Sequence record: PX055572.1
From: a phage
Reading direction: 5' to 3' (one strand)
Length of the DNA stretch: 44,832 bases
Positions 1 through 44,832 of the stretch are shown here, piece by piece. Position 1 is the stretch's first letter, and the number at the start of each line of letters is the position of its first letter. The position numbers were made by a program, and so were the translations under genes. The notes under the pieces were generated by a model. That model saw only the letters and a list, made by a program, of their open reading frames with translations. It did not search any database and was not told where the DNA came from.

Positions 1-561
1 ATGCAAGGGGATTCTATGAAGCTGAAACTTAAGCAGCCATCGCCAGAGGTGGTGCAAGCTGCACATGAAGAAGCTGTTAGCGCAAACCGTCGCCGTAAAC
101 GACCGCGCGGTAAACAGAGCCTTTATCAATCATCCCGTAATTCTGCGGCATTGTGGGACCCGGACTACTGTGACGCGTTAATCGAGTTCTTCGACCGCAC
201 GTCGTGGGGGCTTGTGCCAACGTCTAAGGGTGATGAACGCCCACTGATTCAGGATAAGCCGCCGTCACTGGCCCGCTTCGCCTTACACATCGGCGTCACT
301 ATCCCTATTATTAAGCTTTGGCTGCGTGAGATTCCCGCATTTGCAGAAGCCTGGGAGACAGCACAGGCGCTGGAAGAGGCATACTTCACTGAGACAGGGG
401 CTGCGGGCATCTCGGCTACGTTTGCCGCGGCTAAACTGGGCCTCAGCAAAGAGAAACCGGTTGCATCCACCGAAGAACCAGCACCGACTGAGATTGTTTT
501 CAGTGTTGCGGAGCCTGTAGGTAAAATCGTAACAACGAACATGGGTGAGGTAGAGGAATGA
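1..561 (+). CDS. Terminase small subunit (possibly 5'-truncated at window edge; alternative start ATG 16)
   Basis: 186-aa ORF immediately upstream of, and overlapping by 4 nt, the Walker-A ATPase terminase gene; basic N-terminus (RRRKRPRGK) and helix-rich DNA-binding-like core; position only, no search run. Confidence 0.55.
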   Translation: MQGDSMKLKLKQPSPEVVQAAHEEAVSANRRRKRPRGKQSLYQSSRNSAALWDPDYCDALIEFFDRTSWGLVPTSKGDERPLIQDKPPSLARFALHIGVTIPIIKLWLREIPAFAEAWETAQALEEAYFTETGAAGISATFAAAKLGLSKEKPVASTEEPAPTEIVFSVAEPVGKIVTTNMGEVEE

Positions 562-1808
562 GTATTCAGCTATCCGCACCACAGGCACTGTTCCTGAATT
601 GCGATAACAAATACAAGGCCTATGTCGGAGGCTTCGGTAGCGGCAAGACATTTGTCGGCTGTCTCGACCTGCTTACGTTCATGCTCCGGAACCCGGGTAC
701 CCGCCTGGGCTACTTCGGCCCCACCTACCCGGCTATCCGCGACATCTTCTACCCGACATTCGAGGAAGCGGCTAACCTCCTCGGCCTCGATGTGCTGGTT
801 AAATCTGGCGACAAAGAAGTCGTGGTCACTCGCGGTAAGACGGTGCTCGGAACTGTTATCTGCCGCTCGATGGATAACCCCGGCTCGATAGTCGGCTTCA
901 AAATCGCGGCTGCGGTCGTGGATGAGCTGGACGTATTGAGCCGTGAGAAAGCCGAGCTGGCGTGGAACAAAATCGTAGCCCGCATGCGTCTGGTTATCCC
1001 GGGGGTAATTAACCACATCTCCGTCACCACGACTCCGGAAGGGTTCAAGTTCGTTTACGCCAAGTTCAAGGAGAACCCGACGCCGAGTTACTCAATGGTG
1101 CAGGCGTCCACTCACGAGAACGCCAGATTCCTGCCGCCGGATTACATTAGCTCGCTGACTGAGACTTACCCGGCGCAACTGATTAACGCGTATCTGAACG
1201 GTGAGTTTGTCAACCTGACATCCGGAAGCGTGTATTACGCATACGACCGACGCAAGCACCGCAGCAAAGAGACAATTCAACCGGGCGACACGCTGTACAT
1301 CGGGCAGGACTTCAACGTTACGAAGAACGCCAGCGCCGTGTATGTGCAGCGTAAAGATGGATGGCACGCGGTTGCAGAACTGAAGGGCCTGTTCGATACG
1401 CCGGACACCGTGCGCGTAATTACCGAGAAGTGGAAGTCACAAGGCCACCGCATCGTCGTTTACCCCGACGCTAGCGGCAAGAACCGTAAGACAAACTCGG
1501 CGTCAATCTCTGATATTGCATTACTCCAGCAGGCGGGTTTCGATGTTCGCGCTAAATCAGCCAACCCCCCGGTTAAAGACCGCGTTTTAGCCGTGAACAC
1601 CGCGCTGGAAAAAGGTAAGCTGTGGGTTAATGACCACTTATGTCCTGAGATAGCCAAGACGCTGGAACAGCAGGCATACGACGATAACGGAGAGCCGGCT
1701 AAAGACGGCATCATTGACCATATGGCTGATGCTCTCGGCTATCCTGTAGTTTATGAGATGCCGGTGGTTAAACCAGTAATCAACATCCCGGTGACTTTCG
1801 CACTTTAA
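558..1808 (+). CDS. Terminase large subunit (ATPase/nuclease)
   Basis: Walker A GGFGSGKT near N-terminus, Walker B-like VVDELD, 416 aa, followed directly by portal-sized ORF. Confidence 0.8.
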   Translation: MSIQLSAPQALFLNCDNKYKAYVGGFGSGKTFVGCLDLLTFMLRNPGTRLGYFGPTYPAIRDIFYPTFEEAANLLGLDVLVKSGDKEVVVTRGKTVLGTVICRSMDNPGSIVGFKIAAAVVDELDVLSREKAELAWNKIVARMRLVIPGVINHISVTTTPEGFKFVYAKFKENPTPSYSMVQASTHENARFLPPDYISSLTETYPAQLINAYLNGEFVNLTSGSVYYAYDRRKHRSKETIQPGDTLYIGQDFNVTKNASAVYVQRKDGWHAVAELKGLFDTPDTVRVITEKWKSQGHRIVVYPDASGKNRKTNSASISDIALLQQAGFDVRAKSANPPVKDRVLAVNTALEKGKLWVNDHLCPEIAKTLEQQAYDDNGEPAKDGIIDHMADALGYPVVYEMPVVKPVINIPVTFAL

Positions 1809-1820
1809 GAGGATTATTAA

Positions 1821-3290
1821 ATGTTAACTATGAACGGTCAGAATCAGGGTGTTAAGACAAAACACCGGGAATGGCTGCATCACTTCGATAAATGGCAGAA
1901 GGTACGCCACGCGCTGGAAGGCGACCTTATTCGCTATCTGCGCAACGTCGGGAAGAACGAACCTGACCCGACCTACGCAGCCCAGCGCCAGGAAGAATAC
2001 GAGAACGGTGCTATCTGTTACAACTTCACTAAACGTACCCTGGCGGGGATGACGGGGTCAGTGATGCGCAAAGACCCTGAGCAGATTATCCCGCCTGAAC
2101 TTGAGTACCTGTTGCACAACGCTGACGGTTCGGGTGTAGGGCTGTGGCAGCACGCGCAGGATACGTTAATGGAGATTGACTCGATAGGACGCGGTGGGTT
2201 GCTGGTGGATGCCCCGGAAACAGCCGCAGCAACGGCGGCAGAGCAGAACGCGGGATTATTAAACCCGGTAATCGCATTCTATACCGCGGAGAACATTATC
2301 AACTGGAGACTCACCCGCATCGGTTCAGTGAACCGCGTGACGATGGTTGTATTGCGTGAGGCATGGGAATACTCGGAACCAGGCGCTGAGTTTGAAACAA
2401 AATTCGGCGAGCAATACCGCGTCCTTGACCTGATTGACGGTCGCTACCGCCAGCGCATCTACCGCTTCGATGCCGAAGGTGGCGCACAGGATGAAGTAAT
2501 CGAAATCTTCCCGGAACTCGGCGAACAGTTGCGCGGTAAAATCCCGTTCACGTTCATTGGCGCAAGCAACAACGACGCCACTATAGACGATGCGCCTTTA
2601 CTGCCGTTAGCTGAGCTAAATATAGGACACTTCAGAAATTCGGCCGATGTGGAAGAGGCCAGCTTTATAGTAGGTCAACCGACACTGTTCATTGCCCCCG
2701 GCGAGAACATGAGCATGGAGCAGTGGAAAGAAGCCAACCCACACGGCATACGCATGGGGTCGCGTTCAGGCCACAACATCGGCTCCGGCGGAAATGCGTT
2801 TCTGGTTCAGGCGGCGGAAACTAACCTCGCCAAACAGAATATGCTGGATAAAGAGAATCAGGCCATCCAGATTGGCGCGCAGCTTATCACCCCGACGCAG
2901 CAAATCACCGCGGAATCGGCCCGCCTGCAACGCGGCGCCGACACGTCAGTCATGGCAACAATAGCACGTAATGTAAGCATGGCGTATACCGATGCGTTGC
3001 GCTGGGTTGCGGGTATGCTTGGGCTTAGTGAAGATACTGAGATTGAGTTCAAGCTGAATATGGAATTCTTCCTGCAACCTATGACAGCTCAGGACCGCGC
3101 TCAGTGGATGGCGGATATTAACGCTGGCCTGCTACCCGCCACCGCTTACTATGCTGCGTTGCGCAAGGCAGGTGTGACTGACTGGACAGATGAGGACATT
3201 CAGAACGCTATTGAAGACGCACCTCTGCCGTTGGGTTCTGTTGCTCAGGTAGCGGGAGAGATTCCGCAGTCGGCGCAGCAACAGGAGTAA
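1821..3290 (+). CDS. Portal protein
   Basis: 489-aa ORF directly after terminase large subunit with SD aagagga 8 nt upstream; gene order and size. Confidence 0.7.
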   Translation: MLTMNGQNQGVKTKHREWLHHFDKWQKVRHALEGDLIRYLRNVGKNEPDPTYAAQRQEEYENGAICYNFTKRTLAGMTGSVMRKDPEQIIPPELEYLLHNADGSGVGLWQHAQDTLMEIDSIGRGGLLVDAPETAAATAAEQNAGLLNPVIAFYTAENIINWRLTRIGSVNRVTMVVLREAWEYSEPGAEFETKFGEQYRVLDLIDGRYRQRIYRFDAEGGAQDEVIEIFPELGEQLRGKIPFTFIGASNNDATIDDAPLLPLAELNIGHFRNSADVEEASFIVGQPTLFIAPGENMSMEQWKEANPHGIRMGSRSGHNIGSGGNAFLVQAAETNLAKQNMLDKENQAIQIGAQLITPTQQITAESARLQRGADTSVMATIARNVSMAYTDALRWVAGMLGLSEDTEIEFKLNMEFFLQPMTAQDRAQWMADINAGLLPATAYYAALRKAGVTDWTDEDIQNAIEDAPLPLGSVAQVAGEIPQSAQQQE

Positions 3291-3296
3291 ATAGAA

Positions 3297-3322
3297 AGGC
3301 CCCGCTAGGGGCCTTAGTTTTA
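3297..3322. terminator. Bidirectional intrinsic terminator (portal / KilA-N convergent)
   Basis: AGGCCCC-gcta-GGGGCCT flanked by T-rich on + and - strands. Confidence 0.6.
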
Positions 3323-3973
3323 ACGTATATTAGCCGCACATTTACGCACAACCCGAGGTATCGCCTCTTTCAGTTCACCCCATGTATTAACGGCCTCCAT
3401 GTCAAGAAGCGTCACCAGAGCTTTCTGGATGTCACTTCGCAACTGATTGGTCTTCGCATCCTGAGAGTCCCATGTATCGAAACCCGTTACGTCGCGGATA
3501 TCTACGGATTCCTTTACCGCTTTAGCCACCTGTATGAAGTGTCCACTGTGGCCAATTCTTCCCTCCGTGCGCTCGATCATTCGACTAACGGCAGCGTTAA
3601 GCTCGACAAAGCTCACCGCGCCAATGTTTCGTAGTTCTACCTGCCGTTGTGTGATAAAGCGGTCGATAACGAGGAAATGGAAATAGGCGCTGTATTGCTC
3701 AGCAATATATACTGCCAGATGGAGACATGCAAAGGTGCGACCGTTTCGGCCTTTCGTCGCCCTTATGGCATTCTCGATTCCGAGTTGTTTTTCGCATTCC
3801 TCCTTGAAAATCTTGAAGCCATCCGTTGCCATGACCTGGCGAAGCTCTCTGGTCCCCATGCCGTTGTCTAAACGCCAACGGTTCATCTGGTCAACCAGCT
3901 CGTTTACGTTAATAAAGTTTTCACGGTCAAAAGTGATTTCTCCATAAGGGAACTCTAATGTTTGCAGTTTCAT
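3320..3973 (-). CDS. KilA-N domain protein (moron-like insert in head module)
   Basis: Reverse-strand 217-aa ORF between portal and head-morphogenesis genes; central segment GRTFACLHLAVYIAEQYSAYFHFLVI resembles KilA-N/APSES core (from memory); SD AGGAGA; own promoter with palindromic operator. Confidence 0.5.
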   Translation of the reverse strand: MKLQTLEFPYGEITFDRENFINVNELVDQMNRWRLDNGMGTRELRQVMATDGFKIFKEECEKQLGIENAIRATKGRNGRTFACLHLAVYIAEQYSAYFHFLVIDRFITQRQVELRNIGAVSFVELNAAVSRMIERTEGRIGHSGHFIQVAKAVKESVDIRDVTGFDTWDSQDAKTNQLRSDIQKALVTLLDMEAVNTWGELKEAIPRVVRKCAANIR

Positions 3974-4000
3974 GTGTATTTCTCCTGTTTAAGTGTACGT

Positions 4001-4034
4001 TTAAATTCTACATTTGAATGTAGAATTTAATCAA
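4001..4034 (-). promoter_or_regulatory. Promoter TTGATT-N18-TAGAAT for KilA-N gene, overlapped by 14-bp inverted repeat operator
   Basis: + strand 4001-4030 TTAAATTCTACATT-tg-AATGTAGAATTTAA is a perfect 14-bp inverted repeat; -35 (rev) 4029-4034, -10 (rev) 4005-4010. Confidence 0.5.
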
Positions 4035-4115
4035 GCTCTTTTTAACCTTAAATGCGTATGATTATGCCAATACGTTACCGACTGATATGATTGTCATATC
4101 GAAACAGGAGGGTAT

Positions 4116-5159
4116 ATGAGCTTACTGACATCACTAATCAGCCACCAGATTTGGCTGCAACGCACCGCATCTGGTGAAGTGAAAGACCTAGCACCGTTCA
4201 TTCAGGAGATGCGGGACGAAATAAAACGGCAGGTGCTGTTATTCGGTGACGACGGGCGAAGCACTGCCCGACTGAATAAATTGTTACGCGACCTCGAAGA
4301 AGCGCTAACTGGACTTACAGGTGACTGGCAAACAAAGCTGACAGAAGACCTTAAGGAACTGGCGGCGTATGAGGCTGAGTGGAACGTAAAGACACTGACC
4401 GCCAACGTAAACGCGGAATTTGTTACGCCTACCGCTGAACAGGTGTGGGCCGCCGCCGAGTTTCAACCCTTATCGTTGAGCGACAAGCCTGTTGACTTCA
4501 CTAAGCTGATGTCAGGTTGGGGTGAAGCGGAGGTGGCGCGCCTGGTCACCGGCGTTAAGATGGGCTTTGTTCAGGGCAAGACAACACGGCAGATTGTTAA
4601 GAATGTTGTTGGCGCTGGTGGACTAGCCGACATCTCAGAACGTAACGCGACTACGGTAATCCGCACCGCGCTGTCCCACGTATCCAACGAGGCCCGTAAC
4701 GAGACGTACCGCCAGAACGACGACATCATCGAGAAATATGAGTGGGTGTCAACTTTGGACAGCCGTACCAGCGCTATTTGCAGGGCCAGAGACGGAATGA
4801 CGTGGGAAATCGGTAAAGGGCCGACACCCCCAGCCCATCCGAATTGTCGGTCGTGCACGGCTCCGGTAATCAGTTCAGAGTTCGACTTCCTCGATAAAGG
4901 CGCAAAACGGGCGGCTAAGGGCGCTGACGGCGGCACTCAGGTAAGCGCGGACACAACATATTACGAGTTCCTGAAACAACAACCAGCATGGTTTCAGGAC
5001 CAGGCGCTCGGTCCTGTTCGTGGTAAGATTTTCCGTAACAGCGGTATATCGCCGGAAGAGTTTCGCGTAAAATCTGTAGATGGTTTCGGGAATCCGCTCA
5101 CGCTTAAGCAGATGGCGGAACTCGATAAACGTGTTGCTGATTATCTGAAAGGGGATTAA
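4116..5159 (+). CDS. Head morphogenesis / minor head protein (Mu gpF / SPP1 gp7-like)
   Basis: 347 aa, SD caggaggg; C-terminal HPNCRSC motif typical of Mu F-like head morphogenesis proteins (from memory); position after portal. Confidence 0.65.
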   Translation: MSLLTSLISHQIWLQRTASGEVKDLAPFIQEMRDEIKRQVLLFGDDGRSTARLNKLLRDLEEALTGLTGDWQTKLTEDLKELAAYEAEWNVKTLTANVNAEFVTPTAEQVWAAAEFQPLSLSDKPVDFTKLMSGWGEAEVARLVTGVKMGFVQGKTTRQIVKNVVGAGGLADISERNATTVIRTALSHVSNEARNETYRQNDDIIEKYEWVSTLDSRTSAICRARDGMTWEIGKGPTPPAHPNCRSCTAPVISSEFDFLDKGAKRAAKGADGGTQVSADTTYYEFLKQQPAWFQDQALGPVRGKIFRNSGISPEEFRVKSVDGFGNPLTLKQMAELDKRVADYLKGD

Positions 5160-5161
5160 CG

Positions 5162-5620
5162 ATGGGCTTTTTCAAAGTAACTGATGTACCGTCGCGCCGC
5201 GTAGTCCAGTACGCCCGAGTGTCTGGCTCTGGCGAGAACGTGGTGTTTATTGGAGATGAAAGTGTACTCGGTACACCAGTAGACGATATGCCGTTTGCGG
5301 ATAAGACTGGCATCGCACTTCCTGCGGCGGGCATGCTTTACGAGATTCCGTATCTGGCTGATGCTGGCGACGTGTATTTCTCTGCGCAACCGCAGGACGC
5401 TGAACTGGCGGGCGGCAGCGCAACCATCACTGTCGAGGTTAAGGCAGGCAAAGCGCCGTATTCTCTGACCTGGTACAAAGACGGTAAGGAAGTGGTGAAT
5501 GCGCCTGAGGAGGCTCTGTCTCTGACGGTTAATGCGGTCGGCGAATACTTCGTTAAAGTTACTGATGCCGATGGAGTAGAGGCGGTAAGCAAAGCGGCGA
5601 AGGTTACTAAGCCAGAATGA
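5162..5620 (+). CDS. Ig-like domain protein (putative capsid decoration)
   Basis: C-terminal ATITVEVKAGKAPYSLTWYKDG...GEYFVKVTD matches Ig-like fold pattern and is paralogous to ORF 8929..9270; followed by intrinsic terminator. Confidence 0.5.
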   Translation: MGFFKVTDVPSRRVVQYARVSGSGENVVFIGDESVLGTPVDDMPFADKTGIALPAAGMLYEIPYLADAGDVYFSAQPQDAELAGGSATITVEVKAGKAPYSLTWYKDGKEVVNAPEEALSLTVNAVGEYFVKVTDADGVEAVSKAAKVTKPE

Positions 5621-5623
5621 TAA

Positions 5624-5652
5624 AAAGCCCCGCTATGGGGCTTTATTTTTAT
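5624..5652 (+). terminator. Intrinsic terminator after Ig-like gene
   Basis: AAAGCCCC-gctat-GGGGCTTT then ATTTTTAT. Confidence 0.65.
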
Positions 5653-5716
5653 ATGAACATCGCGGTGATAGCCGCAGCCGATACCCACAAAACAAAATAA
5701 AACATCACACTATTTG

Positions 5717-6061
5717 TCATTTGCATTTCTCGTCGTATGTTTGTTGTAACTGCGACAGACGATTACCGGCTGTCATCTCGTCCATAGAAGGCCCAGCGCC
5801 TGTGTCCATAAAGAACAGCGGAACAATCAGGAATGCGCCTGTAACACCGAGTACAACGTTAGTACCTATTTGCTTATTAACACGGTGCGTAGCGTTGGCT
5901 TGAGCTTGTTTTGTCGTGGCGATTCTCGATAGTAACTGATTACATGTTGCCGTTGTATCCCCCGCCTGATAAACCTGTAAAGCTGGGTCTGGCAACGACC
6001 TTACGCAACCACTCAAACAAACGGCTACAACACCCGCTACTGCTAATTTAATATATTTCAT
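5717..6061 (-). CDS. Lipoprotein (candidate superinfection-exclusion / receptor-blocking)
   Basis: Signal peptide MKYIKLAVAGVVAVCLSGC with lipobox LSGC; reverse-strand insert in structural module; translationally coupled to upstream small peptide. Confidence 0.55.
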   Translation of the reverse strand: MKYIKLAVAGVVAVCLSGCVRSLPDPALQVYQAGDTTATCNQLLSRIATTKQAQANATHRVNKQIGTNVVLGVTGAFLIVPLFFMDTGAGPSMDEMTAGNRLSQLQQTYDEKCK

Positions 6062-6159
6062 AGTTCACCATTACCCGTGTCAATTTCACCAATACCACTA
6101 CAAGCCCAAAGAAACATCACCGCATCAACTGCAATTACTACTGAAATAACGACTAACAT
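6058..6159 (-). CDS. Small hydrophobic peptide (33 aa)
   Basis: MLVVISVVIAVDAVMFLWACSGIGEIDTGNGEL; strong SD GAGGAGG 6 nt upstream; stop overlaps lipoprotein start (ATGA); downstream of promoter G. Confidence 0.35.
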   Translation of the reverse strand: MLVVISVVIAVDAVMFLWACSGIGEIDTGNGEL

Positions 6160-6186
6160 GACGGCCTCCTCGTTTCGATGTAATGA

Positions 6187-6215
6187 ATAGTACCCTATTA
6201 TATTGGTGTGTGCAA
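6187..6215 (-). promoter_or_regulatory. Promoter G: TTGCAC-N17-TACTAT with AATAG-N4-CTATT palindrome
   Basis: As transcribed: TTGCAC ACACCAATATAATAGGG TACTAT; ~28 nt upstream of small peptide/lipoprotein operon. Confidence 0.55.
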
Positions 6216-6488
6216 ACTATTTATTTACGTATTCCAGTTATTCCACCGAATTGTAAATGTTGGAATAAACTATTCGAATAGTTGACTTTTCACTGAAAAT
6301 ATGCTAAGCTCCACCTGAGCTTGTGAAGTATGAACAAGCGACCGCGGCGCGGGCAGGTAACGGAGCGGGACGTAAGTCCTGAGTGTAGTTACGCTGACGC
6401 GTTCGGAAGGGCCATACTCTATTGCTTGTGTAAAAAGTAACTGGTTTACTGAGATTACGCCGTTTCTATGTTTAAATGATAAGGACTA

Positions 6489-6520
6489 GCGCCCCGCTTT
6501 ATGGCGGGGCTTTACTTATC
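6489..6520 (+). terminator. Hairpin terminator/attenuator immediately upstream of Rz
   Basis: GCCCCGC-tttatg-GCGGGGC followed by TTTACTTAT; ends 16 nt before Rz ATG. Confidence 0.45.
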
Positions 6521-6535
6521 GAGAAAGGGGGAAAC

Positions 6536-6922
6536 ATGAATCTTAAAGCAACCGTCGTAGCAGGAGCATGTTTCATCATCCTGGCTTACACACACGGCAT
6601 TTATCAGTACCGCAGCGGCTGGAGCGAAGGCCGGGCGAATCTCGTTTCGCAGCAACAGCAGAAAGTACAGGCTGAGTTAGCGAAGAAAACACAACGGCAG
6701 CAGCAGGACGAATCAAAGGCCGCCGCCGCTGACAACGAAGGCAAGACGAAATCAGAGGTGATTACCCGTGAAGTCGTTAAGTACATTAAAACGCCTGGTC
6801 GCAGCGTGTGCACTTTCGACGATGCTCGCGTCCTGCTCAAGTCCCACGCCGTCGCAAACGCTAATTCCATTACCGGATACGACGATGATGCAGCCTCCGT
6901 GCAAACTGGCAGCTCCAAGTAG
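6536..6922 (+). CDS. Rz: i-spanin (Rz-like)
   Basis: N-terminal TM helix ATVVAGACFIILAYTHGIY followed by Q/K/E-rich coiled-coil; SD aagggggaa; contains out-of-frame lipoprotein ORF (Rz1) at its 3' end. Confidence 0.6.
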   Translation: MNLKATVVAGACFIILAYTHGIYQYRSGWSEGRANLVSQQQQKVQAELAKKTQRQQQDESKAAAADNEGKTKSEVITREVVKYIKTPGRSVCTFDDARVLLKSHAVANANSITGYDDDAASVQTGSSK

Positions 6923-7031
6923 CGACGCTGACGAGGATTTAGCTATCGACGTTCAGAACGCCGAATGCGTGCGGCAACTGCGTCTGAAAGTATTCCAGTT
7001 GCAGGATTATGTGAGGAATATTCTGGAATAG
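6768..7031 (+). CDS. Rz1: o-spanin (Rz1-like outer-membrane lipoprotein), GTG start
   Basis: GTG start with SD AGAGG 7 nt upstream; signal peptide with lipobox LASC; Pro-rich mature N-terminus CSSPTPSQTLIPLP; overlaps 3' end of Rz in a different frame and extends 109 nt beyond. Confidence 0.6.
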   Translation: MKSLSTLKRLVAACALSTMLASCSSPTPSQTLIPLPDTTMMQPPCKLAAPSSDADEDLAIDVQNAECVRQLRLKVFQLQDYVRNILE

Positions 7032-7113
7032 TTGCCTTGCATGTTGGAATAATTTATTCTTGACATGTAAATCCGGGTGGCCCGGGTTCCAACGTCCAGG
7101 GGACATACTGACT

Positions 7114-7815
7114 ATGAATCGTTTTTTACGTTATCCGTTCCAGGAAGAAGCTGGGGCAGAAGATAAAGCTGGTGGCGGTGACGCGCCGAAAATGTTCACC
7201 GCTGAAGAAGTTCAGGCGCTGATTGAGAAAGAAGTTGCCGGGCTTAAGGCTAATCAGGAAGCATTGTTGGCGGAGAAGAAAGAAGCCGCTCGCAAAGCAA
7301 AAGAGGCCGAAGAAGAACGGCAGCGCGCGCACCAGGAGGCGTTAAAAGCCGCTGGTAAGATGGATGAGTTCGAAAAGACGATTCGTAGCCAGTATGACCC
7401 GGTGTTAGCCGAGAAAGACGGTCGCATCTCCAGAATGGCAGAGCGTATCCTCGGCAGCGAACGTAAAGCGGTGCTAGGCTCTTTCGCGGGTGACTTTATT
7501 ACCCCAGAAGCAGTGGACATTCTTGCGCCGTTCGTTAAGACTGAGTTCGAAGGCGATGATGTGGTTACTAAGTTTGTTGGTGCAGACGGTAACGTAATCA
7601 CGACTGACCCGGAACAGTTCCGCAAATACCTGCGCGAACACAAGGCGTTTTCGCATTTGATCAAAGCAAATGCAGCTTCCGGCGGCGGGGCTTCCGGTAG
7701 CAAAGGCGGCGGGGCCGCACCAGCGTTTAAAGACATGAGTGAAGCAGAGCGTTTAGCCCTGTATAAATCGAACCCTGCCGAATTTGAACGGCAACTTAAA
7801 GCCCTGAGGAAATAA
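7114..7815 (+). CDS. Scaffolding protein
   Basis: Ala/Glu/Lys-rich helical protein (EKKEAARKAKEAEEERQRAHQEALKAAG) immediately upstream of major capsid gene; first ATG in ORF. Confidence 0.6.
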   Translation: MNRFLRYPFQEEAGAEDKAGGGDAPKMFTAEEVQALIEKEVAGLKANQEALLAEKKEAARKAKEAEEERQRAHQEALKAAGKMDEFEKTIRSQYDPVLAEKDGRISRMAERILGSERKAVLGSFAGDFITPEAVDILAPFVKTEFEGDDVVTKFVGADGNVITTDPEQFRKYLREHKAFSHLIKANAASGGGASGSKGGGAAPAFKDMSEAERLALYKSNPAEFERQLKALRK

Positions 7816-7817
7816 TA

Positions 7818-8867
7818 ATGGCAATTACCACTATCGGCGATATCGTAACTGGCAACATCCCGGTCCTGGCGTCTTATATGACCGAGGACCCGGTAGAAAA
7901 AACCGCGTTCTTCCAGTCTGGTATTCTGACCCCGACCCCGTACGCTGCCGAGATTGCCCGCGGCCCGTCCAACGTCGCTAATATTCCGTTCTGGAAAGCG
8001 ATTGATACCTCTATCGAGCCTAACTACTCGAACGATGTATACCAGGACATCGCCACCCCGCGTAACGTGCAGACCGGTGAGATGATGGCCCGCGTTGCAT
8101 ACCTGAACGAAGGTTTCGGTCAGGCGGATTTGACTGTCGAACTGACCAGCCAGAACCCGCTGCAATCCGTAGCGTCCCGTCTGGATAACTTCTGGCAGCG
8201 CCAGGCACAACGCCGTCTGATTGCTACCGCGCTCGGTCTGTACAACGACAACGTAGCTGCTACCGATGCTTACCACGAGCAGAACGACATGGTTATCGAC
8301 GTGTCTGCTACTCTGGGCTTCGATGCGGGCGCGTTCATCGACGCTACCCAGACTATGGGTGATGCGCTGATGGGCAACGGCGGTGAAGTGCTAGGCGCTA
8401 TCGCGATGCATAGCTTCGTTTATGCGCAGGCCCGTAAGCAGCAGCTTATTGACTTCATCAAAGACGCTGACAACAACACCCTGTTCGCCACCTACCAGGG
8501 CTACCGCGTGATTGTTGACGACAGCATGACCGTAGTCGGCACTGGCCCGACCCGTAAGTTCATCTCCATCATCTTCGGCAACGGCGCTATCGGTTACGGT
8601 GAAGGTTCTCCGTCCAACCCGCTGGAATACGAGCGCGAAGCGTCTCGCGGTAACGGTGGTGGTGTAGAAACCCTGTGGACCCGTAAGACCTGGTTGCTGC
8701 ATCCGTTTGGCTACAGCTTCACCAGCGCGGTAATCACCGGTAACGGCACCGAGACTGTTGCACGCTCTGCTTCCTGGCAGGACCTGGCGAATGCCTCCAA
8801 CTGGAACCGTGTGGTTGAGCGCAAGCATGTGCCGATTGCCTTCCTGGTAACTGGTGTCGGGTCTTAA
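7818..8867 (+). CDS. Major capsid protein
   Basis: 349 aa directly after scaffold gene with SD GAGGAAA; followed by hairpin terminator; size and position. Confidence 0.7.
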   Translation: MAITTIGDIVTGNIPVLASYMTEDPVEKTAFFQSGILTPTPYAAEIARGPSNVANIPFWKAIDTSIEPNYSNDVYQDIATPRNVQTGEMMARVAYLNEGFGQADLTVELTSQNPLQSVASRLDNFWQRQAQRRLIATALGLYNDNVAATDAYHEQNDMVIDVSATLGFDAGAFIDATQTMGDALMGNGGEVLGAIAMHSFVYAQARKQQLIDFIKDADNNTLFATYQGYRVIVDDSMTVVGTGPTRKFISIIFGNGAIGYGEGSPSNPLEYEREASRGNGGGVETLWTRKTWLLHPFGYSFTSAVITGNGTETVARSASWQDLANASNWNRVVERKHVPIAFLVTGVGS

Positions 8868-8882
8868 GGTTAAGCTATAATC

Positions 8883-8910
8883 GAGAGGGACTTCGGTCCC
8901 TCTTTTCATT
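8883..8910 (+). terminator. Intrinsic terminator/attenuator after major capsid gene
   Basis: GAGGGAC-ttcg-GTCCCTC then TTTTCATTT. Confidence 0.6.
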
Positions 8911-8928
8911 TACTAAGAGGATTCCTAA

Positions 8929-9270
8929 ATGGCAGACGTATTGAAGCGACGCACCACCGGCGTCTCCGCTGACGCCCCGGGCGCTAAGATTGACATGGAG
9001 ACTATTTCTCCTGCGTCTTTCTCTTCCGCGCTGGCGGCTACTACCGCAGTGACCACAGGTGAAACTATGACACTGACCGTAACCGTAGCGGGCGGTCTGG
9101 AGCCATATTCTTACCAGTGGTATAAGAATAACAACGCCATCGCCGGGGCTACCGCAGCTACCTACGCTAAAGCGTCGACCACTGCCGCCGACTCCGGTAC
9201 GTATAAAGTGGTTGTTCACGATGCGTATGGTAATATTATCTCCAGCAGCACTGTAGCAACTGTGTCTTAA
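8929..9270 (+). CDS. Ig-like domain protein (putative decoration protein)
   Basis: MTLTVTVAGGLEPYSYQWYKNN...DSGTYKVVVHD; paralogous to C-terminus of ORF 5162..5620. Confidence 0.5.
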   Translation: MADVLKRRTTGVSADAPGAKIDMETISPASFSSALAATTAVTTGETMTLTVTVAGGLEPYSYQWYKNNNAIAGATAATYAKASTTAADSGTYKVVVHDAYGNIISSSTVATVS

Positions 9271-9305
9271 TACAGCGGCCCTTCGGGGCCGTAATAAGGA
9301 AAGGT

Positions 9306-9486
9306 CATGGCAGATAATTATGTAATCCGCGAAAAGTACACCCACGTTGATGTTGTTGACGGTCAGGTGATGCCTGTTCGCGGTGCGGTAGAAGCGGAAG
9401 AACTGGTTGCAACACAACCGGACAACGAAGAAGCGCACAACAACGGTGGTGGTACTAAGCGACGTCGCCGTAAGTCAGAGGAATAA
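9306..9486 (+). pseudogene. Small ORF interrupted by apparent +1 frame break at a G-run (9358-9362)
   Basis: ATG 9306 with SD AAGGAAAGG gives MADNYVIREKYTHVDVVDG then continues in frame only 1 nt downstream (...VMPVRGAVEAEELVATQPDNEEAHNNGGGTKRRRRKSEE, stop 9484-9486). Confidence 0.25.
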
Positions 9487-9489
9487 TTT

Positions 9490-10002
9490 ATGCCGCTAAT
9501 CGTGGAAACTGGGGAAATCGTCCCGAATGCCGACAGTTACATTAGTCTGGCTGACGCCCGCGCGTTAGCGGCTAATTATGGTCTGGAGTTGCCCGCGGAT
9601 GATACCGCCGCAGAGGTGGCCTTGCGCAACGGTGCTACTTATGTCGGGCTTGCAGAACCGCAGATGTGCGGGCGTCGCGTATCCGCTGAACAGTCTCTTG
9701 CGTATCCACGCACGGGTGTAACGTTGAATGGTTTCCCAGTAGCTAACAATGCCATTCCGAAACAGGTAATTCTCGCGCAGGTAATCGCCGCTGTTACGTA
9801 TGGAGCTGGCACTGATGTTCGGGCTAACTCCGATGGACGTTCCGTGCAGACCGAGCGTGTAGAGGGTGCGGTAACAGTTACCTACTTCAACAACGGCAAC
9901 AGCGGAGCCACAACCGCGATTACCGCCGCTGACGACGCCTTACGCCCGTTACTGTGTGGTGGTCTTAACAACGGCTTCTCATTTAATGTGTACCGGGGTT
10001 AA
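9490..10002 (+). CDS. Head-tail connector / structural protein
   Basis: 170-aa ORF in neck region between capsid and tail genes; position only. Confidence 0.4.
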   Translation: MPLIVETGEIVPNADSYISLADARALAANYGLELPADDTAAEVALRNGATYVGLAEPQMCGRRVSAEQSLAYPRTGVTLNGFPVANNAIPKQVILAQVIAAVTYGAGTDVRANSDGRSVQTERVEGAVTVTYFNNGNSGATTAITAADDALRPLLCGGLNNGFSFNVYRG

Positions 10003-10004
10003 AA

Positions 10005-10619
10005 ATGGCGAAGACTAAATCAGAGATGTTTACTCTTATCGGCGCAAACCTCCCCGATAACACTACCGGGCTTATTACCCCAGCAGCGTTGCGCGAGGTA
10101 ATGACCCAGATGGCTGACTCACCTATTTACGCCACTCCAGGTGTTAAAGAGGTTGAAGTTCTCCGCGCTGCGTCGACAGTAGCGCAAGCGCCTACCGCAG
10201 TAGATACGGCGTTGCAGGTATCGTTCGGCTCTGCTCAGGGTAGTGCATCTGACCCGGTAATGATTAATGCTGCGGGGCTGGTTACATTCAACACCGCGGG
10301 TAACTATGCCGTTCGCATCAAGTTACAGGCCGGTCGCTCCGGCGCTAGCGGAACGTCTATCCTGTTGTCGCGTATCCGCATTAACGGCGCTCAGTACGGC
10401 TCACCAGCAGCTACGAAACTTGTTAGCTCGGAAACCACCATCCCTATTGAATCCCGTGTAGTGATTAACCCAACCGCCGGGCAAACATTCGCCGTTCAGA
10501 TTATGCGAGATAGCGCCGGGACTAACTTCGGAGGCGTATACCCGCAGGTGGCTACTGTAACTGCATGGGGCACGGCACCGTCCGCGCTACTGGTTATTTC
10601 GAGACTGGAGGCTGCCTGA
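10005..10619 (+). CDS. Structural (neck/head completion) protein
   Basis: 204 aa, tightly packed in structural operon; position only. Confidence 0.35.
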   Translation: MAKTKSEMFTLIGANLPDNTTGLITPAALREVMTQMADSPIYATPGVKEVEVLRAASTVAQAPTAVDTALQVSFGSAQGSASDPVMINAAGLVTFNTAGNYAVRIKLQAGRSGASGTSILLSRIRINGAQYGSPAATKLVSSETTIPIESRVVINPTAGQTFAVQIMRDSAGTNFGGVYPQVATVTAWGTAPSALLVISRLEAA

Positions 10620-10978
10620 TGAGCACTGCTTTCAGTAAACGTATGCAAGGCGTGGGTACACGCCTGCTAACCAAATTCGGTAGCACGGTATCTCTGATTC
10701 GCGCTGGCTCGAAAGTGTGGGATGAAGTTCTCGGTGAGTACGTCTGGTCTGCGGACGAAGTGTTGCCGTTGAAGGCCGTTCCGGTTCCTGTTAATGCGGG
10801 TCTGGTGAACGGTACGACGATTCAGGCTGGTGACATGATTGTTAAAGCCGATTACAGCGTCGTTCCTAAGATGGAAGACAAAGTGCAATTCGGCGGCGAG
10901 CAATGGTCCGTCGTAGCCATTGAGAAGAAGGTGGTTAACGATGATGTTGTGGCCTACTTTATTCAGGTGAGAAAATGA
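10619..10978 (+). CDS. Head-tail joining protein
   Basis: ATG 10619 overlapping upstream stop (ATGA), SD GGAGG; 119 aa; position. Confidence 0.4.
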   Translation: MSTAFSKRMQGVGTRLLTKFGSTVSLIRAGSKVWDEVLGEYVWSADEVLPLKAVPVPVNAGLVNGTTIQAGDMIVKADYSVVPKMEDKVQFGGEQWSVVAIEKKVVNDDVVAYFIQVRK

Positions 10979-11370
10979 GTTTCGCGCTGGACGTCTCTAA
11001 GTTCGTGGAAAAGGCGAAGAAGAACCCTGAGAAGGTGATGCGTCAGGTGTCTATCAAGCTGTTTTCCGCTATTATAAAGGCGAGTCCGGTAGATACTGGT
11101 CGGTTTCGCATGAACTGGATGGCATCTGGCGGTACTCCTGCTTCCGGGATTACGGATGCTACGGATAAATCAGGAAACACAGCAACCGGAAACGCTACAA
11201 GTTTCGTGCTGAAAGCCACCGACTGGCATGAGTTCACGCTGACAAATAACCTGCCGTATGCACAACGGCTGGAGTATGGCTGGTCGCAACAGGCCCCGCA
11301 AGGATTCGTCAGGACTAACGTGTCCCGCTTCCAGCAACTCATTAACGAAGAAGCTAGCAAGGTGAGATGA
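10975..11370 (+). CDS. Tail completion / neck protein (HK97 gp10-like)
   Basis: 131 aa with DTGRFRMNW segment resembling HK97 gp10 family motif (from memory); position before major tail gene. Confidence 0.4.
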   Translation: MSFALDVSKFVEKAKKNPEKVMRQVSIKLFSAIIKASPVDTGRFRMNWMASGGTPASGITDATDKSGNTATGNATSFVLKATDWHEFTLTNNLPYAQRLEYGWSQQAPQGFVRTNVSRFQQLINEEASKVR

Positions 11371-11783
11371 TGGGCTACTTTGAGGACTTAACAAAAGCGT
11401 TTGATGTGCCGCTGGTAGCCTTCGGAACCACCAACGGCATCAAGGTAGCGCTTGAAAACATCGACGCGCCGACGTCAACAGATACGCCGTATCTGGCAAG
11501 TTACATGTTGCTGGCGGATACCGAGCAGGCTGACTTATTCTTCACGGAACAACGCGCCGGTGTCTATCAGATAGACATTAACTACGCATCGGTGAAAGGT
11601 AGCGCGCCAATCAATAAAATGGCAGACTTACTTAACACGGCGTTTAAATCAGGTAAGTCATTTTCACGTAACGACATCTGCGCCGAGGTTCAATCGGTTA
11701 GCCTGGGGCCGCTGATTGTAGAAAACGGATGGGCCAAAAGACCATTGTCAATTAACTTTATTGCATTCACCAAGAGGCTGTGA
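11367..11783 (+). CDS. Tail terminator / completion protein
   Basis: 138-aa ORF immediately upstream of major tail protein; position only. Confidence 0.35.
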   Translation: MMGYFEDLTKAFDVPLVAFGTTNGIKVALENIDAPTSTDTPYLASYMLLADTEQADLFFTEQRAGVYQIDINYASVKGSAPINKMADLLNTAFKSGKSFSRNDICAEVQSVSLGPLIVENGWAKRPLSINFIAFTKRL

Positions 11784-11785
11784 AT

Positions 11786-12952
11786 ATGGCTACAACTCCT
11801 TTTAAGGGCGCGAATACCGCGCAATTCTATGTGGCGGAAACTACCCCGGGCGTAACACCGGCTAACCCGGTATGGTCGCCACTGCGTAACACAGGCGGCG
11901 TTCCTGCCATTACCCGTGACACGCTGACCTCCAACGAACTGGACGGCAGCCGCGAAACTACATCCATCCGCACCGGTAACAAGCAGGTTAGCGGTGAATA
12001 TGCTATTGAGCTTAGCTCGAAAAGCCAGGATGACTGGCTAGCCGGGGCTTTAGGCTCTACGTGGCAGGCTGGCGTATCTCTGTCAGGGCTATCGATTACC
12101 GTCGCACCGGCTGGCAAGACGTTCACACGTGCCACCGGCAGCTTTATCACTGACGGAGTTGGGGTAGGCGACCTGATTGCGTTTACCGATTTAACTGGCG
12201 ATAATGCAAAACCATTTATTGTTACTGCAGTAACGGCTACGGTTGTTACTGGTGCAGGCATCCAACACACCCTGACCACCGAGACAAAAACTAGTAAGGC
12301 TAAAACTGGCGACACGCTGGAAACCGGTAATACGTGTAAGACGTTCTCTATCCTTACCTGGTACAAAGGCCAGTGCGGCGGTACTTACGCGTACACGTTA
12401 ACCAAAGGCGTGGAAGTTTCTGGTTTTACCATCGAACAGGCTGTTAACGCGATGGTAACTGGCAGCTTCCCATTCATCGGTCGCAGTCAGGAGATTCTCA
12501 CCACGCCGCCGAGGGGTTCCAACTTCTCATCTGTTACTTTTGGTGATGAGCCGTTTTCTTCGGTTGACGTTTCCGTGTTCGATGGTTCTACGCCGTTGCG
12601 ATGCGACAGTCTGACTATCACCAACGATAACAGCGCGTCCGCGCAGTTCGAACTTGGTAACACTAACGTAGCGTTTGTTGAGCGTAGCCGCGCGGCTAAC
12701 ACTTTCTCCATCTCCGGCAAGCTGTACGACATGGCGATGATTCAGAAGTTTATCAACGAACAGCAGGTAGAGATTAACTCTATTCTGGCGGGGGTAAACG
12801 GGGCTATGTCTTTCAGTTTGAAACGCGCAGAGCTTACAGCAGTAACACCAGAGATTAGCGGACCAGAGTCAATCACTCAGTCCATTGAGGGGCAGGCCAC
12901 CGGCAACCAGTACCAGTCGTCTATCGTAATTCAACGTATCACCTACGCATAA
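11786..12952 (+). CDS. Major tail protein
   Basis: ATG 11786 with SD AAGAGG 8 nt upstream (ORF track starts at GTG 11780); 389 aa Thr/Gly/Ser-rich beta-type protein; followed by strong bidirectional terminator. Confidence 0.55.
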   Translation: MATTPFKGANTAQFYVAETTPGVTPANPVWSPLRNTGGVPAITRDTLTSNELDGSRETTSIRTGNKQVSGEYAIELSSKSQDDWLAGALGSTWQAGVSLSGLSITVAPAGKTFTRATGSFITDGVGVGDLIAFTDLTGDNAKPFIVTAVTATVVTGAGIQHTLTTETKTSKAKTGDTLETGNTCKTFSILTWYKGQCGGTYAYTLTKGVEVSGFTIEQAVNAMVTGSFPFIGRSQEILTTPPRGSNFSSVTFGDEPFSSVDVSVFDGSTPLRCDSLTITNDNSASAQFELGNTNVAFVERSRAANTFSISGKLYDMAMIQKFINEQQVEINSILAGVNGAMSFSLKRAELTAVTPEISGPESITQSIEGQATGNQYQSSIVIQRITYA

Positions 12953-12954
12953 AA

Positions 12955-12982
12955 CTAAGGCCCCTTTCGGGGCCTTTTTCTT
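12955..12982. terminator. Bidirectional terminator between major tail gene and reverse cassette
   Basis: AGGCCCC-tttc-GGGGCCT then TTTTCTT; A-rich on the other side. Confidence 0.65.
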
Positions 12983-13535
12983 ACAAACCTAATTTTAAAG
13001 CAATGTCTATAACGTTCGATTTAACGTCACCCGGTATGATGTAGGTGTCGTAATCTTTTACACCACTAACATCATACAGATAGCCACGGCTATCGCCGAT
13101 GAACGTATAGCCGTCACGATGGAGGCGAACGATTTGCACGTCATGCCCTGCGGCGACGATAGGGGCAACTTCACTGGCGAATCCACCGTCGGACACTACA
13201 AAAACTTCGTCGCCGTCAGGCAAGTTTTCAGCAAGATACTTACCGAAATAATCATCGCCGAATACCGGTTTAATGAATTGCTCAGAAATGGCAATCATTA
13301 ACTGGCGGCGGGACAACCCATTAAGAAAACCCTCGGGTTTTTCTTTCCGCGCCCGGTCGTCGTAGCCGTCGAGAAATTCGTGGTAAGCATCCTGGCCTAA
13401 CGCTGCCAAAGCAATATTGAACATTGGATTCTTGAAACTGGTAGTTCCTTTCGCAAAGCCCATTTCTACCAGCGCCATAGCAAGCGTGTCTTTCCCGCAA
13501 CCCGCAGGGCCATTAAGAATAATTACCTTAGCCAC
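12981..13535 (-). CDS. P-loop nucleotide kinase (dNMP kinase / polynucleotide kinase-like)
   Basis: Walker A GPAGCGKDT at N-terminus; 184 aa; adjacent to HAD phosphatase in reverse-strand cassette. Confidence 0.6.
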   Translation of the reverse strand: MAKVIILNGPAGCGKDTLAMALVEMGFAKGTTSFKNPMFNIALAALGQDAYHEFLDGYDDRARKEKPEGFLNGLSRRQLMIAISEQFIKPVFGDDYFGKYLAENLPDGDEVFVVSDGGFASEVAPIVAAGHDVQIVRLHRDGYTFIGDSRGYLYDVSGVKDYDTYIIPGDVKSNVIDIALKLGL

Positions 13536-14023
13536 TATTTATCGCTCCCGTGTGGTTTTAAGTGTGTAGAGTTCCCGTTACAGTCGTATTCGGTAACTGC
13601 GTGTGCGGTTATGCCGAGGTCACGGAAATGCTTTATTACCGCTGGAGAGTCGTCGAACGCACACAAGATTCTTTCCAGTCCGAAAGCACGCAACACCTCT
13701 TCTTTAATTACGATGTCTTTTCTGTTGTCGTGTTTGCTGCGCATGATTAGCGTGTCAAACCTAACGTTATTCTCTCGTAACCATTCGCGAGTCTCCTCCT
13801 CAGCGTCATCACTTCGCCCGGTAAGGATAATTATAGTAAGTCCGGAATGCCACAGTACGCTACACAAATGGATATTGTCGTATATCGGAGCGTCATCTTT
13901 GCAGGCCATGTTAAATGGCTTCCACGCCCACGTTTCTCCGTAGTTATCTTTTGGTAACAGGTGTAAGCGATGGGTACCGTCGGCCAATGTCCCGTCTAAA
14001 TCGAAAATTACAATATCTTTCAT
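13535..14023 (-). CDS. HAD-superfamily phosphatase (nucleotidase / 3'-phosphatase-like)
   Basis: N-terminal catalytic motif DLDGTL (DxDxT), 162 aa; translationally coupled to kinase gene. Confidence 0.6.
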   Translation of the reverse strand: MKDIVIFDLDGTLADGTHRLHLLPKDNYGETWAWKPFNMACKDDAPIYDNIHLCSVLWHSGLTIIILTGRSDDAEEETREWLRENNVRFDTLIMRSKHDNRKDIVIKEEVLRAFGLERILCAFDDSPAVIKHFRDLGITAHAVTEYDCNGNSTHLKPHGSDK

Positions 14024-15150
14024 CCCAGCATCTCCGGTGAAATAGTTAAACGTGCGACCTCGCCATATTCGGCGCTATAAGTAATTACATTTGCACTGCG
14101 GCCCGACATCCATCCGCCGCGAGAGGCGTAGGCGTCTTTAGCCGCTAAGGTGCGGTGTTGCTCAACAATCATGTTACGGCTTTCTACAATCTTCTGGTGG
14201 TGCAGATGGCCTACGTGGGCGTAGCTGTAAACACTCTCGCCGAACGCTTTACGGAACTTGGCAATCATAACCGGTTCGATAGCGTCGAATCGTGCTTTAT
14301 GCCCGTGATGGAAGAACAGCGTCGTTTTGCCGTGTCGCACCATCTTGTAAACATCCGGCGACGTATCGACGAATACACGAGGCTCGTTGTCGTACAGTGT
14401 GCTGAACATCTCCGCCAGCCAAATCATCCCGGATTCGTCGTGGTTCCCCTGAACTATAAGCAAGCGAACAGTTTTATGCTTAACCAGAGCCATATCAACA
14501 ACACGGCGGACCATGCGAATCATGTAGCGGACAAGTTTCTGGTAACGCGTGTCGGCGTCAAGGACATGACCACTAGCCGGTGTAACGGCGTCAAGACTAT
14601 CGAAGTGAGCTAAGTCGCCAAGAAGATTAATAACCCCCGTACCTGCATCCGGTGCTTTCTGAAACGCAGCATCAAACCAACGAGAGAATAAGTCCTCCGC
14701 GATTTTCATATCCCAGTCGTCGCCGCTCTCGTCAGCCCAGGCTAACATACCGAGATGGAAATCAGATACCGTGTAAAGATTGAGTAGTTTATCGTCACGT
14801 TTGGCTCGTGCCGGTTTAACAGGCGCAACGGGCGTAATCTCTGACTTCATGCCCTCTATTACGGCTTTCATCAATTCAACCTGACGTTCGGCATCAGCGT
14901 CGGTCTTAACCCATTGCAACTTAGTGTTGCCGAACTCGTCCACCAGGGACGACGTTCCTTTAATCTTGTAACCGTCTGGTACAAGGTGACTAACGTCGCG
15001 CCCGTGGCCTACGCCTTTCTTAGCCAGCTTCGCTTTACGGATACGAATAACGCGGTCTGAGATTCCGTATTTACGGGCGATATCGATATTCTTCATCCCG
15101 GCGTTCAATTCTTCCTGCAACTGTTCGTCGGTTATTTTCTTCTGGGCCAT
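14020..15150 (-). CDS. Calcineurin-like metallophosphoesterase with N-terminal HTH domain
   Basis: Motifs DFH, GDLAHFD, GNHDE, HHGH, GHLHH; N-terminal 60 aa HTH-like (IDIARKYGISDRVIRIRKAK); start ATG 15150 with SD GAGGAA 7 nt upstream (ORF track extends further 5'). Confidence 0.65.
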   Translation of the reverse strand: MAQKKITDEQLQEELNAGMKNIDIARKYGISDRVIRIRKAKLAKKGVGHGRDVSHLVPDGYKIKGTSSLVDEFGNTKLQWVKTDADAERQVELMKAVIEGMKSEITPVAPVKPARAKRDDKLLNLYTVSDFHLGMLAWADESGDDWDMKIAEDLFSRWFDAAFQKAPDAGTGVINLLGDLAHFDSLDAVTPASGHVLDADTRYQKLVRYMIRMVRRVVDMALVKHKTVRLLIVQGNHDESGMIWLAEMFSTLYDNEPRVFVDTSPDVYKMVRHGKTTLFFHHGHKARFDAIEPVMIAKFRKAFGESVYSYAHVGHLHHQKIVESRNMIVEQHRTLAAKDAYASRGGWMSGRSANVITYSAEYGEVARLTISPEMLG

Positions 15151-15188
15151 GCTTACTTCCTCGTGTTTAGGATTTGTCTTATGGTAGC

Positions 15189-15380
15189 CTACTTCTCTTT
15201 CACGTTCGAGTTGCAAGCCCAGATTAAAATGAATACCCACGGCAACAGAATCCACCCGAGAAATAAGTTAGCCATGAATATCGCCAGCTTTGCTTTATGG
15301 TTACGCATATGTGCCACCAAAAACGGGATAAAATAAACGGCTACAAAAATAATTAAGAAGAACATAGTGATACCGGTCAT
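15189..15380 (-). CDS. Small two-TM membrane protein, superinfection-immunity (Imm)-like
   Basis: MTGITMFFLIIFVAVYFIPFLVAHMRNHKAKLAIFMANLFLGWILLPWVFILIWA; start at internal ATG with SD AGGAG 7 nt upstream; LLGW...WxxxLxWA pattern resembles superinfection-immunity family (from memory). Confidence 0.45.
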   Translation of the reverse strand: MTGITMFFLIIFVAVYFIPFLVAHMRNHKAKLAIFMANLFLGWILLPWVFILIWACNSNVKEK

Positions 15381-15422
15381 AACATAACTCCTGATTTGAG
15401 ATAACATCGTTGGTGTAAGTGA

Positions 15423-15451
15423 ATAGTACGCTATTATATTGGGGAGTGCAA
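15423..15451 (-). promoter_or_regulatory. Promoter H: TTGCAC-N17-TACTAT with AATAG-N4-CTATT palindrome
   Basis: As transcribed: TTGCAC TCCCCAATATAATAGCG TACTAT; ~40 nt upstream of Imm-like gene. Confidence 0.55.
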
Positions 15452-15558
15452 GTAGTGTGCTAGAATAATTTTGCGCCTAGTGTCGCACACGAAAAGCGGG
15501 TGGTTCCCGTCTGGCGCATTTCCTTTAACCAGTAACCTCTTAACCAAAGGATTAAAGA

Positions 15559-15975
15559 ATGAAACTTTCTGATTTTTATTACGAAGCGGAAGCCGAAAAG
15601 GGCGCACGTATGCCGATACCGCTAAAAGACGGTACTGATTCCGGGGAATGGCTTAATGTTGTTTCTCCTGAGGCGGACGTTGCCGTTAAGGCTATGCGCG
15701 CGTTCACCCTTGCATACCGGGCAGTATTAGGGAAATTAAAACCGCTTCGTGATAAGTGCGAAGAGATGAAAGATTTCTCTGAATACAACCTGAAGATGGA
15801 AGACGCGGCGACGGACCTTAACCGTCAGTTAGCGATTGAATTGGTTAACGGGTGGAGCCTTGACGACGAATTCAATAAAGAGAATCTGAACACACTCCTG
15901 ACGCAATATAAACGACTCGCGGAACTTGTTGTTGTGTTTCATAACGAACAACTGCACCAGCTACAGGAAAAGTAG
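15559..15975 (+). CDS. Tail assembly chaperone (G-like)
   Basis: 138-aa acidic ORF immediately upstream of tape measure; a -1 frame ORF opens at 15945 before its stop. Confidence 0.5.
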   Translation: MKLSDFYYEAEAEKGARMPIPLKDGTDSGEWLNVVSPEADVAVKAMRAFTLAYRAVLGKLKPLRDKCEEMKDFSEYNLKMEDAATDLNRQLAIELVNGWSLDDEFNKENLNTLLTQYKRLAELVVVFHNEQLHQLQEK

Positions 15976-16340
15976 ACGCGTTGCTCCAGTTCGCCCGTTG
16001 GAACTTCATAACCCGCCACAAACGGCGGGAATTTGACAGTATCGCCGATGGGCATAAAGCCGCGCTAATTGCTATGGGGGTTATGCAAGACGCGCCGGAT
16101 GCAACGCAGGCCGCTGGGCCGGAATGCCCCCCTGAGCTACTAACCACATTTGAGAAGTACAGGGAAATTAAATTCACCCGCCGAGTGGACGACGACGGCA
16201 TCAAGATGTACCCGCGCGAGCAATTACGATGGTCAGATTTAGTGGCGTACAGCACCGTTTCAGGCCAGAATATAGGGATGTTCGAATCCGACATCATCAT
16301 GAGCTTAGACGCTATTTTCGAGGGTAGAAACGATGGCTGA
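15945..16340 (+). CDS. Tail assembly chaperone extension (GT-like, candidate -1 frameshift product)
   Basis: -1 frame relative to 15559..15975 is open from 15945 to 16340; no ATG; near-slippery GGAAAAG at 15966-15972; alternatively TTG start 15981. Confidence 0.35.
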   Translation, partial: RTTAPATGKVDALLQFARWNFITRHKRREFDSIADGHKAALIAMGVMQDAPDATQAAGPECPPELLTTFEKYREIKFTRRVDDDGIKMYPREQLRWSDLVAYSTVSGQNIGMFESDIIMSLDAIFEGRNDG

Positions 16341-18672
16341 TGTAGCTAGTTTAGTAGTAAAAGTAACAGAGCAAGGCGCGAAAGCCACATCAGACCGTCT
16401 TGACAACCTTTCAAAGTCCGCAAAAGTAGCGGGGGCCGCCGTAGCAGGCCTTGCTTCTATCGTAGCGGCTACCGCGTATAAAGCTGCCCAAGAACTGGTT
16501 GACTCACAGCGGCAACTGGACAAGATGTCCGCCAGTTTGAAGACCTTAACAGGAAGTACCCAAGGTGCTAAACAGGCGCTAAGTATCCTGCAAGATTTTG
16601 CCCGCGATACCCCATACGGACTGGAGCAGGCGGTGGAAGGCTTCCGTAAGCTGGTGGCCCTTGGCCTTACCCCATCCGAGGAGGCGTTGCGGTCCTACGG
16701 CAATACCGCATCGGCTATGGGCAAGGACCTTAATCAGATGATTGAGGCGGTAGCCGACGCCAGTACGTTTGAGTTCGAACGCCTAAAAGAATTCGGCATC
16801 AAAGCCAAGCAGAACAAAAACGACGTAGAGTTTACATTCCAGGGGACAACAACCGTAGTTAAGAAAAGCGCTGCCGATATTGAGCAGTATTTACTTAATA
16901 TTGGTAACGTAAATTTTGCCGGTGCCATGGCGGACCAGGCCAACACCCTTAATGGCGCTATCGCGAGCGCCAGTGACTCATGGTCGCAGCTAAAAATGAC
17001 GCTTGCCACCAGTCTTGATGTTGGCGCACTTGCGGAACCTATCAGGTATATCGATGACTTGATCCAGGAATTAAACGCGTCTGTTGCTTCCGGTGAATTA
17101 GCCGCTGAAATGCTGATGTGGGGCGACATAGCGTCGGAAGTAGGAAGCGCTATCGAGATGTCATTCGACGCTGCGTTTGGCTTTGTTGGTGACGCCATCA
17201 ACGGGCTTAATGAACTGTGGGATTTCAGCAGCAAGAGTATTACCGATAGCGGAGAACAAACGGCCACCACCATCGCTGAATCCGCCGCCGATGGTCTTGA
17301 CTTCATCGCGGAAGAGTTCACCGCGATGGAGAGATTCTTTGAAGATATGGTTAAAGGTGCTCAGGACGCTGGCCGTCTTGTACGCGCCGCTTTTACCCCC
17401 GGGGAATCAGTAGACGTAGCTAAAAATATCAACTTCCAGCTTGGCATGGCTTTGGATACCCAGCGCGATGTCGCCGACGTTACGCGTAAAAGTTTCCGCG
17501 AACAGGTAGAAGCTCAACAGGATATTGTAGCGTTAAAACGCGCGGCGTATGACATCGATAAGGAGTCCGCAAAAGCTGAGGGGTTAAACAAATTTAAGGT
17601 AACCGGAACCGGCGGCGGTTCTGACGATGACGGGTCAGCCGCAAAAGCCGCTAAGAAAGCAGTGGACGCGTTCGAGCGCCAGAAAAAGGCGGCGGAAGAC
17701 TTCTACTATCAGTCAATCCATCTTAATGATGACGTATTTCAGAAAATAGAAGCTAACCAGGAAGAGCAACTGTCTAAGTTGCAGGATTTTTATAGCAATA
17801 AGCTTCTTAGCGACCAACAGTACGAAAACGCCAAGACGCAGATTATGCTCTCTGCCGAACAGGCCCGCCAGGAAGAACTGGACAAGAAAAGGAAAGAAGC
17901 CCAGGAGAAGCAGCAGAAAGGTGATGATTTCATGGCTCAGATTATGGGCCAGAACGCCACCGAGCTTGAGCTTCTGGATATTCAGGAACAGCAGAAACTG
18001 GCGGTAGCCGATAAGTACCGGGAACAAGGTCTGATTAGCGAGAAGCAGTATCAGGCCGCGCTTAACGCCATCAACGAGCAGTACGCAACCAAGCGTGCCG
18101 ACGCAACGGCAACAGCTTTCGGTAACATGGCCTCAAACATCGGGTCTGCGTTGGGCGAGGCTTCTGGTGCGTACAAGGCATTCGCTATCGTACAGGCCAC
18201 TATAGCCACGTACACCGCAGCTATCGAGGCGTACAAGTCAACGGCTGCTATCCCTGTTGTTGGCCCGTTCCTGGCCCCTGTAGCCGCTGCCGCTGCCGTC
18301 GGGGCAGGTATGGCGCAGATTTCCGCTATCAGGTCAGCACGTGAACAGGGTGGACAGTTATCCGCCGGGCAGGCTTCCACCATCGCTGAACGCGGTAAAC
18401 CCGAAGTTATCATGCCCGCTGGCGCATCGCGTGTGCGCACCGCGCAGCAGATGAAAGAAATTATGGGGCAAAACGGGTCTTCTTCCGGCCCATCTAATGT
18501 TACCATTGTAAATAATACATCGAGTCAGATTGGCAACGTATCCACCGAGCAGGATGATGAAGGCCGTCTGCGTATCATCATAGAAGAGCAAGTTGCTGCA
18601 TCTTTGCAGAACAGCAACAGTAAGATTAGCAAGGCCCGCAAGGCCACAAGAAACGCGCCGGGGTTTAAATAA
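16333..18672 (+). CDS. Tail tape measure protein
   Basis: 779 aa, Ala/Gln/Glu-rich coiled-coil with C-terminal hydrophobic segments; position after chaperones. Confidence 0.8.
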   Translation: MADVASLVVKVTEQGAKATSDRLDNLSKSAKVAGAAVAGLASIVAATAYKAAQELVDSQRQLDKMSASLKTLTGSTQGAKQALSILQDFARDTPYGLEQAVEGFRKLVALGLTPSEEALRSYGNTASAMGKDLNQMIEAVADASTFEFERLKEFGIKAKQNKNDVEFTFQGTTTVVKKSAADIEQYLLNIGNVNFAGAMADQANTLNGAIASASDSWSQLKMTLATSLDVGALAEPIRYIDDLIQELNASVASGELAAEMLMWGDIASEVGSAIEMSFDAAFGFVGDAINGLNELWDFSSKSITDSGEQTATTIAESAADGLDFIAEEFTAMERFFEDMVKGAQDAGRLVRAAFTPGESVDVAKNINFQLGMALDTQRDVADVTRKSFREQVEAQQDIVALKRAAYDIDKESAKAEGLNKFKVTGTGGGSDDDGSAAKAAKKAVDAFERQKKAAEDFYYQSIHLNDDVFQKIEANQEEQLSKLQDFYSNKLLSDQQYENAKTQIMLSAEQARQEELDKKRKEAQEKQQKGDDFMAQIMGQNATELELLDIQEQQKLAVADKYREQGLISEKQYQAALNAINEQYATKRADATATAFGNMASNIGSALGEASGAYKAFAIVQATIATYTAAIEAYKSTAAIPVVGPFLAPVAAAAAVGAGMAQISAIRSAREQGGQLSAGQASTIAERGKPEVIMPAGASRVRTAQQMKEIMGQNGSSSGPSNVTIVNNTSSQIGNVSTEQDDEGRLRIIIEEQVAASLQNSNSKISKARKATRNAPGFK

Positions 18673-20090
18673 TGAGCGACTTATACTTTCCACGTAGCCT
18701 TAAGCCGGTGGTATCAAAAGGCTACTCAATGACCAGACGTAACAACGTCTGGAGTGTAGATTTAGCCGGTGGCGGGGTGCGTCAGGGCCGTGACACGTAT
18801 TACGACGTGTTCCCTGTTAGCGTAACCCTGATTACATCCGCAATGGGGCGGCAGGCGTTTCTGTCGTTCCTCGAGAAAGTCGATGGTGGCGCGTCAAGTT
18901 TCTGGATGGCGCACGACTTCGGCATGGGTATTGAGGATTATCAGGTAACCATCACGTCCACTATAGCGGAGTCCACCGAAGACGGCATTAACTGGACGAT
19001 TACCTTCACGGCAACCGCCGAGAAATCGCCGTTCCAGGACCAAGAGAACCAGTGCCTGATTAACAATCTTCCAGATTTGTATGGCTGTTATGGTGATTGC
19101 CTGGGCAGTTTCCTGAAAATATATGCGAACTACGAGACTACGTTCCCACGCATCTGGAGTAATGAAGGGCCTGCGGGATACCCGCCAATTAACCTTCTGG
19201 CGTCCGCGCTGGATAGCCGCATTGTTTATGAGGGGCCACAGGTATACCACATCAACCGAAACGGCAATCTTGTGCCAACAGCCGCAAATGAATGGCCCCT
19301 TACGTTTATTGACGGGGTTGCTGTTGGGCGTGTGCCACCAGAAGGCGGTTCTATTAACTACCAGATAGGCGGGTTAGGTATTGGGTGGGTACGTACTTTC
19401 AACCGTATGCCACTAACATCAACAGAGGACAGTGTATATCAAGGCAACCTGGCGGGCACAGTCACCCCAACAGCAGAAAATAACAGCCATTTCTTGTATG
19501 CCGAATCGCTGGGGGATTCAGTAATAGATGTTGGGGAAACATATACTGCTACGGTAATTCTTAAGGCGAATGGTGTCCAGTTTATTCAGGTTTATTGGAA
19601 CGCAGGTAGCACAGGGGTTTCATCGCAATACTCTAACTTCGACCTTATTAATAAAGCTGTATCAGGCACGGCGACATCGGCTTTCGTAACTGAAATATCT
19701 GATGGGTGGGTTCTATGCTCAACTACCACAACCGCGACAGGAGACGGTTCTGCACTATCCTCCATCGCGGTGGCAAGCGTACCGTCTATGACGTCTACCA
19801 GACTCCCGTCTTACGCATCGGATGGAGCATCTTCTTTTTCAGTTGCGTCCGCTCAGGTTGAAAAAAAACCATTTGCCACGTCGCCGATAGTAACTGACGC
19901 ATCACCATCCGCCCGCCCGGCGGCATCGGCAAAAGTAGCAATGAACGGCGCAACAAGCATCGACATTACCTATTCTGACGGCACTGTGGTAAACATTCCA
20001 GCGATTGGAGATTACGCCTCCATACCACAAGCGGATTCGGCGTGGGGTAGTAAATACATCACTCGTATTGATTTTAATGTGGACGGTTAA
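18672..20090 (+). CDS. Minor/distal tail protein
   Basis: 472-aa ORF immediately after tape measure (ATGA overlap). Confidence 0.45.
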   Translation: MSDLYFPRSLKPVVSKGYSMTRRNNVWSVDLAGGGVRQGRDTYYDVFPVSVTLITSAMGRQAFLSFLEKVDGGASSFWMAHDFGMGIEDYQVTITSTIAESTEDGINWTITFTATAEKSPFQDQENQCLINNLPDLYGCYGDCLGSFLKIYANYETTFPRIWSNEGPAGYPPINLLASALDSRIVYEGPQVYHINRNGNLVPTAANEWPLTFIDGVAVGRVPPEGGSINYQIGGLGIGWVRTFNRMPLTSTEDSVYQGNLAGTVTPTAENNSHFLYAESLGDSVIDVGETYTATVILKANGVQFIQVYWNAGSTGVSSQYSNFDLINKAVSGTATSAFVTEISDGWVLCSTTTTATGDGSALSSIAVASVPSMTSTRLPSYASDGASSFSVASAQVEKKPFATSPIVTDASPSARPAASAKVAMNGATSIDITYSDGTVVNIPAIGDYASIPQADSAWGSKYITRIDFNVDG

Positions 20091-20093
20091 TTT

Positions 20094-20609
20094 ATGAGCC
20101 AGGAATCTGTAGAAGCCGCCTATCGCCGTAAGCTGGCCTCAAATCCCGACGGCGAGATGGACTACATCACGTTGCAAATCAGCCACCCGTTGCTGTCAAA
20201 GACGTACTATCTTGTGCGCGGGCTACAGGAACTTACGGCAACGCTGGAGACGGGAGAAACAATCACGTTCGAACCTACTCCTATGGAAGCGTCGGGTGCG
20301 GCTAACAACAGTGATATGGACCAGACGACGACATTTACTTTACCGGATATTCTCAATCAACTTGACGATGAGATGGATAAAATCCCGATGAGCAATACCG
20401 AGTTGCCGAAGTTCGTCTTCCGCCGTTACGTCAGCACCGACCTGTCTTACCCGGCGGATGGCCCTGTCGTGTACGAGTTACAGGCCATCAACCAGGAGAA
20501 GGGCGAGTTCTCTGCGGATGTCGGTACACCTATGCTGAACCAACGAAGCACTGGTATACTGATGACACCTAAAGAGATACCGTTATTACGCGGCCTGTTG
20601 ACTACATGA
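20094..20609 (+). CDS. Minor tail protein
   Basis: 171 aa, tail module position. Confidence 0.4.
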   Translation: MSQESVEAAYRRKLASNPDGEMDYITLQISHPLLSKTYYLVRGLQELTATLETGETITFEPTPMEASGAANNSDMDQTTTFTLPDILNQLDDEMDKIPMSNTELPKFVFRRYVSTDLSYPADGPVVYELQAINQEKGEFSADVGTPMLNQRSTGILMTPKEIPLLRGLLTT

Positions 20610-20971
20610 ATATTAACGACTACACGGGAATACCTTACGACTTTCGCAAACGTAATTGCTGGCATCACGTGCGCATTGTCCGCGCGGATGCCGGGTTAGA
20701 AACCCCAGCGTTCGACGTTGCAAGCCCAACGGCGATTAACGAAGCGTTCGACGAAGGACATCGCAACACGAAGGGACTTACAAAAATTGATAAGCCTGAA
20801 AACTTCTGTGCGGTGCTTATGGGGTATCGCCGCGGCGGTCGTATCGTGTGGCACGCAGGAGTTTACTTCGACGGGATGGTGAGCCATTGCGAGCTTGCTT
20901 CCCATCAGGTACGGCTTGACAGGCTGGCGGATCTCAGAGACACGTACACGGAGATTGAATTTTGGCGATAA
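20606..20971 (+). CDS. Minor tail / tail assembly protein (possible Cys-His hydrolase-like)
   Basis: 121 aa with NCWHH...WHAGVYF...SHCE Cys/His pattern; position before tip protein. Confidence 0.35.
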   Translation: MNINDYTGIPYDFRKRNCWHHVRIVRADAGLETPAFDVASPTAINEAFDEGHRNTKGLTKIDKPENFCAVLMGYRRGGRIVWHAGVYFDGMVSHCELASHQVRLDRLADLRDTYTEIEFWR

Positions 20972-23529
20972 TCCTGCACTACACGCGAAACGCTGATGGC
21001 GCTTTCAACCGTACAAAACACGTCGGGATGCCGATGGAGTTTGTCGTTAACCGTATCCCGGACGGCGTTCCGGTACGCGTCTATCTTGGCGAGATTGGTG
21101 ATGATACTGATGTTACAGACGACTTCGACGCGCTCAAAGACGAGGACGCCGTGTACCACATTATTGAGGGCGCTGGCGGCGGCATTGGCGACGCCATCGG
21201 GAGTGTATTCAGTTTCATCCTTAAGCCAATCGCCAAATTGTTCGGGCTAAACACAGCGGCTAACGCTAATTATTCCGCTACCAACAATCAGGCTACGTCG
21301 CCTAACAACAGTCTCACCGACCGCTCAAACAAGCCACGACCTTATGAGCGTTCCTATGATATCTGCGGGACAGTGCAGACCATCCCCAATGACCTGATGC
21401 AGACATATAAGGTGTTTAATGCCGCGGGTGCGCTTATTGAATATGCGTACTATGACGCCGGTCGAGGGTATCTGCATATTGAGGAAGACGGTGTGACGGA
21501 GGCGGATACCCGAATCAGCGAGATAACTGGCTCGTCGGTGACGGTGTATTCTCCTTACACTTCGCCGAATAACACCAGCACACCACAATTGCATATCGGC
21601 GACCCTATAGACCAGAAATTGTACGTTACATTTAAAAACGCCGATGTCGATGGCGCTGTTCTTCCCGCCCCTAATGATATCGCTATAGACGTGCAGGACT
21701 ACACTGTCCAGCGGCAGGGAACAACCGGCGTTGTAGTAGGCGATGACGCTGGTTTCGATGAGTTTTTGGCCGTCGGAGACCTGGCATATTTCGATAACGT
21801 ATATGCGGACACAACCCCAGGGTCTTTGGGTAATGAGGTTAACCTGGACGGGAGGTACACGGTTCTTTCTGTTAGTGAAACGACCCTTATTGTGGACGTC
21901 AGTACAAATCAATCAATATGGAACCGGCTAGGGTCATCGGTGTGGTTTATAGGTGAAGAGGGTAACCATCTCATAGGTCCGGCGGACACTTACGCGGCTT
22001 CCCTCTCTGAATGGGCGTACATCACCCGCGGTACGGTCAACCGTGTTGTAGCCAATGTCGCCGCCAGCAACGGCATGTATAAATATAACGGCGATTATAA
22101 CCGTGCCTCCGTTACGGTGGAACTGCAATACCAGATGGTGGACGAATTGAAACAGCCCGTTGGTGGCATATTCACCGTGCAAGGCACTGTTACAGGGAGA
22201 AACACCGATTACACTGGTATTACCTTATACGGAAGCTTGCCTACCGCTTCCAGATTCCGCGCCCGTATGCGCCGTGTTTCCGATACTGATAAAGATTTTG
22301 AGGGTACTGTTAGCGACGAGGTTACTTTCACTAACCTGTACGGACAGTCTCTGGACACAACACCGCACTACGGCAACCGCACTACGGTGCACTGTGCCCG
22401 TAAACAAACCCCACGTGCAGCCGAGGTGTCAGAACCGGAACTGCGCATGATTGCTACCGAGATGTGCTACAAATACTTAGGTAACGGCGTATTCGATACG
22501 GTAATGACACCGAACACTCAGGCCGTGCAGTCGCTAATCAGGCTGGCGCGCGACCCGGCGGTGGGTAATCTGGAGCTGACAACAGCAAACATGGACAAGT
22601 TACTTGCGGTGCAGGAAGAGATTGAGTCACATTTTGGCAGTGAATTAGCCGGGCAGTTCTGCTACACATTCGACGACTACGACACAACCATGCAAGACAT
22701 CGTTCAGACCATCGCGGAAGCCGTGTTTTGTACGGCATACCGTAAAGGTGCTGATATTATGCTGCGATTCGACCGTCCTGTTGCGGGGCCTGAGATGGTT
22801 TTCACCCACCGCAGCAAAACGACCGGTACGGAGAAATGGACGCGCACGTTCAACGATTCGACAACCTACGATAGCCTGTCGTTCTCGTACATTGACCCGG
22901 ATACAAACGTACAGGAGACGATTTATATCCCGGAAGAACTCGGCGCGAACACCGAGGAGTACGAATCGAAGGGTGTACGTAACTATCAGCAAGCGTACTG
23001 GCTGGCGTGGCGTCGCTACCAGCGCAACACGTTAAGTAAAGTTGTCGTAGAGTTCGAAGCTACCGAAGAAGGCGCTCTCGCTACTCCCGGCGGCGTAATC
23101 AGTGTGGTTAAAGGCTCGCGTATCGCGCCGCAGGATGGTTATGTTGTTGCCGTCAATGGCCTTACGCTGACGCTGTCTCAGCCTGTTACGTTTACTCCTG
23201 GTGATGACCATTCCATCATTCTTAAGAAGCGCGACGGCTCTGTGCAGAGTATTTCTGTTATCAAAGGAAGCCACGACCGCGAAGTGATTATGCTCTCCGC
23301 GCCGGAGGAGGCAATCTACACGGGGAATAGTGCGCTAAAAACTGAGTTTTCATTCGGCAACGAAGCAAGGCATAATGCTCAGAAGATAGTTGTTTCTTCA
23401 ATCGACCCCGGCGACGACCGCACGGTCAAGATTACGGGCTACAACTATGATGACGGATTCTATAAATACGACGGCGTCGCGCCATACGGCAGCGGTTTCT
23501 CCGACGGATTCAGCAATGGTTTTAATTAA
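20962..23529 (+). CDS. Tail tip / central fibre protein (J-like)
   Basis: 855 aa, largest non-TMP tail ORF; start uncertain (TTG 20962, or ATG 21022/21028, not verified by indexing). Confidence 0.5.
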   Translation: MAIILHYTRNADGAFNRTKHVGMPMEFVVNRIPDGVPVRVYLGEIGDDTDVTDDFDALKDEDAVYHIIEGAGGGIGDAIGSVFSFILKPIAKLFGLNTAANANYSATNNQATSPNNSLTDRSNKPRPYERSYDICGTVQTIPNDLMQTYKVFNAAGALIEYAYYDAGRGYLHIEEDGVTEADTRISEITGSSVTVYSPYTSPNNTSTPQLHIGDPIDQKLYVTFKNADVDGAVLPAPNDIAIDVQDYTVQRQGTTGVVVGDDAGFDEFLAVGDLAYFDNVYADTTPGSLGNEVNLDGRYTVLSVSETTLIVDVSTNQSIWNRLGSSVWFIGEEGNHLIGPADTYAASLSEWAYITRGTVNRVVANVAASNGMYKYNGDYNRASVTVELQYQMVDELKQPVGGIFTVQGTVTGRNTDYTGITLYGSLPTASRFRARMRRVSDTDKDFEGTVSDEVTFTNLYGQSLDTTPHYGNRTTVHCARKQTPRAAEVSEPELRMIATEMCYKYLGNGVFDTVMTPNTQAVQSLIRLARDPAVGNLELTTANMDKLLAVQEEIESHFGSELAGQFCYTFDDYDTTMQDIVQTIAEAVFCTAYRKGADIMLRFDRPVAGPEMVFTHRSKTTGTEKWTRTFNDSTTYDSLSFSYIDPDTNVQETIYIPEELGANTEEYESKGVRNYQQAYWLAWRRYQRNTLSKVVVEFEATEEGALATPGGVISVVKGSRIAPQDGYVVAVNGLTLTLSQPVTFTPGDDHSIILKKRDGSVQSISVIKGSHDREVIMLSAPEEAIYTGNSALKTEFSFGNEARHNAQKIVVSSIDPGDDRTVKITGYNYDDGFYKYDGVAPYGSGFSDGFSNGFN

Positions 23530-23541
23530 AGAGGACTCTAT

Positions 23542-25527
23542 ATGTCAAGCGGATGCGGTGACGTTTTAAGCCTGGCGGATTTACAAACCGCCAAGAAACA
23601 CCAAATTTTTGAAGCCGAGGTTATCACCGGTAAATCCGGCGGGGTTGCTGGTGGTGCCGATATTGATTACGCGACCAACCCTGTTACCGGGCAGACCCAG
23701 AAGACGCTTCCTGCTGTGTTGCGTGATGCCGGTTTTTCTCCCGTATCGTGGGACTTTTCCACCGGCGGTACGTTAACAGTTAATGACCGCGACAAAGTGG
23801 TGTATGACCCCGTAAGCAAGACGTGGTACTCATATGCGGGTACGTTGCCGGTTGTTGTTCCCGCGAGTTTTAATCCAGTCGGTAACGCTAACTGGAAGCC
23901 GCAGACAGACCCAAATTTGCGTAATGATTTGGCGTCAAGTACCGCCGGTTTAGGGGCTTCACTGGTGTCTTTTTCCAACGGTAACACCGTTGAAACATTA
24001 TCTGACGCGGAAGGTGCCAAGAACATAGGCAGTGGCGAAAGGAGTTTGCTTGCACGTAACAATGATATTAAGCATTCTGGCGACTTTTCTACCCTTCAAG
24101 CCGCGGTAGATGCGTCGTTAACTAAAAACGACTTAATTGTTTCTCCGGGTGAGTATACAGAAGCAATCACTCTGGGTAGTAAGCAGATAAAAGGTGTAGG
24201 TGGTGCTGCAATATTAAAACCATCGGCAAACTATGCAAATACTGTACAGGTTAATTTATCCACCCCGCACTGGCAGTTTCGACACAGCGGTGGTTTTGCC
24301 GTAGATGGTACAGGTACAACTGGGGCCGCAGGTATTAGTTTTGACCCGTCAGACCAATATTCCGGACGTCATAATTTTAGTGATTTATACATCCACAACA
24401 TCAACAAGGCCATTCAGAAGCCTTCCGGGAACATCGGTAATACATGGAGAAATATTGGGGTATCTACGTGTGATTGGGGGTATTACGCGATTAGTGGCTC
24501 AGAGATGCATTGCGGGGCCGATACCCTCTACAATATCCACTTCGACGGCATCTCCACCTATGCCGTCTACCTAAACGGCACTGTCGATAACGGTGGGATA
24601 GGCGGATGGTGGCTTAAAGACTCCATTATTGAGGCTTCCGGAGGCGGCGGGATATACTTAAAAAGCAAATCGGGTGACTGTCCTATATCTCCATGCGGGG
24701 TATCCAATGTATGGATGGAAGCTATTGCAACATCATCGGCTGTTCAGGTAGACGGCGTGGCGCAAAAACCGCGAGTTCTCAAGTTGGTAGACACCGCGAT
24801 ATTCTTTGCTGAGTATTCTTATCTCAATAGCATCGAGCTATCCAACTCCAACTTAGTAACTTATGGTTGCCGTTTTGACAACGCCGATGGTAATCAGGAT
24901 ATTGTAGTGGATGCACAAAGCACCATCGTAGCCCACGACGTGTATTTAAACGGCAGCTCTGGAAAGGACGTTATTGTAGAGTCTGTCGCGTCGCAATCCG
25001 CAACGGTAGCCACTACAAACTTGTCTCTACGAGGAAATTTAACAAGGGGACGAGTGTTTAATACGCCGACGGGGAATAAGTTAAAAGCTATCACATTTGA
25101 CTCAGGTAGCCATAATTTTTCTGGTAGCGGTACCGTTAACGGTTCGACTGTATCTGACGGACTTCACGCCGCTACATGTACCGAATTTTCATTCCCTGGG
25201 TCCGGTTTATATGAAATGGTAGCGTCAAGAACGACACTTACATCCGGCAGATGGTACGTGTGGGGCGTCAACTCTCGCCTCCAATCAGGAACAGCAGATG
25301 TGAGTATAACGTCAGGTATTACTATGGGTAGCGTTTATACTAAGTCTGGTGAGTGGATTAGCACATTTGGTGTGGGTAAAGCTTCCGCTAACGGTACTGT
25401 AGGTCTGTACATCTCTACTGGGGGAGGTTCAGGTGCTGTTATCAGATTTAGTGACTTCTTCATCGCTGAGTTTACGACGCAGGCTCAGGCTTTAGCTTTC
25501 GCTAACTCCCGAATGTCGTTGGCTTAA
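23542..25527 (+). CDS. Tail fibre / tailspike protein
   Basis: 661 aa, last gene of tail operon, SD AGAGGA; Gly/Ser/Thr/Asn-rich repetitive segments compatible with beta-helix; followed by terminator. Confidence 0.55.
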   Translation: MSSGCGDVLSLADLQTAKKHQIFEAEVITGKSGGVAGGADIDYATNPVTGQTQKTLPAVLRDAGFSPVSWDFSTGGTLTVNDRDKVVYDPVSKTWYSYAGTLPVVVPASFNPVGNANWKPQTDPNLRNDLASSTAGLGASLVSFSNGNTVETLSDAEGAKNIGSGERSLLARNNDIKHSGDFSTLQAAVDASLTKNDLIVSPGEYTEAITLGSKQIKGVGGAAILKPSANYANTVQVNLSTPHWQFRHSGGFAVDGTGTTGAAGISFDPSDQYSGRHNFSDLYIHNINKAIQKPSGNIGNTWRNIGVSTCDWGYYAISGSEMHCGADTLYNIHFDGISTYAVYLNGTVDNGGIGGWWLKDSIIEASGGGGIYLKSKSGDCPISPCGVSNVWMEAIATSSAVQVDGVAQKPRVLKLVDTAIFFAEYSYLNSIELSNSNLVTYGCRFDNADGNQDIVVDAQSTIVAHDVYLNGSSGKDVIVESVASQSATVATTNLSLRGNLTRGRVFNTPTGNKLKAITFDSGSHNFSGSGTVNGSTVSDGLHAATCTEFSFPGSGLYEMVASRTTLTSGRWYVWGVNSRLQSGTADVSITSGITMGSVYTKSGEWISTFGVGKASANGTVGLYISTGGGSGAVIRFSDFFIAEFTTQAQALAFANSRMSLA

Positions 25528-25529
25528 AA

Positions 25530-25557
25530 CTAAGGCCCCAAACGGGGCCTTTTCTCT
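25530..25557. terminator. Bidirectional terminator after tail fibre gene
   Basis: AGGCCCC-aaac-GGGGCCT then TTTTCTCT. Confidence 0.65.
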
Positions 25558-25693
25558 ACTCTTCTGATAACTTCTCCAGTACAAACGCCAGTTGCGCATT
25601 AGCGGCGTCTCTTTGCTGACGTAGCCGCAGAACCTCTTCTTCGAGTTCCTTGATACGTTTTTGCAATGCCGGAATTGGGGCTATGATGTTCAT
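25556..25693 (-). CDS. Small coiled-coil protein (45 aa)
   Basis: MNIIAPIPALQKRIKELEEEVLRLRQQRDAANAQLAFVLEKLSEE; ATG overlaps Toprim gene stop (ATGA); verified codon by codon. Confidence 0.3.
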   Translation of the reverse strand: MNIIAPIPALQKRIKELEEEVLRLRQQRDAANAQLAFVLEKLSEE

Positions 25694-26205
25694 CTGGTAA
25701 ATTTCCTCGCAAGATACGTTATTTCTTCTTCACAAAGTTCATCGAGGTCGTTAGATACAAATCCTCTGGTGAATGTTTTGCTGAACTTTAAGCCCGCTTT
25801 ATCACTGTCACCGGCGCACACCCATTCATACGGCAAAAGTGACATTTGCTGCCGTAAGTCAGCTGGTATGTTCGACCCCAATGCGCTAACTGCATTAAAC
25901 CCGCAATTCATCAAAGCAACAGCTTTAAATATGCTTTCGGTAACAAATACCACCCCGCTACTTGGCAAATACTCAAGTCCCCATAAACACGGCCTTGTTG
26001 TTCGGGTAAAGTACCGCGCGTCTTTAGGGTTTTTACAGTTCTTTTCAGCATGCGGCTTGTAATGCTGGTATCCTCGTAGCCTGCCGTCAAAACCCCACAA
26101 GTAGAATGTAGCAACGCCAGGGGCTAAGACTACCTGGAGACGGTCTGCGTCAAAACCTCGTGACAGCAGATGCGCCTTAAGTAGAAACTCTTCGAAATCC
26201 ATCAT
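25690..26205 (-). CDS. Toprim-domain protein (primase-associated)
   Basis: Conserved Glu (VFVTESIF) and DxD (CAGDSDKAG) spaced as in Toprim folds; 171 aa. Confidence 0.45.
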   Translation of the reverse strand: MMDFEEFLLKAHLLSRGFDADRLQVVLAPGVATFYLWGFDGRLRGYQHYKPHAEKNCKNPKDARYFTRTTRPCLWGLEYLPSSGVVFVTESIFKAVALMNCGFNAVSALGSNIPADLRQQMSLLPYEWVCAGDSDKAGLKFSKTFTRGFVSNDLDELCEEEITYLARKFTR

Positions 26206-27626
26206 TTCTTACTCCTACGTTTCATATAATTAAGTAGTTCATCCTGTACAGACCTTTTCTCGTCGGTACGCGCGGCGACAACCTCGTCCAGAGTGTCTTT
26301 AGCAACGATGTGATAAAGGAACACCGGGCGCTCGTGACCCGCCTGTTTCTGGCGGACTGGGCCTATGCGCTCAACAACCTGCAAATAGTGCTCAAGGTTC
26401 CAGCCTTGCGAGATGAACGCCAGATGATGACCCCCGTCCTGTAAATTCAAACCATGCCCGGCTGACGCAGGATGCACGCATAAAATCTCGATTTCCCCAC
26501 GGTTCCACGCTTCCATCTGCTTGTTCCCCTTAGCGCCTTTGGCGAACGCCTGTGCCTGTGGGAATCGCTTAAGGATACGCTCCAGTTCGTGTTTAAACTG
26601 ATAGGCTACCAGCAACGGCGCACCCTGCAACTCCTCAACAATCGACTCGAGCGCATCCAGTTTCGTGTCGTGCACTTTCTCCCAGTCTTTGGTCGCTTCG
26701 CCATCCGGCCCTGACACATACACGGCACCAGATGCAATCTGCAAGCACTTTGAGGTCTTCGCCGCAGCGTTAGCCGCTTCAACTTCCCCGCTCTCCAGTT
26801 CTGCGAATAACTTCTCCTCCATATCTATGTACGCCTGACGCGCTTTCTTCGGCAGGTCGATTTCCACCGGTACGATAACAGGCGCTTCACAACCGAACCA
26901 CTCGGCGGCGTCAATCGTCAGACTGATGTCCTTCATCTTCTGGTGAATCTCGTTATCTGCACCAGGGCGGGCGTGATATTCACGTGCCATCGCAGATTTT
27001 CCTTTCTGTACCGAATTAAACCAGCGGTCGGTGAATGCTGTATACGACGAACCTAGGCGCTCGCCAGCGTCGATAAACCAGTTCTGGCCCCACAAATCCT
27101 TGAGGCCGTTTGGTGACGGTGTACCAGTCAGGTTAATAAAACGCTTAACCCTTCCGAAAGCCACTTTACTAAGCGCCTTTGCACGCTTGCTACCACCTGA
27201 ACGGCTGCGGAATGATTTAAGCTTCGTGCTTTCATCTGCAACGATAACCGTAAAAGGCCAGTCGTCTTTGCCGTAGTAGTCAATCAGCCACTCGATAACC
27301 TCATAGTTCGTGCAAACCACGTTAGCATCTGACTCCAGCGCTGCGATGCGGCGCTTCTCCGAACCAGTTGCATCTACGACACGCAGACAAGGGAATTGCC
27401 ATTTCTCTTGTTCAGCGGGCCACGTACCGGACGCAACACGTAACGGGGCAAGGATTAACACGCGGTCCTCTTCCGTAAGCTGCCCGTTGCGGAACAGGCG
27501 GTTGAGCACCCACATAGTGGAGGAGGTTTTACCTCCCCCCATTCCGCACCATATATTACAGCGCGGGTGTTGCAGCATAAACGAAGTCATGAGCTTCTGG
27601 TATTCGCGCCTTTGAAACTTACTCAT
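26202..27626 (-). CDS. SNF2/DEAD-like superfamily 2 helicase
   Basis: Walker A GMGGGKT, DEAD-like box IVADEST, C-terminal helicase motifs; 474 aa. Confidence 0.75.
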   Translation of the reverse strand: MSKFQRREYQKLMTSFMLQHPRCNIWCGMGGGKTSSTMWVLNRLFRNGQLTEEDRVLILAPLRVASGTWPAEQEKWQFPCLRVVDATGSEKRRIAALESDANVVCTNYEVIEWLIDYYGKDDWPFTVIVADESTKLKSFRSRSGGSKRAKALSKVAFGRVKRFINLTGTPSPNGLKDLWGQNWFIDAGERLGSSYTAFTDRWFNSVQKGKSAMAREYHARPGADNEIHQKMKDISLTIDAAEWFGCEAPVIVPVEIDLPKKARQAYIDMEEKLFAELESGEVEAANAAAKTSKCLQIASGAVYVSGPDGEATKDWEKVHDTKLDALESIVEELQGAPLLVAYQFKHELERILKRFPQAQAFAKGAKGNKQMEAWNRGEIEILCVHPASAGHGLNLQDGGHHLAFISQGWNLEHYLQVVERIGPVRQKQAGHERPVFLYHIVAKDTLDEVVAARTDEKRSVQDELLNYMKRRSKK

Positions 27627-28578
27627 TTACCGCCCCCATGAATGCCTTTATAAATTCAGCGGCTACTTGCGGGACGATGGCATTGCCGTAACCGCGCAAT
27701 CGTCCCACTCTGGCGGGTATCCCATTAGCCAGCGGGAATGTGCTGGGTTCAACTGGCCGGAACTTTCCATCCCTGCATCCGAGCCAGTCAGCATCTGACC
27801 AGAAGCTGTGATGCGGGTCGGCTTCGCCACCGGCGGTAAGTCGCTGTTGTCTGTTAGTTGCGCTATGGCCTGCGTTTGCAGATGCGTAGCCCGATGCATC
27901 GGCCTCCCACTGGTTCGGGGTGTCGCAAACACCCCGTCCATTGCCTTCGGCGTTTGCCACGCCGCCATCAAACCCTGTTCCGTAGCATAATCCAGACGGT
28001 CGAAGGTTCTGTCCTTCCCATCCTTGCGTATCACTGTCACCCCGCTGCCTTTGAAGTCGTTCGCTGTCGGTGTAGGCCAATTGGTGTGCGCCAAAGAACA
28101 GTCTGTCGCGTTTGTGCGGTGCGCCGACGCTACAAGCTGGGAGTACGGCAAACCCGACGGCGTAGTCTTCTCCTTCCAGGTGAGTTTGTAAATCGCACAT
28201 CCACGATTTTGCAATTGCTGGCGCAACCTGTTCCCCAAAGAGGACTGGAGGGTGGCACTCGCTGATGAGGTCGAGGAACACAGGTGCGAGGTGTCTCGGG
28301 TCGAACTGTCCGAGTTGCTTTCCTGCCGCGCTAAACGGTTGGCAAGGCGGGCTTCCCGTCCAGATAGGCGTATCTTCCGAAACTCCCGCAAGTCTGAGCG
28401 CGAGAGGCCAGCCGCCGATACCAGCGAAAAAATGACACTGGGTGAACCCGTCGAGGTCTTCTGGCTTAACTTCGGTAATGCTTCTTTCATCTACAACTCC
28501 AAAAGGTATATGACCCTGTTTTATTAGTTCACGCAGCCACGCGGCTGCGCCTTTATCCCATTCGTTGTAATAGTTCAT
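27619..28578 (-). CDS. DNA (cytosine-5)-methyltransferase
   Basis: Motif I FAGIGG, motif IV catalytic PCQ (SPPCQPFS), motif VI-like GEQV, motif VIII RDR, C-terminal [10 protein letters not shown]; 319 aa with Gly/Asn-rich variable region. Confidence 0.75.
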
Positions 28579-28766
28579 TTCGCCACCAGAACTAACTCTT
28601 TACGCCCGAATGCCGTAACGTTACCGGTTACATCTTCGATAACCAGTTTACCGTTTGACTCGACGAATACCGTATCAACGGCAACAGGGCGGCGGGTCTT
28701 AACGTTGAAAATCATGTCGCCCGGTACGATGTCACGTGCTGGTTTGCGGTCGTATTCGTGTTTCAT
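28575..28766 (-). CDS. Hypothetical protein (63 aa)
   Basis: SD AAGGAA upstream; directly downstream of promoter A; coupled to methyltransferase gene. Confidence 0.45.
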   Translation of the reverse strand: MKHEYDRKPARDIVPGDMIFNVKTRRPVAVDTVFVESNGKLVIEDVTGNVTAFGRKELVLVAK

Positions 28767-28796
28767 TTCTCAATTCCTTATATTGTTGGTGTAAGG

Positions 28797-29084
28797 CTAA
28801 CTATAATAGTTCGCTATTAGGGTGTCAACCTGTTTGAACGAACCAACTACAAAAACATTTGCACCACGCTTACGCATCCGCTCGTGCTCTCGTAACTGGT
28901 GCGGGTCAGGCTTCGTGCTTTCGTCTTTCTTCACCTCGACGAACCAGACGATGCCGCCAGGGAGAATTACCAGCAGGTCGGGAGCGCCGGAACGCCCCTC
29001 ATACACTATCTTACGAACGAGGCCACCAATGGCCTCGAATCGGTCTTTTGCGTATTTCTGTATTTTGCCCTCAGGCGTACTCAT
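28797..29084 (-). CDS. VRR-NUC domain nuclease
   Basis: PD-(D/E)xK-type core GAPDLLVILPGGIVWFVEVKK; ATG 29084 with SD GAGGGG (ORF track starts at upstream GTG). Confidence 0.6.
   Translation of the reverse strand: MSTPEGKIQKYAKDRFEAIGGLVRKIVYEGRSGAPDLLVILPGGIVWFVEVKKDESTKPDPHQLREHERMRKRGANVFVVGSFKQVDTLIANYYS
28800..28828 (-). promoter_or_regulatory. Promoter A: TTGACA-N17-TATAGT with palindrome in spacer
   Basis: As transcribed: TTGACA CCCTAATAGCGAACTAT TATAGT; between VRR-NUC gene and ORF 28575..28766. Confidence 0.6.
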
Positions 29085-29165
29085 CCACACACCCCTCACG
29101 TTTCGTATGTTCAGTACCGCAGCGCGGACAGATTCGACAGTCTTCTTCGTAGAACCAGTAAATTT

Positions 29166-29297
29166 TCATTCCAGCACCCACAGATAAATTGCGATGAACA
29201 TGCCCAATATGGCAACCATCATGCCGTATTGACCCTCGTGACAGTAGACACCTGCGGCAAATCCCGCCAGTACCGCGATAATCAGTTTACTTAGCAT
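29166..29297 (-). CDS. Small membrane peptide (43 aa)
   Basis: MLSKLIIAVLAGFAAGVYCHEGQYGMMVAILGMFIAIYLWVLE; start 8 nt beyond DNA polymerase stop; verified codon by codon. Confidence 0.3.
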   Translation of the reverse strand: MLSKLIIAVLAGFAAGVYCHEGQYGMMVAILGMFIAIYLWVLE

Positions 29298-31473
29298 AGC
29301 GTTTTAACTCCTGACCTTCCGCTACAAGAGGGAACCCCTCCGCCCATTCTGGTAATTCGCACATCAATCGCTCAAGCTCTGCGACATTGTATTCCGGCGT
29401 ATCTGGAGTTTCGCAGATAATCTCATCGTGGACATGAAGTACAATTGGATAACCGTTTGCTTCAACGTTAAGTAGCGCATTAGCCAGCAAGTCACGGCAC
29501 AGTGCCTGAGTGCAGTTTTCCACCAGTTTACCGGAGTAGGTGTACTGGAAGCCCCACTGCCTGGTTAACTGATTTTCACCCTGATACTTGATGCGCACGT
29601 TAGTAGAAACTTTTCCGTCTTCGTCTGTCTCTTTTGACACGCTCAACCCGACGCCCGGGTATGACATAACGCGACCTGACGGCAACGTCATGCGCAACCA
29701 CCAACCAGCGACTTTGTTGCCGTTGTTGTCTGTTTCTACGTTGCGAGAAAACTTAACCCCGCGAGGGCCAGCGGTGAACTCTTTCCCCGGATTACGGATT
29801 GCTGCCATAGCTGCGTCTTCAATATCGCGCCAGAATTGGACTATTGCAGGATTAGCTTCCCGGTACATGCGCTTTAAAGCGTCACAGGTGCGCCAAACTT
29901 TCTTATCAAGGATATATGAGGGTCGGTCATCTTTTTCACCAGGACGTGGTGGTCGCTTGGCTTCCTGAATACGCGCCCATTCGTATCCGCGTGCGGTAGC
30001 GGCCCAAATATGGTCCGGGAATGTACCGTCTAAAGTGTTAGTCATGTCATTCAAATCAAGACCTAAGTTTTTAGCAAACGTGACGAAAGCACCGACGCCC
30101 CCCGCGTAGCCGAGTCCCAGAACCATTGCTTTGGCTATTTGTCTTTGGTCCTTTGTTACGGCTTCATATGCAACATTGAACACCGTTGATGCGAGTTTCT
30201 TATACACATCAACCCCGTTTACAAATACTTCGATTAAATCGTCTTCACCCGCCAGCCACGCAAGACCGCGGCCTTCGACGTTAGAGTAATCGGCAACGAC
30301 AAACTTATGCCCTGCTTCCGGTATGATGCAGCTACGAACGGTCGATGCCGTTAGCTTGGCTACGTCAAATCGGCGGTGCGCCCGGCCCTTAAGTAACGCT
30401 GAAATGCCTTTATCCAGTTCATCATCGTGATAGTACCCACGCGCGAGGTTCTGCGGCTGAAAGCCTTTACCGGCAAATCGTAATGTACGCTTGGCTCCGC
30501 CGTACTGAATGCAACCACGACGGCGGTCGTCCGACGAGCGCCCTAACAGCAGCGGGTTATATTTCGTTGACGCTGTGGACGCGGCCCCGAGGCGCATTTC
30601 GATAATCGTGCGTGCGTCGTCCGGTAAATCATCATCCGCCAACAGGTCGTTAAGCGTAGACTTCTGCGCGTTGTGGATGCGGTGCGCTGGTGCAAGTTCA
30701 CGCAGAATCGGCAGGAAGTCTTTACCAGTAAGCGAGCCGCCGTATTTGCGCTGTGCTTCTTCCTGTAGCTGCGCTTTGTGCTTCTCCACGGCTTCAATCG
30801 CGGCTTCTGCCAGTGCAACGTCAACCTTAAATCCGCGGTCGTTAATCAACTGGTCCAGTTCCAGTACACGGTCTTCGAACTCGGAGTTACCCCAACGCGG
30901 CAGCTTATGGAAGACTTCACGCATCGCAGTGATGTCGCTCACGGCGTACCTGATGAACATCGCCCACTCGTCAGGGTGAGTTTCTGCGGTGTAGCGGCGG
31001 ATTTTGTAGTTCTTCGGCGTCGGTTTAGAGAAACGCTTAATCAGAGCCTTGCCGCGTTTATCTTTCGCGTTGTCTGCAGACACGCCCAGCACTTCGCACA
31101 GCGCATCAAGAGAACCCGGCAGCGCGTGACGGAACGCCCAAATCATAGTATCAATGGTGTTACTTACCGGAATATCAAAGTCCCAGCAGTGTTTCATGAT
31201 TAGGCGATCGAACATTGAACCGTTGTGCCATACCATCTTAATGCGGCTGTTGGGCTTAACAAGGCGGCGCAGTGCGCGGTGTAAATCCCCCGGCATGTCG
31301 CTGCCGTCGGTGCAATCCCATACCCGCACAGGTTCGTCGTCAAAAGCATATGTACAGATAAGCACTTCGGTTGACGGGTGTTCGGCGTAAGCGTAAGAAC
31401 CGACTTTCTTCAAATCGGCTTCTGAGAATGTTTCAAAGTCTAAGTAAAGCAATGTGTTCATAGTCTGTACCAC
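29287..31473 (-). CDS. DNA polymerase, family A, with 3'-5' exonuclease domain
   Basis: Exo I-like LYLDFETFS at N-terminus; polymerase motifs KAMVLGLGYAGG and HVHDEIICE; 728 aa. Confidence 0.85.
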   Translation of the reverse strand: MVQTMNTLLYLDFETFSEADLKKVGSYAYAEHPSTEVLICTYAFDDEPVRVWDCTDGSDMPGDLHRALRRLVKPNSRIKMVWHNGSMFDRLIMKHCWDFDIPVSNTIDTMIWAFRHALPGSLDALCEVLGVSADNAKDKRGKALIKRFSKPTPKNYKIRRYTAETHPDEWAMFIRYAVSDITAMREVFHKLPRWGNSEFEDRVLELDQLINDRGFKVDVALAEAAIEAVEKHKAQLQEEAQRKYGGSLTGKDFLPILRELAPAHRIHNAQKSTLNDLLADDDLPDDARTIIEMRLGAASTASTKYNPLLLGRSSDDRRRGCIQYGGAKRTLRFAGKGFQPQNLARGYYHDDELDKGISALLKGRAHRRFDVAKLTASTVRSCIIPEAGHKFVVADYSNVEGRGLAWLAGEDDLIEVFVNGVDVYKKLASTVFNVAYEAVTKDQRQIAKAMVLGLGYAGGVGAFVTFAKNLGLDLNDMTNTLDGTFPDHIWAATARGYEWARIQEAKRPPRPGEKDDRPSYILDKKVWRTCDALKRMYREANPAIVQFWRDIEDAAMAAIRNPGKEFTAGPRGVKFSRNVETDNNGNKVAGWWLRMTLPSGRVMSYPGVGLSVSKETDEDGKVSTNVRIKYQGENQLTRQWGFQYTYSGKLVENCTQALCRDLLANALLNVEANGYPIVLHVHDEIICETPDTPEYNVAELERLMCELPEWAEGFPLVAEGQELKRYAK

Positions 31474-31736
31474 GTCTGATAGTCTGCTTCTGTGAGATGG
31501 TCGTCGCGATCTTGTTTCTTGTTTTTACCGCGTTCTATGATTTCTGCCCAAGTCCGGTCTGGGTCTGTGTCTTCTATTAAATGTTTATGCTCCTCGCATG
31601 CATAGTGTTTATACCAGTCTCGTACACCGTAAGCTGGAGGGTATTTAGTCATCCAAATTGCTCTAACTTTTTTACCTTCTGCCTTACAAAATTTGCAGTA
31701 TGTGATGCGTCTGTATCTCTTAAGTTCCGCTGCCAT
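31458..31736 (-). CDS. Cys/His-rich hypothetical protein (zinc-binding-like)
   Basis: CKFC...CEEHKH pattern; 92 aa; overlaps polymerase start by 16 nt. Confidence 0.4.
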   Translation of the reverse strand: MAAELKRYRRITYCKFCKAEGKKVRAIWMTKYPPAYGVRDWYKHYACEEHKHLIEDTDPDRTWAEIIERGKNKKQDRDDHLTEADYQTWYRL

Positions 31737-31749
31737 TATTTTCGACCCT

Positions 31750-31776
31750 TAGTAAAAAGGCCCAATGAAGGGCCTT
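31750..31776 (-). terminator. Intrinsic terminator after SSB-like gene
   Basis: AAGGCCC-aatgaa-GGGCCTT; on - strand followed by TTTTAC. Confidence 0.5.
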
Positions 31777-31795
31777 AGTTAAATTGATTCAGAAA

Positions 31796-32419
31796 TTAAC
31801 GGCGGCGACGTTCGCGACGCGGTGCGTCTTCTTCGTCGTCTTCCAGGTCCTCGACGCTTGCAGCTACTTTAGAACCACCGAACGCTTTACCTTCGCCTAC
31901 GTATTTAATCGCCAGCAGGTTAACGCCGAGGACTTTGTATTTCTGGCTGAACCAGATTTCAACGCTTACGTTAGCTAAGCATCCGCTGTAAACCTGTTCA
32001 CCTTCAATCTGTTCGCCGTCTACGTTGAAGTCCTGCTCTACCTGAGTCTCACCTTTTTTAGAGGTTACAATCAGCGGCTGTTTCTGTGCCTTCGCTTTGA
32101 AGTAGAAGCCTTCCGGGAAGTCTTCAAACGGATTGTCGCGCTCGGCAATGTCTTTAATCGCGCATTTATCCATGTGCTTACCTTCACCGTAGTTGGACTT
32201 CATCCATTTCTCGGCAGCGGCTGCGCCTAACGCTTCTTCAACTACAGCGTAAACGGTGTCGTAGAGTGCATCGATTTGAGCATGGTCAGACGGCAGGATG
32301 ATAGTCGCGCTGTACTGGCCTTTAGTGATTGAGCCATCATCGTTTTCACGGTCTTTTTCACGTTCAAATACGTTAACCCATGCAGTGTTTACTTTACGCA
32401 GATTCAGTTTAATACCCAT
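31796..32419 (-). CDS. Single-stranded DNA-binding protein-like (acidic C-terminal tail)
   Basis: 207 aa with strongly acidic C-terminus SVEDLEDDEEDA followed by RRERRRR; position beside polymerase and exonuclease; downstream of promoter B. Confidence 0.45.
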   Translation of the reverse strand: MGIKLNLRKVNTAWVNVFEREKDRENDDGSITKGQYSATIILPSDHAQIDALYDTVYAVVEEALGAAAAEKWMKSNYGEGKHMDKCAIKDIAERDNPFEDFPEGFYFKAKAQKQPLIVTSKKGETQVEQDFNVDGEQIEGEQVYSGCLANVSVEIWFSQKYKVLGVNLLAIKYVGEGKAFGGSKVAASVEDLEDDEEDAPRRERRRR

Positions 32420-32487
32420 CGTGATTTCTCGCTTTTCAGTTTATATTTCAAAGTTTACTCCGGGAAGCTGCCCGGCCAGTGATTAGA

Positions 32488-32516
32488 ACTATAATAGCTA
32501 ACTATTCAGGTGTCAA
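32488..32516 (-). promoter_or_regulatory. Promoter B: TTGACA-N17-TATAGT with palindrome in spacer
   Basis: As transcribed: TTGACA CCTGAATAGTTAGCTAT TATAGT; upstream of SSB-like gene. Confidence 0.6.
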
Positions 32517-32520
32517 CACT

Positions 32521-33762
32521 TTATTCCAAATCTTCTTCACTAACCTGATTCCACTCAGGCCGTTTGTCGTCTGCCGTTGTGACGCATGGGGCACCTGGCT
32601 TACGTGTGATGAAGTCTTTCAGTTCTTCTTCCGGTATCACTTTAACAGCTTCGGCTGGCGTCATGAGCACTTCTTTAGTCAGCTTGTCGCCGTAGAGTTC
32701 TGTTACTTTCTCCGCGTCTTTCCACGCACGATTGCCCATCTTACCTTCAACCAGCTTGTACCCAGGAACTTTCTTACCAGAATGCAATGCGGCGGCCATC
32801 GCTTTCTCAACCTTGTCGATGTGCTGCCGCAACAACGGCAACTTCTCATACTCAACTACGAGTTGCTCCGGCGTCAGTTCTAGCACAAAGTCGTCTTCAA
32901 GTCCTTCCGCCAGTACAGAGTTAACGGTTTTTGTACGCGCGGCGCACTGTTCTGAGAACCGGCACCACTGGCAACCATCGACCGACGGCCTGAAGTCCGA
33001 CGCTTTCAGGTTCTTCTTACCGCGGAAATATGCATCTAACGCTAACAGGGCACGTTTCTGTGCGAACTTAGCGAACAGCTCCAGACCTTCGACCGAGATG
33101 TCCCACTCTGACGCACCTCCCGCGTACGGCTGGAAGATGACCAGGCGCACTACCGTGATGTTATAACGTCTCTTGAGTCGGCGATAAACACCGAGAGCGT
33201 AAAGCATAAGCTGCTTGTTCTCTTTCGCTTCGACACGATGCCGTCCTGTTTTAAGGTCGCCGATAATAAGCATGTGCTCGTCGGTGTTGGCCTGTTCCTG
33301 CACGGCAACAAGGTCGGCCGTTCCGAACGTCTCAACACCTTCATACCCCGGATGCAATACCTCAGTAAGATTGACACGCATTTCCAGCTTGGCGTAAGTC
33401 GCTACATCGATAACAGCTTTGCAGTAGTCGGTGTACTTGCGCACCTGCTCAATCATGTCAGCCGTAATCAGGACAGCGCCTTTCATCGGGCTAATTAGTG
33501 CCTTAATCTGGCCTTTGCCTTCATCCAGCACGTAAGCACCGACTTCACGTTCTAACGGCAACGCAGTGCCTTTGATGTACTGGTTTAGGTGCATCTCAGC
33601 TATTGTGTGCATTGCCGTACCTAATACGGCGGCTTTACCGGACGTGTTAGGGATATCTTTTTCACAGGCCAGTGATGCGGCACAGCTTAGCCACTTTTTA
33701 GCGCCAGACGGTGATAGTAAAGCGTGTACGTCGTTATTACCGCCGCGTTCTTTTAGAATCAT
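32521..33762 (-). CDS. PD-(D/E)xK exonuclease with C-terminal Cys cluster (Cas4/RecB-like)
   Basis: 413 aa; IIGDLKTG...MLYALG core and C-terminal CQWCRFSEQC cluster; ends in EEDLE. Confidence 0.55.
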   Translation of the reverse strand: MILKERGGNNDVHALLSPSGAKKWLSCAASLACEKDIPNTSGKAAVLGTAMHTIAEMHLNQYIKGTALPLEREVGAYVLDEGKGQIKALISPMKGAVLITADMIEQVRKYTDYCKAVIDVATYAKLEMRVNLTEVLHPGYEGVETFGTADLVAVQEQANTDEHMLIIGDLKTGRHRVEAKENKQLMLYALGVYRRLKRRYNITVVRLVIFQPYAGGASEWDISVEGLELFAKFAQKRALLALDAYFRGKKNLKASDFRPSVDGCQWCRFSEQCAARTKTVNSVLAEGLEDDFVLELTPEQLVVEYEKLPLLRQHIDKVEKAMAAALHSGKKVPGYKLVEGKMGNRAWKDAEKVTELYGDKLTKEVLMTPAEAVKVIPEEELKDFITRKPGAPCVTTADDKRPEWNQVSEEDLE

Positions 33763-34121
33763 CGTAAACTCTCCAAATACAAGTTTAATGCCTGTAGCTG
33801 TTCTTCTGTGGGAATGAAAGAATGATCGCGATGTAAGTCGCTTAACTGTTGCAGCATTCCTGCGAACTTACGTCTTGCGTCAATAGCGACCATGTGATGC
33901 TTTTCACTTTTATATATTAATGTTTTCGGGTAATCCTCAAGCCTACCAGACGATTTATTCACGCGGAGCGCCCGAGCTTCATGCACAATGTGAATGTACT
34001 TTTTGCCGTTTTGTAACACAGTAGCTACGCCGCTGCTCTTTCTGCGGTCGCCGACTGTGTAAACCTTGTCGCCACTACGCAGATTAAGCCACCATTTATC
34101 GGTCATACCCTGTTCTCCCAC
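33759..34121 (-). CDS. Hypothetical protein
   Basis: 120-aa ORF coupled within replication operon. Confidence 0.35.
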   Translation of the reverse strand: MGEQGMTDKWWLNLRSGDKVYTVGDRRKSSGVATVLQNGKKYIHIVHEARALRVNKSSGRLEDYPKTLIYKSEKHHMVAIDARRKFAGMLQQLSDLHRDHSFIPTEEQLQALNLYLESLR

Positions 34122-34375
34122 TGGTCAATTAAATGTCGTGTCTGGTGCTGGCAGTGCATGGCCCAGCTATACATCGACTCGAAGACATAAAAGTCAGGCT
34201 TGGCAAAAGTCGTGCGCTTAATCTGCGACACGTGACGGCCTATATCTTTGGGCCTGGGTACTTTGCCTAAGTACGCCATCTCTTCCATCTGGTGCGCACC
34301 GGAAGGAGCGCGCAATAGCCATAGAGCCTCCGTGTTATCCCGTCGGTCAATACCTCGGTAGAGTTGGTAAATCAT
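34103..34375 (-). CDS. Hypothetical protein
   Basis: 90-aa ORF in replication operon. Confidence 0.35.
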   Translation of the reverse strand: MIYQLYRGIDRRDNTEALWLLRAPSGAHQMEEMAYLGKVPRPKDIGRHVSQIKRTTFAKPDFYVFESMYSWAMHCQHQTRHLIDQWENRV

Positions 34376-34417
34376 ATTACGACCCTCAGTTAAAGCGGCC
34401 CGAAGGCCGCGGGATAG

Positions 34418-34936
34418 TTATTCTTCTTCGAAATACTTGTTCTTGATTGCCGTCAGGCGTTCAAGGTACTCGGGCAGGTCTTCATCTTTAATCGCGGCAA
34501 TCTTCATTTTCTTACCGGTGAACTCCTCCAGCAGTTCATCGGAATCGTCGCACGCAGCATCGCTAGGACCTTCGTTAATTGCATCGTCGATAGCCTGAAT
34601 CTGGTCACGCAGAGACTTATAATCTACTTCTTCCTTCTCTTCTTCCGGCTCTGGCGTAGGCTCCTCTGCTTTAGCTTTACGCGGCTTGCGTTTAGGCTTC
34701 TCTTCTTCTGCCGGTTTAGTGTCGACTATGTCTTCACCTTCTACCGGGATTTCTTTCGTTACTTCTTTCACAACAGTAGGCTCTATTGTTGCAGTTTCTG
34801 CGACACCACTGTCGGCGTCTTTACCATATGGCGCCGTGATAGCCTTCGGCAGTTCAGTACGGCGTGCACTGTTCGCGGCAATCAGTTCATGTGCAACTAC
34901 GAAACGTTCCAGCAATACTAAGAATTTCTCTAACAT
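34418..34936 (-). CDS. Acidic hypothetical protein
   Basis: 172 aa, Glu/Asp-rich with lysine cluster (KPKRKPRKAK). Confidence 0.4.
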   Translation of the reverse strand: MLEKFLVLLERFVVAHELIAANSARRTELPKAITAPYGKDADSGVAETATIEPTVVKEVTKEIPVEGEDIVDTKPAEEEKPKRKPRKAKAEEPTPEPEEEKEEVDYKSLRDQIQAIDDAINEGPSDAACDDSDELLEEFTGKKMKIAAIKDEDLPEYLERLTAIKNKYFEEE

Positions 34937-34960
34937 TTGTTTCTCTCCTGTTTGTGTAAG

Positions 34961-35188
34961 TTACTCACCGTCGCCTTCAGTAAGGCTATCGTCTATTAGT
35001 TCAAATTTACCGTTTGAGTGTTGAATAGCTTCTTGCCCGCAATGGTCACAGACAACAAGTTTATCGAACCCATCAAACTCATCCCCTACTACGCAAGAAA
35101 GTACAAATTTATGTTTTGTGCACACTTCTTGCGGAGCGCCGAAAATTGCTCGAAAACCTTTAGCTATGGCCCCAGTGATTGTGTTCAT
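34961..35188 (-). CDS. Small Cys-rich (zinc-ribbon-like) protein
   Basis: CxxxxxxxxC...CDHC pattern; 75 aa; first gene downstream of promoter C. Confidence 0.4.
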   Translation of the reverse strand: MNTITGAIAKGFRAIFGAPQEVCTKHKFVLSCVVGDEFDGFDKLVVCDHCGQEAIQHSNGKFELIDDSLTEGDGE

Positions 35189-35216
35189 ATCTGCCCCTCT
35201 CGTTTGGTATGGGCTA

Positions 35217-35245
35217 ACTATAATAGCGAACTATTCACATGTCAA
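35217..35245 (-). promoter_or_regulatory. Promoter C: TTGACA-N17-TATAGT with palindrome in spacer
   Basis: As transcribed: TTGACA TGTGAATAGTTCGCTAT TATAGT; in divergent region facing Cro-like gene. Confidence 0.6.
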
Positions 35246-35289
35246 TGGGCTTTTCTAAAATAATTAATATGGTACTATTCACATATCAA
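35234..35289 (+). promoter_or_regulatory. Candidate rightward promoter and operator-like half-palindrome for Cro-like gene
   Basis: TTCACA (35234-35239)-N16-TAAAAT (35256-35261) overlapping promoter C; downstream element GGTACTATTCACATATCAA (35271-35289) resembles the palindrome. Confidence 0.35.
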
Positions 35290-35309
35290 CTGACTAAGGA
35301 GTAACTGAC

Positions 35310-35525
35310 ATGCAACCATCTGAACTAGGCACCCGTGTAGAACAACGCCGTAAAGAACTCGGCATCTCCCAGCGCCGTTTGGCGGTCCTGACCGGCGTTT
35401 CCCAGGGCGCAATTAACCAGCTGGCTCTCGGTGTAACTCAGGACGTCCGCCCGGCAACGTTGTTTAAACTGGCGGAAGTGCTGGAAGTAGACGCTAAGTG
35501 GCTGGCGTTCGGTGAAGGGGCTTGA
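35310..35525 (+). CDS. HTH XRE-family transcriptional regulator (Cro-like)
   Basis: ISQRRLAVLTGVSQGAINQL helix-turn-helix; 71 aa; SD AAGGAG; divergent from replication operon; followed by terminator. Confidence 0.65.
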   Translation: MQPSELGTRVEQRRKELGISQRRLAVLTGVSQGAINQLALGVTQDVRPATLFKLAEVLEVDAKWLAFGEGA

Positions 35526-35542
35526 CGCCCCTTTCTTTTTAT
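35515..35542 (+). terminator. Intrinsic terminator after Cro-like gene
   Basis: GGGGC-ttgac-GCCCC then TTTCTTTTTATT; overlaps the stop codon. Confidence 0.6.
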
Positions 35543-35736
35543 TGCACCTTTATCGGGTATCTTTTGCGAAACTTACCTAACCCGCAGTACACGCTGTAAG
35601 CCTCTGTGTAACTGAACACAACATGATACCCGCGCCCATAAGGAACTACGTTAAGAACTTCTACTACTTCGCCTCTGTGGTTGGTGTATTTATTACCTTT
35701 CAGTTCGTCGCTTACTTCTTTAAATTTACCGCTCAT
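35539..35736 (-). CDS. Hypothetical protein
   Basis: 65 aa, coupled to primase-helicase stop. Confidence 0.35.
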   Translation of the reverse strand: MSGKFKEVSDELKGNKYTNHRGEVVEVLNVVPYGRGYHVVFSYTEAYSVYCGLGKFRKRYPIKVQ

Positions 35737-38018
35737 TCCAAATCCTCCTCTGTCACTGTCAACATTTCATTCGGTTCGTATATTGTCTTTGGAATCTTGT
35801 TATCAGTTATTCTGGTGTTCAGCCTGTAACGACCTGGGATTATCTGATTGTTTTCGTCAGTACCCGGAACAAGATACCCGGCCTCAACCATTTTCTTAAT
35901 CTTCCCGCGTTCTATGGCTTCTTTGGAGTTAAACGCCTTTGCGTTGGGGTCTGACTGTGCGAGCTTATTCGCCGCGGCGACTGTGATGCCTTCGTTGCCG
36001 TTGTAGGTTCCTTCCGCCAGTTCAAACGCCGCGAGTATCGTGGCCTCCGAACTGTTGACGGCGTTCTCTACGGTTTTACGTACATTTTCTTTACCTTCTT
36101 TCGTCAACCCTTCTTCCCGCTCTTTCTCCTCGTCAGTTTTGAACGGCTCGAAACCCCACGGCATCAACACAAGCGCCTTGTGTGGTTCAGGCAGGTCCAG
36201 GTTTACGATTGTGCCGTATTCCTCTGTGCTACCCGGGAACTCAACCGCTCGGTATTCTTTAGGCGGCGGCGCTTCACGGAACTGTACCGACTCCAGCACC
36301 ATGCCAACCGTCTTCTGCTGAGGCCCGTGCTTGAATTTCGAGTGATATACGTTTATCTGACGGTCGGTTGCACGTTCGATTGTCAGTTCCACGTCAACAC
36401 CCGCATACAGCGCCCCACTGCCGCGTGCTTTCTTTCCACCCTTCGGCGTATGGTGGACAACGCCTACTGCGGCTTTAGTTGCATCGCGTACTTCTTTCAG
36501 AATGGCGATAACTTTACCCATGCCGATTGCTGTTGATGAACTGTTCTCGTCGAACTTATCAATCGTCAGGGCCAGCGTCTGGTTAAGGGTGTCGAAGGCA
36601 ACCATGCCAATAGGTTCATCCCCTGCGGTTTCGCGCATCCTGCGGATTAGAGCTGGAATTTTTTTATCACCATGCGTAGCGAGTATTTCGCCCATATCGA
36701 TGACATGTACATAATCTTTACCTTCCTCGCCATATTTAGCCGCGAGTGCATCAATACGTGTTCGTGTAGCTGCACCACCCTCGCCGTCAATATAGAAATG
36801 GTAGCAACGTTGGGTGTCAGCCCCCGCAAACCGGTACCCGGCGGCGCTCAGGTACATCATCCCCAGCGTATAGAATGATTTGTACGTGCCGGATTCCCCG
36901 ACAATATCCCAGATACAATCCGACGGCATGTACCCCTCAACGACGAAATCAGCCTTTACCGGTTCTGGTAACTCGTCCTCCTCTGAGTCCTCGTCGTCTT
37001 CCAGGTCGTCGAGGCTGCATGAGACAGATTCACGCGCCCCCCAACCGATGGCCTCTGCGACTTCACTGAACGGCAGCCCGGTCGCATCGCACGCGTACTT
37101 CCACACCTCTTTCGGTGACAGGCCTTCTGTCGCCGTAATGTCTGTGTCGTGAATCATGGTTACGTTTGGCGCTTCATACCCCTCGCGCGGGAAGCACAGC
37201 AGGAAGTCGTCCGGGCGCGGTGCCGGGGCGCTGTAGTTTTCGGCATGTTCCGGTGTGGCTGGCATCTTAAGGCCGCGCGGCGTCATGACGCCGCCGTACT
37301 CAAACGCCAGTGCTTCAAACGCGTCTGTAAACGCGGTGCGCAGTTCTTCCGGTATCTGGTAATCCGATGCGCTGCTAACGTCAACGGCGGGGATGCCTTC
37401 CAGTAACTCGTTCGGGTCGATCAGGTCGTTGCGGCGCGACCAGATAACGGTAGCGCCGACCGGCGGCAGGTACATCGGCTGCGACAGAGTGAACCCGCTG
37501 CGGTCCGCACCCATGCCTTTGAAGAAGTGCTCCAGCAACCCATGACGAACACGGATGATGTCACCACCCTCCACCGGACGGGCCAGTGGCATTACGACGC
37601 GAAAGCGCGGTGACTCATCAGTATGTGATGCCGTGGTATAGAGGCACATGGCCCAGCGGCTGCGCTTAACCAGGCGCACCGCTTCCTGATACTCTTCCGG
37701 TGTTGTGCTGTCGAAATCCAGATAGGCCAGCGACGATTTGCTTACAGACGCATCGCAGCGGTAGAAAAAACCTTTACGCGCTTGCTTAAAGTCTCCAGTT
37801 TCCGGGTCTTTTACGGTGCTGTGCGTTGAGTCGCACGCGGCGGTGATATAACCGGGCGCGGTCTTAGGGTTAATCCCGTCGCGAACGGCATCGAGCGGCT
37901 GGATTAACTCTTTCAGGTCGTCCAGTGTTGCCGTGTGTGCGGTTCTGACATTTATATCCTTTTTTCCCGCCCGCGCGTTGCGGCGTGACCACGAGTAGGA
38001 TAAAATTACATCGGACAT
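35733..38018 (-). CDS. Bifunctional primase-polymerase (AEP-like) / RecA-fold helicase
   Basis: N-terminal LAYLDFD (DxD) and SH motifs of prim-pol type; central Walker A GESGTYKS and Walker B-like MVAFDTL; C-terminus ends EEDLE; 761 aa. Confidence 0.7.
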   Translation of the reverse strand: MSDVILSYSWSRRNARAGKKDINVRTAHTATLDDLKELIQPLDAVRDGINPKTAPGYITAACDSTHSTVKDPETGDFKQARKGFFYRCDASVSKSSLAYLDFDSTTPEEYQEAVRLVKRSRWAMCLYTTASHTDESPRFRVVMPLARPVEGGDIIRVRHGLLEHFFKGMGADRSGFTLSQPMYLPPVGATVIWSRRNDLIDPNELLEGIPAVDVSSASDYQIPEELRTAFTDAFEALAFEYGGVMTPRGLKMPATPEHAENYSAPAPRPDDFLLCFPREGYEAPNVTMIHDTDITATEGLSPKEVWKYACDATGLPFSEVAEAIGWGARESVSCSLDDLEDDEDSEEDELPEPVKADFVVEGYMPSDCIWDIVGESGTYKSFYTLGMMYLSAAGYRFAGADTQRCYHFYIDGEGGAATRTRIDALAAKYGEEGKDYVHVIDMGEILATHGDKKIPALIRRMRETAGDEPIGMVAFDTLNQTLALTIDKFDENSSSTAIGMGKVIAILKEVRDATKAAVGVVHHTPKGGKKARGSGALYAGVDVELTIERATDRQINVYHSKFKHGPQQKTVGMVLESVQFREAPPPKEYRAVEFPGSTEEYGTIVNLDLPEPHKALVLMPWGFEPFKTDEEKEREEGLTKEGKENVRKTVENAVNSSEATILAAFELAEGTYNGNEGITVAAANKLAQSDPNAKAFNSKEAIERGKIKKMVEAGYLVPGTDENNQIIPGRYRLNTRITDNKIPKTIYEPNEMLTVTEEDLE

Positions 38019-38075
38019 GTTGTATTTCCTTCAGCAAGTAATTTGGCCTCGGCGCTCTAACGTCGGGGCTTTCTT

Positions 38076-38309
38076 TTATTCCAGGTCTTCTACAGTAGCG
38101 GTCATTCCGCGAACTTCAGCAACTGCGCTATATTTCCCACCAACATTTTTCACGACACCATATTTAACCAGTACCTTCAACGACCCTTCAATAATGGCGG
38201 AACTATAGTACTTAAAATAACTACGGCGCAAGTCCATAACGCTGCACGACCCTTTTTTACGTGTTAATGAAACGACTGCCGTAAATACGCGTGACTGGAA
38301 CTCGGTCAT
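38076..38309 (-). CDS. Small protein, ends in EDLE
   Basis: 77 aa; C-terminus TVEDLE matches the EDLE tails of the exonuclease and primase-helicase. Confidence 0.4.
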   Translation of the reverse strand: MTEFQSRVFTAVVSLTRKKGSCSVMDLRRSYFKYYSSAIIEGSLKVLVKYGVVKNVGGKYSAVAEVRGMTATVEDLE

Positions 38310-38476
38310 TTTACATTCTCCTTAATCCACGCTTCCACTTTCTCCCGGTCAAACGTACCTGGCTGACGGCGGCCCATAATGCGGATACAACAATCCGGGA
38401 ACTTCCCACTCTTTAACCAGTTATTCAGCGTGCGACGGGTAACCCCGATACGCTCAGCTACCTCATTCTGTGTCAT
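38306..38476 (-). CDS. AlpA-like HTH DNA-binding regulator
   Basis: MTQNEVAERIGVTRRTLNNWLKSGKFP... resembles AlpA/excisionase-type HTH (from memory); first ATG downstream of - strand promoter TTGATT-N17-TATACT; ORF track starts at TTG 38503. Confidence 0.5.
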   Translation of the reverse strand: MTQNEVAERIGVTRRTLNNWLKSGKFPDCCIRIMGRRQPGTFDREKVEAWIKENVK

Positions 38477-38508
38477 CCTCAAGCCCCCATTATCAGTTAA
38501 CAAAATCG

Positions 38509-38537
38509 AGTATACATTGTGAATAATGGGAAATCAA
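38509..38537 (-). promoter_or_regulatory. Leftward promoter TTGATT-N17-TATACT for AlpA-like gene and replication operon
   Basis: -35 (rev) 38532-38537, -10 (rev) 38509-38514, spacer 17. Confidence 0.5.
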
Positions 38538-38712
38538 ACATAATCGCACCTATTGACATTATGAAAATCTTCGTTTAAGGTGCTTTTATATCTTAGTTAC
38601 TTTGATTCTTGTTCACCTTGTAATACCCGCTTGAAACGCAGCGGCGCACCAGCGCCAGCGAAGTGTTAAGCGGCAGATTACTGAACATATGAATTATCGT
38701 AACTTTCCTTCC

Positions 38713-38775
38713 TAAGTATCTCAGGTTGCCCTGGGCAAGCTCTATTCTCATCGACGGCATATCTCTTAAGTATCT
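38713..38775. repeat. Direct repeats TAAGTATCT (x2) in divergent intergenic region
   Basis: cctAAGTATCTcagg at 38713-38721 and cttAAGTATCTgata at 38767-38775. Confidence 0.3.
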
Positions 38776-38813
38776 GATAATTAAAAGTTTCTATAGTTGC
38801 CGTGAGCAATGTT

Positions 38814-38870
38814 GAGAGTACTTCACTCCGCTGGGGTGGGCTAAAGCCCACCCGCTGCGTTGCGTACTCT
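38814..38870 (+). other. Composite stem-loop in divergent intergenic region
   Basis: Outer stem AGAGTAC/GTACTCT enclosing GGGTGGGC-taaa-GCCCACCC; followed by TTTTAAG; no ORF. Confidence 0.35.
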
Positions 38871-38912
38871 TTTAAGAAACGAAAGAATCACAACGGCAAC
38901 GTAACTATTCTC

Positions 38913-38941
38913 TTGCACACCCCAACATAATAGGTTACTAT
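38913..38941 (+). promoter_or_regulatory. Promoter D: TTGCAC-N17-TACTAT with AATAG-N4-CTATT palindrome
   Basis: TTGCAC ACCCCAACATAATAGGT TACTAT; 35 nt upstream of ATG 38976. Confidence 0.55.
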
Positions 38942-38975
38942 TCACTTATAGAAACGAGACAGAGGAGTGAGGGTT

Positions 38976-39164
38976 ATGTTTAAACGCGGTCAGTTGGTGA
39001 AAACAGCATATGGCTTTGGTGTTGTCGGAAAAGAGTCTGTCGTATACCCAGGGTCTTATATCATCCGTTATATCAGGCGGGACGGATTAACTCCTTCGGT
39101 TTATTACGAAGCTAATGAGTTAAAACTCATCGGCAACAATTTTAAATTCAAAGGGGCGAAGTGA
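38976..39164 (+). CDS. Small hypothetical protein
   Basis: ATG 38976 with SD AGAGGAG 8 nt upstream; first gene downstream of promoter D. Confidence 0.45.
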   Translation: MFKRGQLVKTAYGFGVVGKESVVYPGSYIIRYIRRDGLTPSVYYEANELKLIGNNFKFKGAK

Positions 39165-39397
39165 TGCAAATCATAATTACAGATAACACCGTTATCTACG
39201 AAGAAGATGGTGATACTCTCGAGAAAATAGGCGTAAATGTGGGTGATGTTTTCAATGTACTGGATTCCTGTGAGGATGGCTGGTGGATTAAGACAGGAAG
39301 ATACACAATCCCGGTAACTAAGGCAGAAGCGAAGGTATACACAACGGCATCTAATCATGATGCTCGTGCCGACGACTCTGAGGGAGGTTGCCGTTAA
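39164..39397 (+). CDS. Small hypothetical protein (paralog of 39397..39552)
   Basis: Shares IIITD / GVNVGDVF motifs with next ORF; ATG overlaps upstream stop. Confidence 0.45.
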   Translation: MQIIITDNTVIYEEDGDTLEKIGVNVGDVFNVLDSCEDGWWIKTGRYTIPVTKAEAKVYTTASNHDARADDSEGGCR

Positions 39398-39552
39398 TGA
39401 AAATTCGAATAACTGACCGCAGGCTTATAGATTTCGGTATCTCGGTAGGTGATGTTTTTCTGGCGTTCAGCAGCAACCATTATGGTTTTATGATTGAGTA
39501 CAAAGGGTCATTATTGTTCGTGTATCGGGATGAATGCGAGGTTCTGGTATGA
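39397..39552 (+). CDS. Small hypothetical protein (paralog of 39164..39397)
   Basis: MKIRITDRRLIDFGISVGDVF...; 51 aa; verified codon by codon; ATGA coupling on both sides. Confidence 0.4.
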   Translation: MKIRITDRRLIDFGISVGDVFLAFSSNHYGFMIEYKGSLLFVYRDECEVLV

Positions 39553-39710
39553 GAGAAGCATTCGAACGGTGGGCCATCGTCGAGGGTCTGCCGGTTAATA
39601 AGGGTTCGAAGAAAGAGTACCTGAACGTTAAGACGCGTCTCGCGTGGCGGGCGTGGAAAGCTGGTGCGAATGTAATGGCTGGCGCATTTGAGAAGAGAGG
39701 CGATTTATGA
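39549..39710 (+). CDS. Small hypothetical protein
   Basis: 53 aa; verified codon by codon; overlaps neighbours by 4 nt. Confidence 0.4.
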   Translation: MREAFERWAIVEGLPVNKGSKKEYLNVKTRLAWRAWKAGANVMAGAFEKRGDL

Positions 39711-39892
39711 GCAAGTGGATTAAGTGTAGTGAGCGGATGCCGGAGCCTTATGAATACGTTCTTGTAACTGATTGTTTTGTTGGCTGTGAGGTTATGCGTG
39801 TTAATTCAGATGGCTACTGGGGGCCTGCAAAGAGTTTATATCACGGTGATATAACGCACTGGATGCCGTTACCTGAGCCGCCGGAGGTGTGA
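39707..39892 (+). CDS. Small protein with THWMPLPEPP C-terminus (DUF551-like)
   Basis: C-terminal motif recalled as typical of a phage domain of unknown function (from memory). Confidence 0.4.
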   Translation: MSKWIKCSERMPEPYEYVLVTDCFVGCEVMRVNSDGYWGPAKSLYHGDITHWMPLPEPPEV

Positions 39893-40039
39893 TGTTCAAT
39901 AGTTTGGGATTTTACTGAGTGACTTACGCTGCTACACAGCAGCGTATCATTTTTCTCATTTTTGTTCTATTTCACCAAACGCAACAATCGAAGCGACTAT
40001 TGCAGGAGATGCAATAATACAAACACCAATAAAATTTAC

Positions 40040-40068
40040 TTGCACACTGGGATAGAATAGGCTACTAT
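40040..40068 (+). promoter_or_regulatory. Promoter E: TTGCAC-N17-TACTAT with AATAG-N4-CTATT palindrome
   Basis: TTGCAC ACTGGGATAGAATAGGC TACTAT; 32 nt upstream of ATG 40100. Confidence 0.55.
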
Positions 40069-40099
40069 TCATTTACACAAACGAGAGGAGAGACAGAAG

Positions 40100-40447
40100 A
40101 TGAGTAACAAAAACGAAGTATTCGAGTACCTGATTGACCAACTACGGCAGCAGGTAAACAGCAACCAGTGCGAAGACCTGGTGCATGAAGTGCAGTCACT
40201 TAAGAATCAGTTACGTGATGCTTCGGCGCTGGTGGCGGAGTTGCAGGAAGAACTGGGTGCTTCAACTAACACCGTAGTTCGTTTGCGCAAAGAGGTAGCT
40301 AAGTATACTGGTGACACTGGAGAATATATCGACGCCACTGAGCAATCTGGTTGCAGTAAAGATGATACCAGGGAATGTGAGCACGATTGGTACTGGTACT
40401 CCGGTTCCAAGGAACGTATATGCCGTAAATGCGGGGAAGAGAAATGA
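40100..40447 (+). CDS. Coiled-coil protein with C-terminal Cys pairs
   Basis: 115 aa; SD GAGAGGAG; downstream of promoter E; C-terminal CEHD...CRKC. Confidence 0.45.
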   Translation: MSNKNEVFEYLIDQLRQQVNSNQCEDLVHEVQSLKNQLRDASALVAELQEELGASTNTVVRLRKEVAKYTGDTGEYIDATEQSGCSKDDTRECEHDWYWYSGSKERICRKCGEEK

Positions 40448-40647
40448 CTACATTACTTTTCATCTGGGTGCTGTCCGCGGGCCAGATGCAACTGGCGGCA
40501 GCAGAAACGTTTTACTCGATGGAGGCGTGCCAGTCAGCGGCACGCGCTGCAGAGAACGCGCACTTTCTGTTTCAGGGCGACAAGCCCAACGATTCAGAGG
40601 TACGCGCTATCTGCTCACCTAAGAGACTTGGTAAACAGGAGAAGTGA
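40444..40647 (+). CDS. Small secreted protein (signal peptide)
   Basis: MTTLLFIWVLSAGQMQLAAA hydrophobic leader with AxA-type site; ATG overlaps upstream stop. Confidence 0.4.
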   Translation: MTTLLFIWVLSAGQMQLAAAETFYSMEACQSAARAAENAHFLFQGDKPNDSEVRAICSPKRLGKQEK

Positions 40648-40925
40648 TTATGGTTCGGAAATATGAGGTGCGAGGGACTGAATTAGGCGGGGATGCGTTC
40701 TATGAGGATTGGGTTGAGGTCGTTCGCTACGAAGACTACGAGGAACTTGAGCGTAAGTTCAAAGAACTCATGGCGTGGCGTGTGCAGATACTCAATGACG
40801 CTTTCGACTTTTTGACGCGGGCAGAAAAAGCGGAAGCCGAGTTACAGAAATACAAAGACCAGTACCCTGATTACGTCGAGTGCGCGAACTGTGGGTCAGT
40901 TACACATGTGGAAGGGGTGGAGTGA
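40644..40925 (+). CDS. Small hypothetical protein (YEDY-motif paralog A)
   Basis: VVRYEDYEELERKFKEL shared with next ORF. Confidence 0.4.
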   Translation: MIMVRKYEVRGTELGGDAFYEDWVEVVRYEDYEELERKFKELMAWRVQILNDAFDFLTRAEKAEAELQKYKDQYPDYVECANCGSVTHVEGVE

Positions 40926-41152
40926 TGGTACAGAGATACTTATTACAGGGTGGTTTAATAGGGCCGCACGATGAAGGTGATTGGGTAGGTTACGAAGACT
41001 ACGCGAAACTCGAAGCCGAACTTCTGGAAATAAAAGCCGCAGCCCGTTGTCTTGTGCGAGAAGCGAGTAAGGTGTATAGCGACTATAGTGACGTTATAGC
41101 GCCTGAGTTTGTAGACCAGCAAACCATATACGAACTGGGCATTCTGCTATGA
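40925..41152 (+). CDS. Small hypothetical protein (YEDY-motif paralog B)
   Basis: WVGYEDYAKLEAELLEI; ATG overlaps upstream stop. Confidence 0.4.
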   Translation: MVQRYLLQGGLIGPHDEGDWVGYEDYAKLEAELLEIKAAARCLVREASKVYSDYSDVIAPEFVDQQTIYELGILL

Positions 41153-41442
41153 GCCTATCAACTGACATCCTGAAACGAAGCGGCCTTGCGCCGCTGTCAC
41201 CGAGAGCGAAGACACGTATACACAAGCGTCGCCGTAACGTGCTGTACCCAGAGATACAAGAACGGCGTAAAGCTATCCGCGCCTGTGGATTCCAGAACGG
41301 GAAGGCCGTTAACCTCGGTGAGTTTAAAACACAGGAACGCGCAGCTATCGCTAATCGGTTATTTAATTACTGGAAATCGCTGGGATACGATGATATTCCA
41401 TCGAAACCGCAGAGACGACAATACATCTGGCGTCATAAATAA
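41149..41442 (+). CDS. Basic hypothetical protein
   Basis: 97 aa, Arg/Lys-rich. Confidence 0.4.
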   Translation: MSLSTDILKRSGLAPLSPRAKTRIHKRRRNVLYPEIQERRKAIRACGFQNGKAVNLGEFKTQERAAIANRLFNYWKSLGYDDIPSKPQRRQYIWRHK

Positions 41443-41472
41443 ACCGTTATTAAGATAATTCCTAACCGTGGT

Positions 41473-41512
41473 ATCCTCCAGTTACTGCATACTTAATACG
41501 CACCTGGAGGAT
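41473..41512 (+). promoter_or_regulatory. SD-sequestering stem-loop upstream of holin-like gene
   Basis: ATCCTCCAG (41473-41481) pairs with CTGGAGGAT (41504-41512), burying the GGAGG SD; TTG start at 41518. Confidence 0.45.
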
Positions 41513-41517
41513 TCATC

Positions 41518-41826
41518 TTGGATAAATTTACTGAAACAGTGACGGGGTGGCTTCTCGCTGCCGCACTGGTCGGTGGATTGGTCGGACTAAGGCAACATAA
41601 AAAGTCTATATCCGGGCCGATTGACGGACTGGTATTTCTTCTCACCGGCTTCGCGTGCGCCATTTTCGGCGCACCTCTTGCCGCTCAATGGTTTGGTATT
41701 ACTGGCGAGCGCGAGATAGCTGGCCTCGGATTCATCATTGCCATTCTCTGGATGCCTATCTATTCCCGCCTTTCTGGCATCGTATCGGGCGGCGATATTG
41801 CCCGCCCAGGAGGACCGCATGACTGA
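41518..41826 (+). CDS. Holin-like membrane protein (three predicted TM segments), TTG start
   Basis: Three hydrophobic segments; TTG start with SD GGAGG sequestered in a 9-bp stem; immediately upstream of second membrane protein and lysozyme. Confidence 0.45.
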   Translation: MDKFTETVTGWLLAAALVGGLVGLRQHKKSISGPIDGLVFLLTGFACAIFGAPLAAQWFGITGEREIAGLGFIIAILWMPIYSRLSGIVSGGDIARPGGPHD

Positions 41827-42091
41827 GCTATTCTGGTTTGTCGTAATGCTTTCAATGGGCGCTTCGTCCCTGTTCAACGTGTATAACGAACACGTGGACG
41901 ACGGGCTGTTCGGGCGTGTGCTTTATATTCTGACTGCTATTGTCTGCGCCGCCGGATGTATCCACCTGTTACAGGGCAGCATGTCACCGACGCTGCCTGA
42001 GACATTAATCACATTAGTTGCGCTGCGTCAGATTCGTCAGGCGTGGCTGTCGTACGGAGGACATAAGCGTGTCTCGAAACATTTCAGATAA
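41819..42091 (+). CDS. Two-TM membrane protein (holin/antiholin-like)
   Basis: ATG 41819 with SD AGGAGG; two hydrophobic helices; overlaps both neighbours. Confidence 0.45.
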   Translation: MTELFWFVVMLSMGASSLFNVYNEHVDDGLFGRVLYILTAIVCAAGCIHLLQGSMSPTLPETLITLVALRQIRQAWLSYGGHKRVSKHFR

Positions 42092-42557
42092 TGGCATCAA
42101 ATTCACCGCCGCGTTCGAGGGATTCCGCGGAACCGCGTATCGCGCTACACCGAACGAGAAGTACCTTACGATTGGGTATGGTCACTACGGGCCGGACGTT
42201 AAGGCGGGGCAGACCATCACACCGGGACAAGGACTCCTGTTACTTAATCGCGATATGGCTAAAGCCGTAGCTGCGGTTGATGCGGCAGCGCACCATTCAC
42301 TGACACAGGCACAGTTCGACGCTGTGTGTGACCTGGTCTACAACGCAGGCGCTGGCGTGATTGCCGCTACCACGGGCACAGGTAAGGCGCTGCGTTCTGG
42401 TGACATCGCGACGCTGCGGGCTAAGCTGACACTGTTCATCAACCAGAACGGCAAACCGATACTTGGACTGCGTCGTCGTACCGCCGGTCGTCTGGCGCTG
42501 TTCGACGGTAAACCGTGGCAGGAGGCTGAGGCTATCGGGCGCGCGGTGAAAGGTTGA
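42069..42557 (+). CDS. Endolysin, lysozyme-like
   Basis: N-terminal AAFEGFRGTAYRATPNEKYLTIGYGH resembles phage lysozyme catalytic region; GTG start with SD GGAGG 8 nt upstream (ORF track starts ATG 42018); followed by strong terminator. Confidence 0.65.
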   Translation: MSRNISDNGIKFTAAFEGFRGTAYRATPNEKYLTIGYGHYGPDVKAGQTITPGQGLLLLNRDMAKAVAAVDAAAHHSLTQAQFDAVCDLVYNAGAGVIAATTGTGKALRSGDIATLRAKLTLFINQNGKPILGLRRRTAGRLALFDGKPWQEAEAIGRAVKG

Positions 42558-42621
42558 CACATAAGACTAATCCGACGATACTTAAATCACCTCCTGTTCC
42601 ATCCCTCTGCTCTCCAGTTTT

Positions 42622-42656
42622 ATCCCGGCCCTGACCCAGCCGGGATTTTTTTTTAT
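42622..42656 (+). terminator. Strong intrinsic terminator after lysozyme gene
   Basis: CCCGGC-cctgaccca-GCCGGG followed by ATTTTTTTTT. Confidence 0.7.
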
Positions 42657-42676
42657 CTATTTTCTGTAATGACTAG

Positions 42677-42705
42677 TTGACTATTACCTACGACCCTATT
42701 ATATT
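42677..42705 (+). promoter_or_regulatory. Promoter F: TTGACT-N17-TATATT
   Basis: Located after the lysozyme terminator, 34 nt upstream of ATG 42739. Confidence 0.5.
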
Positions 42706-42738
42706 TACTCCATCGACAACGAGAACGGAGTAGAGAAG

Positions 42739-42987
42739 ATGAGTAACGTACAGACAATCGCAATAACCGAGGAACTTGAAGCCAAATGTATCGCATGGAC
42801 TATGGGTAATGACCCGGTTGCTATGCGTAAATTTCCAATGAAAATCACAGACATCGAAGCATTCAAAGATGCACAACTGATGGCACGCATCGCCGTTAGT
42901 AACCTGAGCAATAGCATCCCTGCGGACGCGTTCTGGTTCGCTGCAATGCAGACCCTGAAGGCCGCTTATGCAGGAGAGAAGAAATGA
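42739..42987 (+). CDS. Hypothetical protein
   Basis: 82 aa; SD GGAG; downstream of promoter F. Confidence 0.4.
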   Translation: MSNVQTIAITEELEAKCIAWTMGNDPVAMRKFPMKITDIEAFKDAQLMARIAVSNLSNSIPADAFWFAAMQTLKAAYAGEKK

Positions 42988-43181
42988 AAGTTAAAGCCGC
43001 TAAAATTCTCTGGTTAGCCGCCCTTGACTATGTGACAGAGGGTAAAGTGTATGATGTATACAACCCGACAGCTACTGGTTTCGGTTATATAGACTCCGAC
43101 GACGACTGCTGTATTTTCATAGACTTTGGTAACGATGAAGGTGATGGCTTCCGCGGCGTTAAATGGGAGATTGTAGAATGA
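42984..43181 (+). CDS. Hypothetical protein
   Basis: 65 aa, ATGA coupling. Confidence 0.4.
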   Translation: MKVKAAKILWLAALDYVTEGKVYDVYNPTATGFGYIDSDDDCCIFIDFGNDEGDGFRGVKWEIVE

Positions 43182-43339
43182 GCGAACAAGGCCAAGTAAG
43201 CCAACCACTACGGGTAGGCCGTAAAGTCAGCCACACCCCGTTCCCGACACGCGAGGAACTGATGAAACGTAACAGTTTCCCTGGGCCGGACAAGAACAAG
43301 TATCTCAATCGCATGTGGGGAGAGCGTAAAGAATGACTG
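43178..43339 (+). CDS. Small hypothetical protein
   Basis: 53 aa; verified codon by codon; contains G5 run 43317-43321. Confidence 0.3.
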
Positions 43340-43460
43340 ACCGCGAATACGAGAAGGCATGCGTAGAGTCGGCGCTAGGTATGTACGCTATTGAAGAGTG
43401 CGACAAGACGATTGCCGAATTAGAAAAGGCGTTATCTGTGGTACAGGAGCATCGTCGTGA
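43332..43460 (+). CDS. Small hypothetical protein, possibly frame-broken at G-run 43439-43441
   Basis: ATG 43332 reads MTDREYEKACVESALGMYAIEECDKTIAELEKALSV then stops at 43458-43460; the +1 frame continues ...QEHRRELINRFNLNKGDTNA to 43506. Confidence 0.25.
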
Positions 43461-43498
43461 ATTGATTAACCGCTTCAACCTGAACAAAGGTGACACCA

Positions 43499-43789
43499 AT
43501 GCCTAAAATCACAATCGCGTCACTTGAGCGTCGTATTCTGGTCCTTGAGTCAGAGAAACAGACGTTAGGCGGGCAACTGTCAATTAACGGTGAGTTTCAA
43601 CTGGAGGCGTTTAAGGAGTTACTGGCTATTAAGACGCAAGAACCGAACGTGTACGCGGGGTTGTTCGTTGGTGAAGATAGTTCTTCTCTGGCTTACTACA
43701 ACACGGCAACCGCAGCTTCAAAGGATGGGGCGGATGTAATAATCCCCCTGTATGACAATGTTGTTGGGCCAGAAGATGAAAGCGCCTGA
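43499..43789 (+). CDS. Hypothetical protein
   Basis: 96 aa from first ATG. Confidence 0.4.
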   Translation: MPKITIASLERRILVLESEKQTLGGQLSINGEFQLEAFKELLAIKTQEPNVYAGLFVGEDSSSLAYYNTATAASKDGADVIIPLYDNVVGPEDESA

Positions 43790-43958
43790 GCCAGTAGTTA
43801 TCGATGGCGTCCTGTGGAAACCTTACGCGGTTAACCACATCGACGCCGACGGTAAGAAGTTTAGCTTCTACATTTTTGCAATTAGCCGCGAGCACGCCGC
43901 TTGTGTGGTCGACGATATACGAGAAACGGCGTGGCTAGGTGATGAGATAGTGGGGTAA
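43776..43958 (+). CDS. Hypothetical protein
   Basis: 60 aa from ATG 43776. Confidence 0.35.
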   Translation: MKAPEPVVIDGVLWKPYAVNHIDADGKKFSFYIFAISREHAACVVDDIRETAWLGDEIVG

Positions 43959-43962
43959 GAGT

Positions 43963-44046
43963 ATGAGTCTTGAGGTTGTTATTGGCCTGGTCGGTCTTAG
44001 TTACTTCATCGGACTATTGGTTGGGTTTCTGTGGGGCAGATACTAA
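43963..44046 (+). CDS. Small membrane peptide (27 aa)
   Basis: MSLEVVIGLVGLSYFIGLLVGFLWGRY; SD-like GGGGTAAGAG; stop overlaps next ATG. Confidence 0.3.
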   Translation: MSLEVVIGLVGLSYFIGLLVGFLWGRY

Positions 44047-44216
44047 TGTTCAGCGACATCAACGCAGCAATCGAAGAGGCAATCTGGCGCCGCTACAACG
44101 GAGAGCAGCAGCGGCACTTCTGCCTGGTGCAACGTGGTAACATGATTGCCGTAGTGCAGGACCGCGATAACAAATACCCGAATGCGATGTGGACAACGAG
44201 GAATTTCGTAGGATGA
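44046..44216 (+). CDS. Hypothetical protein
   Basis: 56 aa from ATG 44046. Confidence 0.35.
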   Translation: MFSDINAAIEEAIWRRYNGEQQRHFCLVQRGNMIAVVQDRDNKYPNAMWTTRNFVG

Positions 44217-44449
44217 TTACCAGCATTCCGAACCTGATTAAAGAATACGGCACGATGGCCGAGACATGCCGACAAACCGGCATCAACGAAATGACGATTG
44301 CCAAGTACAGCAAAGACGTTGATTGCGAGCGCCATGTAATTTATAACAATCGTCTGATGACACATGTTAAGACAAGCCCGGTGTTATTCACGCGCCGAGG
44401 TATCACTAAAACTGAGCAACGCATTGCTAAAGGGGAGAGTGGGGAATGA
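44213..44449 (+). CDS. Hypothetical protein
   Basis: 78 aa from ATG 44213. Confidence 0.35.
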   Translation: MITSIPNLIKEYGTMAETCRQTGINEMTIAKYSKDVDCERHVIYNNRLMTHVKTSPVLFTRRGITKTEQRIAKGESGE

Positions 44450-44628
44450 TTGAGATTTTGAGGGCTACGAATGTTGCTGGTGACCTGGTGTTTTGGCTGG
44501 CCTTTCTCGGTGTGCTGATAAAACAACCGACTCTGTTTAACAGTCTCCCTCGTTACCTGTGGTGGCCTATGTTTTTAGGCATGGGTGTATCAGGCGTGGC
44601 AGGCATCCTTTTGTGGTTTTTCAAATGA
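44446..44628 (+). CDS. Small membrane protein
   Basis: 60 aa with two hydrophobic segments. Confidence 0.4.
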   Translation: MIEILRATNVAGDLVFWLAFLGVLIKQPTLFNSLPRYLWWPMFLGMGVSGVAGILLWFFK

Positions 44629-44726
44629 GACTACTAATCATCCCTAACGCCTGGGCCATTCCCGTAGCCAACGACCATTACGGCGGCGACGGTAAAAGAG
44701 CGCAACGACACGGCCTATACAACTGA
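44625..44726 (+). CDS. Small hypothetical peptide (33 aa)
   Basis: ATG overlaps upstream stop; followed by terminator. Confidence 0.25.
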   Translation: MRLLIIPNAWAIPVANDHYGGDGKRAQRHGLYN

Positions 44727-44729
44727 TAC

Positions 44730-44756
44730 AAGCCCTCTACGGAGGGCTTTTCTGTA
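44730..44756 (+). terminator. Intrinsic terminator at end of right-arm small-gene cluster
   Basis: AAGCCCTC-tacg-GAGGGCTT then TTCTGT. Confidence 0.55.
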
Positions 44757-44807
44757 CATCCCGCCCAATCCCCTTATATAATCTATTTAGACGCGTAGGG
44801 CGCGTCT
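44753..44807 (+). promoter_or_regulatory. Candidate promoter (TGTACA-N18-TATAAT) and 7-bp inverted repeat upstream of terminase genes
   Basis: -10 TATAAT 44777-44782; inverted repeat AGACGCG-TAGGG-CGCGTCT 44789-44807; at end of window, upstream of terS if genome is circular or permuted. Confidence 0.3.
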
Positions 44808-44832
44808 GGTGCGCTCTGATGGTCAGACGCAT

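Follow-up and report, generated by a model that had tools for sequence, protein, structure and literature searches.

The analysis described here points to an orphan Cro of the 434-Cro type, a 71-aa protein that appears to have remained in a virulent phage lineage without CI or integrase, as a possible timer of phage transcription. We give about an even chance to the reading that dimers of this Cro-like protein bind a family of dyads, turn down the early and replication promoters, and regulate their own synthesis; we infer the dyad-binding protein, the sign of the regulation, and the start sites from the DNA sequence. The stretch analyzed (the window, 44,832 nucleotides) is the genome of a Kagunavirus (Guernseyvirinae), a virulent E. 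coli phage, to which phiEc4 and Golestan are about 96% identical.

The Cro-like gene (35310–35525, plus strand) is the sole rightward gene within the long leftward replication block and encodes a single-domain XRE/HTH_3 protein, in which Pfam HTH_3 spans residues 11–65 (E = 2.3e-12, 47 bits against a cut-off of 23), with neither a C-terminal dimerization domain nor an S24 peptidase domain in its 71 residues. PHROG assigns the protein to transcriptional repressor families, and its top PDB match is 434 Cro (E = 1.3e-6, residues 6–68), which is also 71 aa long and aligns with it from end to end; HipB and HigA are weak matches. The protein can thus be accepted as genuinely Cro-type, as proposed in the initial annotation, in a virulent phage devoid of CI and integrase. 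Its pN/pS is 0.13–0.25 against Kagunavirus-like relatives, the orthologues being 93–99% identical within Kagunavirus and about 49% identical in Jerseyvirus, and we judge from these sequence comparisons that the gene is real, functional, and under purifying selection. A homologue with 44% identity is found in RothD, a lambdoid Klebsiella phage, where it is a Cro by position (CI divergent from Cro–CII–replication), and the CI/Cro intergenic region of RothD carries 434-type 14-bp operators, ACAA-N6-TTGT. A possible operator, TAAAG-N4-CTTTA, was seen upstream of distant homologues in L054–56, an anecdotal observation only.

The transcription unit of the Cro-like gene is compact. A Shine–Dalgarno sequence, AAGGAG (35296–35301, plus strand), is kept in Kagunavirus, Jerseyvirus, and SE1-like phages, and an intrinsic terminator (35514–35534, plus strand), composed of an 8-bp stem with five GC pairs followed by CTTTTTATTG, closes the unit, the same arrangement being annotated after the Cro-like gene of SETP3. 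Hence the gene in the window is monocistronic, with its own terminator, and is not the first gene of an early operon; this monocistronic, self-terminated organization is kept across genera. On the minus strand the terminator has no T-run, and because it is unidirectional, leftward helicase-primase transcription can run antisense through the Cro-like gene.

Scanning 45 ORFs against Pfam and PHROG disclosed no CI-type repressor, integrase, or recombinase, in agreement with the absence of repressor and integrase genes stated in the initial annotation, and an S24/CI-like protein, an integrase, and a recombinase are likewise absent from the annotations of Golestan and SETP3 and from papers on close relatives, in which these phages are stated to be virulent. 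The divergent neighbor of the Cro-like gene is not a cI but encodes a 75-aa protein without an assigned function, followed by replication genes. The recognized DNA-binding proteins in the scans are the Cro-like protein, an HTH_17 protein, a NinH-like protein, and a weak KilA-N match, and an Rfam scan of the intergenic and noncoding regions gave no match bearing on the Cro-like locus. The missing CI and Int, together with the literature, argue for a virulent lifestyle, and the labels "Cro" and "repressor" in these genomes are no sign of temperate potential.

The intergenic region 35189–35309 separates the Cro-like gene from the leftward gene 34961–35188 (minus strand; an ORF of 75 aa, phrog_32657, without a Pfam match), which is the first gene downstream of promoter C. 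The latter had been proposed as a leftward promoter, and a strong sigma-70-like site is indeed present: promoter C (35245>35217, minus strand) is composed of a -35 TTGACA (35245–35240), a 17-nt spacer, and a -10 TATAGT (35222–35217), matching the sigma-70 consensus at 11 of 12 positions. Only three matches of this quality occur in the 44.8-kb window, all of them leftward TTGACA-17-TATAGT within the replication gene block, and the other two (32516>32488 and 28828>28800) are identical to promoter C, whose -35 and -10 are invariant across 33 distinct Kagunavirus sequences. Promoter C is predicted to start leftward transcription at about 35210 and to drive 34961–35188 and the downstream replication genes.

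On the rightward side, the Cro promoter that is conserved takes the form of an extended -10, TGgTACTAT (35270–35278, plus strand), with a weak -35 (TTTTCT/CTTTTC); the extended -10 is kept in Kagunavirus and in a divergent clade, and the homologous place in SETP3 reads TTGCAC-17-TACTAT. Transcription would start at about 35285, so that the leader would measure about 25 nt. The rightward promoter of the initial annotation, TTCACA-16-TAAAAT (35234–35261, plus strand), does exist as a 10/12 match overlapping promoter C by 12 bp, in the -35 region of the latter, but its conservation is poor; among the 33 distinct Kagunavirus sequences the -35 is variable and the spacing is altered by a 1-nt indel, and its -10 becomes AAAAAT in the divergent clade, so that this site is probably secondary or fortuitous. 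Nor do the promoters lie face to face as had been supposed, since leftward transcription is predicted to start at about 35210 and rightward transcription at about 35268 or 35285, which places the promoters back to back, in divergent orientation. Just one element, TTGATA-18-AATTAT (35289>35260, minus strand; 9/12), would be oriented toward the Cro promoter; this weak leftward site is part of a 25-nt direct repeat (see below), and its hexamers are not conserved in Jerseyvirus, the counterparts in SETP3 not being promoter-like. The promoter-like matches in 33000–38000 are as many as expected by chance (4 found, 4.1 expected); the support for the promoters is their match quality, position, and conservation, not the number of matches. 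The palindrome ATTCACATGTCAAT was rejected as an operator, as it consists of two abutting -35 hexamers and its center shifts among relatives with the indel.

Two dyads flank the promoter of the Cro-like gene. The first, O1 (AATAGCGAACTATT, 35222–35235), is a perfect 14-bp dyad on the spacer and the -10 edge of promoter C, centered at about -18.5 from the predicted start of promoter C and about -56 from that of the Cro promoter; its half-sites are invariant and its central N4 is variable among relatives. The second, O2 (AATATGGTACTATT, 35266–35279), is an imperfect dyad, a 9/10 copy of AATAG-N4-CTATT positioned on the -10 of the Cro promoter, in which the G>T mismatch and the next G constitute the TG of the extended -10. 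O2 is invariant in Kagunavirus and the 78–82% clade, in which it reads AATATGCTACTATT; its counterpart in Jerseyvirus is degenerate (ATTACTGTACTATT), so that autoregulation would not be general. From the center of O1 to that of O2 the distance is 44 bp, or 43 bp in the divergent clade. The region also contains the 25-nt direct repeat mentioned above (35221–35245 and 35265–35289, 84%). The stretch 35271–35289, initially described as a palindrome-like element, proved not to be a palindrome but the right-hand part of this repeat, the true dyad being that at 35266–35279. The 16-nt core of the repeat, ACTATTCACATNTCAA, was also considered as an operator and rejected, there being five loose matches (1.08 expected) and its CACATNTCAA portion not being conserved in Jerseyvirus.

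The dyad is by no means confined to the Cro-like locus. With at most one mismatch, AATAG-N4-CTATT is present at 10 sites in the window against 1.05 expected, a number reached in none of 100 shuffles, and among palindromes of the form 5-N4-5 it ranks first in the window as well as in Golestan and SETP3. The family of palindrome-bearing promoters suspected in the initial annotation therefore exists, two of the 10 sites lying in the Cro promoter region. Every dyad is on promoter-like elements, in one of three registers (centers at about -18.5, -12.5, and -33.5), and its position is thus independent of the hexamers, yet always within the RNA polymerase footprint. Class-1 promoters carry it at 32493–32506 (promoter 32516>32488, TTGACA-17-TATAGT, upstream of the genes for an Enc34-type ssDNA-binding protein and DNA polymerase) and at 28805–28818 (promoter 28828>28800, upstream of 28575–28766 and the methylase and helicase genes). 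In class-2 promoters the dyad is on the -10, at 38929–38942 (TTGCAC-17-TACTAT, 38913–38941, plus strand, for rightward early genes), 40056–40069 (40040–40068, plus strand), 15422–15435 (15451>15423, minus strand, for the superinfection-immunity, exonuclease, and PNK operon, with an Imm_superinfect Pfam match), and 6186–6199 (6215>6187, minus strand). In class-3 promoters an imperfect dyad encloses the -35: AATAGTTGACTTTT at 6277–6290 (TTGACT-17-TAAGCT, 6282–6310, plus strand, ahead of Rz and the head genes) and ACTAGTTGACTATT at 42672–42685 (TTGACT-17-TATATT, 42677–42705, plus strand, ahead of the nin-like and terminase genes). Among the viral-contig matches listed, cross-checks covering part of the multi-copy contigs disclosed no multi-copy dyad in a different phage, and the listed multi-copy contigs outside the Kagunavirus type hold only an unrelated repeat protein; the multi-copy dyad thus looks restricted to this phage lineage.

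The same repeated motif has been described in PHIRE-based Kagunavirus papers as a "phage-specific promoter" (tgAATAGTa-ccTATTat-T in fBC-Eco01; seven in Golestan). However, no phage RNA polymerase gene is present in the annotated relatives (Golestan and SETP3) or among the scanned ORFs, and the motif lies over sigma-70 hexamers, in three different registers; for these reasons it is not a phage RNA polymerase promoter, and its assignment in the literature to a phage-encoded RNA polymerase is wrong. We read it instead as a dyad operator placed over host sigma-70 promoters.

Apart from the position of two dyads around its own promoter, the connection of the Cro-like protein with the dyad is favored by the 14-bp 5-N4-5 layout, which is that of the 434 operators. 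In the 434 complexes, Gln28 reads base 1, Gln29 reads bases 2–3, and Gln33 reads bases 4–5 of the half-site. The equivalents of Gln28 and Gln33 are kept in the Cro-like protein, with Gly in place of Gln29, and the half-site AATAG differs from ACAAG of 434 only at positions 2–3. The replacement of Gln29 by Gly alongside a half-site change at positions 2–3 is a lead for the pairing of the Cro-like protein with the dyad, rather than a test of it. Several observations point in the opposite direction. Kagunavirus and Jerseyvirus share the dyad with identical half-sites despite only 49% identity of their Cro-like proteins, whose recognition helices differ at four of six positions. The SE1-like Guernseyvirinae keep a Cro-like gene (42% identical), with a recognition helix, TQSAISHL, close to that of Jerseyvirus, SQSLITHL, yet AATAG-N4-CTATT is not enriched in them and persists only as a two-mismatch relic at the promoter-C equivalent; no other enriched palindrome was found in an SE1-like genome (arms of 5 or 6 nt, spacers of 0–10), and a shared spacer element, GGATTAnTnAnGTAT, shows marginal enrichment (6 found, 2.2 expected). 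In these relatives the Cro-like gene heads a cro-hyp-helicase/primase operon, divergent from the replication genes. Furthermore, a near-total repression of promoters, two of them late and acted on via imperfect sites, leaves the activation of late genes unexplained.

In the mechanism that we favor, the Cro-like transcript would begin at its own extended -10 promoter (35270–35278) and end at the terminator 35514–35534, and promoter C, divergent from the Cro promoter, would restart leftward transcription into the replication genes. Dimers of the Cro-like protein would bind the 14-bp dyad AATAG-N4-CTATT, and a dimer bound to O1, between the -35 and -10 of promoter C, would exclude RNA polymerase and turn this promoter down. 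The same repression may operate at seven other promoters, in which the dyad is on the spacer, the -10, or the -35. As O2, on the -10 of the Cro promoter, is presumably the weaker site, the protein would limit its own synthesis at higher concentration. The outcome would be a negative-feedback timer that closes early and replication transcription as infection proceeds, not a bistable switch. As proposed in the initial annotation, timing or shut-off suits a lone, partnerless regulator better than bistable switching does. A single autoregulated repressor makes a timer possible and bistability not. Lambda and 434 Cro likewise shut down early transcription in lytic growth. We hold somewhat more tentatively, at a little under even chances, a broader proposal that one orphan 434-Cro-like protein runs the temporal program of Kagunavirus and Jerseyvirus. 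On this proposal, the operator would have moved out of the ancestral cro/replication region onto almost all sigma-70 promoters (some 10 sites, in three registers), a mismatched copy of it would at the same time provide the extended -10 of the protein's own promoter, and the whole would make up a "Cro regulon" of genomic extent, acting as a shut-off timer and not as a switch.

The dyads might instead be operators of another factor, that is, the HTH_17 protein, another phage protein, or a host regulator, with the Cro-like protein acting locally elsewhere or being unrelated to them, a reading that we consider the likeliest of the alternatives but less likely than not. The HTH_17/excisionase-like protein (38306–38503, minus strand; 65 aa; Pfam HTH_17, E = 5e-8), whose gene opens the leftward early operon, largely co-occurs with dyad enrichment, both being present in Kagunavirus and Jerseyvirus and both missing from all SE1-like loci with a Cro-like gene, SE1 itself included. 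Its 82% identity in SETP3, against 49% for the Cro-like protein, is what would be expected of a protein constrained by about 10 sites; its own promoter (38537>38509) has no dyad; and the K1B4 RNA-seq paper counts an HTH-domain gene, which we infer to be HTH_17, among only four early genes. The co-occurrence fails, however, in two Kagunavirus contigs, L036 and L007, which have lost HTH_17 yet keep exact dyads (six in 20 kb and three in 11 kb, respectively), and HTH_17 as the sole dyad binder is weakened by these exceptions. In L036, whose cro synonymous divergence from the window is 0.20, HTH_17 is replaced by a 47-aa zinc-ribbon protein and a 149-aa protein, the promoter of which carries a different palindrome. 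The Cro-like and NinH-like proteins are found in every dyad-bearing genome examined, including L036 and L007. It also counts against HTH_17 that the class-1 promoters are already consensus sigma-70 with 17-nt spacers and would not need a MerR-type spacer activator, and that an early repressor of replication promoters would be counterproductive. The 63-aa protein encoded at 28575–28766 was considered as a dyad binder and rejected; its 97% cross-genus identity matches that of a recombined block to which the helicase (97%) also belongs, and no DNA-binding signature was found on it. As for a host regulator, the apparent confinement of the multi-copy dyad to this phage lineage among the viral-contig matches listed speaks against it, and we know of no E. 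coli or Salmonella operator that matches the dyad.

It is improbable, in our estimation, that the dyad is an intrinsic promoter feature (overlapping, bidirectional -10-like hexamers) or a duplicated promoter module, of which the Cro-like locus merely holds two. The half-sites do look like -10 hexamers (CTATTAT/TACTAT), with the class-2 -10 made from a half-site; the sites at 6186, 15422, and 38929 lie between divergent genes; similarity among the class-2 sites extends over about 60 bp and takes in the leader AAACGAG..GGAG, as expected of duplicated modules; and the PHIRE-based papers label the motif a promoter. This explanation is nevertheless hard to reconcile with the three different registers of the dyad relative to the -35 and -10, and with the class-1 distal half-site, which is invariant although it lies in a spacer where sigma-70 has no sequence requirement. 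Both arms are fixed around a variable central N4, as in a dimer site, the homologous promoters of SE1-like phages do without the dyad, and a phage RNA polymerase gene is neither annotated nor detected. More improbable still is that the Cro-like protein is aimed at operators of the host or of a resident prophage, for example silencing prophage defenses or interfering with related phages. Such a role would suit an XRE protein related to those of lambdoid immunity regions and the persistence of its gene in SE1-like phages lacking the dyad; against it, no target has been identified, and regulation within the phage is indicated by the pair of dyads flanking its promoter and by the conserved monocistronic, self-terminated unit.

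The Cro-like locus is worth comparing with known regulatory systems. It resembles those of 434 Cro and RothD Cro in the size (71 aa) and single XRE HTH of the protein, with 39–44% full-length identity, in the 14-bp 5-N4-5 candidate operator, copies of which overlap divergent promoters at its own locus, and in the expected role of turning down early transcription in lytic growth. Unlike these systems, the window has no divergent cI, cII, or integrase, and its Cro-like gene is monocistronic and antisense within a replication block, whereas those of 434 and RothD head the early-right operon. In comparison with 434, there are two dyads 44 bp apart instead of three tandem operators, and about 10 dyads genome-wide instead of two operator clusters, with the candidate half-site AATAG in place of ACAAG. 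The lambda CI/Cro switch similarly has divergent promoters sharing an operator region beside a Cro-type gene, but the window lacks a second repressor, lysogeny functions, and tripartite operators of graded affinity between PRM and PR. As in the convergent-promoter switch of P2/186, the Cro-like gene is convergent with an upstream leftward operon, that of the helicase-primase, whose transcripts probably run antisense through it, making transcriptional interference possible; in clear contrast to P2/186, however, the two promoters of the window are divergent, and the nearest conserved facing promoter (38537>38509) is about 3.2 kb away. Controller (C) proteins of restriction–modification systems and the antitoxins HigA and HipB are also small HTH_3 proteins binding dyads at their own promoters, but these readings were rejected, as there is no co-transcribed nuclease or toxin, and the gene for the cytosine methylase belongs to a separate transcription unit, 7 kb from the Cro-like gene.

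Phages of Kagunavirus and Jerseyvirus have been isolated widely, with therapy and biocontrol in view, and also serve as small engineering chassis; their transcription program is essentially unstudied, the lone reported regulatory motif having been misassigned to a non-existent phage RNA polymerase. For safety annotation, a "Cro" or "repressor" label need not flag a temperate phage. Should the dyads prove to be bound by the Cro-like protein, a single small protein together with its 14-bp site would explain the turn-down of early and replication transcription with host RNA polymerase alone, and would also constitute a compact, portable repressor–operator pair. A component of a lysogeny switch would then have been retained, and its regulon expanded, after the loss of the temperate lifestyle.

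The surroundings of positions 35189–35309 are 92–96% identical to Kagunavirus phages (phiEc4, Golestan, K1G; 118 matching records), which identifies the window as a virulent siphovirus genome within the Guernseyvirinae. Its gene order is common to the annotated Golestan genome and Jerseyvirus SETP3. A long leftward replication block, running from about 38.5 to 25.7 kb and encoding a helicase-primase, a PD-(D/E)XK exonuclease, an Enc34-type SSB, a family A DNA polymerase, a resolvase, a methylase, and an SNF2 helicase, is broken by a single small rightward gene (35310–35525, +), labeled ‘CRO’, ‘transcriptional repressor’, or ‘HTH protein’ in relatives. The product has a Pfam HTH_3 match (E = 2.3e-12) and, among solved structures, is closest to phage 434 Cro (E = 1.3e-6, residues 6–68; both 71 aa). 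A homologue 44% identical to it, from Klebsiella phage RothD, is a classic Cro by position, encoded divergently from CI with CII and then replication genes downstream, the CI/Cro gap holding 434-type operators ACAA-N6-TTGT. ‘Cro-like’ is thus a fair name. Kagunavirus orthologues share 93–99% identity with it and those of a divergent clade 78–82%; the figure falls to about 49% for Jerseyvirus and to about 42% for the SE1-like Guernseyvirinae. Purifying selection is evident against Kagunavirus-like relatives (pN/pS 0.13–0.25). The gene ends in a terminator (35514–35534) with a T-run on the plus strand only, so that leftward helicase-primase transcripts may read antisense through it.

The absence of a CI or integrase partner, remarked upon in the initial annotation, is borne out: Pfam and PHROG scans of 45 ORFs detected no integrase, recombinase, or CI/S24 repressor, no integrase, recombinase, or CI-type gene is annotated in Golestan or SETP3, and papers on Kagunavirus relatives do not report lysogeny genes. 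The other recognisable DNA-binding proteins in the window are a 65-aa, excisionase-like HTH_17 protein (38306–38503, −), encoded by the first gene of the leftward early operon, a NinH-like protein, and a weak KilA-N match.

The intergenic region itself (35189–35309, 121 bp) separates the Cro-like gene from a leftward 75-aa gene (34961–35188) and contains a 25-nt direct repeat (35221–35245 and 35265–35289, 84%), whose core is a 14-bp dyad, AATAG-N4-CTATT, perfect in O1 (35222–35235) and matched at nine of ten positions in O2 (35266–35279, AATATGGTACTATT). The stretch 35271–35289, previously taken for a palindrome, is not itself a dyad and belongs to this repeat. Three of the four matches in a consensus promoter scan of 33000–38000 fall within the region, although the count proves nothing, as the total equals chance (4.1 expected). 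Promoter C (TTGACA-17-TATAGT, 35245>35217, 11/12) does point leftward as proposed, and the only three 11/12 sites in the whole window (35245, 32516, and 28828) are all leftward TTGACA-17-TATAGT sequences inside the replication block. A weak leftward site (TTGATA-18-AATTAT, 35289>35260, 9/12) is also present. The suggested rightward promoter (TTCACA-16-TAAAAT, 35234–35261, 10/12) indeed overlaps promoter C by 12 bp, but its −35 and −10 vary among relatives, and the two would fire apart, that is, back-to-back rather than face-to-face.

No change is seen among 33 distinct Kagunavirus intergenic sequences in the O1 arms, the −35 and −10 of the leftward promoter, O2, or the Shine-Dalgarno sequence. 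Variation is found in the N4 of O1 and in the 3 nt separating O1 from TTGACA, where an indel also occurs; these differences abolish the ATTCACATGTCAAT palindrome and make the rightward −35 weaker. The 78–82% clade has lost the TAAAAT −10 as well and retained AATATGCTACTATT, and SETP3 carries TTGCAC-17-TACTAT at the homologous position. On these grounds together with the conservation of O2, we regard the extended −10 TGgTACTAT (35270–35278) as the conserved promoter of the Cro-like gene; its TG is created by the lone ‘mismatch’ (G>T) of O2. Transcription is predicted to start at about 35285 rightward and 35210 leftward.

Seven exact and three one-mismatch copies of the dyad occur in the window against 1.05 expected, a total of 10 reached in none of 100 shuffles, and AATAG-N4-CTATT is by far the commonest 5-N4-5 palindrome here, in Golestan (8 exact), and in SETP3 (5 exact). 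Every copy in the window lies on a promoter-like element, upholding the earlier idea of a family of palindrome-bearing promoters. In class 1 (28805, 32493, and 35222; TTGACA-17-TATAGT), the dyad occupies the spacer, centred at about −18.5; in class 2 (6186, 15422, 38929, and 40056; TTGCAC-17-TACTAT, with a conserved leader AAACGAG..GGAG), it lies on the −10, centred at about −12.5; and in the imperfect class 3 (6277 and 42672), it contains TTGACT and is centred at about −33.5. In 162 distinct site sequences from Kagunavirus-like phages and 51 from Jerseyvirus, the information content is close to 2 bits in the arms, partly owing to site selection, about 0–1 bit in the N4, and low in the flanks. 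The motif has been reported in Kagunavirus genome papers as PHIRE ‘phage promoters’ with the consensus tgAATAGTa-ccTATTat-T (PMC9825357, PMC7203180), one of which attributes it to an RNA polymerase of the phage's own, a gene for which is absent from the annotations of the Kagunavirus genomes carrying the motif.

The class-2 promoters (6141–6244, 15377–15480, 38884–38987, and 40011–40114) share about 60 bp of similarity reaching into the leader (TACTATTCAyTTAcA..AAACGAG..GGAG) and look like duplicated promoter-leader modules. Each has a weak TTKNNN-16-TATTAT site in reverse orientation, and some may be bidirectional. An Rfam match to int-alpA RNA (RF02996; 15470–15534, +; 36.6 bits, gathering score 35.8) separates the dyad promoter at 15422 from the gene for the tail assembly chaperone; it is found also in Golestan and, at gathering score, in neither SETP3 nor SE1. 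This RNA normally occurs near integrase/alpA genes; the present match is in a virulent phage.

We consider the chances about even that the Cro-like protein is the dyad-binding factor, an orphan Cro serving as a shut-off timer of the early and replication promoters. In its favor, two dyad copies bracket the promoter of its own gene, the dyad has a 434 operator layout, and the 434 Cro alignment keeps the equivalents of Gln28 and Gln33, with Gln29 replaced by Gly (Ser in Jerseyvirus). In 434 complexes, Gln29 reads bases 2–3, and the half-site AATAG differs from the ACAAG of 434 exactly at positions 2–3, a correspondence that may be regarded as a lead. Among recognised DNA-binding proteins, the Cro-like and NinH-like proteins are present in every dyad-bearing genome examined. 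Conversely, all SE1-like loci retain the Cro-like gene, with a Jerseyvirus-like recognition helix, without dyad enrichment, their promoter-C equivalent bearing only a two-mismatch relic, and the dyad arms are identical in Kagunavirus and Jerseyvirus despite 49% protein identity.

The main rival, that another factor binds the dyads, appears doubtful. HTH_17 occurs together with the dyad and shows 82% conservation across the two genera, but is missing from two Kagunavirus contigs (L036 and L007), the former of which has six exact dyads in 20 kb and a synonymous divergence in cro of 0.20. Among the matches listed in a TGAATAGTNNNCTATTAT scan of viral contigs, part of which were cross-checked, multiple copies occurred in Kagunavirus-type contigs and one unrelated repeat protein, and no different phage with a multi-copy motif was found, which argues weakly against a general host-factor site. 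That the dyad is a promoter-intrinsic element is improbable; its three registers make it independent of the hexamers, though always within the RNA polymerase footprint. A role of the Cro-like protein directed at the host or a prophage is very improbable. In the sole Kagunavirus transcriptome paper, whose timing is coarse, the four early genes include one with an HTH domain, and the middle genes include those termed ‘specific DNA binding’ and ‘AAA domain’; these probably correspond to HTH_17, the Cro-like gene, and the helicase-primase, respectively.

Several further features of these genomes were observed. In L036 (12559–13270) and L007, HTH_17 and its promoter are replaced by genes for a 47-aa CxxC..CxxC zinc-ribbon protein and a 149-aa protein, with a promoter in L036 bearing a different palindrome with 8-bp arms (TTGAAGTACC-N8-GGGTACTTCAA); the set resembles a regulator-operator module that has been swapped in. 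A copy of the class-3 promoter sequence TTGACTTTTCACTGAAAATATGCTAAGCT (window 6282–6310) is found in the same region of L036. The helicase-primase (35733–38018, −) is 33% identical to that of Golestan versus 58% to that of SETP3 and 95% to that of L036, and the SNF2 helicase with an adjoining 63-aa gene (26202–28766, −) is 97% identical to SETP3, a strong mosaicism pointing to recent inter-genus exchange. The weak KilA-N match (E = 3e-4) is in a 217-aa ORF (3320–3973, −), which shares 76% identity with an annotated amidase gene of SETP3 and is absent from Golestan. SETP3 also has an Ant/KilAC-type anti-repressor gene, and the two are additional remnants, in this virulent lineage, of the regulatory modules of temperate phages. 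The leftward early operon and the early genes read rightward are separated by a 463-bp noncoding region (38504–38966). Divergent promoter-like sequences conserved in SETP3 flank it (TTGATT-17-TATACT, 38537>38509; TTGACA-17-TAAGGT, about 38555–38583, +), and it contains two 12-nt direct repeats TCYTAAGTATCT (38710 and 38764) in its conserved core and a perfect hairpin (38834–38853). It has no Rfam match and may represent a replication origin or a noncoding RNA.

In Salmonella phage SE1 (L004, 4112–7303) and the SE1-like loci L049–L051, the Cro-like gene is the first of an operon in which a hypothetical gene and the helicase-primase follow; the operon is divergent from the other replication genes and resembles the cro-replication layout of lambda; these phages have neither an HTH_17 gene nor enrichment of AATAG-N4-CTATT. 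Compared with this arrangement, the helicase-primase block has the opposite orientation in Kagunavirus and Jerseyvirus and is headed by HTH_17, so that cro stands by itself and ends in a terminator of its own. Most simply, a local Cro control region would be ancestral, and the operator would have spread later to other promoters in the Kagunavirus/Jerseyvirus lineage.

Altogether, the initial observation is partly confirmed and its interpretation partly supported. Repressors of the Cro type, dyad operators, and sigma-70 promoters are all known kinds of component; what is new is the variant in which they are arranged here, namely a putative orphan Cro in a virulent phage, genome-wide dyads in three registers, and a mismatch in a predicted operator (O2) that doubles as an extended −10. 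In the proposed mechanism, accumulating Cro-like dimers would fill the perfect dyads first, lowering the activity of promoter C, of the remaining class-1 promoters for replication, and of the early promoters in class 2, and at higher concentration would occupy the weaker O2, capping Cro-like synthesis. With one repressor and no antagonist, such a circuit would be a shut-off timer rather than a bistable switch, akin to the part that the Cro proteins of lambda and 434 play in the lytic cycle.

Follow-up and report, generated by a model that had tools for sequence, protein, structure and literature searches.

A predicted structured non-coding RNA within the divergent early control region of Guernseyvirinae phages

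The window, i.e. the whole stretch of DNA that was analysed (PX055572.1; 44,832 nt), is a Kagunavirus-like genome of the Guernseyvirinae, in which positions 38477-38975 correspond exactly to the gap that separates a leftward HTH gene from the first of the rightward small genes. The location of this segment between a leftward replication operon and rightward small genes, as proposed in the initial annotation, is borne out by the gene coordinates. The leftward operon comprises, in order, a gene for a 56-aa HTH protein, a 77-aa ORF and the gene of a 761-aa helicase-primase (35733-38018). The latter matches the PHROG family "replicative helicase-primase" (1e-284) and has a helicase domain of the RepA/DnaB-like family AAA_25; our search found no relative of this protein with a solved structure or a known origin. 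The rightward block contains small early genes, and that of the relative Bas73 also contains the lysis genes. The phage is virulent, with no integrase or lysogeny module seen. The cumulative GC-skew minimum lies at 38-39 kb, where the local GC content is 0.44. The gap is best read as a divergent early control region with three promoters, and its features, together with the relevant neighbouring genes, are as follows.

35310-35525, plus strand: XRE/Cro-type HTH_3 gene (Pfam HTH_3, 2.3e-12), with its own terminator (35514-35534).
38306-38476, minus strand: gene for the 56-aa HTH_17/excisionase-like DNA-binding protein (from translation; Pfam HTH_17, 3.6e-8), heading the leftward operon.
38509-38537, minus strand: P_L, sigma-70-type promoter predicted by consensus scan; -35 TTGATT (38537-38532), 17-bp spacer, -10 TATACT (38514-38509).
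38553-38581, plus strand: P_R1, putative promoter; -35 TTGACA (38553-38558), 17-bp spacer, -10 TAAGGT (38576-38581).
38588-38873, plus strand: predicted non-coding transcript of ~286 nt if ended at the cassette hairpin, deduced from P_R1 and the terminator-like hairpin.
38595-38704, plus strand: extended imperfect hairpin of 110 nt (dG -44.8 kcal/mol, z = -6.9; alignments of relatives), with stems P1 (38595-600/38699-704), P2 (38603-608/38691-696), P3 (38610-615/38682-687), P4 (38620-624/38677-681) and P5 (38627-634/38666-673), a variable apical stem (38641-647/38652-659) and, between P3 and P4, an invariant asymmetric 4-nt loop, CCUU (38616-619).
38705-38780, plus strand: sequence-conserved tail without a significant fold (z = +0.46), containing TAAGTATCT copy 1 (38713-38721), a small hairpin TTGCCCTGGGCAA (38726-38738), a CTCTATTCTCATCG block and TAAGTATCT copy 2 (38767-38775).
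38781-38876, plus strand: cassette a, a variable module composed of AAGTTTCT, the hairpin TTGCCGTGAGCAA (38785-38809) and then a nested stem-loop (repeat D1; inverted repeats I2 and I16).
38814-38871, plus strand: the nested stem-loop of cassette a, with an inner GC hairpin (38834-38853) and a T-run (38870-38873).
38877-38975, plus strand: near-invariant P_R2 block; -35 TTGCAC (38913-38918), 17 bp, -10 TACTAT (38936-38941), direct repeats GTAACTATTCTCTT / GTTACTATTCACTT (38901-914 / 38934-947; repeat D2) and SD GAGGAG (38962-38967).
38929-38942, no strand assigned: 14-bp operator-like palindrome AATAG-GTTA-CTATT, overlapping the P_R2 -10.
38976-39164, plus strand: small gene of a function-unknown PHROG family (from translation), opening the series of small rightward genes.

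The leftward promoter of the initial annotation (38509-38537) is present and conserved among relatives: the P_L hexamers are kept in all A-type Kagunavirus and Jerseyvirus loci, and the scan returned the same site in loci L003 and L017. These data show P_L to be the predicted promoter that drives the HTH/helicase-primase operon leftward. A "rightward promoter D" had been proposed as well; rightward promoters do exist, but it was given without coordinates and there are two candidates, P_R1 and P_R2. The -10 hexamer of P_R1 matches only 3 of the 6 consensus bases, which is below the threshold of the promoter scan, and the site was therefore absent from the scan list. It was recognized as a putative promoter from its pattern of conservation, since the motif TTGAC[AT]-N17-TAAG[GTC]T recurs in 42 of 44 sequences of three mutually unalignable types, with a diverged spacer sequence (one locus has an N18 spacer), and a fourth sequence type carries TTGAAA-N18-TATAAT. 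The predicted start lies near A38588.

The features listed in the initial annotation are real, but the strongest one, the 110-nt hairpin immediately downstream of P_R1, had been overlooked. Each of the Kagunavirus and Jerseyvirus sequences, when folded singly, adopts the same hairpin architecture, with four or five differing apical sequences, and a model built from Kagunavirus only finds the Jerseyvirus hairpins (E = 3e-6 to 1.5e-4). In the model-fitted alignment (26 sequences, from 26 phages) 96.2% of cells are paired and 17 of the 35 hairpin pairs have changed on both sides (112 cells), compared with 25-45% paired and 1-5 both-side pairs in slid controls; no shuffle (0/500) matched these values. 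An unfitted MAFFT alignment of 14 sequences gave 95.4% paired cells and 6 compensatory pairs (slid controls, 29-38% paired). As judged from these alignments, the data show that the helices of the hairpin are maintained by compensatory substitutions.

Several observations bear on the strand that folds. Wobble in the hairpin alignment is represented by 38 G-U cells versus 13 A-C/C-A cells, and the plus strand is the more stable one in 13 of 14 Kagunavirus hairpins and, when the whole core is folded, in all 11 G3-type sequences; the Jerseyvirus hairpins have no thermodynamic strand preference. The G3-type loci possess an analogous long hairpin of their own, with 4 compensatory pairs and with four pairs that are G-U in 11/11 sequences, on the same strand. 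It should be kept in mind that the G-T wobble is tolerated in single-stranded DNA too. The 18-mer CAAAGTWACTAAGATAYA, which forms the 5' arm of the hairpin here, is found inverted and upstream of the promoter in G3-type loci. Stems P1-P5 provide ~31-40 pairs and the conserved asymmetric CCUU loop; compared with a structural definition of RNase III signals of the T7 R-site / lambda N-leader type (at least 20 bp of coaxial dsRNA plus an internal asymmetric loop), this resemblance in structure suggests a possible RNase III processing signal.

The tail that follows has no excess structure, as its z-score indicates, and is near-invariant across Kagunavirus and Jerseyvirus; its BLAST identity is 85-87% even at loci where the hairpin can no longer be aligned. 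It is closed by a mosaic breakpoint, with homology breaking at ~38778. The two direct repeats reported previously for this segment were recovered as exact copies of TAAGTATCT, 54 bp apart. Simple arithmetic predicts ~0.46 single 9-mer repeats by chance in ~490 bp, and what makes the repeats noteworthy is solely that 26 diverged relatives have kept both of them. Genome-wide, TAAGTATCT is not enriched (14 sites with up to 1 mismatch versus 7.5 +/- 2.8 expected), and a genome-wide regulon based on this sequence was rejected. The motif AAGT[AT][AT]CT has 4 copies inside 250 bp (0/200 shuffles), and motifs of this kind may behave like DNA-level protein sites. Two further resemblances were considered: GCUCUAUU, located 3' of the small hairpin, resembles the boxA (NusB/E) consensus, and GGCGGCAU that of the RfaH ops element. 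Both readings were dropped because the motifs vary among relatives, which carry GCUAUAUU and AGUCUAUU in the former case, and GACGGC and GGCAGC in the latter.

Downstream of the tail, three non-homologous cassettes interchange at one place, each composed of a GC-rich hairpin and a T-rich stretch, in the rightward sense only. In the window (cassette a) the nested stem-loop followed by TTTT that had been noticed earlier is present; with dG = -31.6 kcal/mol and z = -4.4, it folds better than all of 200 shuffles. The hairpin TTGCCGTGAGCAA region (38785-38809) is a degenerate copy of 38714-38738, and the AT-rich stretch at 38776-38796 is confined to this cassette. In relatives the place is occupied by the hairpins GGGCAGGC..GCCTGCCC-TTTAGTT or GGTGCCTTCGGCACC-ACGTTCGTTTC, both of them terminator-like and rightward. 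The terminator scan lists cassettes b and c, read in the RNA sense, but not cassette a, a nested stem with just UUUU. The U-tracts are short or interrupted in all three, cassette c is no more stable than its shuffles (z = -1.05), and one of the three has a cUUCGg tetraloop. Within cassette a, 38822-38833 is complementary at 10 of 11 positions to the RBS of the first gene; an anti-SD role was rejected as not universal, since the same cassette also occurs with another first gene.

The P_R2 block is 92-98% identical even where the HTH gene is ~80% identical and the upstream RNA core cannot be aligned, and the palindrome over its -10 is kept in both the Kagunavirus and the Jerseyvirus alignments. 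The sequence AATAG-N4-CTATT (up to 1 mismatch) has 10 sites in the window versus 1.05 expected (0/100 shuffles), and the oriented 18-mer TAATAGGNTACTATTCAC has 7 sites versus 0.33 expected. The palindrome recurs in the genome ~8-10 times, including other intergenic sites and several promoters. Two copies (35222-35235 and 35266-35279), lying within a 25-nt direct repeat, precede the XRE/Cro-type gene, whose product is a candidate regulator of P_R2 through putative binding to the palindrome. This arrangement, with a repeated 14-bp palindrome over a -10 and two copies before an XRE-family HTH gene, is reminiscent of Cro/CI-type operator-controlled promoters; a difference is that the present phage is virulent, with no lysogeny module seen.

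The core of the element (38588-38780) is present in at least 376 deposited phage genomes. Unalignable sequence types share one layout of promoter, hairpin, tail and terminator, and the region is a mosaic whose breakpoints lie at ~38778, at ~38877 and at the start codon of the HTH gene. The P_R2 palindrome could be located in 34 of 42 Guernseyvirinae loci, at 412-805 bp from the HTH start, and none of those loci showed a natural deletion of the element. HTH allele and RNA type are correlated, though no more than their physical linkage would predict; a single HTH allele is common to G3 and type 4. Outside the lineage, a pattern scan of IMG/VR returned Guernseyvirinae only, plus chance matches in an unrelated AT-rich phage family, and a GTDB scan gave six matches, of which five were due to chance and one to a Jerseyvirus contaminant contig. 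No chromosomal homologue was found in 5,426 E. coli genomes, the single "plasmid" match proved to be a phage genome, and two HTH matches of 54% identity (L043/L044) belong to unrelated high-GC elements. Rfam 15 has no match in the region at the gathering threshold; at E <=10 there are only three chance-level matches (15-18 bits versus gathering scores of 50), and seven relatives have none at E <=0.1. In the literature searched, neither an origin nor a non-coding RNA is described for these phages.

The absence of an ORF, as claimed in the initial annotation, holds only in part: the gap does contain ORFs of 34-57 aa, although for none of them is the frame, the extent or the presence conserved. 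A minus-strand small protein-coding gene is annotated here in phage Bas73 (107 aa) and a few other records, as in the "hypothetical protein" CDS of PQ850603.1 over the equivalent of ~38630-38940, and minus-strand ORFs of 55 and 57 aa also occur in the window. In relatives, however, the ORF varies in length between 0 and 116 aa, with differing starts, stops and frames and with conservation on neither strand; it is missing from several Jerseyvirus and G3-type loci and is interrupted by indels of 1, 2, 8 and 11 nt, those in the stems breaking the frame. The variation tracks base-pairing and not codon periodicity, and most of the 40 records sampled from the 376 annotate nothing over the core. We judge the protein annotations spurious, and a coding gene at this site is highly improbable.

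The description of the gap as a noncoding control element or control hub agrees well with what was found: the three promoters are conserved, the palindrome resembles an operator, and a structured element with covariation lies between a promoter and terminator-like hairpins. We propose, with a probability of roughly two in three, that within this divergent early control region the gap contains a predicted non-coding RNA gene or leader. Folded as a whole, the plus strand of 38588-38873 has z = -5.2, and the most likely reading is that the region makes a conserved, tightly folded non-coding RNA, new to Rfam and to the literature searched. Host RNA polymerase would start at P_R1 (~38588), back to back with P_L, and transcribe the hairpin and the tail; transcription would halt, at least partly, at the cassette hairpin (~38873), yielding an RNA of ~200-290 nt. 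The hairpin may serve as a stability or RNase III-type processing element and the conserved single-stranded tail as the contact site for a partner protein or RNA. P_R2 would provide separately regulated access to the small early genes, with the XRE-type protein repressing or tuning it. Because the P_L and P_R1 transcripts do not overlap, the predicted RNA is not antisense to a neighbouring gene. Its role can be addressed only tentatively: as a leader acting in cis, it might gate or process the unregulated transcription from P_R1 ahead of the long rightward block of genes, or, with a slightly smaller chance, it might act in trans as a regulatory RNA or a decoy. The phage genome yielded no convincing base-pairing target. 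A duplex-energy scan of the tail over 8,881 transcribed 40-nt windows gave a best value of -38.5 versus a mean of -19.5 (sd 4.6), which was not convincing because no site lies at a start codon.

Similar arrangements are known from other phages. The lambda PR'-6S RNA-tR' late leader and the T7 early leader with the RNase III site R0.3 are non-coding leaders of ~200-300 nt that end at or before a terminator. The element predicted here would share with them a host-polymerase promoter, a short leader ahead of a block of the same direction, a long imperfect hairpin of the kind cut by RNase III and further tandem promoters downstream. It differs from them in that no Q-like or N-like antiterminator occurs among the neighbours tested, the hairpin and tail are far more conserved in sequence and structure, and a separate operator-controlled promoter lies between leader and genes. 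The put RNAs of HK022, which act in cis in processive antitermination without a protein factor, are likewise promoter-proximal structured RNAs placed before the first terminator of a long operon; they consist of two ~35-nt stem-loops, unlike the single 110-nt hairpin and unstructured tail observed here, and there is no sequence match. Lambda OOP, P22 Sar, P4 CI and DicF, small RNAs of phages or prophages that are bounded by a promoter and a terminator, are also discrete non-coding units, with a promoter of their own, a hairpin and a single-stranded stretch that is conserved, but our element is larger, is not antisense to a neighbour, has no target found and no Rfam relationship to them.

Several other explanations have to be weighed against a non-coding RNA gene or leader. 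The replication origin with iteron-like repeats suggested by the initial annotation received no specific support. Iteron origins contain at least 3-4 direct repeats of ~17-22 bp in helical phase; the region has two exact 9-mers 54 bp apart and one degenerate 25-nt pair, and no tandem or phased 17-22-bp iterons occur anywhere in the window. Tandem Repeats Finder returned nothing in the region and weak 2-copy arrays elsewhere in the window, in which no other direct-repeat cluster was found except the operator pair at 35221/35265. The DnaA box TTATCCACA has 0 matches, the lone relaxed one (TTATTCACA, 38518-38526, minus strand) being replaced by TTATTCGCA in relatives; no conserved AT-rich unwinding element was found and the stem-loop is swappable. 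A P4-type origin was rejected, as the helicase is of the AAA_25 type and not D5/SF3 like the alpha protein, and the P4-type iteron TGTTCACC, which P4 carries in multiple copies in ori/crr, occurs once in the region (at 38610) and 3 times in the window versus 1.36 expected, a number reached by 19 of 100 shuffles. It is nevertheless conceivable, though improbable, that TAAGTATCT and AAGTWWCT bind the HTH protein or the helicase-primase in an iteron-type or ssDNA-hairpin origin, with the hairpins acting as loading or priming signals like RSF1010 ssiA/ssiB. The clustering of AAGT[AT][AT]CT, the conservation of both TAAGTATCT copies, the displacement and inversion of CAAAGTWACTAAGATAYA between sequence types and the RepA/DnaB-like helicase domain all fit such an origin, and short repeats and hairpins beside an AAA_25 helicase gene recall lambda ori, plasmid oriV and RSF1010 oriV. 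Those origins, however, have the phased arrays, conserved DnaA boxes or AT-rich elements that are missing here, where there are just two exact 9-bp copies, the TAAGTATCT and TGTTCACC counts do not exceed chance and the sole DnaA-box-like 9-mer is lost in relatives; protein sites on duplex DNA would not be expected to come with a flanking promoter, terminator-like hairpins, G-U pairs that favour one strand and compensation along 110 nt.

A somewhat less improbable, yet still unlikely, alternative is an RNA- or transcription-activated origin, in which transcription from P_R1 opens the DNA or leaves an R-loop or primer RNA used by the helicase-primase in bidirectional replication; it is compatible with the predicted RNA being real. 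The site adjoins the replication operon at the divergence of two gene blocks, near the GC-skew minimum and in DNA of lowered GC content, a conserved promoter feeds a conserved structured segment, in cassettes a and b the RNA-like strand carries G-rich runs (GGGGTGGGC, GGGCAGGC), and no classical iteron origin was found elsewhere in the window. The same combination of a promoter and structured transcript beside replication genes, a polarity divergence and a skew minimum characterizes ColE1 RNA II, T4 oriF/oriG and the T7 primary origin. The adjacency of the helicase-primase gene, the skew, the gene polarity and the lower GC are explained equally well by a divergent promoter region at a coding-strand switch, and nothing ties the helicase-primase to the region. 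Unlike those origins, moreover, the locus has no conserved downstream region for unwinding or primer transition, because the segment past the core, where the 3' end of a primer would be placed, is a cassette exchanged among unrelated sequences. A stronger form, in which the P_R1 transcript itself is the Guernseyvirinae origin element (RNA II-like or R-loop-forming) and its fold types (A/J, G3, type 4) license helicase-primase loading, seems a little less probable still; if true, it would provide an RNA-defined origin in a virulent enterobacterial siphophage. Finally, the conservation might stem from "linker" sequences for recombination where modules meet, and the hairpin might be a selfishly maintained DNA palindrome, with no function beyond the promoters. 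The mosaic structure and the location of the most conserved blocks exactly at module boundaries agree with this, but the imperfections of the hairpin are themselves conserved (bulges, G-U pairs and the CCUU loop are all kept), its helices diverge through compensatory changes and do not remain palindromic, and the promoter-hairpin-tail-terminator layout is kept by unalignable types; we consider this explanation to have little chance of being correct.

Kagunavirus and Jerseyvirus, of the Guernseyvirinae, are among the most often isolated phages of E. coli and Salmonella, and are used in therapy, biocontrol and work on synthetic-biology chassis. The presence of three promoters, a genome-wide operator and a constrained RNA in the gap amounts to a correction of the annotation, and marks, for genome engineering, a piece of "empty" DNA that should not be deleted or used for insertions. 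If the predicted RNA gates the long rightward operon or acts on the host, it would open a new way to influence timing in a virulent phage that relies solely on host RNA polymerase. It would also be a regulatory RNA amenable to study, present in nature in several sequence types; isolates of such phages (BASEL Bas70-76) and RNA-seq data are already available. The sole Kagunavirus RNA-seq paper found gives gene-level counts only (PMC12645636), and public RNA-seq reads are available for Kagunavirus vB_Eco_K1B4 (PRJNA939978 / PRJCA028359).

The region 38477-38975 is the exact intergenic gap between an HTH_17 gene on the left and a small rightward gene on the right. A megablast search with 38300-39200 matched 336 phage records, all of them Escherichia or Salmonella siphophages of the Kagunavirus/Jerseyvirus group (Guernseyvirinae). 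In the leftward operon the HTH_17 gene is followed by a 77-aa ORF and by genes for a 761-aa 'replicative helicase-primase' (AAA_25 helicase domain) and an exonuclease; the HTH gene was classed as early in the sole Kagunavirus RNA-seq paper, from gene-level counts (PMC12645636). GC content reaches 0.593 at 37001-38000 (5' half, helicase-primase gene), against ~0.50 for the genome and 0.44 for the neighbouring control region.

Comparison of 44 IMG/VR loci, fetched via the HTH protein, and the annotated region of the related phage Bas73 showed the gap to be mosaic, made up of four blocks.

Features of the control region and of a candidate regulator locus in the window
ATG at 38476, minus strand: HTH_17 gene (56 aa), left border of the gap
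HTH start codon to ~38778: block 1, with leftward promoter P_L, rightward promoter P_R1 and the ~195-nt core
38781-38876: block 2, hairpin cassette in three unrelated versions (a, b, c)
38877-38975: block 3, second rightward promoter (P_R2) block, 92-98% identical even where the HTH genes are only ~80% identical
38936-38941: P_R2 -10 sequence TACTAT, overlapped by the palindrome AATAG-N4-CTATT (38929-38942)
ATG at 38976, plus strand: first of many small rightward genes, right border of the gap; block 4, variable again
35310-35525, plus strand: XRE-type HTH_3 gene (71 aa), alone within the leftward replication block

At least four sequence types of block 1 were distinguished: A (the window) and J (Jerseyvirus) are ~76% identical, while neither G3 nor type 4 is alignable with A. 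The sequence TTGAC[AT]-N17-TAAG[GTC]T is present in types A, J and G3 despite differing spacer sequences, and the type 4 promoter is TTGAAA-N18-TATAAT. Cassette a is the nested stem-loop of the window; cassette b consists of GGGCAGGC-TTAA-GGCCTGCCC followed by TTTAGTT, and cassette c of (CTCA)n, GGTGCC-TTCG-GGCACC and a T-rich run. Both b and c gave terminator-like calls in the rightward sense only.

Several smaller differences were seen among the loci. In cassette c the (CTCA)n repeat that precedes the GGTGCCTTCGGCACC hairpin is microsatellite-like, its copy number varying among otherwise near-identical phages (L018 versus L021, L022 and others), and the first rightward gene has an RBS complementary to CUCACUC. 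Loci L001 and L010 carry ~140 bp extra between P_L, which is displaced outward, and the HTH gene, directly upstream of the latter; the insert has a start codon of the same orientation at its end and resembles an additional small gene read leftward. The Nextera adapter CTGTCTCTTATACACATCT... just after P_R1 in L024 (IMG/VR 3300045988_013548) is an untrimmed contig end and not phage DNA.

The core is a structured, non-coding element. Its 110-nt hairpin (38595-38704; dG -44.8, z = -6.9) was overlooked in the initial annotation. Every A and J sequence, folded alone, gave the same extended hairpin with helices P1-P5 and an invariant asymmetric CCUU loop, and this architecture persists across five different apical-third sequences. 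A covariance model derived from 14 Kagunavirus sequences recovered all 12 of 12 Jerseyvirus copies (E = 3e-6 to 1.5e-4). In the model-fitted alignment 96.2% of cells are standard pairs and 17 of the 35 pairs show changes on both sides (112 cells), whereas controls with slid partners were 25-45% paired, with 1-5 pairs changed on both sides; none of 500 shuffles reached the observed values. Since this alignment was fitted to the model, the count was repeated on a plain MAFFT alignment of the 14 Kagunavirus sequences, which was 95.4% paired, with 6 compensatory pairs (slid controls 29-38%) and a covariation score again reached by 0 of 500 shuffles. Type G3 has its own hairpin of ~65 nt; 4 of the pairs are compensatory, and four are G-U in 11 of 11 sequences. 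The 75-nt tail 3' of the hairpin shows no excess structure (z = +0.46); it is the best-conserved part in Jerseyviruses (85-87%). The initial description of the gap as free of ORFs has to be modified: small ORFs are present, but no reading frame over the core is conserved among relatives, and the counterparts of the 107-aa minus-strand ORF of the Bas73 annotation measure anywhere from 0 to 116 aa, their ends and frames differing.

The A/J core is present in 376 phage records and is left unannotated in most of the 40 rows sampled; no homologue was detected in 5,426 complete E. coli genomes. Outside Guernseyvirinae the element was absent from IMG/VR and the GTDB species representatives, except for chance hits and one contaminant contig. 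The core matched no family in Rfam 15, and a literature search found no paper describing it. We predict that it is a phage control-region non-coding RNA or leader.

The sole match among plasmid records was CP088689.1 (44,086 bp, E. coli blood isolate), a non-mobilizable plasmid according to PLSDB. It is of Kagunavirus size, carries a 93% identical cassette/P_R2 block, and probably represents a phage genome that entered the assembly of its host and was filed as a plasmid. Scaffold22 of Taishania pollutisoli CZZ-1 (NZ_JACVEL010000022.1; 18,987 bp) belongs to a Bacteroidota assembly but matches Jerseyvirus loci, hairpin RNA region included, at 90-95% identity across more than 3 kb; phage DNA has almost certainly contaminated this assembly.

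The core structure has a conserved promoter 7-13 nt upstream, the interchangeable cassette hairpins resemble terminators in the rightward sense only, and one of them has a cUUCGg tetraloop; in combination these features favour a predicted rightward transcript over protein sites in duplex DNA. The plus strand has 38 G-U against 13 A-C cells. It is also the more favourable strand for folding in 13 of 14 Kagunavirus hairpins and, over the whole core, in 11 of 11 G3 sequences; this advantage is absent in Jerseyviruses.

What the initial annotation observed was confirmed: the leftward promoter lies at 38537..38509 and is kept in relatives, both TAAGTATCT copies (within the tail) are exact, and the nested stem-loop (38814-38871, then TTTT) has dG -31.6 and z = -4.4, beating every shuffle. 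Of the proposed functions, that of a control hub is supported and open to much more precise definition, while that of an origin is unsupported. An origin activated by transcription or RNA is unlikely, and one based on protein-bound iterons or single-stranded DNA still less likely, when absences and favourable points are weighed together. The GC-skew minimum and the adjoining replication genes would suit an origin, but both coincide with the coding-strand switch. AAGT[AT][AT]CT is significantly clustered locally, and an 18-mer whose position and orientation appear to differ from one sequence type to another resembles a site acting in DNA; the nested stem-loop, however, is a replaceable cassette. 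No phased iteron array occurs in the region or elsewhere in the window, and comparison with relatives revealed no conserved DnaA box in the control region. One repetition of a 9-mer per ~490 bp is near chance (~0.46 expected by our own arithmetic) and TAAGTATCT is not enriched genome-wide; the repeats carry weight because both copies are conserved in 26 diverged sequences. A P4-like octamer, considered as an origin signal, occurs at chance level.

The 18-mer, CAAAGT(A/T)ACTAAGATA(T/C)A, lies at 38589-38606 (minus strand) and, in G3-type loci, upstream of P_R1. It shares 16 of 18 positions between otherwise unalignable regions, inverted and on the opposite side of the promoter, which suggests a protein-binding site in DNA.

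With at most one mismatch, AATAG-N4-CTATT has 10 sites in the window against 1.05 expected: eight at 6186, 15422, 28805, 32493, 35222, 35266, 38929 and 40056, and weaker ones at 6277 and 42672. Judged by the ORF map, the eight sites, and the perfect copies, appear to lie between long ORFs. The extended, oriented 18-mer form TAATAGGNTACTATTCAC has 7 sites (0.33 expected), pointing toward an adjacent same-strand gene at 5 of them. The palindrome is absent from P_L and P_R1. Two copies, 44 bp apart, lie upstream of the XRE-type gene, which has its own terminator (35514-35534); a strong leftward promoter (TTGACA-17-TATAGT, 35245-35217, 11/12 match) flanks the gene. We infer that the XRE-type protein controls P_R2 and its sister promoters; the set resembles the operators and promoters of a Cro-like regulator, here in a virulent phage.

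An Rfam int-alpA RNA match (RF02996; 36.6 bits, just over the gathering score of 35.8) at 15470-15534 (+) lies in another divergent gap, between a leftward block ending at 15255 and a rightward gene at 15559, 35 nt from the palindrome at 15422-15435, and is a candidate for a second structured control-region RNA in this phage.

Follow-up and report, generated by a model that had tools for sequence, protein, structure and literature searches.

A dispersed palindrome on predicted promoters of a virulent Kagunavirus: an operator-like element with a Cro-like protein as candidate binder

The sequence shown above opens with a predicted promoter on the plus strand that carries the palindrome AATAG-N4-CTATT across its -10 hexamer. 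It is part of the 44,832-nucleotide record PX055572.1, here called the window, which is the near-complete genome of a virulent siphovirus of the genus Kagunavirus (Guernseyvirinae). The Escherichia phages BEU33 and BEU35 cover 86% of an 8-kb stretch of the window with 93% identity, and further matches of this stretch are phiEc3, K1ind1 and hundreds of Salmonella Jerseyvirus records. The gene order of the window is that of phiEc3, Jersey and ST20. No integrase, CI or RNA polymerase genes are annotated in these three relatives, and the abstract of the genome description of another Kagunavirus, vB_EcoS-Golestan, states that lysogeny-related genes were not detected (PMC7203180). The palindromic sites of the window and the genes discussed as sources of a binding protein are collected in Table 1.

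The first-pass annotation had reported seven copies of AATAG-N4-CTATT, and an exact copy was found at each of the seven positions (sites 1 to 7). In dinucleotide-shuffled versions of the window the exact motif occurs 0.06 times on average and once at most. When one mismatch is allowed, 10 sites are present against 1.05 expected, and none of 100 shuffles reaches 10. With up to two mismatches the count is 21 against 16.1 expected, so that the 11 sites of the two-mismatch class are no better than chance. AATAG-N4-CTATT is the most recurrent 5-Nx-5 palindrome of the window, the runners-up being terminator stems, and the palindromes themselves have no match in Rfam. The palindrome is a real, strongly non-random and conserved element which, by its sequence, is operator-like.

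Table 1. Palindromic sites, their core promoter elements and the genes discussed as sources of a binder. Promoters and the genes that they drive are predicted. Positions refer to the window unless a relative is named.
Feature	Position	Strand	Description	Context of the promoter or gene
Site 1, exact	6186-6199	-	class A; -35 TTGCAC 6215-6210, -10 TACTAT 6192-6187	
Site 2, exact	15422-15435	-	class A; -35 15451-15446, -10 15428-15423	drives superinfection-immunity and phosphoesterase operon; back-to-back with plus-strand promoter for int-alpA RNA and tail operon
Site 3, exact	28805-28818	-	class B; TTGACA 28828-28823, TATAGT 28805-28800	drives p63, methyltransferase and SNF2 helicase genes
Site 4, exact	32493-32506	-	class B; TTGACA 32516-32511, TATAGT 32493-32488	drives SSB-like gene and DNA polymerase gene
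Site 5, exact	35222-35235	-	class B; TTGACA 35245-35240, TATAGT 35222-35217	A/T-rich UP-like tract upstream; divergent from Cro-like gene
Site 6, exact	38929-38942	+	class A; TTGCAC 38913-38918, TACTAT 38936-38941	
Site 7, exact	40056-40069	+	class A; TTGCAC 40040-40045, TACTAT 40063-40068	drives small ORFs and lysis genes
One-mismatch site AATATGGTACTATT	35266-35279	+	over -10 TACTAT 35273-35278	promoter of Cro-like gene
One-mismatch site AATAGTTGACTTTT	6277-6290	+	over -35 TTGACT 6282-6287	
One-mismatch site ACTAGTTGACTATT	42672-42685	+	over -35 TTGACT 42677-42682; -10 TATATT 42700-42705	
Cro-like HTH_3 protein	35310-35525	+	71 aa	leading candidate binder
AlpA-like HTH_17 gene	38306-38503	-		considered as binder, rejected
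p63	28575-28766		63-aa protein	first gene of class B operon
Extra palindrome of seven relatives	L004 14567; L005 14750; L014 14663; L018 13351; L020 14595; L023 5998; L032 14662		exact	
Module replacing the AlpA-like gene	L006 3624-4209; L032 12559-13144; ST20 (L080) 6954-7539			

The exact sites fall into the two registers that had been described, one with TTGACA and one with TTGCAC as the -35 hexamer. In class B (sites 3 to 5), TTGACA is followed by 4 nt, AATAG-N4-CTATT and ATAGT. The final T of the palindrome also serves as the opening base of the -10 hexamer TATAGT, and the spacer measures 17 bp. With 11 of 12 consensus matches and this spacer, class B corresponds to a near-consensus predicted sigma-70 promoter, in which the palindrome fills the spacer and touches the -10, spanning about -25 to -12. 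In class A (sites 1, 2, 6 and 7), TTGCAC is followed by 10 nt and AATAG-NNTA-CTATT, the -10 hexamer TACTAT lies inside the right arm, and the palindrome spans about -19 to -6. The predicted promoter spacers that carry the palindrome are 17-18 bp long. Promoters of both classes then run into a similar leader, ACACCAAACGAG, followed by a ribosome-binding site, an ATG and an operon.

All 10 sites with at most one mismatch are located on the -35, the spacer or the -10 of predicted promoters upstream of operons. In the promoter of the Cro-like gene, the mismatching T and the next G form the TG of an extended -10. This copy had been described as a half-site at 35271-35289, but it is actually a full one-mismatch site. 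The promoter with the site at 6277-6290 has an extended -10, TGCTAAGCT, at 6302-6310 on the plus strand, and its one-mismatch site is kept in two relatives (L001 and L080). The everted copy reported at 6270-6283 does exist, being composed of the left arm of this site and an extra upstream CTATT (6271-6275), but it is better read as the ordinary one-mismatch site. The statement that the palindrome sits inside all seven promoters was circular, as other predicted promoters do not carry the motif, for example that of the AlpA-like/helicase-primase operon (38537 to 38509).

Several RNA features were observed next to these promoters. An int-alpA RNA (Rfam RF02996) was matched at 15470-15534 on the plus strand, with 36.6 bits against a gathering score of 35.8. 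It begins at the predicted start of a plus-strand extended -10 promoter, TGCTAGAAT, at about 15458-15466, and forms the leader of the tail-gene operon, its promoter being placed back-to-back with that of site 2. A candidate non-coding RNA lies at 6282-6518 (plus strand), a range that includes its strong predicted promoter, in which TTGACT and TGCTAAGCT are 17 nt apart, and ends in an intrinsic terminator at 6491-6518. Its conserved region of about 115 nt has 30 predicted pairs, 7 of them compensatory among 10 sequences, and no match in Rfam. Many Kagunaviruses contain a second copy of this RNA, diverged to 78-89% identity, which sits between the AlpA-like gene and the promoter of site 6 (L001 37399-37542, L080 6858-6717 and about 20 IMG/VR loci) and is absent from the window. 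Furthermore, a near-identical hairpin, AAGGCCCC-N4-GGGGCCTT, occurs at convergent-operon junctions at 3297, 12958, 25533 and 31758. These hairpins are probably bidirectional terminators, since a terminator was called on both strands at 12957-12976.

Conservation was followed in 76 IMG/VR loci gathered via the Cro-like protein, several complete genomes and two Logan contigs. The motif is kept at orthologous promoters in about 50 genomes of Kagunavirus and Jerseyvirus, two genera whose Cro-like proteins are only about 50% identical and whose helicase-primases are 57% identical. Beside the Cro-like gene, the site is exact in 34 of 34 Kagunavirus IMG/VR loci, and all Jerseyvirus loci have a conserved one-mismatch version, AATAG-AGTA-CGATT. 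The SSB promoter carries an exact site in 41 of 45 loci and a site with one mismatch in 4. Of 32 Kagunavirus loci, 24 carry the exact site at the p63 promoter and 2 a site with one mismatch. In the remaining 6 an insertion parts the promoter from p63, and in the insertion locus that was checked (L004) the exact site persists further upstream of the gene. With orthologs located by anchors outside the motif, the ten half-site columns show an entropy of 0.05-0.08 bit, the central N4 of 0.9-1.0 bit and the flanks of 0.4-0.9 bit.

The position of the palindrome relative to the promoter elements is less constant. In class B, 4 or 5 nt separate the -35 from the palindrome, and in class A 10 or 11 nt. 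The Jersey ortholog of site 2 has a gap of 7 nt, with TATTAT as the -10, and two promoters bear the palindrome directly over the -35. Variant half-sites are distributed over both arms. The ortholog of the 42672 site reads ACTAG-TTGA-CTATT in Kagunavirus and AATAG-TTGA-CTAGT in Jerseyvirus, and the variant half-site AATCG forms the left arm in one promoter and the right arm in a second. Promoters appear to have been exchanged between the genera, to judge from mosaic loci such as L047 and L043.

Beyond the two genera, a scan of 2.9 million viral contigs in IMG/VR for TTGACA-N4-AATAG-N4-CTATTATA returned 51 stretches, all on contigs of 41-45 kb, the size of this phage group, or on fragments. Most of them are on contigs already found via the Cro-like gene. 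The sister group, which consists of PhiSTP2-like phages, has no site with one mismatch or fewer, and its orthologous promoters contain degenerate versions of the palindrome. On the sequences compared, the motif is lineage-restricted. A replacement palindrome that covaries with the Cro-like protein of the PhiSTP2 group was sought, and no repeated 20-mer family was found there. A different symmetric element, TATTA-N6-TAATA with TAATAT as the -10, was observed at three PhiSTP2 promoters (L003 3813, 16892 and 38881).

An extra exact palindrome was noticed in seven relatives (Table 1). It is situated just upstream of a terminator, 158-373 bp before site 7, and its AATAG contains the stop codon of the preceding gene. 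The window ortholog at 39898-39911 is degenerate, with 2 mismatches, and the preceding gene is DUF551. This extra palindrome may be an auxiliary operator or a chance feature.

To judge from these sequence patterns, AATAG-N4-CTATT is most likely an operator for a two-fold symmetric protein, placed to repress. The reading follows from the conservation in two genera, the free centre, the movable register and the symmetric half-site variants, patterns which are hard to fit by common promoter descent or polymerase contacts alone. The motif has the form of a symmetric operator, for which about 14-18 bp, conserved half-sites and a variable centre are typical, and it overlaps the predicted core promoter at each of the 10 sites. 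Part of the conservation of the class A right arm needs no extra factor because this arm doubles as the -10. The first-pass annotation had proposed an operator for a phage-encoded dimeric regulator. The comparative evidence sustains the operator, while part of the accompanying list of candidate binders has to be given up.

The leading candidate for the binder is the Cro-like protein, as its sequence and distribution suggest. It matches Pfam HTH_3 with an E-value of 2e-12 (47.2 bits against a cutoff of 23), and its closest solved chain is phage 434 Cro (E 1.3e-6, residues 6-68). The 434 protein also consists of 71 amino acids and the alignment extends over the full length. The gene is a single-gene unit with a strong terminator at 35514-35534 and is present in every Kagunavirus and Jerseyvirus locus sampled. 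Its own promoter bears a weakened, one-mismatch site over the -10. Between P_left and P_cro there are only one perfect and one imperfect site, 44 bp apart. In a diverged lineage, site 5 and the imperfect P_cro site are both retained even though the DNA between them has changed. Kagunavirus variants with as little as 78% identity still share the recognition helix VSQGAINQLALG unaltered. Between the genera, however, helix 3 differs: Kagunavirus has SQGAINQ and Jerseyvirus SQSLITH, with an identical operator. In the PhiSTP2 group, which lacks the motif, helix 3 is Jersey-like (TQSAISH). Thus the Cro-like protein and the site do not covary cleanly. The Cro protein and the repressor of phage 434 recognize the same operators with different helix-3 residues, a precedent which softens this objection but does not remove it. 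The suggestion that the Cro-like HTH is the binder is strengthened by the relationship to 434 Cro, by its universal presence and by the weakened site at its own promoter, and weakened by the difference in the helix between the genera.

The likeness to phage 434 includes the DNA site. The 434 operators are 14 bp long with conserved outer bases and a free centre, and the glutamine at the start of helix 3 reads base 1, an A. The site in the window is likewise a 14-bp two-fold symmetric sequence with conserved outer bases and a free centre that overlaps the core promoter; the glutamine is conserved and base 1 is also A. In contrast, the half-site is AATAG here and ACAAG or ACAAT in 434 (ACAA-N6-TTGT). 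The phage also differs from 434 in having no CI partner, tandem OR1-3 array or lysogeny module, and in its single sites, which are dispersed genome-wide over about 10 predicted promoters. A lambdoid bistable switch was considered and rejected, as CI and integrase are not annotated in the relatives and the operators are not in tandem. The P1 C1 operators and the "stoperators" of mycobacteriophage L5 gp71 are examples of many scattered sites for one regulator, which are asymmetric and maintain lysogeny. The present sites resemble them in being scattered through the genome at or near promoters. They differ in that the phage is virulent and the site is symmetric and always on the core promoter. 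The class B palindrome, which lies in the spacer between -35 and -10, is also reminiscent of MerR operators. MerR-regulated promoters have over-long spacers of 19-20 bp, whereas the spacers here are of the optimal 17-18 bp, and the sole MerR-like HTH protein of the window, HTH_17, is dispensable. A MerR-type spacer operator was rejected on the spacer length.

Other readings of the same conservation were weighed. We regard it as unlikely, though worth stating, that one lineage-specific factor reads the palindrome at four registers on essentially every promoter and that operator position and quality encode timing. Such a lineage-wide factor might be an invariant host regulator, or a polymerase modified by the EF-P-domain-like p63, rather than the Cro-like protein. 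A host transcription factor common to E. coli and Salmonella could bind the site and couple the phage promoters to host physiology. The motif is invariant in two genera whose own regulators have diverged to about 50% identity, and the mosaic loci indicate that the genera seem to exchange promoters. An invariant host protein would be the simplest account of this combination. On the other hand, the PhiSTP2-like phages infect the same Salmonella hosts without the motif, and we know of no enterobacterial factor that matches AATAG-N4-CTATT. FNR, ArgR, MntR and OxyR have a related geometry or related half-sites, but their sequence or spacing is different. A host factor is considered improbable.

A separate factor might also be unnecessary, the palindrome being an extended promoter consensus that descends from a duplicated ancestral promoter and suits RNA polymerase. 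The arms indeed look like -10 hexamers (TACTAT for class A, TATAGT for class B), TATAAT occurs on the opposite strand or just upstream, both classes share the downstream leader, and PHIRE lists the motif merely as a repeated promoter 20-mer. However, the palindrome is found in at least four registers with respect to -35, -10 and leader, one of them directly over the -35. Sigma-70 normally ignores spacer bases, yet the left arm, where it lies in the spacer, varies as little as the -10, and the same variant half-sites are found in either arm. By inspection of the sequence, the -10-like hexamers on the opposite strand have no usable -35, which also led us to reject a bidirectional promoter. We regard this account as distinctly improbable.

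There is, in our estimation, a slim chance that the binder is another phage protein, either an unrecognised small DNA-binder or a polymerase modified by p63. The distribution of p63 is exactly that of the motif (448 phage records, all from Kagunavirus and Jerseyvirus) and the protein is 90-100% identical across these records. Purifying selection on p63 is strong, as zero amino-acid changes are seen alongside up to 20 changes at third positions, and its evolutionary rate fits the invariance of the site better than that of the Cro-like protein. A confident structural model shows an SH3-like barrel resembling EF-P/eIF5A domain I, KOW and Tudor domains, which suggests that p63 partners the polymerase or the ribosome rather than reading palindromes. 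In spite of its co-distribution and invariance, p63 was rejected as a DNA binder on account of this EF-P-domain-I/KOW-like model. A NinH-like protein (44189-44449) was also discarded; it is present in the motif-less PhiSTP2 group as well and its Pfam match is below threshold. Scanning the other small ORFs with Pfam and PHROGs gave no further DNA-binding domains.

Two HTH proteins that had been listed next to the Cro-like protein, the AlpA-like HTH_17 and the HTH-bearing metallophosphoesterase, are very unlikely to be the binder. Both are missing from the motif-less PhiSTP2 group. HTH_17 is found in 443 phage records and is 72-98% conserved across both genera, and a transcriptome study calls an HTH-domain gene early (PMC12645636), its identity with HTH_17 being deduced from gene order. 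Nevertheless, ST20, a complete Kagunavirus genome, carries six exact sites but lacks an HTH_17 homolog, and in L006 and L032 unrelated genes take its place while the sites are kept. The claim for the AlpA-like protein is contradicted by ST20 and these two loci, and it is rejected as a general binder. The phosphoesterase family, often annotated as DNA repair exonuclease, was retrieved from 2039 phage records, among them T1-like, Klebsiella, Vibrio and Campylobacter phages. Since the family spreads through about 2000 unrelated phages, far beyond the motif, and the N-terminal HTH has only a sub-threshold GerE-like match, the phosphoesterase is an unlikely binder too. As an observation of its own, a minority of Kagunaviruses have HTH_17 and the adjacent 77-aa gene swapped for genes of a 47-aa CxxC...CxxC protein and a 149-aa protein, neither of which has a significant Pfam match. 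By comparison of these sequences, the AlpA-like locus is a swappable module directly upstream of the helicase-primase gene.

The same 20-mers have been published twice. In vB_EcoS-Golestan they make up seven PHIRE "phage-specific promoters" (PMC7203180, Table S4). In fBC-Eco01 PHIRE returned the consensus tgAATAGTa-ccTATTat-T, which was ascribed to phage RNA polymerase, the seven matches being labelled "Phage RNAP promoter" (PMC9825357, Table S2). The entries coincide with the present sites in sequence and genomic position, as TAATAGGGTACTATTCATTA and TAATATGGTACTATTCACAT illustrate, and both papers treat them as promoters only, with no mention of dyad symmetry, variable register or an operator role. 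The ascription to a phage RNA polymerase is wrong, as it does not fit the gene content, and the chance that the motif is the promoter of such an enzyme is practically nil: phiEc3, Jersey and ST20 have no annotated RNA polymerase gene, the motif is upstream of predicted starts between sigma-70 -35 and -10 hexamers at 17-18 bp spacing, and, being palindromic, it carries no direction. For the Kagunavirus K1B4 a time-course transcriptome places the HTH-domain gene early and a "specific DNA binding" gene in the middle class (PMC12645636). Its peak times extend to 120 min, compared with a latent period of 30 min, and start sites are unmapped. The sampling is too coarse for this transcriptome to reveal a shut-off.

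Returning to the operator reading, we propose, with confidence at about an even chance, that the palindrome is a dimer operator on sigma-70 core promoters, bound most likely by the Cro-like protein, in a shut-off circuit. We infer binding, repression, timing and the identity of the protein from the arrangement and conservation of the sites on predicted promoters. After infection, the symmetric dimer, most likely the Cro-like protein, would accumulate and occupy the operators. A bound dimer would stand in the way of RNA polymerase, since its site takes up the -35 (about -40 to -27), the spacer (-25 to -12) or the -10 (-19 to -6). In this way one regulator could turn down replication, accessory, lysis and some late operons together. 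The replication and recombination operons would respond via sites 3-5, the accessory operons via sites 1, 2 and 6, and the operon containing the lysis genes via site 7. A weaker turn-down is expected at two further promoters and at that of the Cro-like gene itself, where the weakened operator would result in negative autoregulation. The position and quality of the sites, 7 perfect and 3 with one mismatch, would set the order of response, and the promoter of the AlpA-like/helicase-primase operon would escape control. The circuit would be a Cro-only shut-off with no CI partner. A point against it is that about 10 sites on each replicating genome copy would need to be filled by a repressor whose promoter is weak.

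By its sequence features, the element appears to be of the Cro-type repressor/operator kind. What is unusual is the dispersed, register-variable layout in a virulent phage. Kagunavirus and Jerseyvirus phages belong to the candidates most often isolated for therapy and biocontrol against E. coli and Salmonella. The reading of the palindrome as an operator corrects a recurring annotation error, namely the "phage RNA-polymerase promoters" in genomes that encode no such polymerase, and would account for a gene annotated as "repressor" in strictly virulent phages. It offers a compact and testable regulon, in which about 10 promoters share a 14-bp site and a single protein is the leading candidate binder. 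The promoter/operator pairs could become orthogonal parts for phage engineering.

What the first reader, a model, noticed from the sequence alone, without database searches (positions are those of the whole stretch)
38976..41442. Early-region block of small, translationally coupled genes with two paralog pairs: candidate host-takeover or anti-defence genes
Ten small ORFs, mostly joined by ATGA overlaps, follow promoters D and E. 39164-39397 and 39397-39552 share ITD and G(V/I)(N/S)VGDVF motifs (tandem duplication). 40644-40925 and 40925-41152 share YEDY(E/A)xLE. One ORF (40444-40647) carries a signal peptide and one a THWMPLPEPP tail. Small diversified early genes are where phages usually encode inhibitors of host defence and metabolism.
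Basis: partly seen in the sequence, partly recalled or inferred. Interest (0 to 1): 0.5.

Follow-up and report, generated by a model that had tools for sequence, protein, structure and literature searches.

The report
Mosaic small-gene region of a Kagunavirus phage
This is the accessory small-gene region of an E. coli Kagunavirus phage: ten real, tightly packed genes in two operons, of mixed function (a likely host-nuclease inhibitor, a likely DNA-binding regulator, an exported protein, two duplicated pairs), so it is a fairly ordinary region rather than one anti-defence block.

Summary
Ten plus-strand ORFs (38976-41442) form two operons. Each follows a copy of a 32-nt promoter motif, and an intrinsic terminator separates them. 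All eight internal junctions overlap by 1 or 4 nt. Both proposed paralogue pairs are the only significant pairs among the 45 possible.

The window is a whole Kagunavirus (Guernseyvirinae) genome, and all ten ORFs have homologues annotated as hypothetical in relatives. dN/dS of about 0.03-0.6 (two pairwise values near 1) shows they are coding.

The block is heterogeneous.
- **Subfamily core:** P7 (exported, two invariant Cys) and P10, which precedes the lysis genes.
- **P10:** an AP2-like DNA-binding protein, so probably a regulator.
- **P6:** its N-terminal 55 aa resemble the T7 gp5.9 RecBCD-inhibiting DNA mimic, fused to a zinc knuckle. This is the only real anti-defence lead.
- **P2/P3:** SH3-like.
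- **P5:** DUF551.
- **P8/P9:** an acidic family with a hypervariable loop and no known relatives.

Gene bodies are swapped between relatives at short conserved junctions.

Novelty: a new member of a known kind. Expression timing ("early") is unproven.

The parts
38913..38944 (+). Promoter motif copy ('promoter D'): TTGCAC-N17-TACTAT inside a conserved 32-nt core
   Evidence: 4 copies in the window against 0 expected. 53-nt repeat shared with 40034-40086. Same four sites in Golestan. The equivalent site upstream of the first small-gene block in fBC-Eco01 is annotated as a PHIRE-predicted phage promoter.
38976..39164 (+). P1, 62 aa, basic (pI 9.9). Conserved ends MFK(K/R)GQLVKT ... LIGNNFKFKGxK with a hypervariable middle
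   Evidence: Present in 10 of 10 relatives at only 37-52% identity. Family listing. phrog_12538, unknown function.
39164..39397 (+). P2, 77 aa, acidic. SH3-like beta-barrel (aa 1-60) plus a low-confidence, probably disordered tail (aa 61-77)
   Evidence: AF2 pLDDT 79. The Foldseek top 50 are all SH3 domains, probability 0.92-1.0. 25 of 26 profile hits in the PDB are SH3. The GenBank note on the fPoEco01 homologue says SH3/FeoA by HHpred 95.7%. The tail is shared by at least 4 unrelated N-domains in relatives.
39397..39552 (+). P3, 51 aa. Shorter SH3-like paralogue of P2
   Evidence: Smith-Waterman z=7.2, 0 of 5000 shuffles. BLASTP 8e-6. A 63-aa variant in Bas72 carries an insertion that bridges to P2. 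The homologue in phage G AB-2017 is annotated as FeoA family. Present in 5 of 10 relatives at 96-100% identity, plus a 36%-identical variant in Bas72.
39549..39710 (+). P4, 53 aa, basic. N-terminal 43 aa conserved, C-terminus variable
   Evidence: Present in 10 of 10 relatives. dN/dS 0.04-0.63 in nine comparisons and 1.22 against Golestan. phrog_15836, unknown function.
39707..39892 (+). P5, 61 aa, stand-alone DUF551 domain (THWMPLPEPP tail)
   Evidence: Pfam PF04448, 58.4 bits against a cut-off of 22. Three allele classes in relatives. DUF551 is a portable domain found in the Ea22 V2 variant and in YfdS (PMC10834534). No similar solved structure.
39925..39956 (+). Intrinsic terminator ending operon 1 (9-bp stem, then a T-rich tail)
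   Evidence: The region is conserved in all 10 relatives.
40040..40071 (+). Promoter motif copy ('promoter E')
   Evidence: Phage Jersey has TTGACA-N17-TACTAT at the same place, annotated there as a sigma-70 promoter. The equivalent site in fBC-Eco01 is annotated as a PHIRE-predicted phage promoter.
40100..40447 (+). P6, 115 aa, acidic. gp5.9-like coiled-coil N-domain (aa 1-55), a linker, and one C-x-H...C-x2-C zinc knuckle
   Evidence: phrog_9014 'Gp5.9-like inhibitor of RecBCD', E=4.8e-4; 12 of 21 family N-domains hit it. Top PDB hit is 8b1r_P gp5.9, E=0.038 for the single sequence and 2.6e-4 for the family profile. 0 of 3000 heptad-preserving shuffles reach the observed score. Family architecture with 1-4 zinc-knuckle repeats.
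40444..40647 (+). P7, 67 aa. Signal-peptide-like N-terminus (LLFIWVLSAG...AAA|E) and two invariant Cys
   Evidence: Found in 475 phage records, nearly all named for Salmonella or Escherichia hosts, on 40-45 kb genomes in the listed rows. dN/dS 0.07-0.13. phrog_3766, unknown function.
40644..40925 (+). P8, 93 aa (or 91 from ATG 40650), acidic. MV(R/Q)(K/R)Y-loop-YEDYxxLE N-domain, helical insert, conserved C-terminus ...YVECANCGSVTHVEGVE
   Evidence: C-terminal 32 aa are 88-94% identical in relatives whose N-domain differs. dN/dS of the C-terminus 0.12-0.38.
40925..41152 (+). P9, 75 aa, acidic. Paralogue of P8 (same N-domain, different C-terminus)
   Evidence: z=5.9, 1 of 5000 shuffles. phrog_29624 matches the P9 N-terminus and the P8 C-terminus. 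The N-domain DNA is 90% identical to the first-slot gene of JSSK01 and XY1.
41149..41442 (+). P10, 97 aa, very basic (pI 11.2). AP2-like DNA-binding domain (aa ~41-80) lacking the first strand. Last gene before the holins.

Best explanation
This is the rightward accessory arm of a Kagunavirus genome. It starts at the phage's central divergent control region and runs into the lysis cassette. It consists of two transcription units of translationally coupled small genes, each driven by a promoter that resembles a host sigma-70 promoter. The genes have mixed functions; this is not a single anti-defence block.

**Operon 1 (P1-P5, closed by an intrinsic terminator)** is an array of single-domain proteins that differ between relatives: SH3-like P2 and P3, DUF551 P5, and basic P1 and P4.

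**Operon 2 (P6-P10)** is a scaffold whose gene order is also found in Salmonella phage Jersey:
- P6: a gp5.9-like acidic coiled coil fused to a zinc knuckle. I infer it blocks RecBCD or another DNA-end- or DNA-binding host complex by DNA mimicry.
- P7: an exported 47-residue protein with two Cys. I infer it acts in the envelope, in lysis control or superinfection exclusion.
- P8 and P9: two acidic paralogues with a hypervariable loop. I infer they are binders whose loop sets specificity; target unknown.
- P10: an AP2-like DNA-binding protein. I infer it is a transcription regulator, possibly acting on the repeated promoter motif or on lysis/late genes.

Diversity is generated by homologous recombination at short conserved junctions (gene ends, ribosome-binding sites, and the promoter repeat), including exchange between the paralogues.

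**Shown:** coding status, operon anatomy, paralogy, fold and family assignments, the mosaic pattern. **Inferred:** expression timing, all molecular targets, and the recombination mechanism.
For: **Identity and context:**

**Anatomy:**

**Coding:**

**Core versus variable genes:**

**Mosaic with conserved junctions** at 38880-39005, 39120-39170, 39340-39400, 40021-40103 and 40833-40938.

**Cassette swaps and paralogue domain exchange:**

**P6 and gp5.9:**. The gp5.9 mechanism comes from PMC9836394.

**P10 and AP2:**

**P2 as SH3:**

**P5 as DUF551:**

**The other two copies of the promoter motif** also drive non-structural genes: a 72-aa membrane protein whose Golestan counterpart is annotated 'immunity to superinfection', a weak metallophosphoesterase match (20.9 bits, below the 27-bit cut-off), a PNKP-type phosphatase, and a 114-aa unknown. 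This fits a co-regulated, non-virion gene set.

**Old sensitivity:** Kagunaviruses show variable sensitivity to the Old system. Old is lethal in recB-deficient cells and is described as surveying RecBCD-compromised cells (title and abstract of 10.64898/2026.07.10.737580). This is compatible with a phage-encoded RecBCD inhibitor.
Against: - No expression data exist for any Guernseyvirinae phage in the searched literature, so 'early' and the operon boundaries are inferred.
- No terminator was seen between P10 and the holin, so operon 2 may be part of a lysis or late transcript.
- The gp5.9 match covers only about 28 coiled-coil residues at E~1e-4. Only 2 of the 6 RecB-contacting acidic residues in the aligned stretch are acidic in P6.
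- tblastn with the P6 N-domain found no record named as a T7-like phage.
- P10 itself does not reach any Pfam threshold and lacks the first AP2 strand. Its model has mean pLDDT 66.
- P1, P4, P7, P8 and P9 have no informative homologues.
Confidence: 0.6

Rival explanations
1. One reading: the whole block is an early array of inhibitors of host defence and metabolism, and each small protein neutralises a host target.
For: - The genes are small, acidic (P2, P5, P6, P8 and P9 have pI 4.3-4.9), promoter-proximal and highly variable between close relatives.
- P6 resembles gp5.9.
- Tandem duplications with hypervariable loops fit arms-race evolution.
Against: - P10 is an AP2-like DNA binder.
- P7 and P10 are core genes with dN/dS about 0.1.
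- Nine of the ten ORFs have no hit to any known anti-defence family.
- Kagunaviruses are highly sensitive to restriction-modification systems.
- Expression timing is unknown.
Confidence: 0.2
2. Operon 2 is functionally part of the lysis/late module rather than an early host-takeover unit. P10 switches on, or anti-terminates, lysis and late transcription. P7 is a periplasmic regulator of the holin-endolysin pathway, antiholin-like. P6, P8 and P9 are accessory.
For: - The order P6-P7-(MVQRY gene)-P10-holin-holin-endolysin is the same in the ten Kagunavirus loci and in Salmonella phage Jersey.
- No terminator was found between P10 and the holin.
- A hairpin (41468-41516, -20 kcal/mol, z=-2.6) pairs the holin ribosome-binding site, which suggests regulated holin translation.
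- P7's weakly hydrophobic, Gly/Ala/Ser-rich N-terminus resembles signal-anchor-release (SAR) domains. This comparison rests on my own knowledge of T4 RI and was not tested.
Against: - The promoter motif in front of operon 2 is the same one that drives clearly non-lysis genes elsewhere in the genome.
- The gp5.9-like P6 fits an early anti-nuclease role.
- There is no sequence similarity between P7 and any known antiholin or spanin.
Confidence: 0.15
3. Some or all of the ORFs are chance reading frames or untranslated.
For: They are very short (51-115 aa). P10 has no recognisable Shine-Dalgarno sequence. XY1 and G AB-2017 leave the P7 homologue unannotated.
Against: - Purifying selection on P3-P8 and P10, with only two pairwise values near 1.
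- The reading frames are kept in 312-475 phage records for P6 and P7.
- Confident fold predictions for P2 and the P10 core.
- A Pfam domain in P5.
- Overlapping stop/start codons at every junction.
Confidence: 0.03

Closest known systems
T7 gp5.9 (RecBCD inhibitor; PDB 8b1r; PHROG 9014)
   Same: P6 aa 26-53 aligns with gp5.9 aa 22-49 (SLKNQL...VAEL). That is the C-terminal part of the acidic parallel coiled coil that contacts the RecB arm. The P6 N-domain is acidic (my count from the sequence: net charge -6). P6 is the first gene of a promoter-proximal operon.
   Different: P6 is 115 aa against 52. It carries a linker and a zinc knuckle, and relatives have 1-4 knuckle repeats. Only 2 of the 6 aligned RecB-contacting acidic residues are kept. 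The dimeric state and the target are untested.
AP2/ERF DNA-binding domain (Pfam PF00847), as found stand-alone or fused in phage and bacterial proteins and in plant and apicomplexan transcription factors
   Same: The P10 family consensus is PGV...W(R/E)A...G....LG.F.T.ERA.IA. The profile hits only AP2 structures. P10 is predicted to form a beta-hairpin plus helix, and it is strongly basic.
   Different: P10 and its close Kagunavirus relatives lack the first strand. They have a family-specific N-terminal MSLATDILK motif and a C-terminal GYxDIPxKPxxRxY motif. No nuclease or integrase domain is attached. P10 is below the Pfam threshold.
Hyperplastic early regions of T4-type phages, shuffled at repeated promoter-stem-loop cassettes, and the mosaic junctions of lambdoid phages. 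Both comparisons come from my own knowledge and were not checked in papers here.
   Same: Arrays of small ORFs of unknown function. Different gene bodies sit between short conserved boundary sequences. A repeated promoter cassette is present.
   Different: This is a siphovirus of a different lineage. The junctions here lie mostly inside gene ends and ribosome-binding sites, so unrelated proteins share the same N- or C-terminal peptides.
Lambda/Stx-phage exo-xis region proteins (Ea22 V2 variant) and YfdS of the cryptic prophage CPS-53, which carry DUF551
   Same: P5 is a full-length DUF551 domain in an accessory region of small ORFs.
   Different: P5 is the bare domain (61 aa), without the coiled-coil or other parts of Ea22. 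The function of DUF551 is unknown.

Membership tests
T7 gp5.9-like RecBCD inhibitors | Detectable sequence similarity to gp5.9 beyond coiled-coil composition | tested here: met
   phrog_9014 E=1.4e-4 to 4.8e-4. The family profile against the PDB puts gp5.9 first at E=2.6e-4, and the next coiled coil scores 8e-3. 0 of 3000 heptad-preserving shuffles reach 24.4 bits. The match covers only about 28 residues.
T7 gp5.9-like RecBCD inhibitors | Conservation of the acidic residues that form ion pairs with RecB/RecC (D21, E24, E36, D38, E39, E45 within the aligned part) | tested here: not met
   Using the alignment and Table 1 of PMC9836394: D21->E25 and E36->D40 stay acidic. E24->V28, D38->S42, E39->A43 and E45->Q49 do not.
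T7 gp5.9-like RecBCD inhibitors | Small (about 50 aa) single-domain acidic protein that forms a parallel coiled-coil dimer | tested here: inconclusive
   The N-domain is acidic and helical by sequence, but P6 has an extra linker and zinc knuckle. The oligomeric state could not be modelled.
T7 gp5.9-like RecBCD inhibitors | Inhibits RecBCD DNA binding | not testable with these tools
   Needs biochemistry or genetics.
AP2 domain (PF00847) | Profile-level sequence similarity to AP2 domains | tested here: met
   The family profile A3 hits only AP2/ERF chains in the PDB (1e-4, 2e-3, 0.37, 0.56). 17 of 58 members hit Pfam AP2, best E=1e-5. The P10 profile retrieves proteins that contain several AP2 domains.
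AP2 domain (PF00847) | P10 itself reaches the Pfam gathering score | tested here: not met
   No Pfam hit even at E<=10.
AP2 domain (PF00847) | Three-stranded sheet packed on a helix | tested here: inconclusive
AP2 domain (PF00847) | Sequence-specific DNA binding | not testable with these tools
   Needs a gel-shift (EMSA) or ChIP experiment.
SH3-like fold (P2, P3) | Five-stranded SH3 barrel | tested here: met
   P2 model pLDDT 79. All top-50 Foldseek PDB hits are SH3 domains, with target-normalised TM-score 0.4-0.7 except one 278-residue multidomain chain at 0.16. P3 is linked to P2 by paralogy. Pfam SH3 scores are below threshold (14.6 against 30 bits).
DUF551 (PF04448) | Pfam gathering score over the full domain | tested here: met
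   58.4 bits against 22, profile positions 1-68 of 68.
Sec signal peptide (P7) | Positively charged n-region, hydrophobic h-region, small residues at positions -3 and -1 | tested here: inconclusive
   The h-region LLFIWVLSAG and the AAA|E site (A-x-A or A-x-T in relatives) are present and conserved, and two Cys in the mature part are invariant. The n-region (MTT) has no positive charge. No predictor was available.
Known anti-restriction / anti-defence families (Ocr, ArdA, Lar and others, as represented in Pfam and PHROGs) | Significant profile match | tested here: not met
   The only hit is Lar_restr_allev at E=0.051 for the P8 C-terminus, below threshold. Nothing else was found in Pfam, PHROGs or NCBIfam. 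PADLOC was not searched because it models defence systems, not anti-defence proteins.

The most novel reading that the evidence does not exclude
Three things would be true together.
1. The P6 family (more than 1100 protein clusters in public data, found here only on Guernseyvirinae-type phage genomes and contigs) is an unrecognised branch of gp5.9-type coiled-coil DNA mimics. It has been extended by a variable number of zinc-knuckle repeats that retarget or regulate the mimic.
2. The neighbouring MVQRY/YEDY paralogues, with their hypervariable loop, are a diversifying family of host-factor binders.
3. The AP2-like P10 is the phage's own switch acting on the four-copy promoter motif.

Together these would form a compact, conserved 'takeover plus regulation' operon specific to this phage subfamily.
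Probability: 0.25. Interest if true: 0.55.

Novelty: new member of a known kind. Interest (0 to 1): 0.35.

Why it matters
Kagunaviruses and Jerseyviruses are common phages of E. coli and Salmonella. Many of the related isolates compared here were recovered on clinical, multidrug-resistant or food-borne-pathogen hosts, and Kagunaviruses have been proposed as small models for synthetic biology. About a fifth of their genes are annotated 'hypothetical' in exactly this region.

This analysis gives three of those genes testable functions:
- a gp5.9-like DNA mimic, possibly a RecBCD inhibitor, which could also explain the variable Old sensitivity;
- an AP2-like regulator placed before the lysis genes;
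- an exported protein with two invariant Cys.

It also shows which genes are core and which are swappable cassettes. That helps with genome minimisation, host-range engineering, and the choice of candidates for anti-defence screens. It does not reveal a new kind of system.

Tried and rejected
**Searches that found nothing useful**
- Rfam scan of the whole window: nothing in the region, one hit elsewhere.
- tRNA scan: none.
- NCBIfam: only sub-threshold coiled-coil and chance matches, to P5, P6 and P8.
- Pfam at E<=10 for P1, P3, P4, P7, P9 and P10: nothing.
- PDB sequence search with P10 alone or with the close-homologue profile: nothing. Only the broader family profile worked.
- PDB search for DUF551: no structure.
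- MVQRY/YEDY family profile against the PDB and Pfam: nothing significant.
- tblastn with the P6 N-domain against phage genomes at E<=1: no record named as a T7-like phage, only phages named for Salmonella, Escherichia and a few other enterobacterial hosts.
- Literature: no transcriptome or proteome for Guernseyvirinae, and the CM001 cell-free study is not in the library.

**Ideas rejected**
- P7 as a spanin: it has no lipobox and no C-terminal transmembrane segment.
- P1 as a third paralogue of P2 and P3: z=0.5 and 1.1.
- The GenBank product names on homologues ('glycosyl hydrolase', 'valyl-tRNA synthetase', 'langerin binding protein', 'dextransucrase', 'lactocepin', 'HslV peptidase'): these look like spurious annotation transfers onto 40-110-aa proteins.


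Full report
**What the window is.**

The 44.8-kb window is a complete genome of a Kagunavirus (subfamily Guernseyvirinae), a small E. coli siphovirus. The nearest GenBank phages (BEU33, phiEc3, K-01, K-02, Golestan) are about 92-93% identical over 75-90% of the right-hand 20 kb. None covers 80% or more of the region of interest, which already marks it as mosaic.

In the annotated relative Golestan the region has a clear position. To its left are the leftward replication genes: an HTH regulator, helicase-primase and polymerase. To its right is the long rightward arm: these small ORFs, two holins, the endolysin, more small ORFs, terminase and the virion genes. The finding therefore lies at the head of the rightward arm, next to a 470-bp divergent intergenic region.

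**Checking the observation.**

All ten ORFs are present on the + strand. Their starts agree with the annotation of relatives.
- Every junction within an operon overlaps: four ATGA, one GTGA, two TGATG and one TAATG.
- Five ORFs follow a promoter-like element at 38913-38944. They are closed by a good intrinsic terminator (39925-39946 plus a T-rich tail).
- Five more follow a second copy of the element at 40040-40071.
- The two copies belong to a 53-nt direct repeat. Its 32-nt core, TTGCAC-N11-ATAGGNTACTATTCA, occurs four times in the genome against zero expected, and at the same four places in Golestan.
- In Salmonella phage Jersey the copy before the second operon reads TTGACA-N17-TACTAT and is annotated as a sigma-70 promoter.
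- The other two copies drive leftward islands inside the structural module. One island holds a 72-aa membrane protein (its Golestan counterpart is annotated 'immunity to superinfection'), a weak metallophosphoesterase match (below the Pfam cut-off) and a PNKP-type phosphatase. The other holds a 114-aa unknown.

The motif thus marks a set of non-virion genes. Whether they are 'early' is inferred; I found no expression data.

**Are the ORFs real genes?**

Yes. Against ten related loci, dN/dS is 0.07-0.13 for P7, 0.03-0.18 for P10 and 0.05-0.24 for P5. Informative comparisons for P2, P3, P4, P6 and the P8 C-terminus give 0.04-0.63. Two values lie near 1: P4 against Golestan (1.22) and a 53%-identical partial P2 match (0.92). 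P1 gave no usable comparison and P9 only two. The P7 and P6 reading frames are kept in 475 and 312 phage records respectively.

**Paralogues.**

- P2/P3: z=7.2, 0 of 5000 shuffles.
- P8/P9: z=5.9, 1 of 5000 shuffles.

Both alignments start at the initiator Met.

*P2 and P3.* P2 folds as an SH3 barrel (AF2 pLDDT 79). All top-50 PDB matches are SH3 domains, and the profile hits are SH3 as well. It has a low-confidence, probably disordered acidic tail. P3 is a shorter copy. A 63-aa variant in phage Bas72 carries the missing loop and bridges the two. Independent GenBank notes call the homologues SH3/FeoA-like.

*P8 and P9.* They belong to a family seen in all ten Kagunavirus loci compared and in phage Jersey. 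The slot between P7 and P10 holds one or two genes (one locus has a single member followed by an unrelated gene). Family members begin M(IM)VQRY, continue with a 10-25-residue hypervariable loop, and then YEDYxxLE. In the ten Kagunavirus loci the first gene always ends ...YVECANCGS(V/I)T(H/R)V.G... The N-domain of the window's P9 is 90% identical at the DNA level to the first-slot gene of phages JSSK01 and XY1. The paralogues therefore exchange domains. The family has no detectable relatives.

**Mosaic anatomy.**

A blastn comparison with ten relatives shows short segments shared by all or nearly all of them:
- 38880-39005: promoter, leader and the first codons of P1
- 39120-39170: end of P1 and start of P2
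- 39340-39400: end of P2 and start of P3
- 39548-40018: P4, P5 and the terminator
- 40021-40103: promoter E
- 40100-40246: P6 N-domain
- 40459-40665: P7
- 40833-40938: end of P8 and start of P9
- 41148 onward: P10 and the lysis genes

Between these segments the gene bodies differ. As a result, unrelated proteins share end peptides. At least four unrelated N-domains carry the same C-terminal tail, TASNHDARADDSEGGCR(E). P1 alleles share both ends but not the middle. At least about 20 gene families occupy this 2.5-kb region across ten phages, by my own count.

The simplest mechanism is homologous recombination at the conserved junctions. This is an inference.

**P10 is an AP2-like DNA-binding protein.**

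Close homologues gave nothing. A profile search of 1.8 billion representative proteins then found 72 relatives, including proteins that contain several AP2 domains.
- A 58-member family alignment has the consensus PGV...W.A...G....LG.F.T.ERA.IA.
- 17 members hit Pfam AP2.
- The family profile hits only AP2/ERF structures in the PDB: WRI1 at 1e-4 and TEM1 at 2e-3.
- P10 itself lacks the first strand and is below Pfam thresholds.

P10 is very basic (pI 11.2), was in all ten relatives compared and in phage Jersey, and is the last gene before the holins. A regulatory role is my inference.

**P6 resembles T7 gp5.9.**

The conserved N-terminal 55 residues match the PHROG family 'Gp5.9-like inhibitor of RecBCD' (E=1.4e-4 to 4.8e-4). 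Against all PDB sequences, gp5.9 is the top hit: E=0.038 for P6 alone and 2.6e-4 for the family profile, about 30-fold better than the best generic coiled coil. No plain shuffle and no heptad-preserving shuffle of the gp5.9 segment reaches the observed 24.4 bits (0 of 3000 each).

The matched part is the C-terminal coiled coil that binds the RecB arm (PMC9836394). However, only two of the six aligned contact residues stay acidic. P6 also carries a linker and a C-x-H...C-x2-C knuckle, which relatives repeat one to four times.

I therefore rate 'works like a gp5.9-type DNA mimic' at about 0.4-0.5, and do not file P6 as a gp5.9 family member. Kagunaviruses show variable sensitivity to the Old system. 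Old is lethal in recB-deficient cells and is described as surveying RecBCD-compromised cells. That is compatible with P6 inhibiting RecBCD but does not prove it.

**The remaining genes.**
- P5 is a bare DUF551 domain. DUF551 is a portable domain of unknown function, known from an Ea22 variant and from YfdS.
- P7 has a conserved h-region and an A-x-A type cleavage site, plus two invariant Cys. These fit an exported, disulfide-bonded 47-residue protein, though the n-region is uncharged.
- P1 and P4 are basic and uninformative.

**Verdict.**

Kagunaviruses also remain highly sensitive to restriction-modification systems. The region is a typical mosaic accessory-gene region of a well-sampled phage group. 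The AP2-like and gp5.9-like assignments appear to be new, since every GenBank record examined annotates these genes as hypothetical or with evidently spurious names.

Noticed in passing
window 6184-6215 (-), 15420-15451 (-), 38913-38944 (+), 40040-40071 (+): A 32-nt promoter-like motif is far more conserved than a sigma-70 promoter needs: its spacer contains a TATAAT-like hexamer and ATAGGNTACTATTCA. It occurs four times, always in front of non-virion genes, at the same four sites in Golestan, and in similar form in Jersey. It could double as an operator for a phage regulator such as P10 or the HTH protein at 38306-38503 (-).
   Followed up: partly
window 15470-15534 (+): Rfam match to int-alpA RNA (RF02996, 36.6 bits against a gathering score of 35.8, E=4.7e-4). 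It lies in the intergenic region between the leftward Imm-like/phosphoesterase/PNKP island and the tail assembly chaperone gene.
   Followed up: no
window 41468-41516 (+): A hairpin (MFE -20 kcal/mol, z=-2.6 against shuffles) has a 3' arm that pairs the GGAGG ribosome-binding site of the first holin gene (TTG start at 41518). This may provide translational control of the holin. No terminator was seen between P10 and the holin.
   Followed up: partly
window 38504-38975: The 470-bp divergent intergenic region is itself variable among relatives: 38500-38770 matched only one of ten. It holds a GC-rich stem-loop (about 38834-38854), which appears to correspond to a feature annotated as a terminator in fBC-Eco01, promoter-like sites on both strands (38517-38544 +, 38537-38509 -), and small ORFs that some relatives annotate. 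A small RNA or leader peptide is possible.
   Followed up: no
window 40340-40447 and P6 homologues (alignment A5): The zinc-knuckle module ECxHxW...CxxCG at the end of P6 varies from 1 to 4 tandem copies among homologues (101-201 aa). Some homologues also have a duplicated coiled-coil segment. This is repeat expansion and contraction inside a single small phage gene.
   Followed up: partly
window 39340-39400; loci L007-L010 and proteins P0114-P0116: The 17-residue tail TASNHDARADDSEGGCR is attached to at least four unrelated N-terminal domains in different phages. It may be only a recombination junction that carries the next gene's ribosome-binding site, or it may be a shared functional peptide such as a docking or degradation tag.
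   Followed up: partly
window 15189-15407 (-), 14020-15255 (-), 13535-14023 (-): A leftward island inside the tail module encodes a 72-aa membrane protein (its Golestan counterpart is annotated 'immunity to superinfection'), a weak metallophosphoesterase match (20.9 bits, below the 27-bit cut-off) and a PNKP-type phosphatase domain protein. This may be a nucleic-acid repair or anti-defence set co-regulated with the region studied.
   Followed up: partly
L001 2615-2791, L001 2859-3165, and equivalent positions in L002-L009: Relatives carry one to three extra small genes between P5 and P6 that the window lacks. They include a CxxC...CxxC zinc-ribbon protein annotated 'NrdC-like thioredoxin' and a very acidic 42-45-aa protein right after promoter E. 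In the window, P6 follows the promoter directly.
   Followed up: partly

Follow-up and report, generated by a model that had tools for sequence, protein, structure and literature searches.

A conserved leader hairpin predicted to bury the ribosome binding site of a TTG-initiated holin-like gene in Kagunavirus phages, and its possible role as a translational gate

The rate at which holin is synthesized sets the time at which a phage lyses its host. In phage T4 the genes e, soc, 49 and I-TevI carry a hairpin that sequesters the ribosome binding site on early read-through RNA and that is bypassed by a late promoter located in the 5' half of the hairpin, as has been shown experimentally (PMC3014915). 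The gate on the lysozyme gene e is credited to McPheeters et al. 1986 where it is taken up in this review. In phage lambda, the so-called sdi stem-loop of the holin gene S limits access to a GGGGG Shine-Dalgarno (SD) sequence and partitions translation between the two starts Met1 (antiholin) and Met3 (holin), and the rate of holin translation sets the lysis time (bioRxiv 10.1101/2025.05.14.654169). The start codon is a further variable: UUG is a canonical start in E. coli, rare and comparatively weak, with 10–100% of the activity of AUG (bioRxiv 10.1101/063800). That a leader hairpin can sequester a lysis gene's SD is already established from lambda S and T4 e, and the phage lineage described here is a new example. 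The literature found on transcription starts or holin regulation in Kagunavirus, Guernseyvirinae and Dhillonvirus consists of genome descriptions, one of them with predicted promoters and terminators, and holds no transcript data; we found neither this hairpin nor the conserved TTG described below treated in the literature on these phages.

We analysed sequence record PX055572.1 over its full length of 44,832 nt (the window), read as one strand from 5' to 3' with coordinates counted from its first letter. It is the genome of an E. coli phage of the genus Kagunavirus (Guernseyvirinae), positions 41150–42560 being 94.8% identical to Escherichia phage VB_EcoS-Golestan. The sequence is a complete genome that is circularly permuted in relation to Golestan. 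About 1.4 kb around the hairpin matched 166 phage records, mostly Kagunavirus. The lysis cassette has the gene order holin 1, holin 2, endolysin, with the hairpin at its head:

41149–41442, plus strand: upstream gene, 97 aa, function unknown, phrog_9632; its transcripts would read into the hairpin
41518–41826, plus strand: holin-like gene 1, 102 aa, TTG start; phrog_2359 'holin', E 2.4e-32, match from residue 1
41819–42091, plus strand: holin-like gene 2, 90 aa, ATG start; phrog_2508 'holin', E 4.7e-34; 8-nt overlap with gene 1
42069–42557, plus strand: endolysin, 162 aa, probable GTG start; PF00959 Phage_lysozyme, E 4.6e-27; 23-nt overlap with gene 2
42623–42654, plus strand: intrinsic terminator at the cassette end, TCCCGGC-9 nt-GCCGGGA followed by T9, as read from the sequence

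The terminator at the end of the cassette is absent from the output of our terminator scan because its loop measures 9 nt. A strong promoter-like site, TTGACT-17-TATATT, follows 3' of it at 42677–42705. On the other side, a run of small genes precedes the cassette, and the scan gave no terminator-like site between these genes and the hairpin, the nearest one 5' of the hairpin being located at 39925–46. The stop codon of the upstream gene lies 31 nt 5' of the hairpin's 5' arm, so that a ribosome terminating there would presumably be too distant to melt the stem. Each of the three cassette genes has a GGAGGA 5–7 nt 5' of its start codon. For holin 2 this SD (41809–14) is nearly free, with a predicted opening cost of 2.5 kcal/mol, and for the endolysin (42056–61, 7 nt 5' of GTG 42069) the predicted cost is 3.6 kcal/mol.

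Judged by its family match, its size, its three hydrophobic segments and its neighbourhood, with a PF00959 endolysin encoded two genes downstream, the product of gene 1 is holin-like, and it stands first in a holin-holin-endolysin cassette; the preliminary description of this DNA, made from the letters alone, had named it correctly. Pfam and NCBIfam returned nothing significant for both holin-like proteins or for the upstream protein. The 'holin' labels in database records are all predictions, and the literature found on this holin family contains no functional test.

An in-frame TAA is located at 41494, and TTG 41518 is the first ATG, GTG or TTG that follows it. Homologues from Dhillonvirus (~45% identity), Pectobacterium phage Wc4-1 and KW1E_UTAR start with ATG and align from residue 1 (M-D/N/H-K); where relatives read ATG-GAT-AAG (MDK...), the window reads TTG-GAT-AAA at the same position. 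The TTG is invariant in 96 Kagunavirus-type sequences representing 32 leader haplotypes, among which the holins diverge to ~80% amino acid identity. The GTG at codon 8, which the RefSeq annotation of RP180 uses as the start, was rejected: it has no SD, it is replaced by GTA in L108, and homologues align from M-D-K at the TTG. Because of this alignment, the invariance of the TTG and the missing SD and loss of the GTG, TTG 41518 is, on comparative evidence, the start codon and is retained by selection; the weak start that had been proposed for the gene was thus correctly placed. For annotation this means that the start is the TTG, neither the downstream GTG nor an upstream extension. Codons 1–3 read TTG GAT AAA and the next in-frame start is the GTG at codon 8, so the arrangement lacks the dual start of lambda S and the element is not a lambda-type dual-start device.

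The hairpin 5' of this start codon consists of the following parts:

41473–41481, plus strand: 5' arm, ATCCTCCAG, with an anti-SD-like CCTCC
41482–41503, plus strand: loop of 22 nt, the sequence between the arms
41504–41512, plus strand: 3' arm, CTGGAGGAT, containing the SD
41506–41511, plus strand: Shine-Dalgarno sequence GGAGGA, inside the 3' arm

Direct reading and an inverted-repeat search agree that ATCCTCCAG and CTGGAGGAT are 100% complementary over 9 bp, as had been described for these positions together with the 22-nt loop. The GGAGG at 41506–41510 is separated from TTG 41518–41520 by 7 nt (41511–41517), a normal SD spacing; the preliminary description had it upstream of the TTG, which is right, at a distance of 9 nt, which is slightly loose. 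The hairpin is present in both the MFE and the centroid fold of 41443–41560, with the SD lying within the helix. In isolation (41470–41515) it has a dG of -15.4 kcal/mol with z = -3.4, and 0.1% of 1000 dinucleotide shuffles were as stable; for the wider fold 41443–41560 the z score is -1.58 only. Perfect inverted repeats of at least 9 bp with a loop of 3–30 nt are not enriched, occurring six times in the whole sequence versus 4.0±2.1 times in shuffles. Since a 9-bp repeat by itself is unsurprising, the case for the hairpin is built on the position of the SD and on conservation, not on rarity. An Rfam scan of 41300–41700 gave no match at E ≤ 1.

We calculated the cost of opening the SD by folding -70 to +35 around every annotated start in Golestan (77 genes). 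With 12.5 kcal/mol the holin gene ranks first among the 77, the median being 4.0, so that by prediction no other SD in the genome is so strongly occluded, which also bears out the earlier statement that GGAGG is buried in the stem. In the window itself the opening cost amounts to 9.7–12.1 kcal/mol depending on context, with 12.1 kcal/mol in a long RNA, and it is predicted to be 2.8 kcal/mol if the RNA begins at 41482–86. The initiation region is otherwise optimal, with a consensus SD, a 7-nt spacing and AU-rich unpaired downstream codons. It is probable that the hairpin lowers holin translation on RNAs that contain both arms.

Comparison with related phages places the hairpin in a strongly conserved segment:

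41448–41543, plus strand: conserved island, cassette leader and first ~8 codons of holin 1, pi 0.016

Against this value, the third codon positions of the upstream gene have a pi of 0.218 and those of the holin gene one of 0.356, and in 22 relatives with the same upstream gene pi drops to zero over 41478–41537. Genomes in which another gene, encoding an HslV-like protease, stands upstream have the island too. The loop and the first 7 holin codons are nearly invariant, and CGTG-n-T, the motif immediately preceding the arm, varies only at n. Among the 96 sequences (32 haplotypes) two substitution types fall in the stem versus 12 in the loop (binomial P = 0.017); comparing the 5' arm alone with the loop gives P = 0.073, the 3' arm being constrained anyway by its role as SD. 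In 30 haplotypes the 5' arm shows a single substitution, A41480G, which changes A-U to G·U, keeps the pairing and is found in at least three loop backgrounds. In intact genes the 3' arm is invariant except for T41505C in one metagenome contig (L097), which gives A·C, and T41512C occurs only in VT223 (Jerseyvirus), whose gene survives as a frameshifted remnant of 48 aa.

The 12 substitution types of the loop are distributed over nine of its 22 columns and all belong to minority lineages. In the two most diverged of these lineages the loop changes lengthen the helix to 11–14 bp, with a dG of -19 to -23.6 kcal/mol. The mismatch T41482·C41503 becomes G-C through T41482G in the L011/EcoPhCCP1/SHAK7693 group and T-A through C41503A in the LSPA1/PK1/TU03 group, where C41501T adds a further A41484-T41501 pair. 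In the diverged Salmonella-phage lineage, which has 4–6 loop changes, the helix is both retained and extended. Inward extension of the helix by different substitutions argues for a folded nucleic-acid strand and not for a protein-binding palindrome. No fully compensatory change, altering both sides of a pair, was found within Kagunavirus. The predicted pairing is supported by the G·U change, the two mismatch repairs, the distribution of substitutions between stem and loop, and the different complementary arms present in other genera.

Overlapping the 5' arm we noticed a promoter-like element:

41469–41477, plus strand: candidate extended -10 element TGgTATCCT, overlapping the 5' arm
41450–41455, plus strand: weak -35-like hexamer TTAAGA, 4/6 match to TTGACA, 16 nt 5' of TATCCT

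With a rough sigma-70 weight matrix TGgTATCCT scores 9.1, within the top 0.042% of positions in the sequence. A sigma-70 promoter scan did not report the site, and its -10 match is 4/6. No intact gene departs from TG at 41469–70 or from T at 41472, the 'n' position 41471 being G/C polymorphic, and the -35-like hexamer is polymorphic at 41452 and 41453, reading TTAGGA or TTCGGA in relatives. Most of the likeness to a -10 element, namely ATCCT, is forced because the arm must complement GGAGGAT; the 'free' matches are TG and T41472 only, for a fixed position a coincidence of about 1 in 64. The homologous Dhillonvirus site, TGaTATAGT, is a better match and is located mostly outside the stem, so that it is not forced by the stem. 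In KW1E, a TTGACC-17-TACTAT site stops a single base short of the hairpin. Each of the three lineages has its predicted +1, 7 nt on from the -10 element, on a purine at the 3' end of the 5' arm; RNAs beginning there have predicted SD opening costs of 0.6–3.7 kcal/mol versus 11.7–15.9 kcal/mol with the arm. In Golestan, all five intergenic plus-strand TGnTAnnnT sites are located upstream of plus-strand genes. In the sister genus Jerseyvirus no promoter placed to skip the terminator hairpin was detected, so bypass is not general.

Our leading interpretation, held tentatively, is that the hairpin acts in cis to gate translation of the first lysis gene, with a promoter inside the hairpin. On read-through RNA containing both arms, the anti-SD-like 5' arm AUCCUCCAG would pair with the strong SD CUGGAGGAU, loading of the 30S subunit would be blocked and such RNA would yield no holin-like protein. 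The source of productive mRNA would be the putative weak host sigma-70 extended -10 promoter TGgTATCCT that overlaps the 5' arm. Its transcripts, starting in the loop near A41484, would lack the 5' arm and present a free SD on an AU-rich leader of ~34 nt; on this mRNA the conserved TTG would keep the output modest, so that holin accumulates slowly. This would be the logic of T4 gene e, run with the host RNA polymerase. What we infer is that in vivo the hairpin forms and blocks initiation, that the promoter is active, and that either of them influences when lysis occurs. The near-invariant loop and first 7 codons, the CGTG-n-T motif and the optimal initiation region fit an embedded promoter better than a simple throttle.

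Such a constant throttle, which the preliminary description had suggested, is a possible explanation, albeit one we consider doubtful. All holin mRNA would then carry the full hairpin, ribosomes would load when the stem breathes, the TTG would lower the output further and lysis would be delayed, with no internal promoter. It draws on the same real and conserved stem, SD occlusion and TTG, and on the helix-lengthening substitutions in two lineages. It also has precedents: the lambda S stem-loop, through which holin translation sets lysis time, the weakness of UUG among canonical starts, and Jerseyvirus, which combines a GGAG-containing hairpin of 12–13 bp with a GTG start and no bypass promoter, so that a weak start together with a buried SD recurs. 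However, the throttle leaves the near-invariance of the loop, of CGTG-n-T and of the first 7 codons unexplained, and a consensus GGAGGA at ideal spacing with an AU-rich start would be odd for a site meant to be weak. A barrier of 9–12 kcal/mol together with a TTG would moreover be expected to yield very little of a protein of which many copies are needed, and no upstream ribosome would come close enough to melt the stem, the preceding stop codon being 31 nt away.

SD-like purines in the 3' arm of an upstream hairpin are also found in Dhillonvirus, KW1E-like phages and Jerseyvirus, where the arm sequences differ. Dhillonvirus EP23 has AGTCCCAGTGAG-6 nt-CTTACTGGGACT (12 pairs), then T5-6 and then ATG, and L086 shows a compensated CCCC/GGGG version of this hairpin. 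KW1E_UTAR has TCCCCGGA-7 nt-TTCGGGGA (8 pairs), followed by T8 and ATG. In the Jerseyvirus phages Ent1, Shelanagig and VT223 a hairpin of 12–13 bp with GGAG in the 3' arm is followed by T5 and a GTG start; the holin is distantly similar (MDDKYLWL...), and the GenBank records annotate the RBS inside an annotated terminator. The predicted SD opening costs in the hairpins of Dhillonvirus, KW1E and Jerseyvirus are 10–16 kcal/mol. An SD within the stem is not a trait of the whole holin family, since the SD is free in more distant members, those of Pectobacterium Wc4-1, Erwinia RF1, Pseudomonas Amjad_SA and Edwardsiella eiAU-183, which do carry a hairpin or terminator upstream; the trait is lineage-specific.

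In structure, the hairpins of EP23, KW1E and Jerseyvirus are canonical intrinsic terminators at the equivalent position. The Kagunavirus element may thus be a weakened terminator, a remnant of its relatives' hairpin that mainly attenuates transcription into the lysis genes, with the SD pairing as a by-product. Its tail TTCATCTT indeed aligns with the T-run of Dhillonvirus. We regard this explanation as unlikely: the scan made no terminator call in 40500–42800, the loop measures 22 nt, the U-tract is interrupted, with 4–5 T in 8, and it is the exact complementarity to the SD and the TTG that are under selection, not the U-tract. Ancestry is a separate matter. The leaders of Kagunavirus and Dhillonvirus can be aligned (TAATT..CGTGnTAT..CCAGT..CTTA..CTGG..T-rich..[A/T]TGGATAA), and for this reason the Kagunavirus element seems to descend from a terminator hairpin, with the SD pairing retained, a long loop acquired and the U-tract no longer clean. 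Combining this with the gate, it is conceivable, though somewhat more speculative, that a host sigma-70 extended -10 promoter was built into the 5' arm of an SD-sequestering hairpin that was ancestrally a terminator, that read-through transcripts are either terminated or translationally silent, with holin made only from RNAs started inside the hairpin, and that this arrangement is common to Kagunavirus, Dhillonvirus and KW1E-like phages.

Conservation of the loop and flanks beyond what a stem needs would also suit other readings of the island, which we consider improbable: a DNA palindrome bound by a regulator, a stem-melting leader uORF starting at GTG 41468, or an RNase site in the AU-rich loop. 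The palindrome meets with the inward extension of the helix and the G·U change, which argue for a folded strand and not for protein half-sites, and neither the loop nor the palindrome TTAGGATAATTCCTAA, searched for as a repeated operator or promoter, has a second copy in the genome; nor did the locus match Rfam. TTAGGATAATTCCTAA shows no covariation, since all four allele combinations occur at 41453 and 41465. The uORF was rejected as a candidate. GTG 41468, located within the invariant CGTG, opens an ORF of 24 codons across the hairpin; changes in it are nearly all non-synonymous, stop codons interrupt it in the LSPA1/PK1 group and in RP180, and in EP23 it is reduced to 2 codons.

That the element has no function at all, being a chance match to the SD conserved by recent shared ancestry or by recombination at a module boundary, would agree with the chance frequency of 9-bp repeats, the unremarkable z score of the wider fold and an island that is a recombination joint with different genes upstream, but is very improbable given the sharp trough of diversity between divergent flanks, the helix kept and lengthened in the diverged Salmonella-phage lineage, the same architecture with different arm sequences in four lineages and the predicted rank of the SD as the most occluded in the genome.

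Kagunaviruses are under development as therapeutic phages against uropathogenic and K1 E. coli. Should the hairpin and the TTG gate or throttle holin synthesis, latent period and burst size could be expected to respond to a small number of defined point mutations, for instance in the 5' arm, from TTG to ATG, or from TG to CC at 41469–70. Control of either kind would also explain how lysis genes can end an early-looking operon without premature killing of the cell. The gate with its embedded promoter would, if true, mean in addition that a mechanism like that of T4 gene e evolved in siphophages that depend on the host RNA polymerase, where it would shield the timing of lysis from early transcription. 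The principle is an established one, and what is added here is a well-conserved new example that can easily be tested.

Compared with its relatives, the Kagunavirus locus shares with Jerseyvirus, Dhillonvirus and KW1E_UTAR a hairpin directly 5' of a distantly related holin with the N-terminus M-D-(D)-K...W-L and an SD-like GGAG/GGGA in the 3' arm, and with Jerseyvirus a start other than ATG (GTG there). The hairpins of these relatives have loops of 6–9 nt and tails of T5–T8, whereas the Kagunavirus hairpin has its 22-nt loop, an interrupted T tract and no terminator call. With lambda S it has in common that the gene encodes a holin, that the SD lies in a short stem just 5' of the start, and that the rate of translation initiation would serve as the lever on lysis timing; it differs in having no dual-start motif, a longer stem (9 bp) with a 22-nt loop, a TTG start and a holin of an unrelated family (phrog_2359). 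The likeness to T4 gene e goes further: a lysis gene is concerned, the SD is held in a helix on long transcripts, and the 5' strand of the helix coincides in part with a promoter-like element; transcripts started there would lack this strand, and their SD is predicted to open at 2.8 instead of 12.1 kcal/mol. Unlike T4, where the promoter is the gp55-dependent TATAAATA, the candidate here is a weak host sigma-70 extended -10 element (TGgTATCCT) in a siphovirus without a known late sigma factor, and the gated gene would be a holin gene with a TTG start, not the endolysin gene. Whether the locus belongs to the T4 e type of gate hinges on this candidate promoter.

In some Kagunaviruses and in the Jerseyviruses an HslV-like protease gene is inserted directly 5' of the holin leader (window 41443-41465; relatives L006, L089, L090, L094 and L136). 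The TAA stop of this gene sits within a conserved small palindrome, GGATAAttCC (window 41456-58). The leader is thus a recombination joint which moves together with the holin. Salmonella phage VT223 (L092, a Jerseyvirus) carries at 401-595 a leader of the Kagunavirus type followed by the first ~23 codons of holin 1, a piece that has become, through fusion by frameshift, part of a 48-aa ORF preceding the phage's own Jerseyvirus holin. In this remnant the leader hairpin has lost its terminal stem pair (T41512C), and the candidate extended -10 has lost its TG.

The annotated start of holin 1 differs among records: RP180 uses a GTG at codon 8, and in EcoPhCCP1 the gene is given a 123-nt upstream extension, the in-frame stop being removed by T41494A. 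For the endolysin, GTG 42069 is the most likely start codon. GGAGGA is located 7 nt 5' of this codon (window 42056-42071) and the resulting gene overlaps holin 2 by 23 nt. For Golestan (L039, 41444) RefSeq places the endolysin start at a TTG further downstream.

The following features lie at the end of the lysis cassette and elsewhere in the window:

42623-42654, strong terminator closing the lysis cassette (7-bp GC stem, 9-nt loop, T9)
42554-42582, promoter-like site TTGACA-17-GATACT, overlapping the endolysin gene end just 5' of the terminator
near 28805 (-10 hexamer start), minus strand, consensus-grade sigma-70 promoter TTGACA-17-TATAGT
near 32493 (-10 hexamer start), minus strand, the same
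near 35222 (-10 hexamer start), minus strand, the same
6282-6357, ~75-nt repeat including the predicted promoter TTGACT-17-tgcTAAGCT (-10 at 6305), upstream of Rz-like spanin genes

The terminator was not called by the terminator scan due to its loop-length limit. The three identical minus-strand promoters ranked 1-3 by score in the weight-matrix scan of the window, and their sequences probably represent a repeated promoter set, early or middle. All three face the leftward replication genes.

In Golestan (L039, positions 5000 and 37622) the ~75-nt repeat is duplicated in the divergent early region, and the copies share the downstream block ctgagcttgtgaagtatg. A distance of ~9 kb separates the spanin genes from the holin-endolysin cassette, or ~36 kb if the permuted genome is followed in the opposite direction.

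The 5' side of the leader adjoins the gene of a 97-aa protein (window 41149-41442, phrog_9632). Searches of Pfam and NCBIfam gave no match for this protein, and by eye its stretch GKAVNLGEFKTQERAAIANRLF resembles an AP2-type DNA-binding motif.
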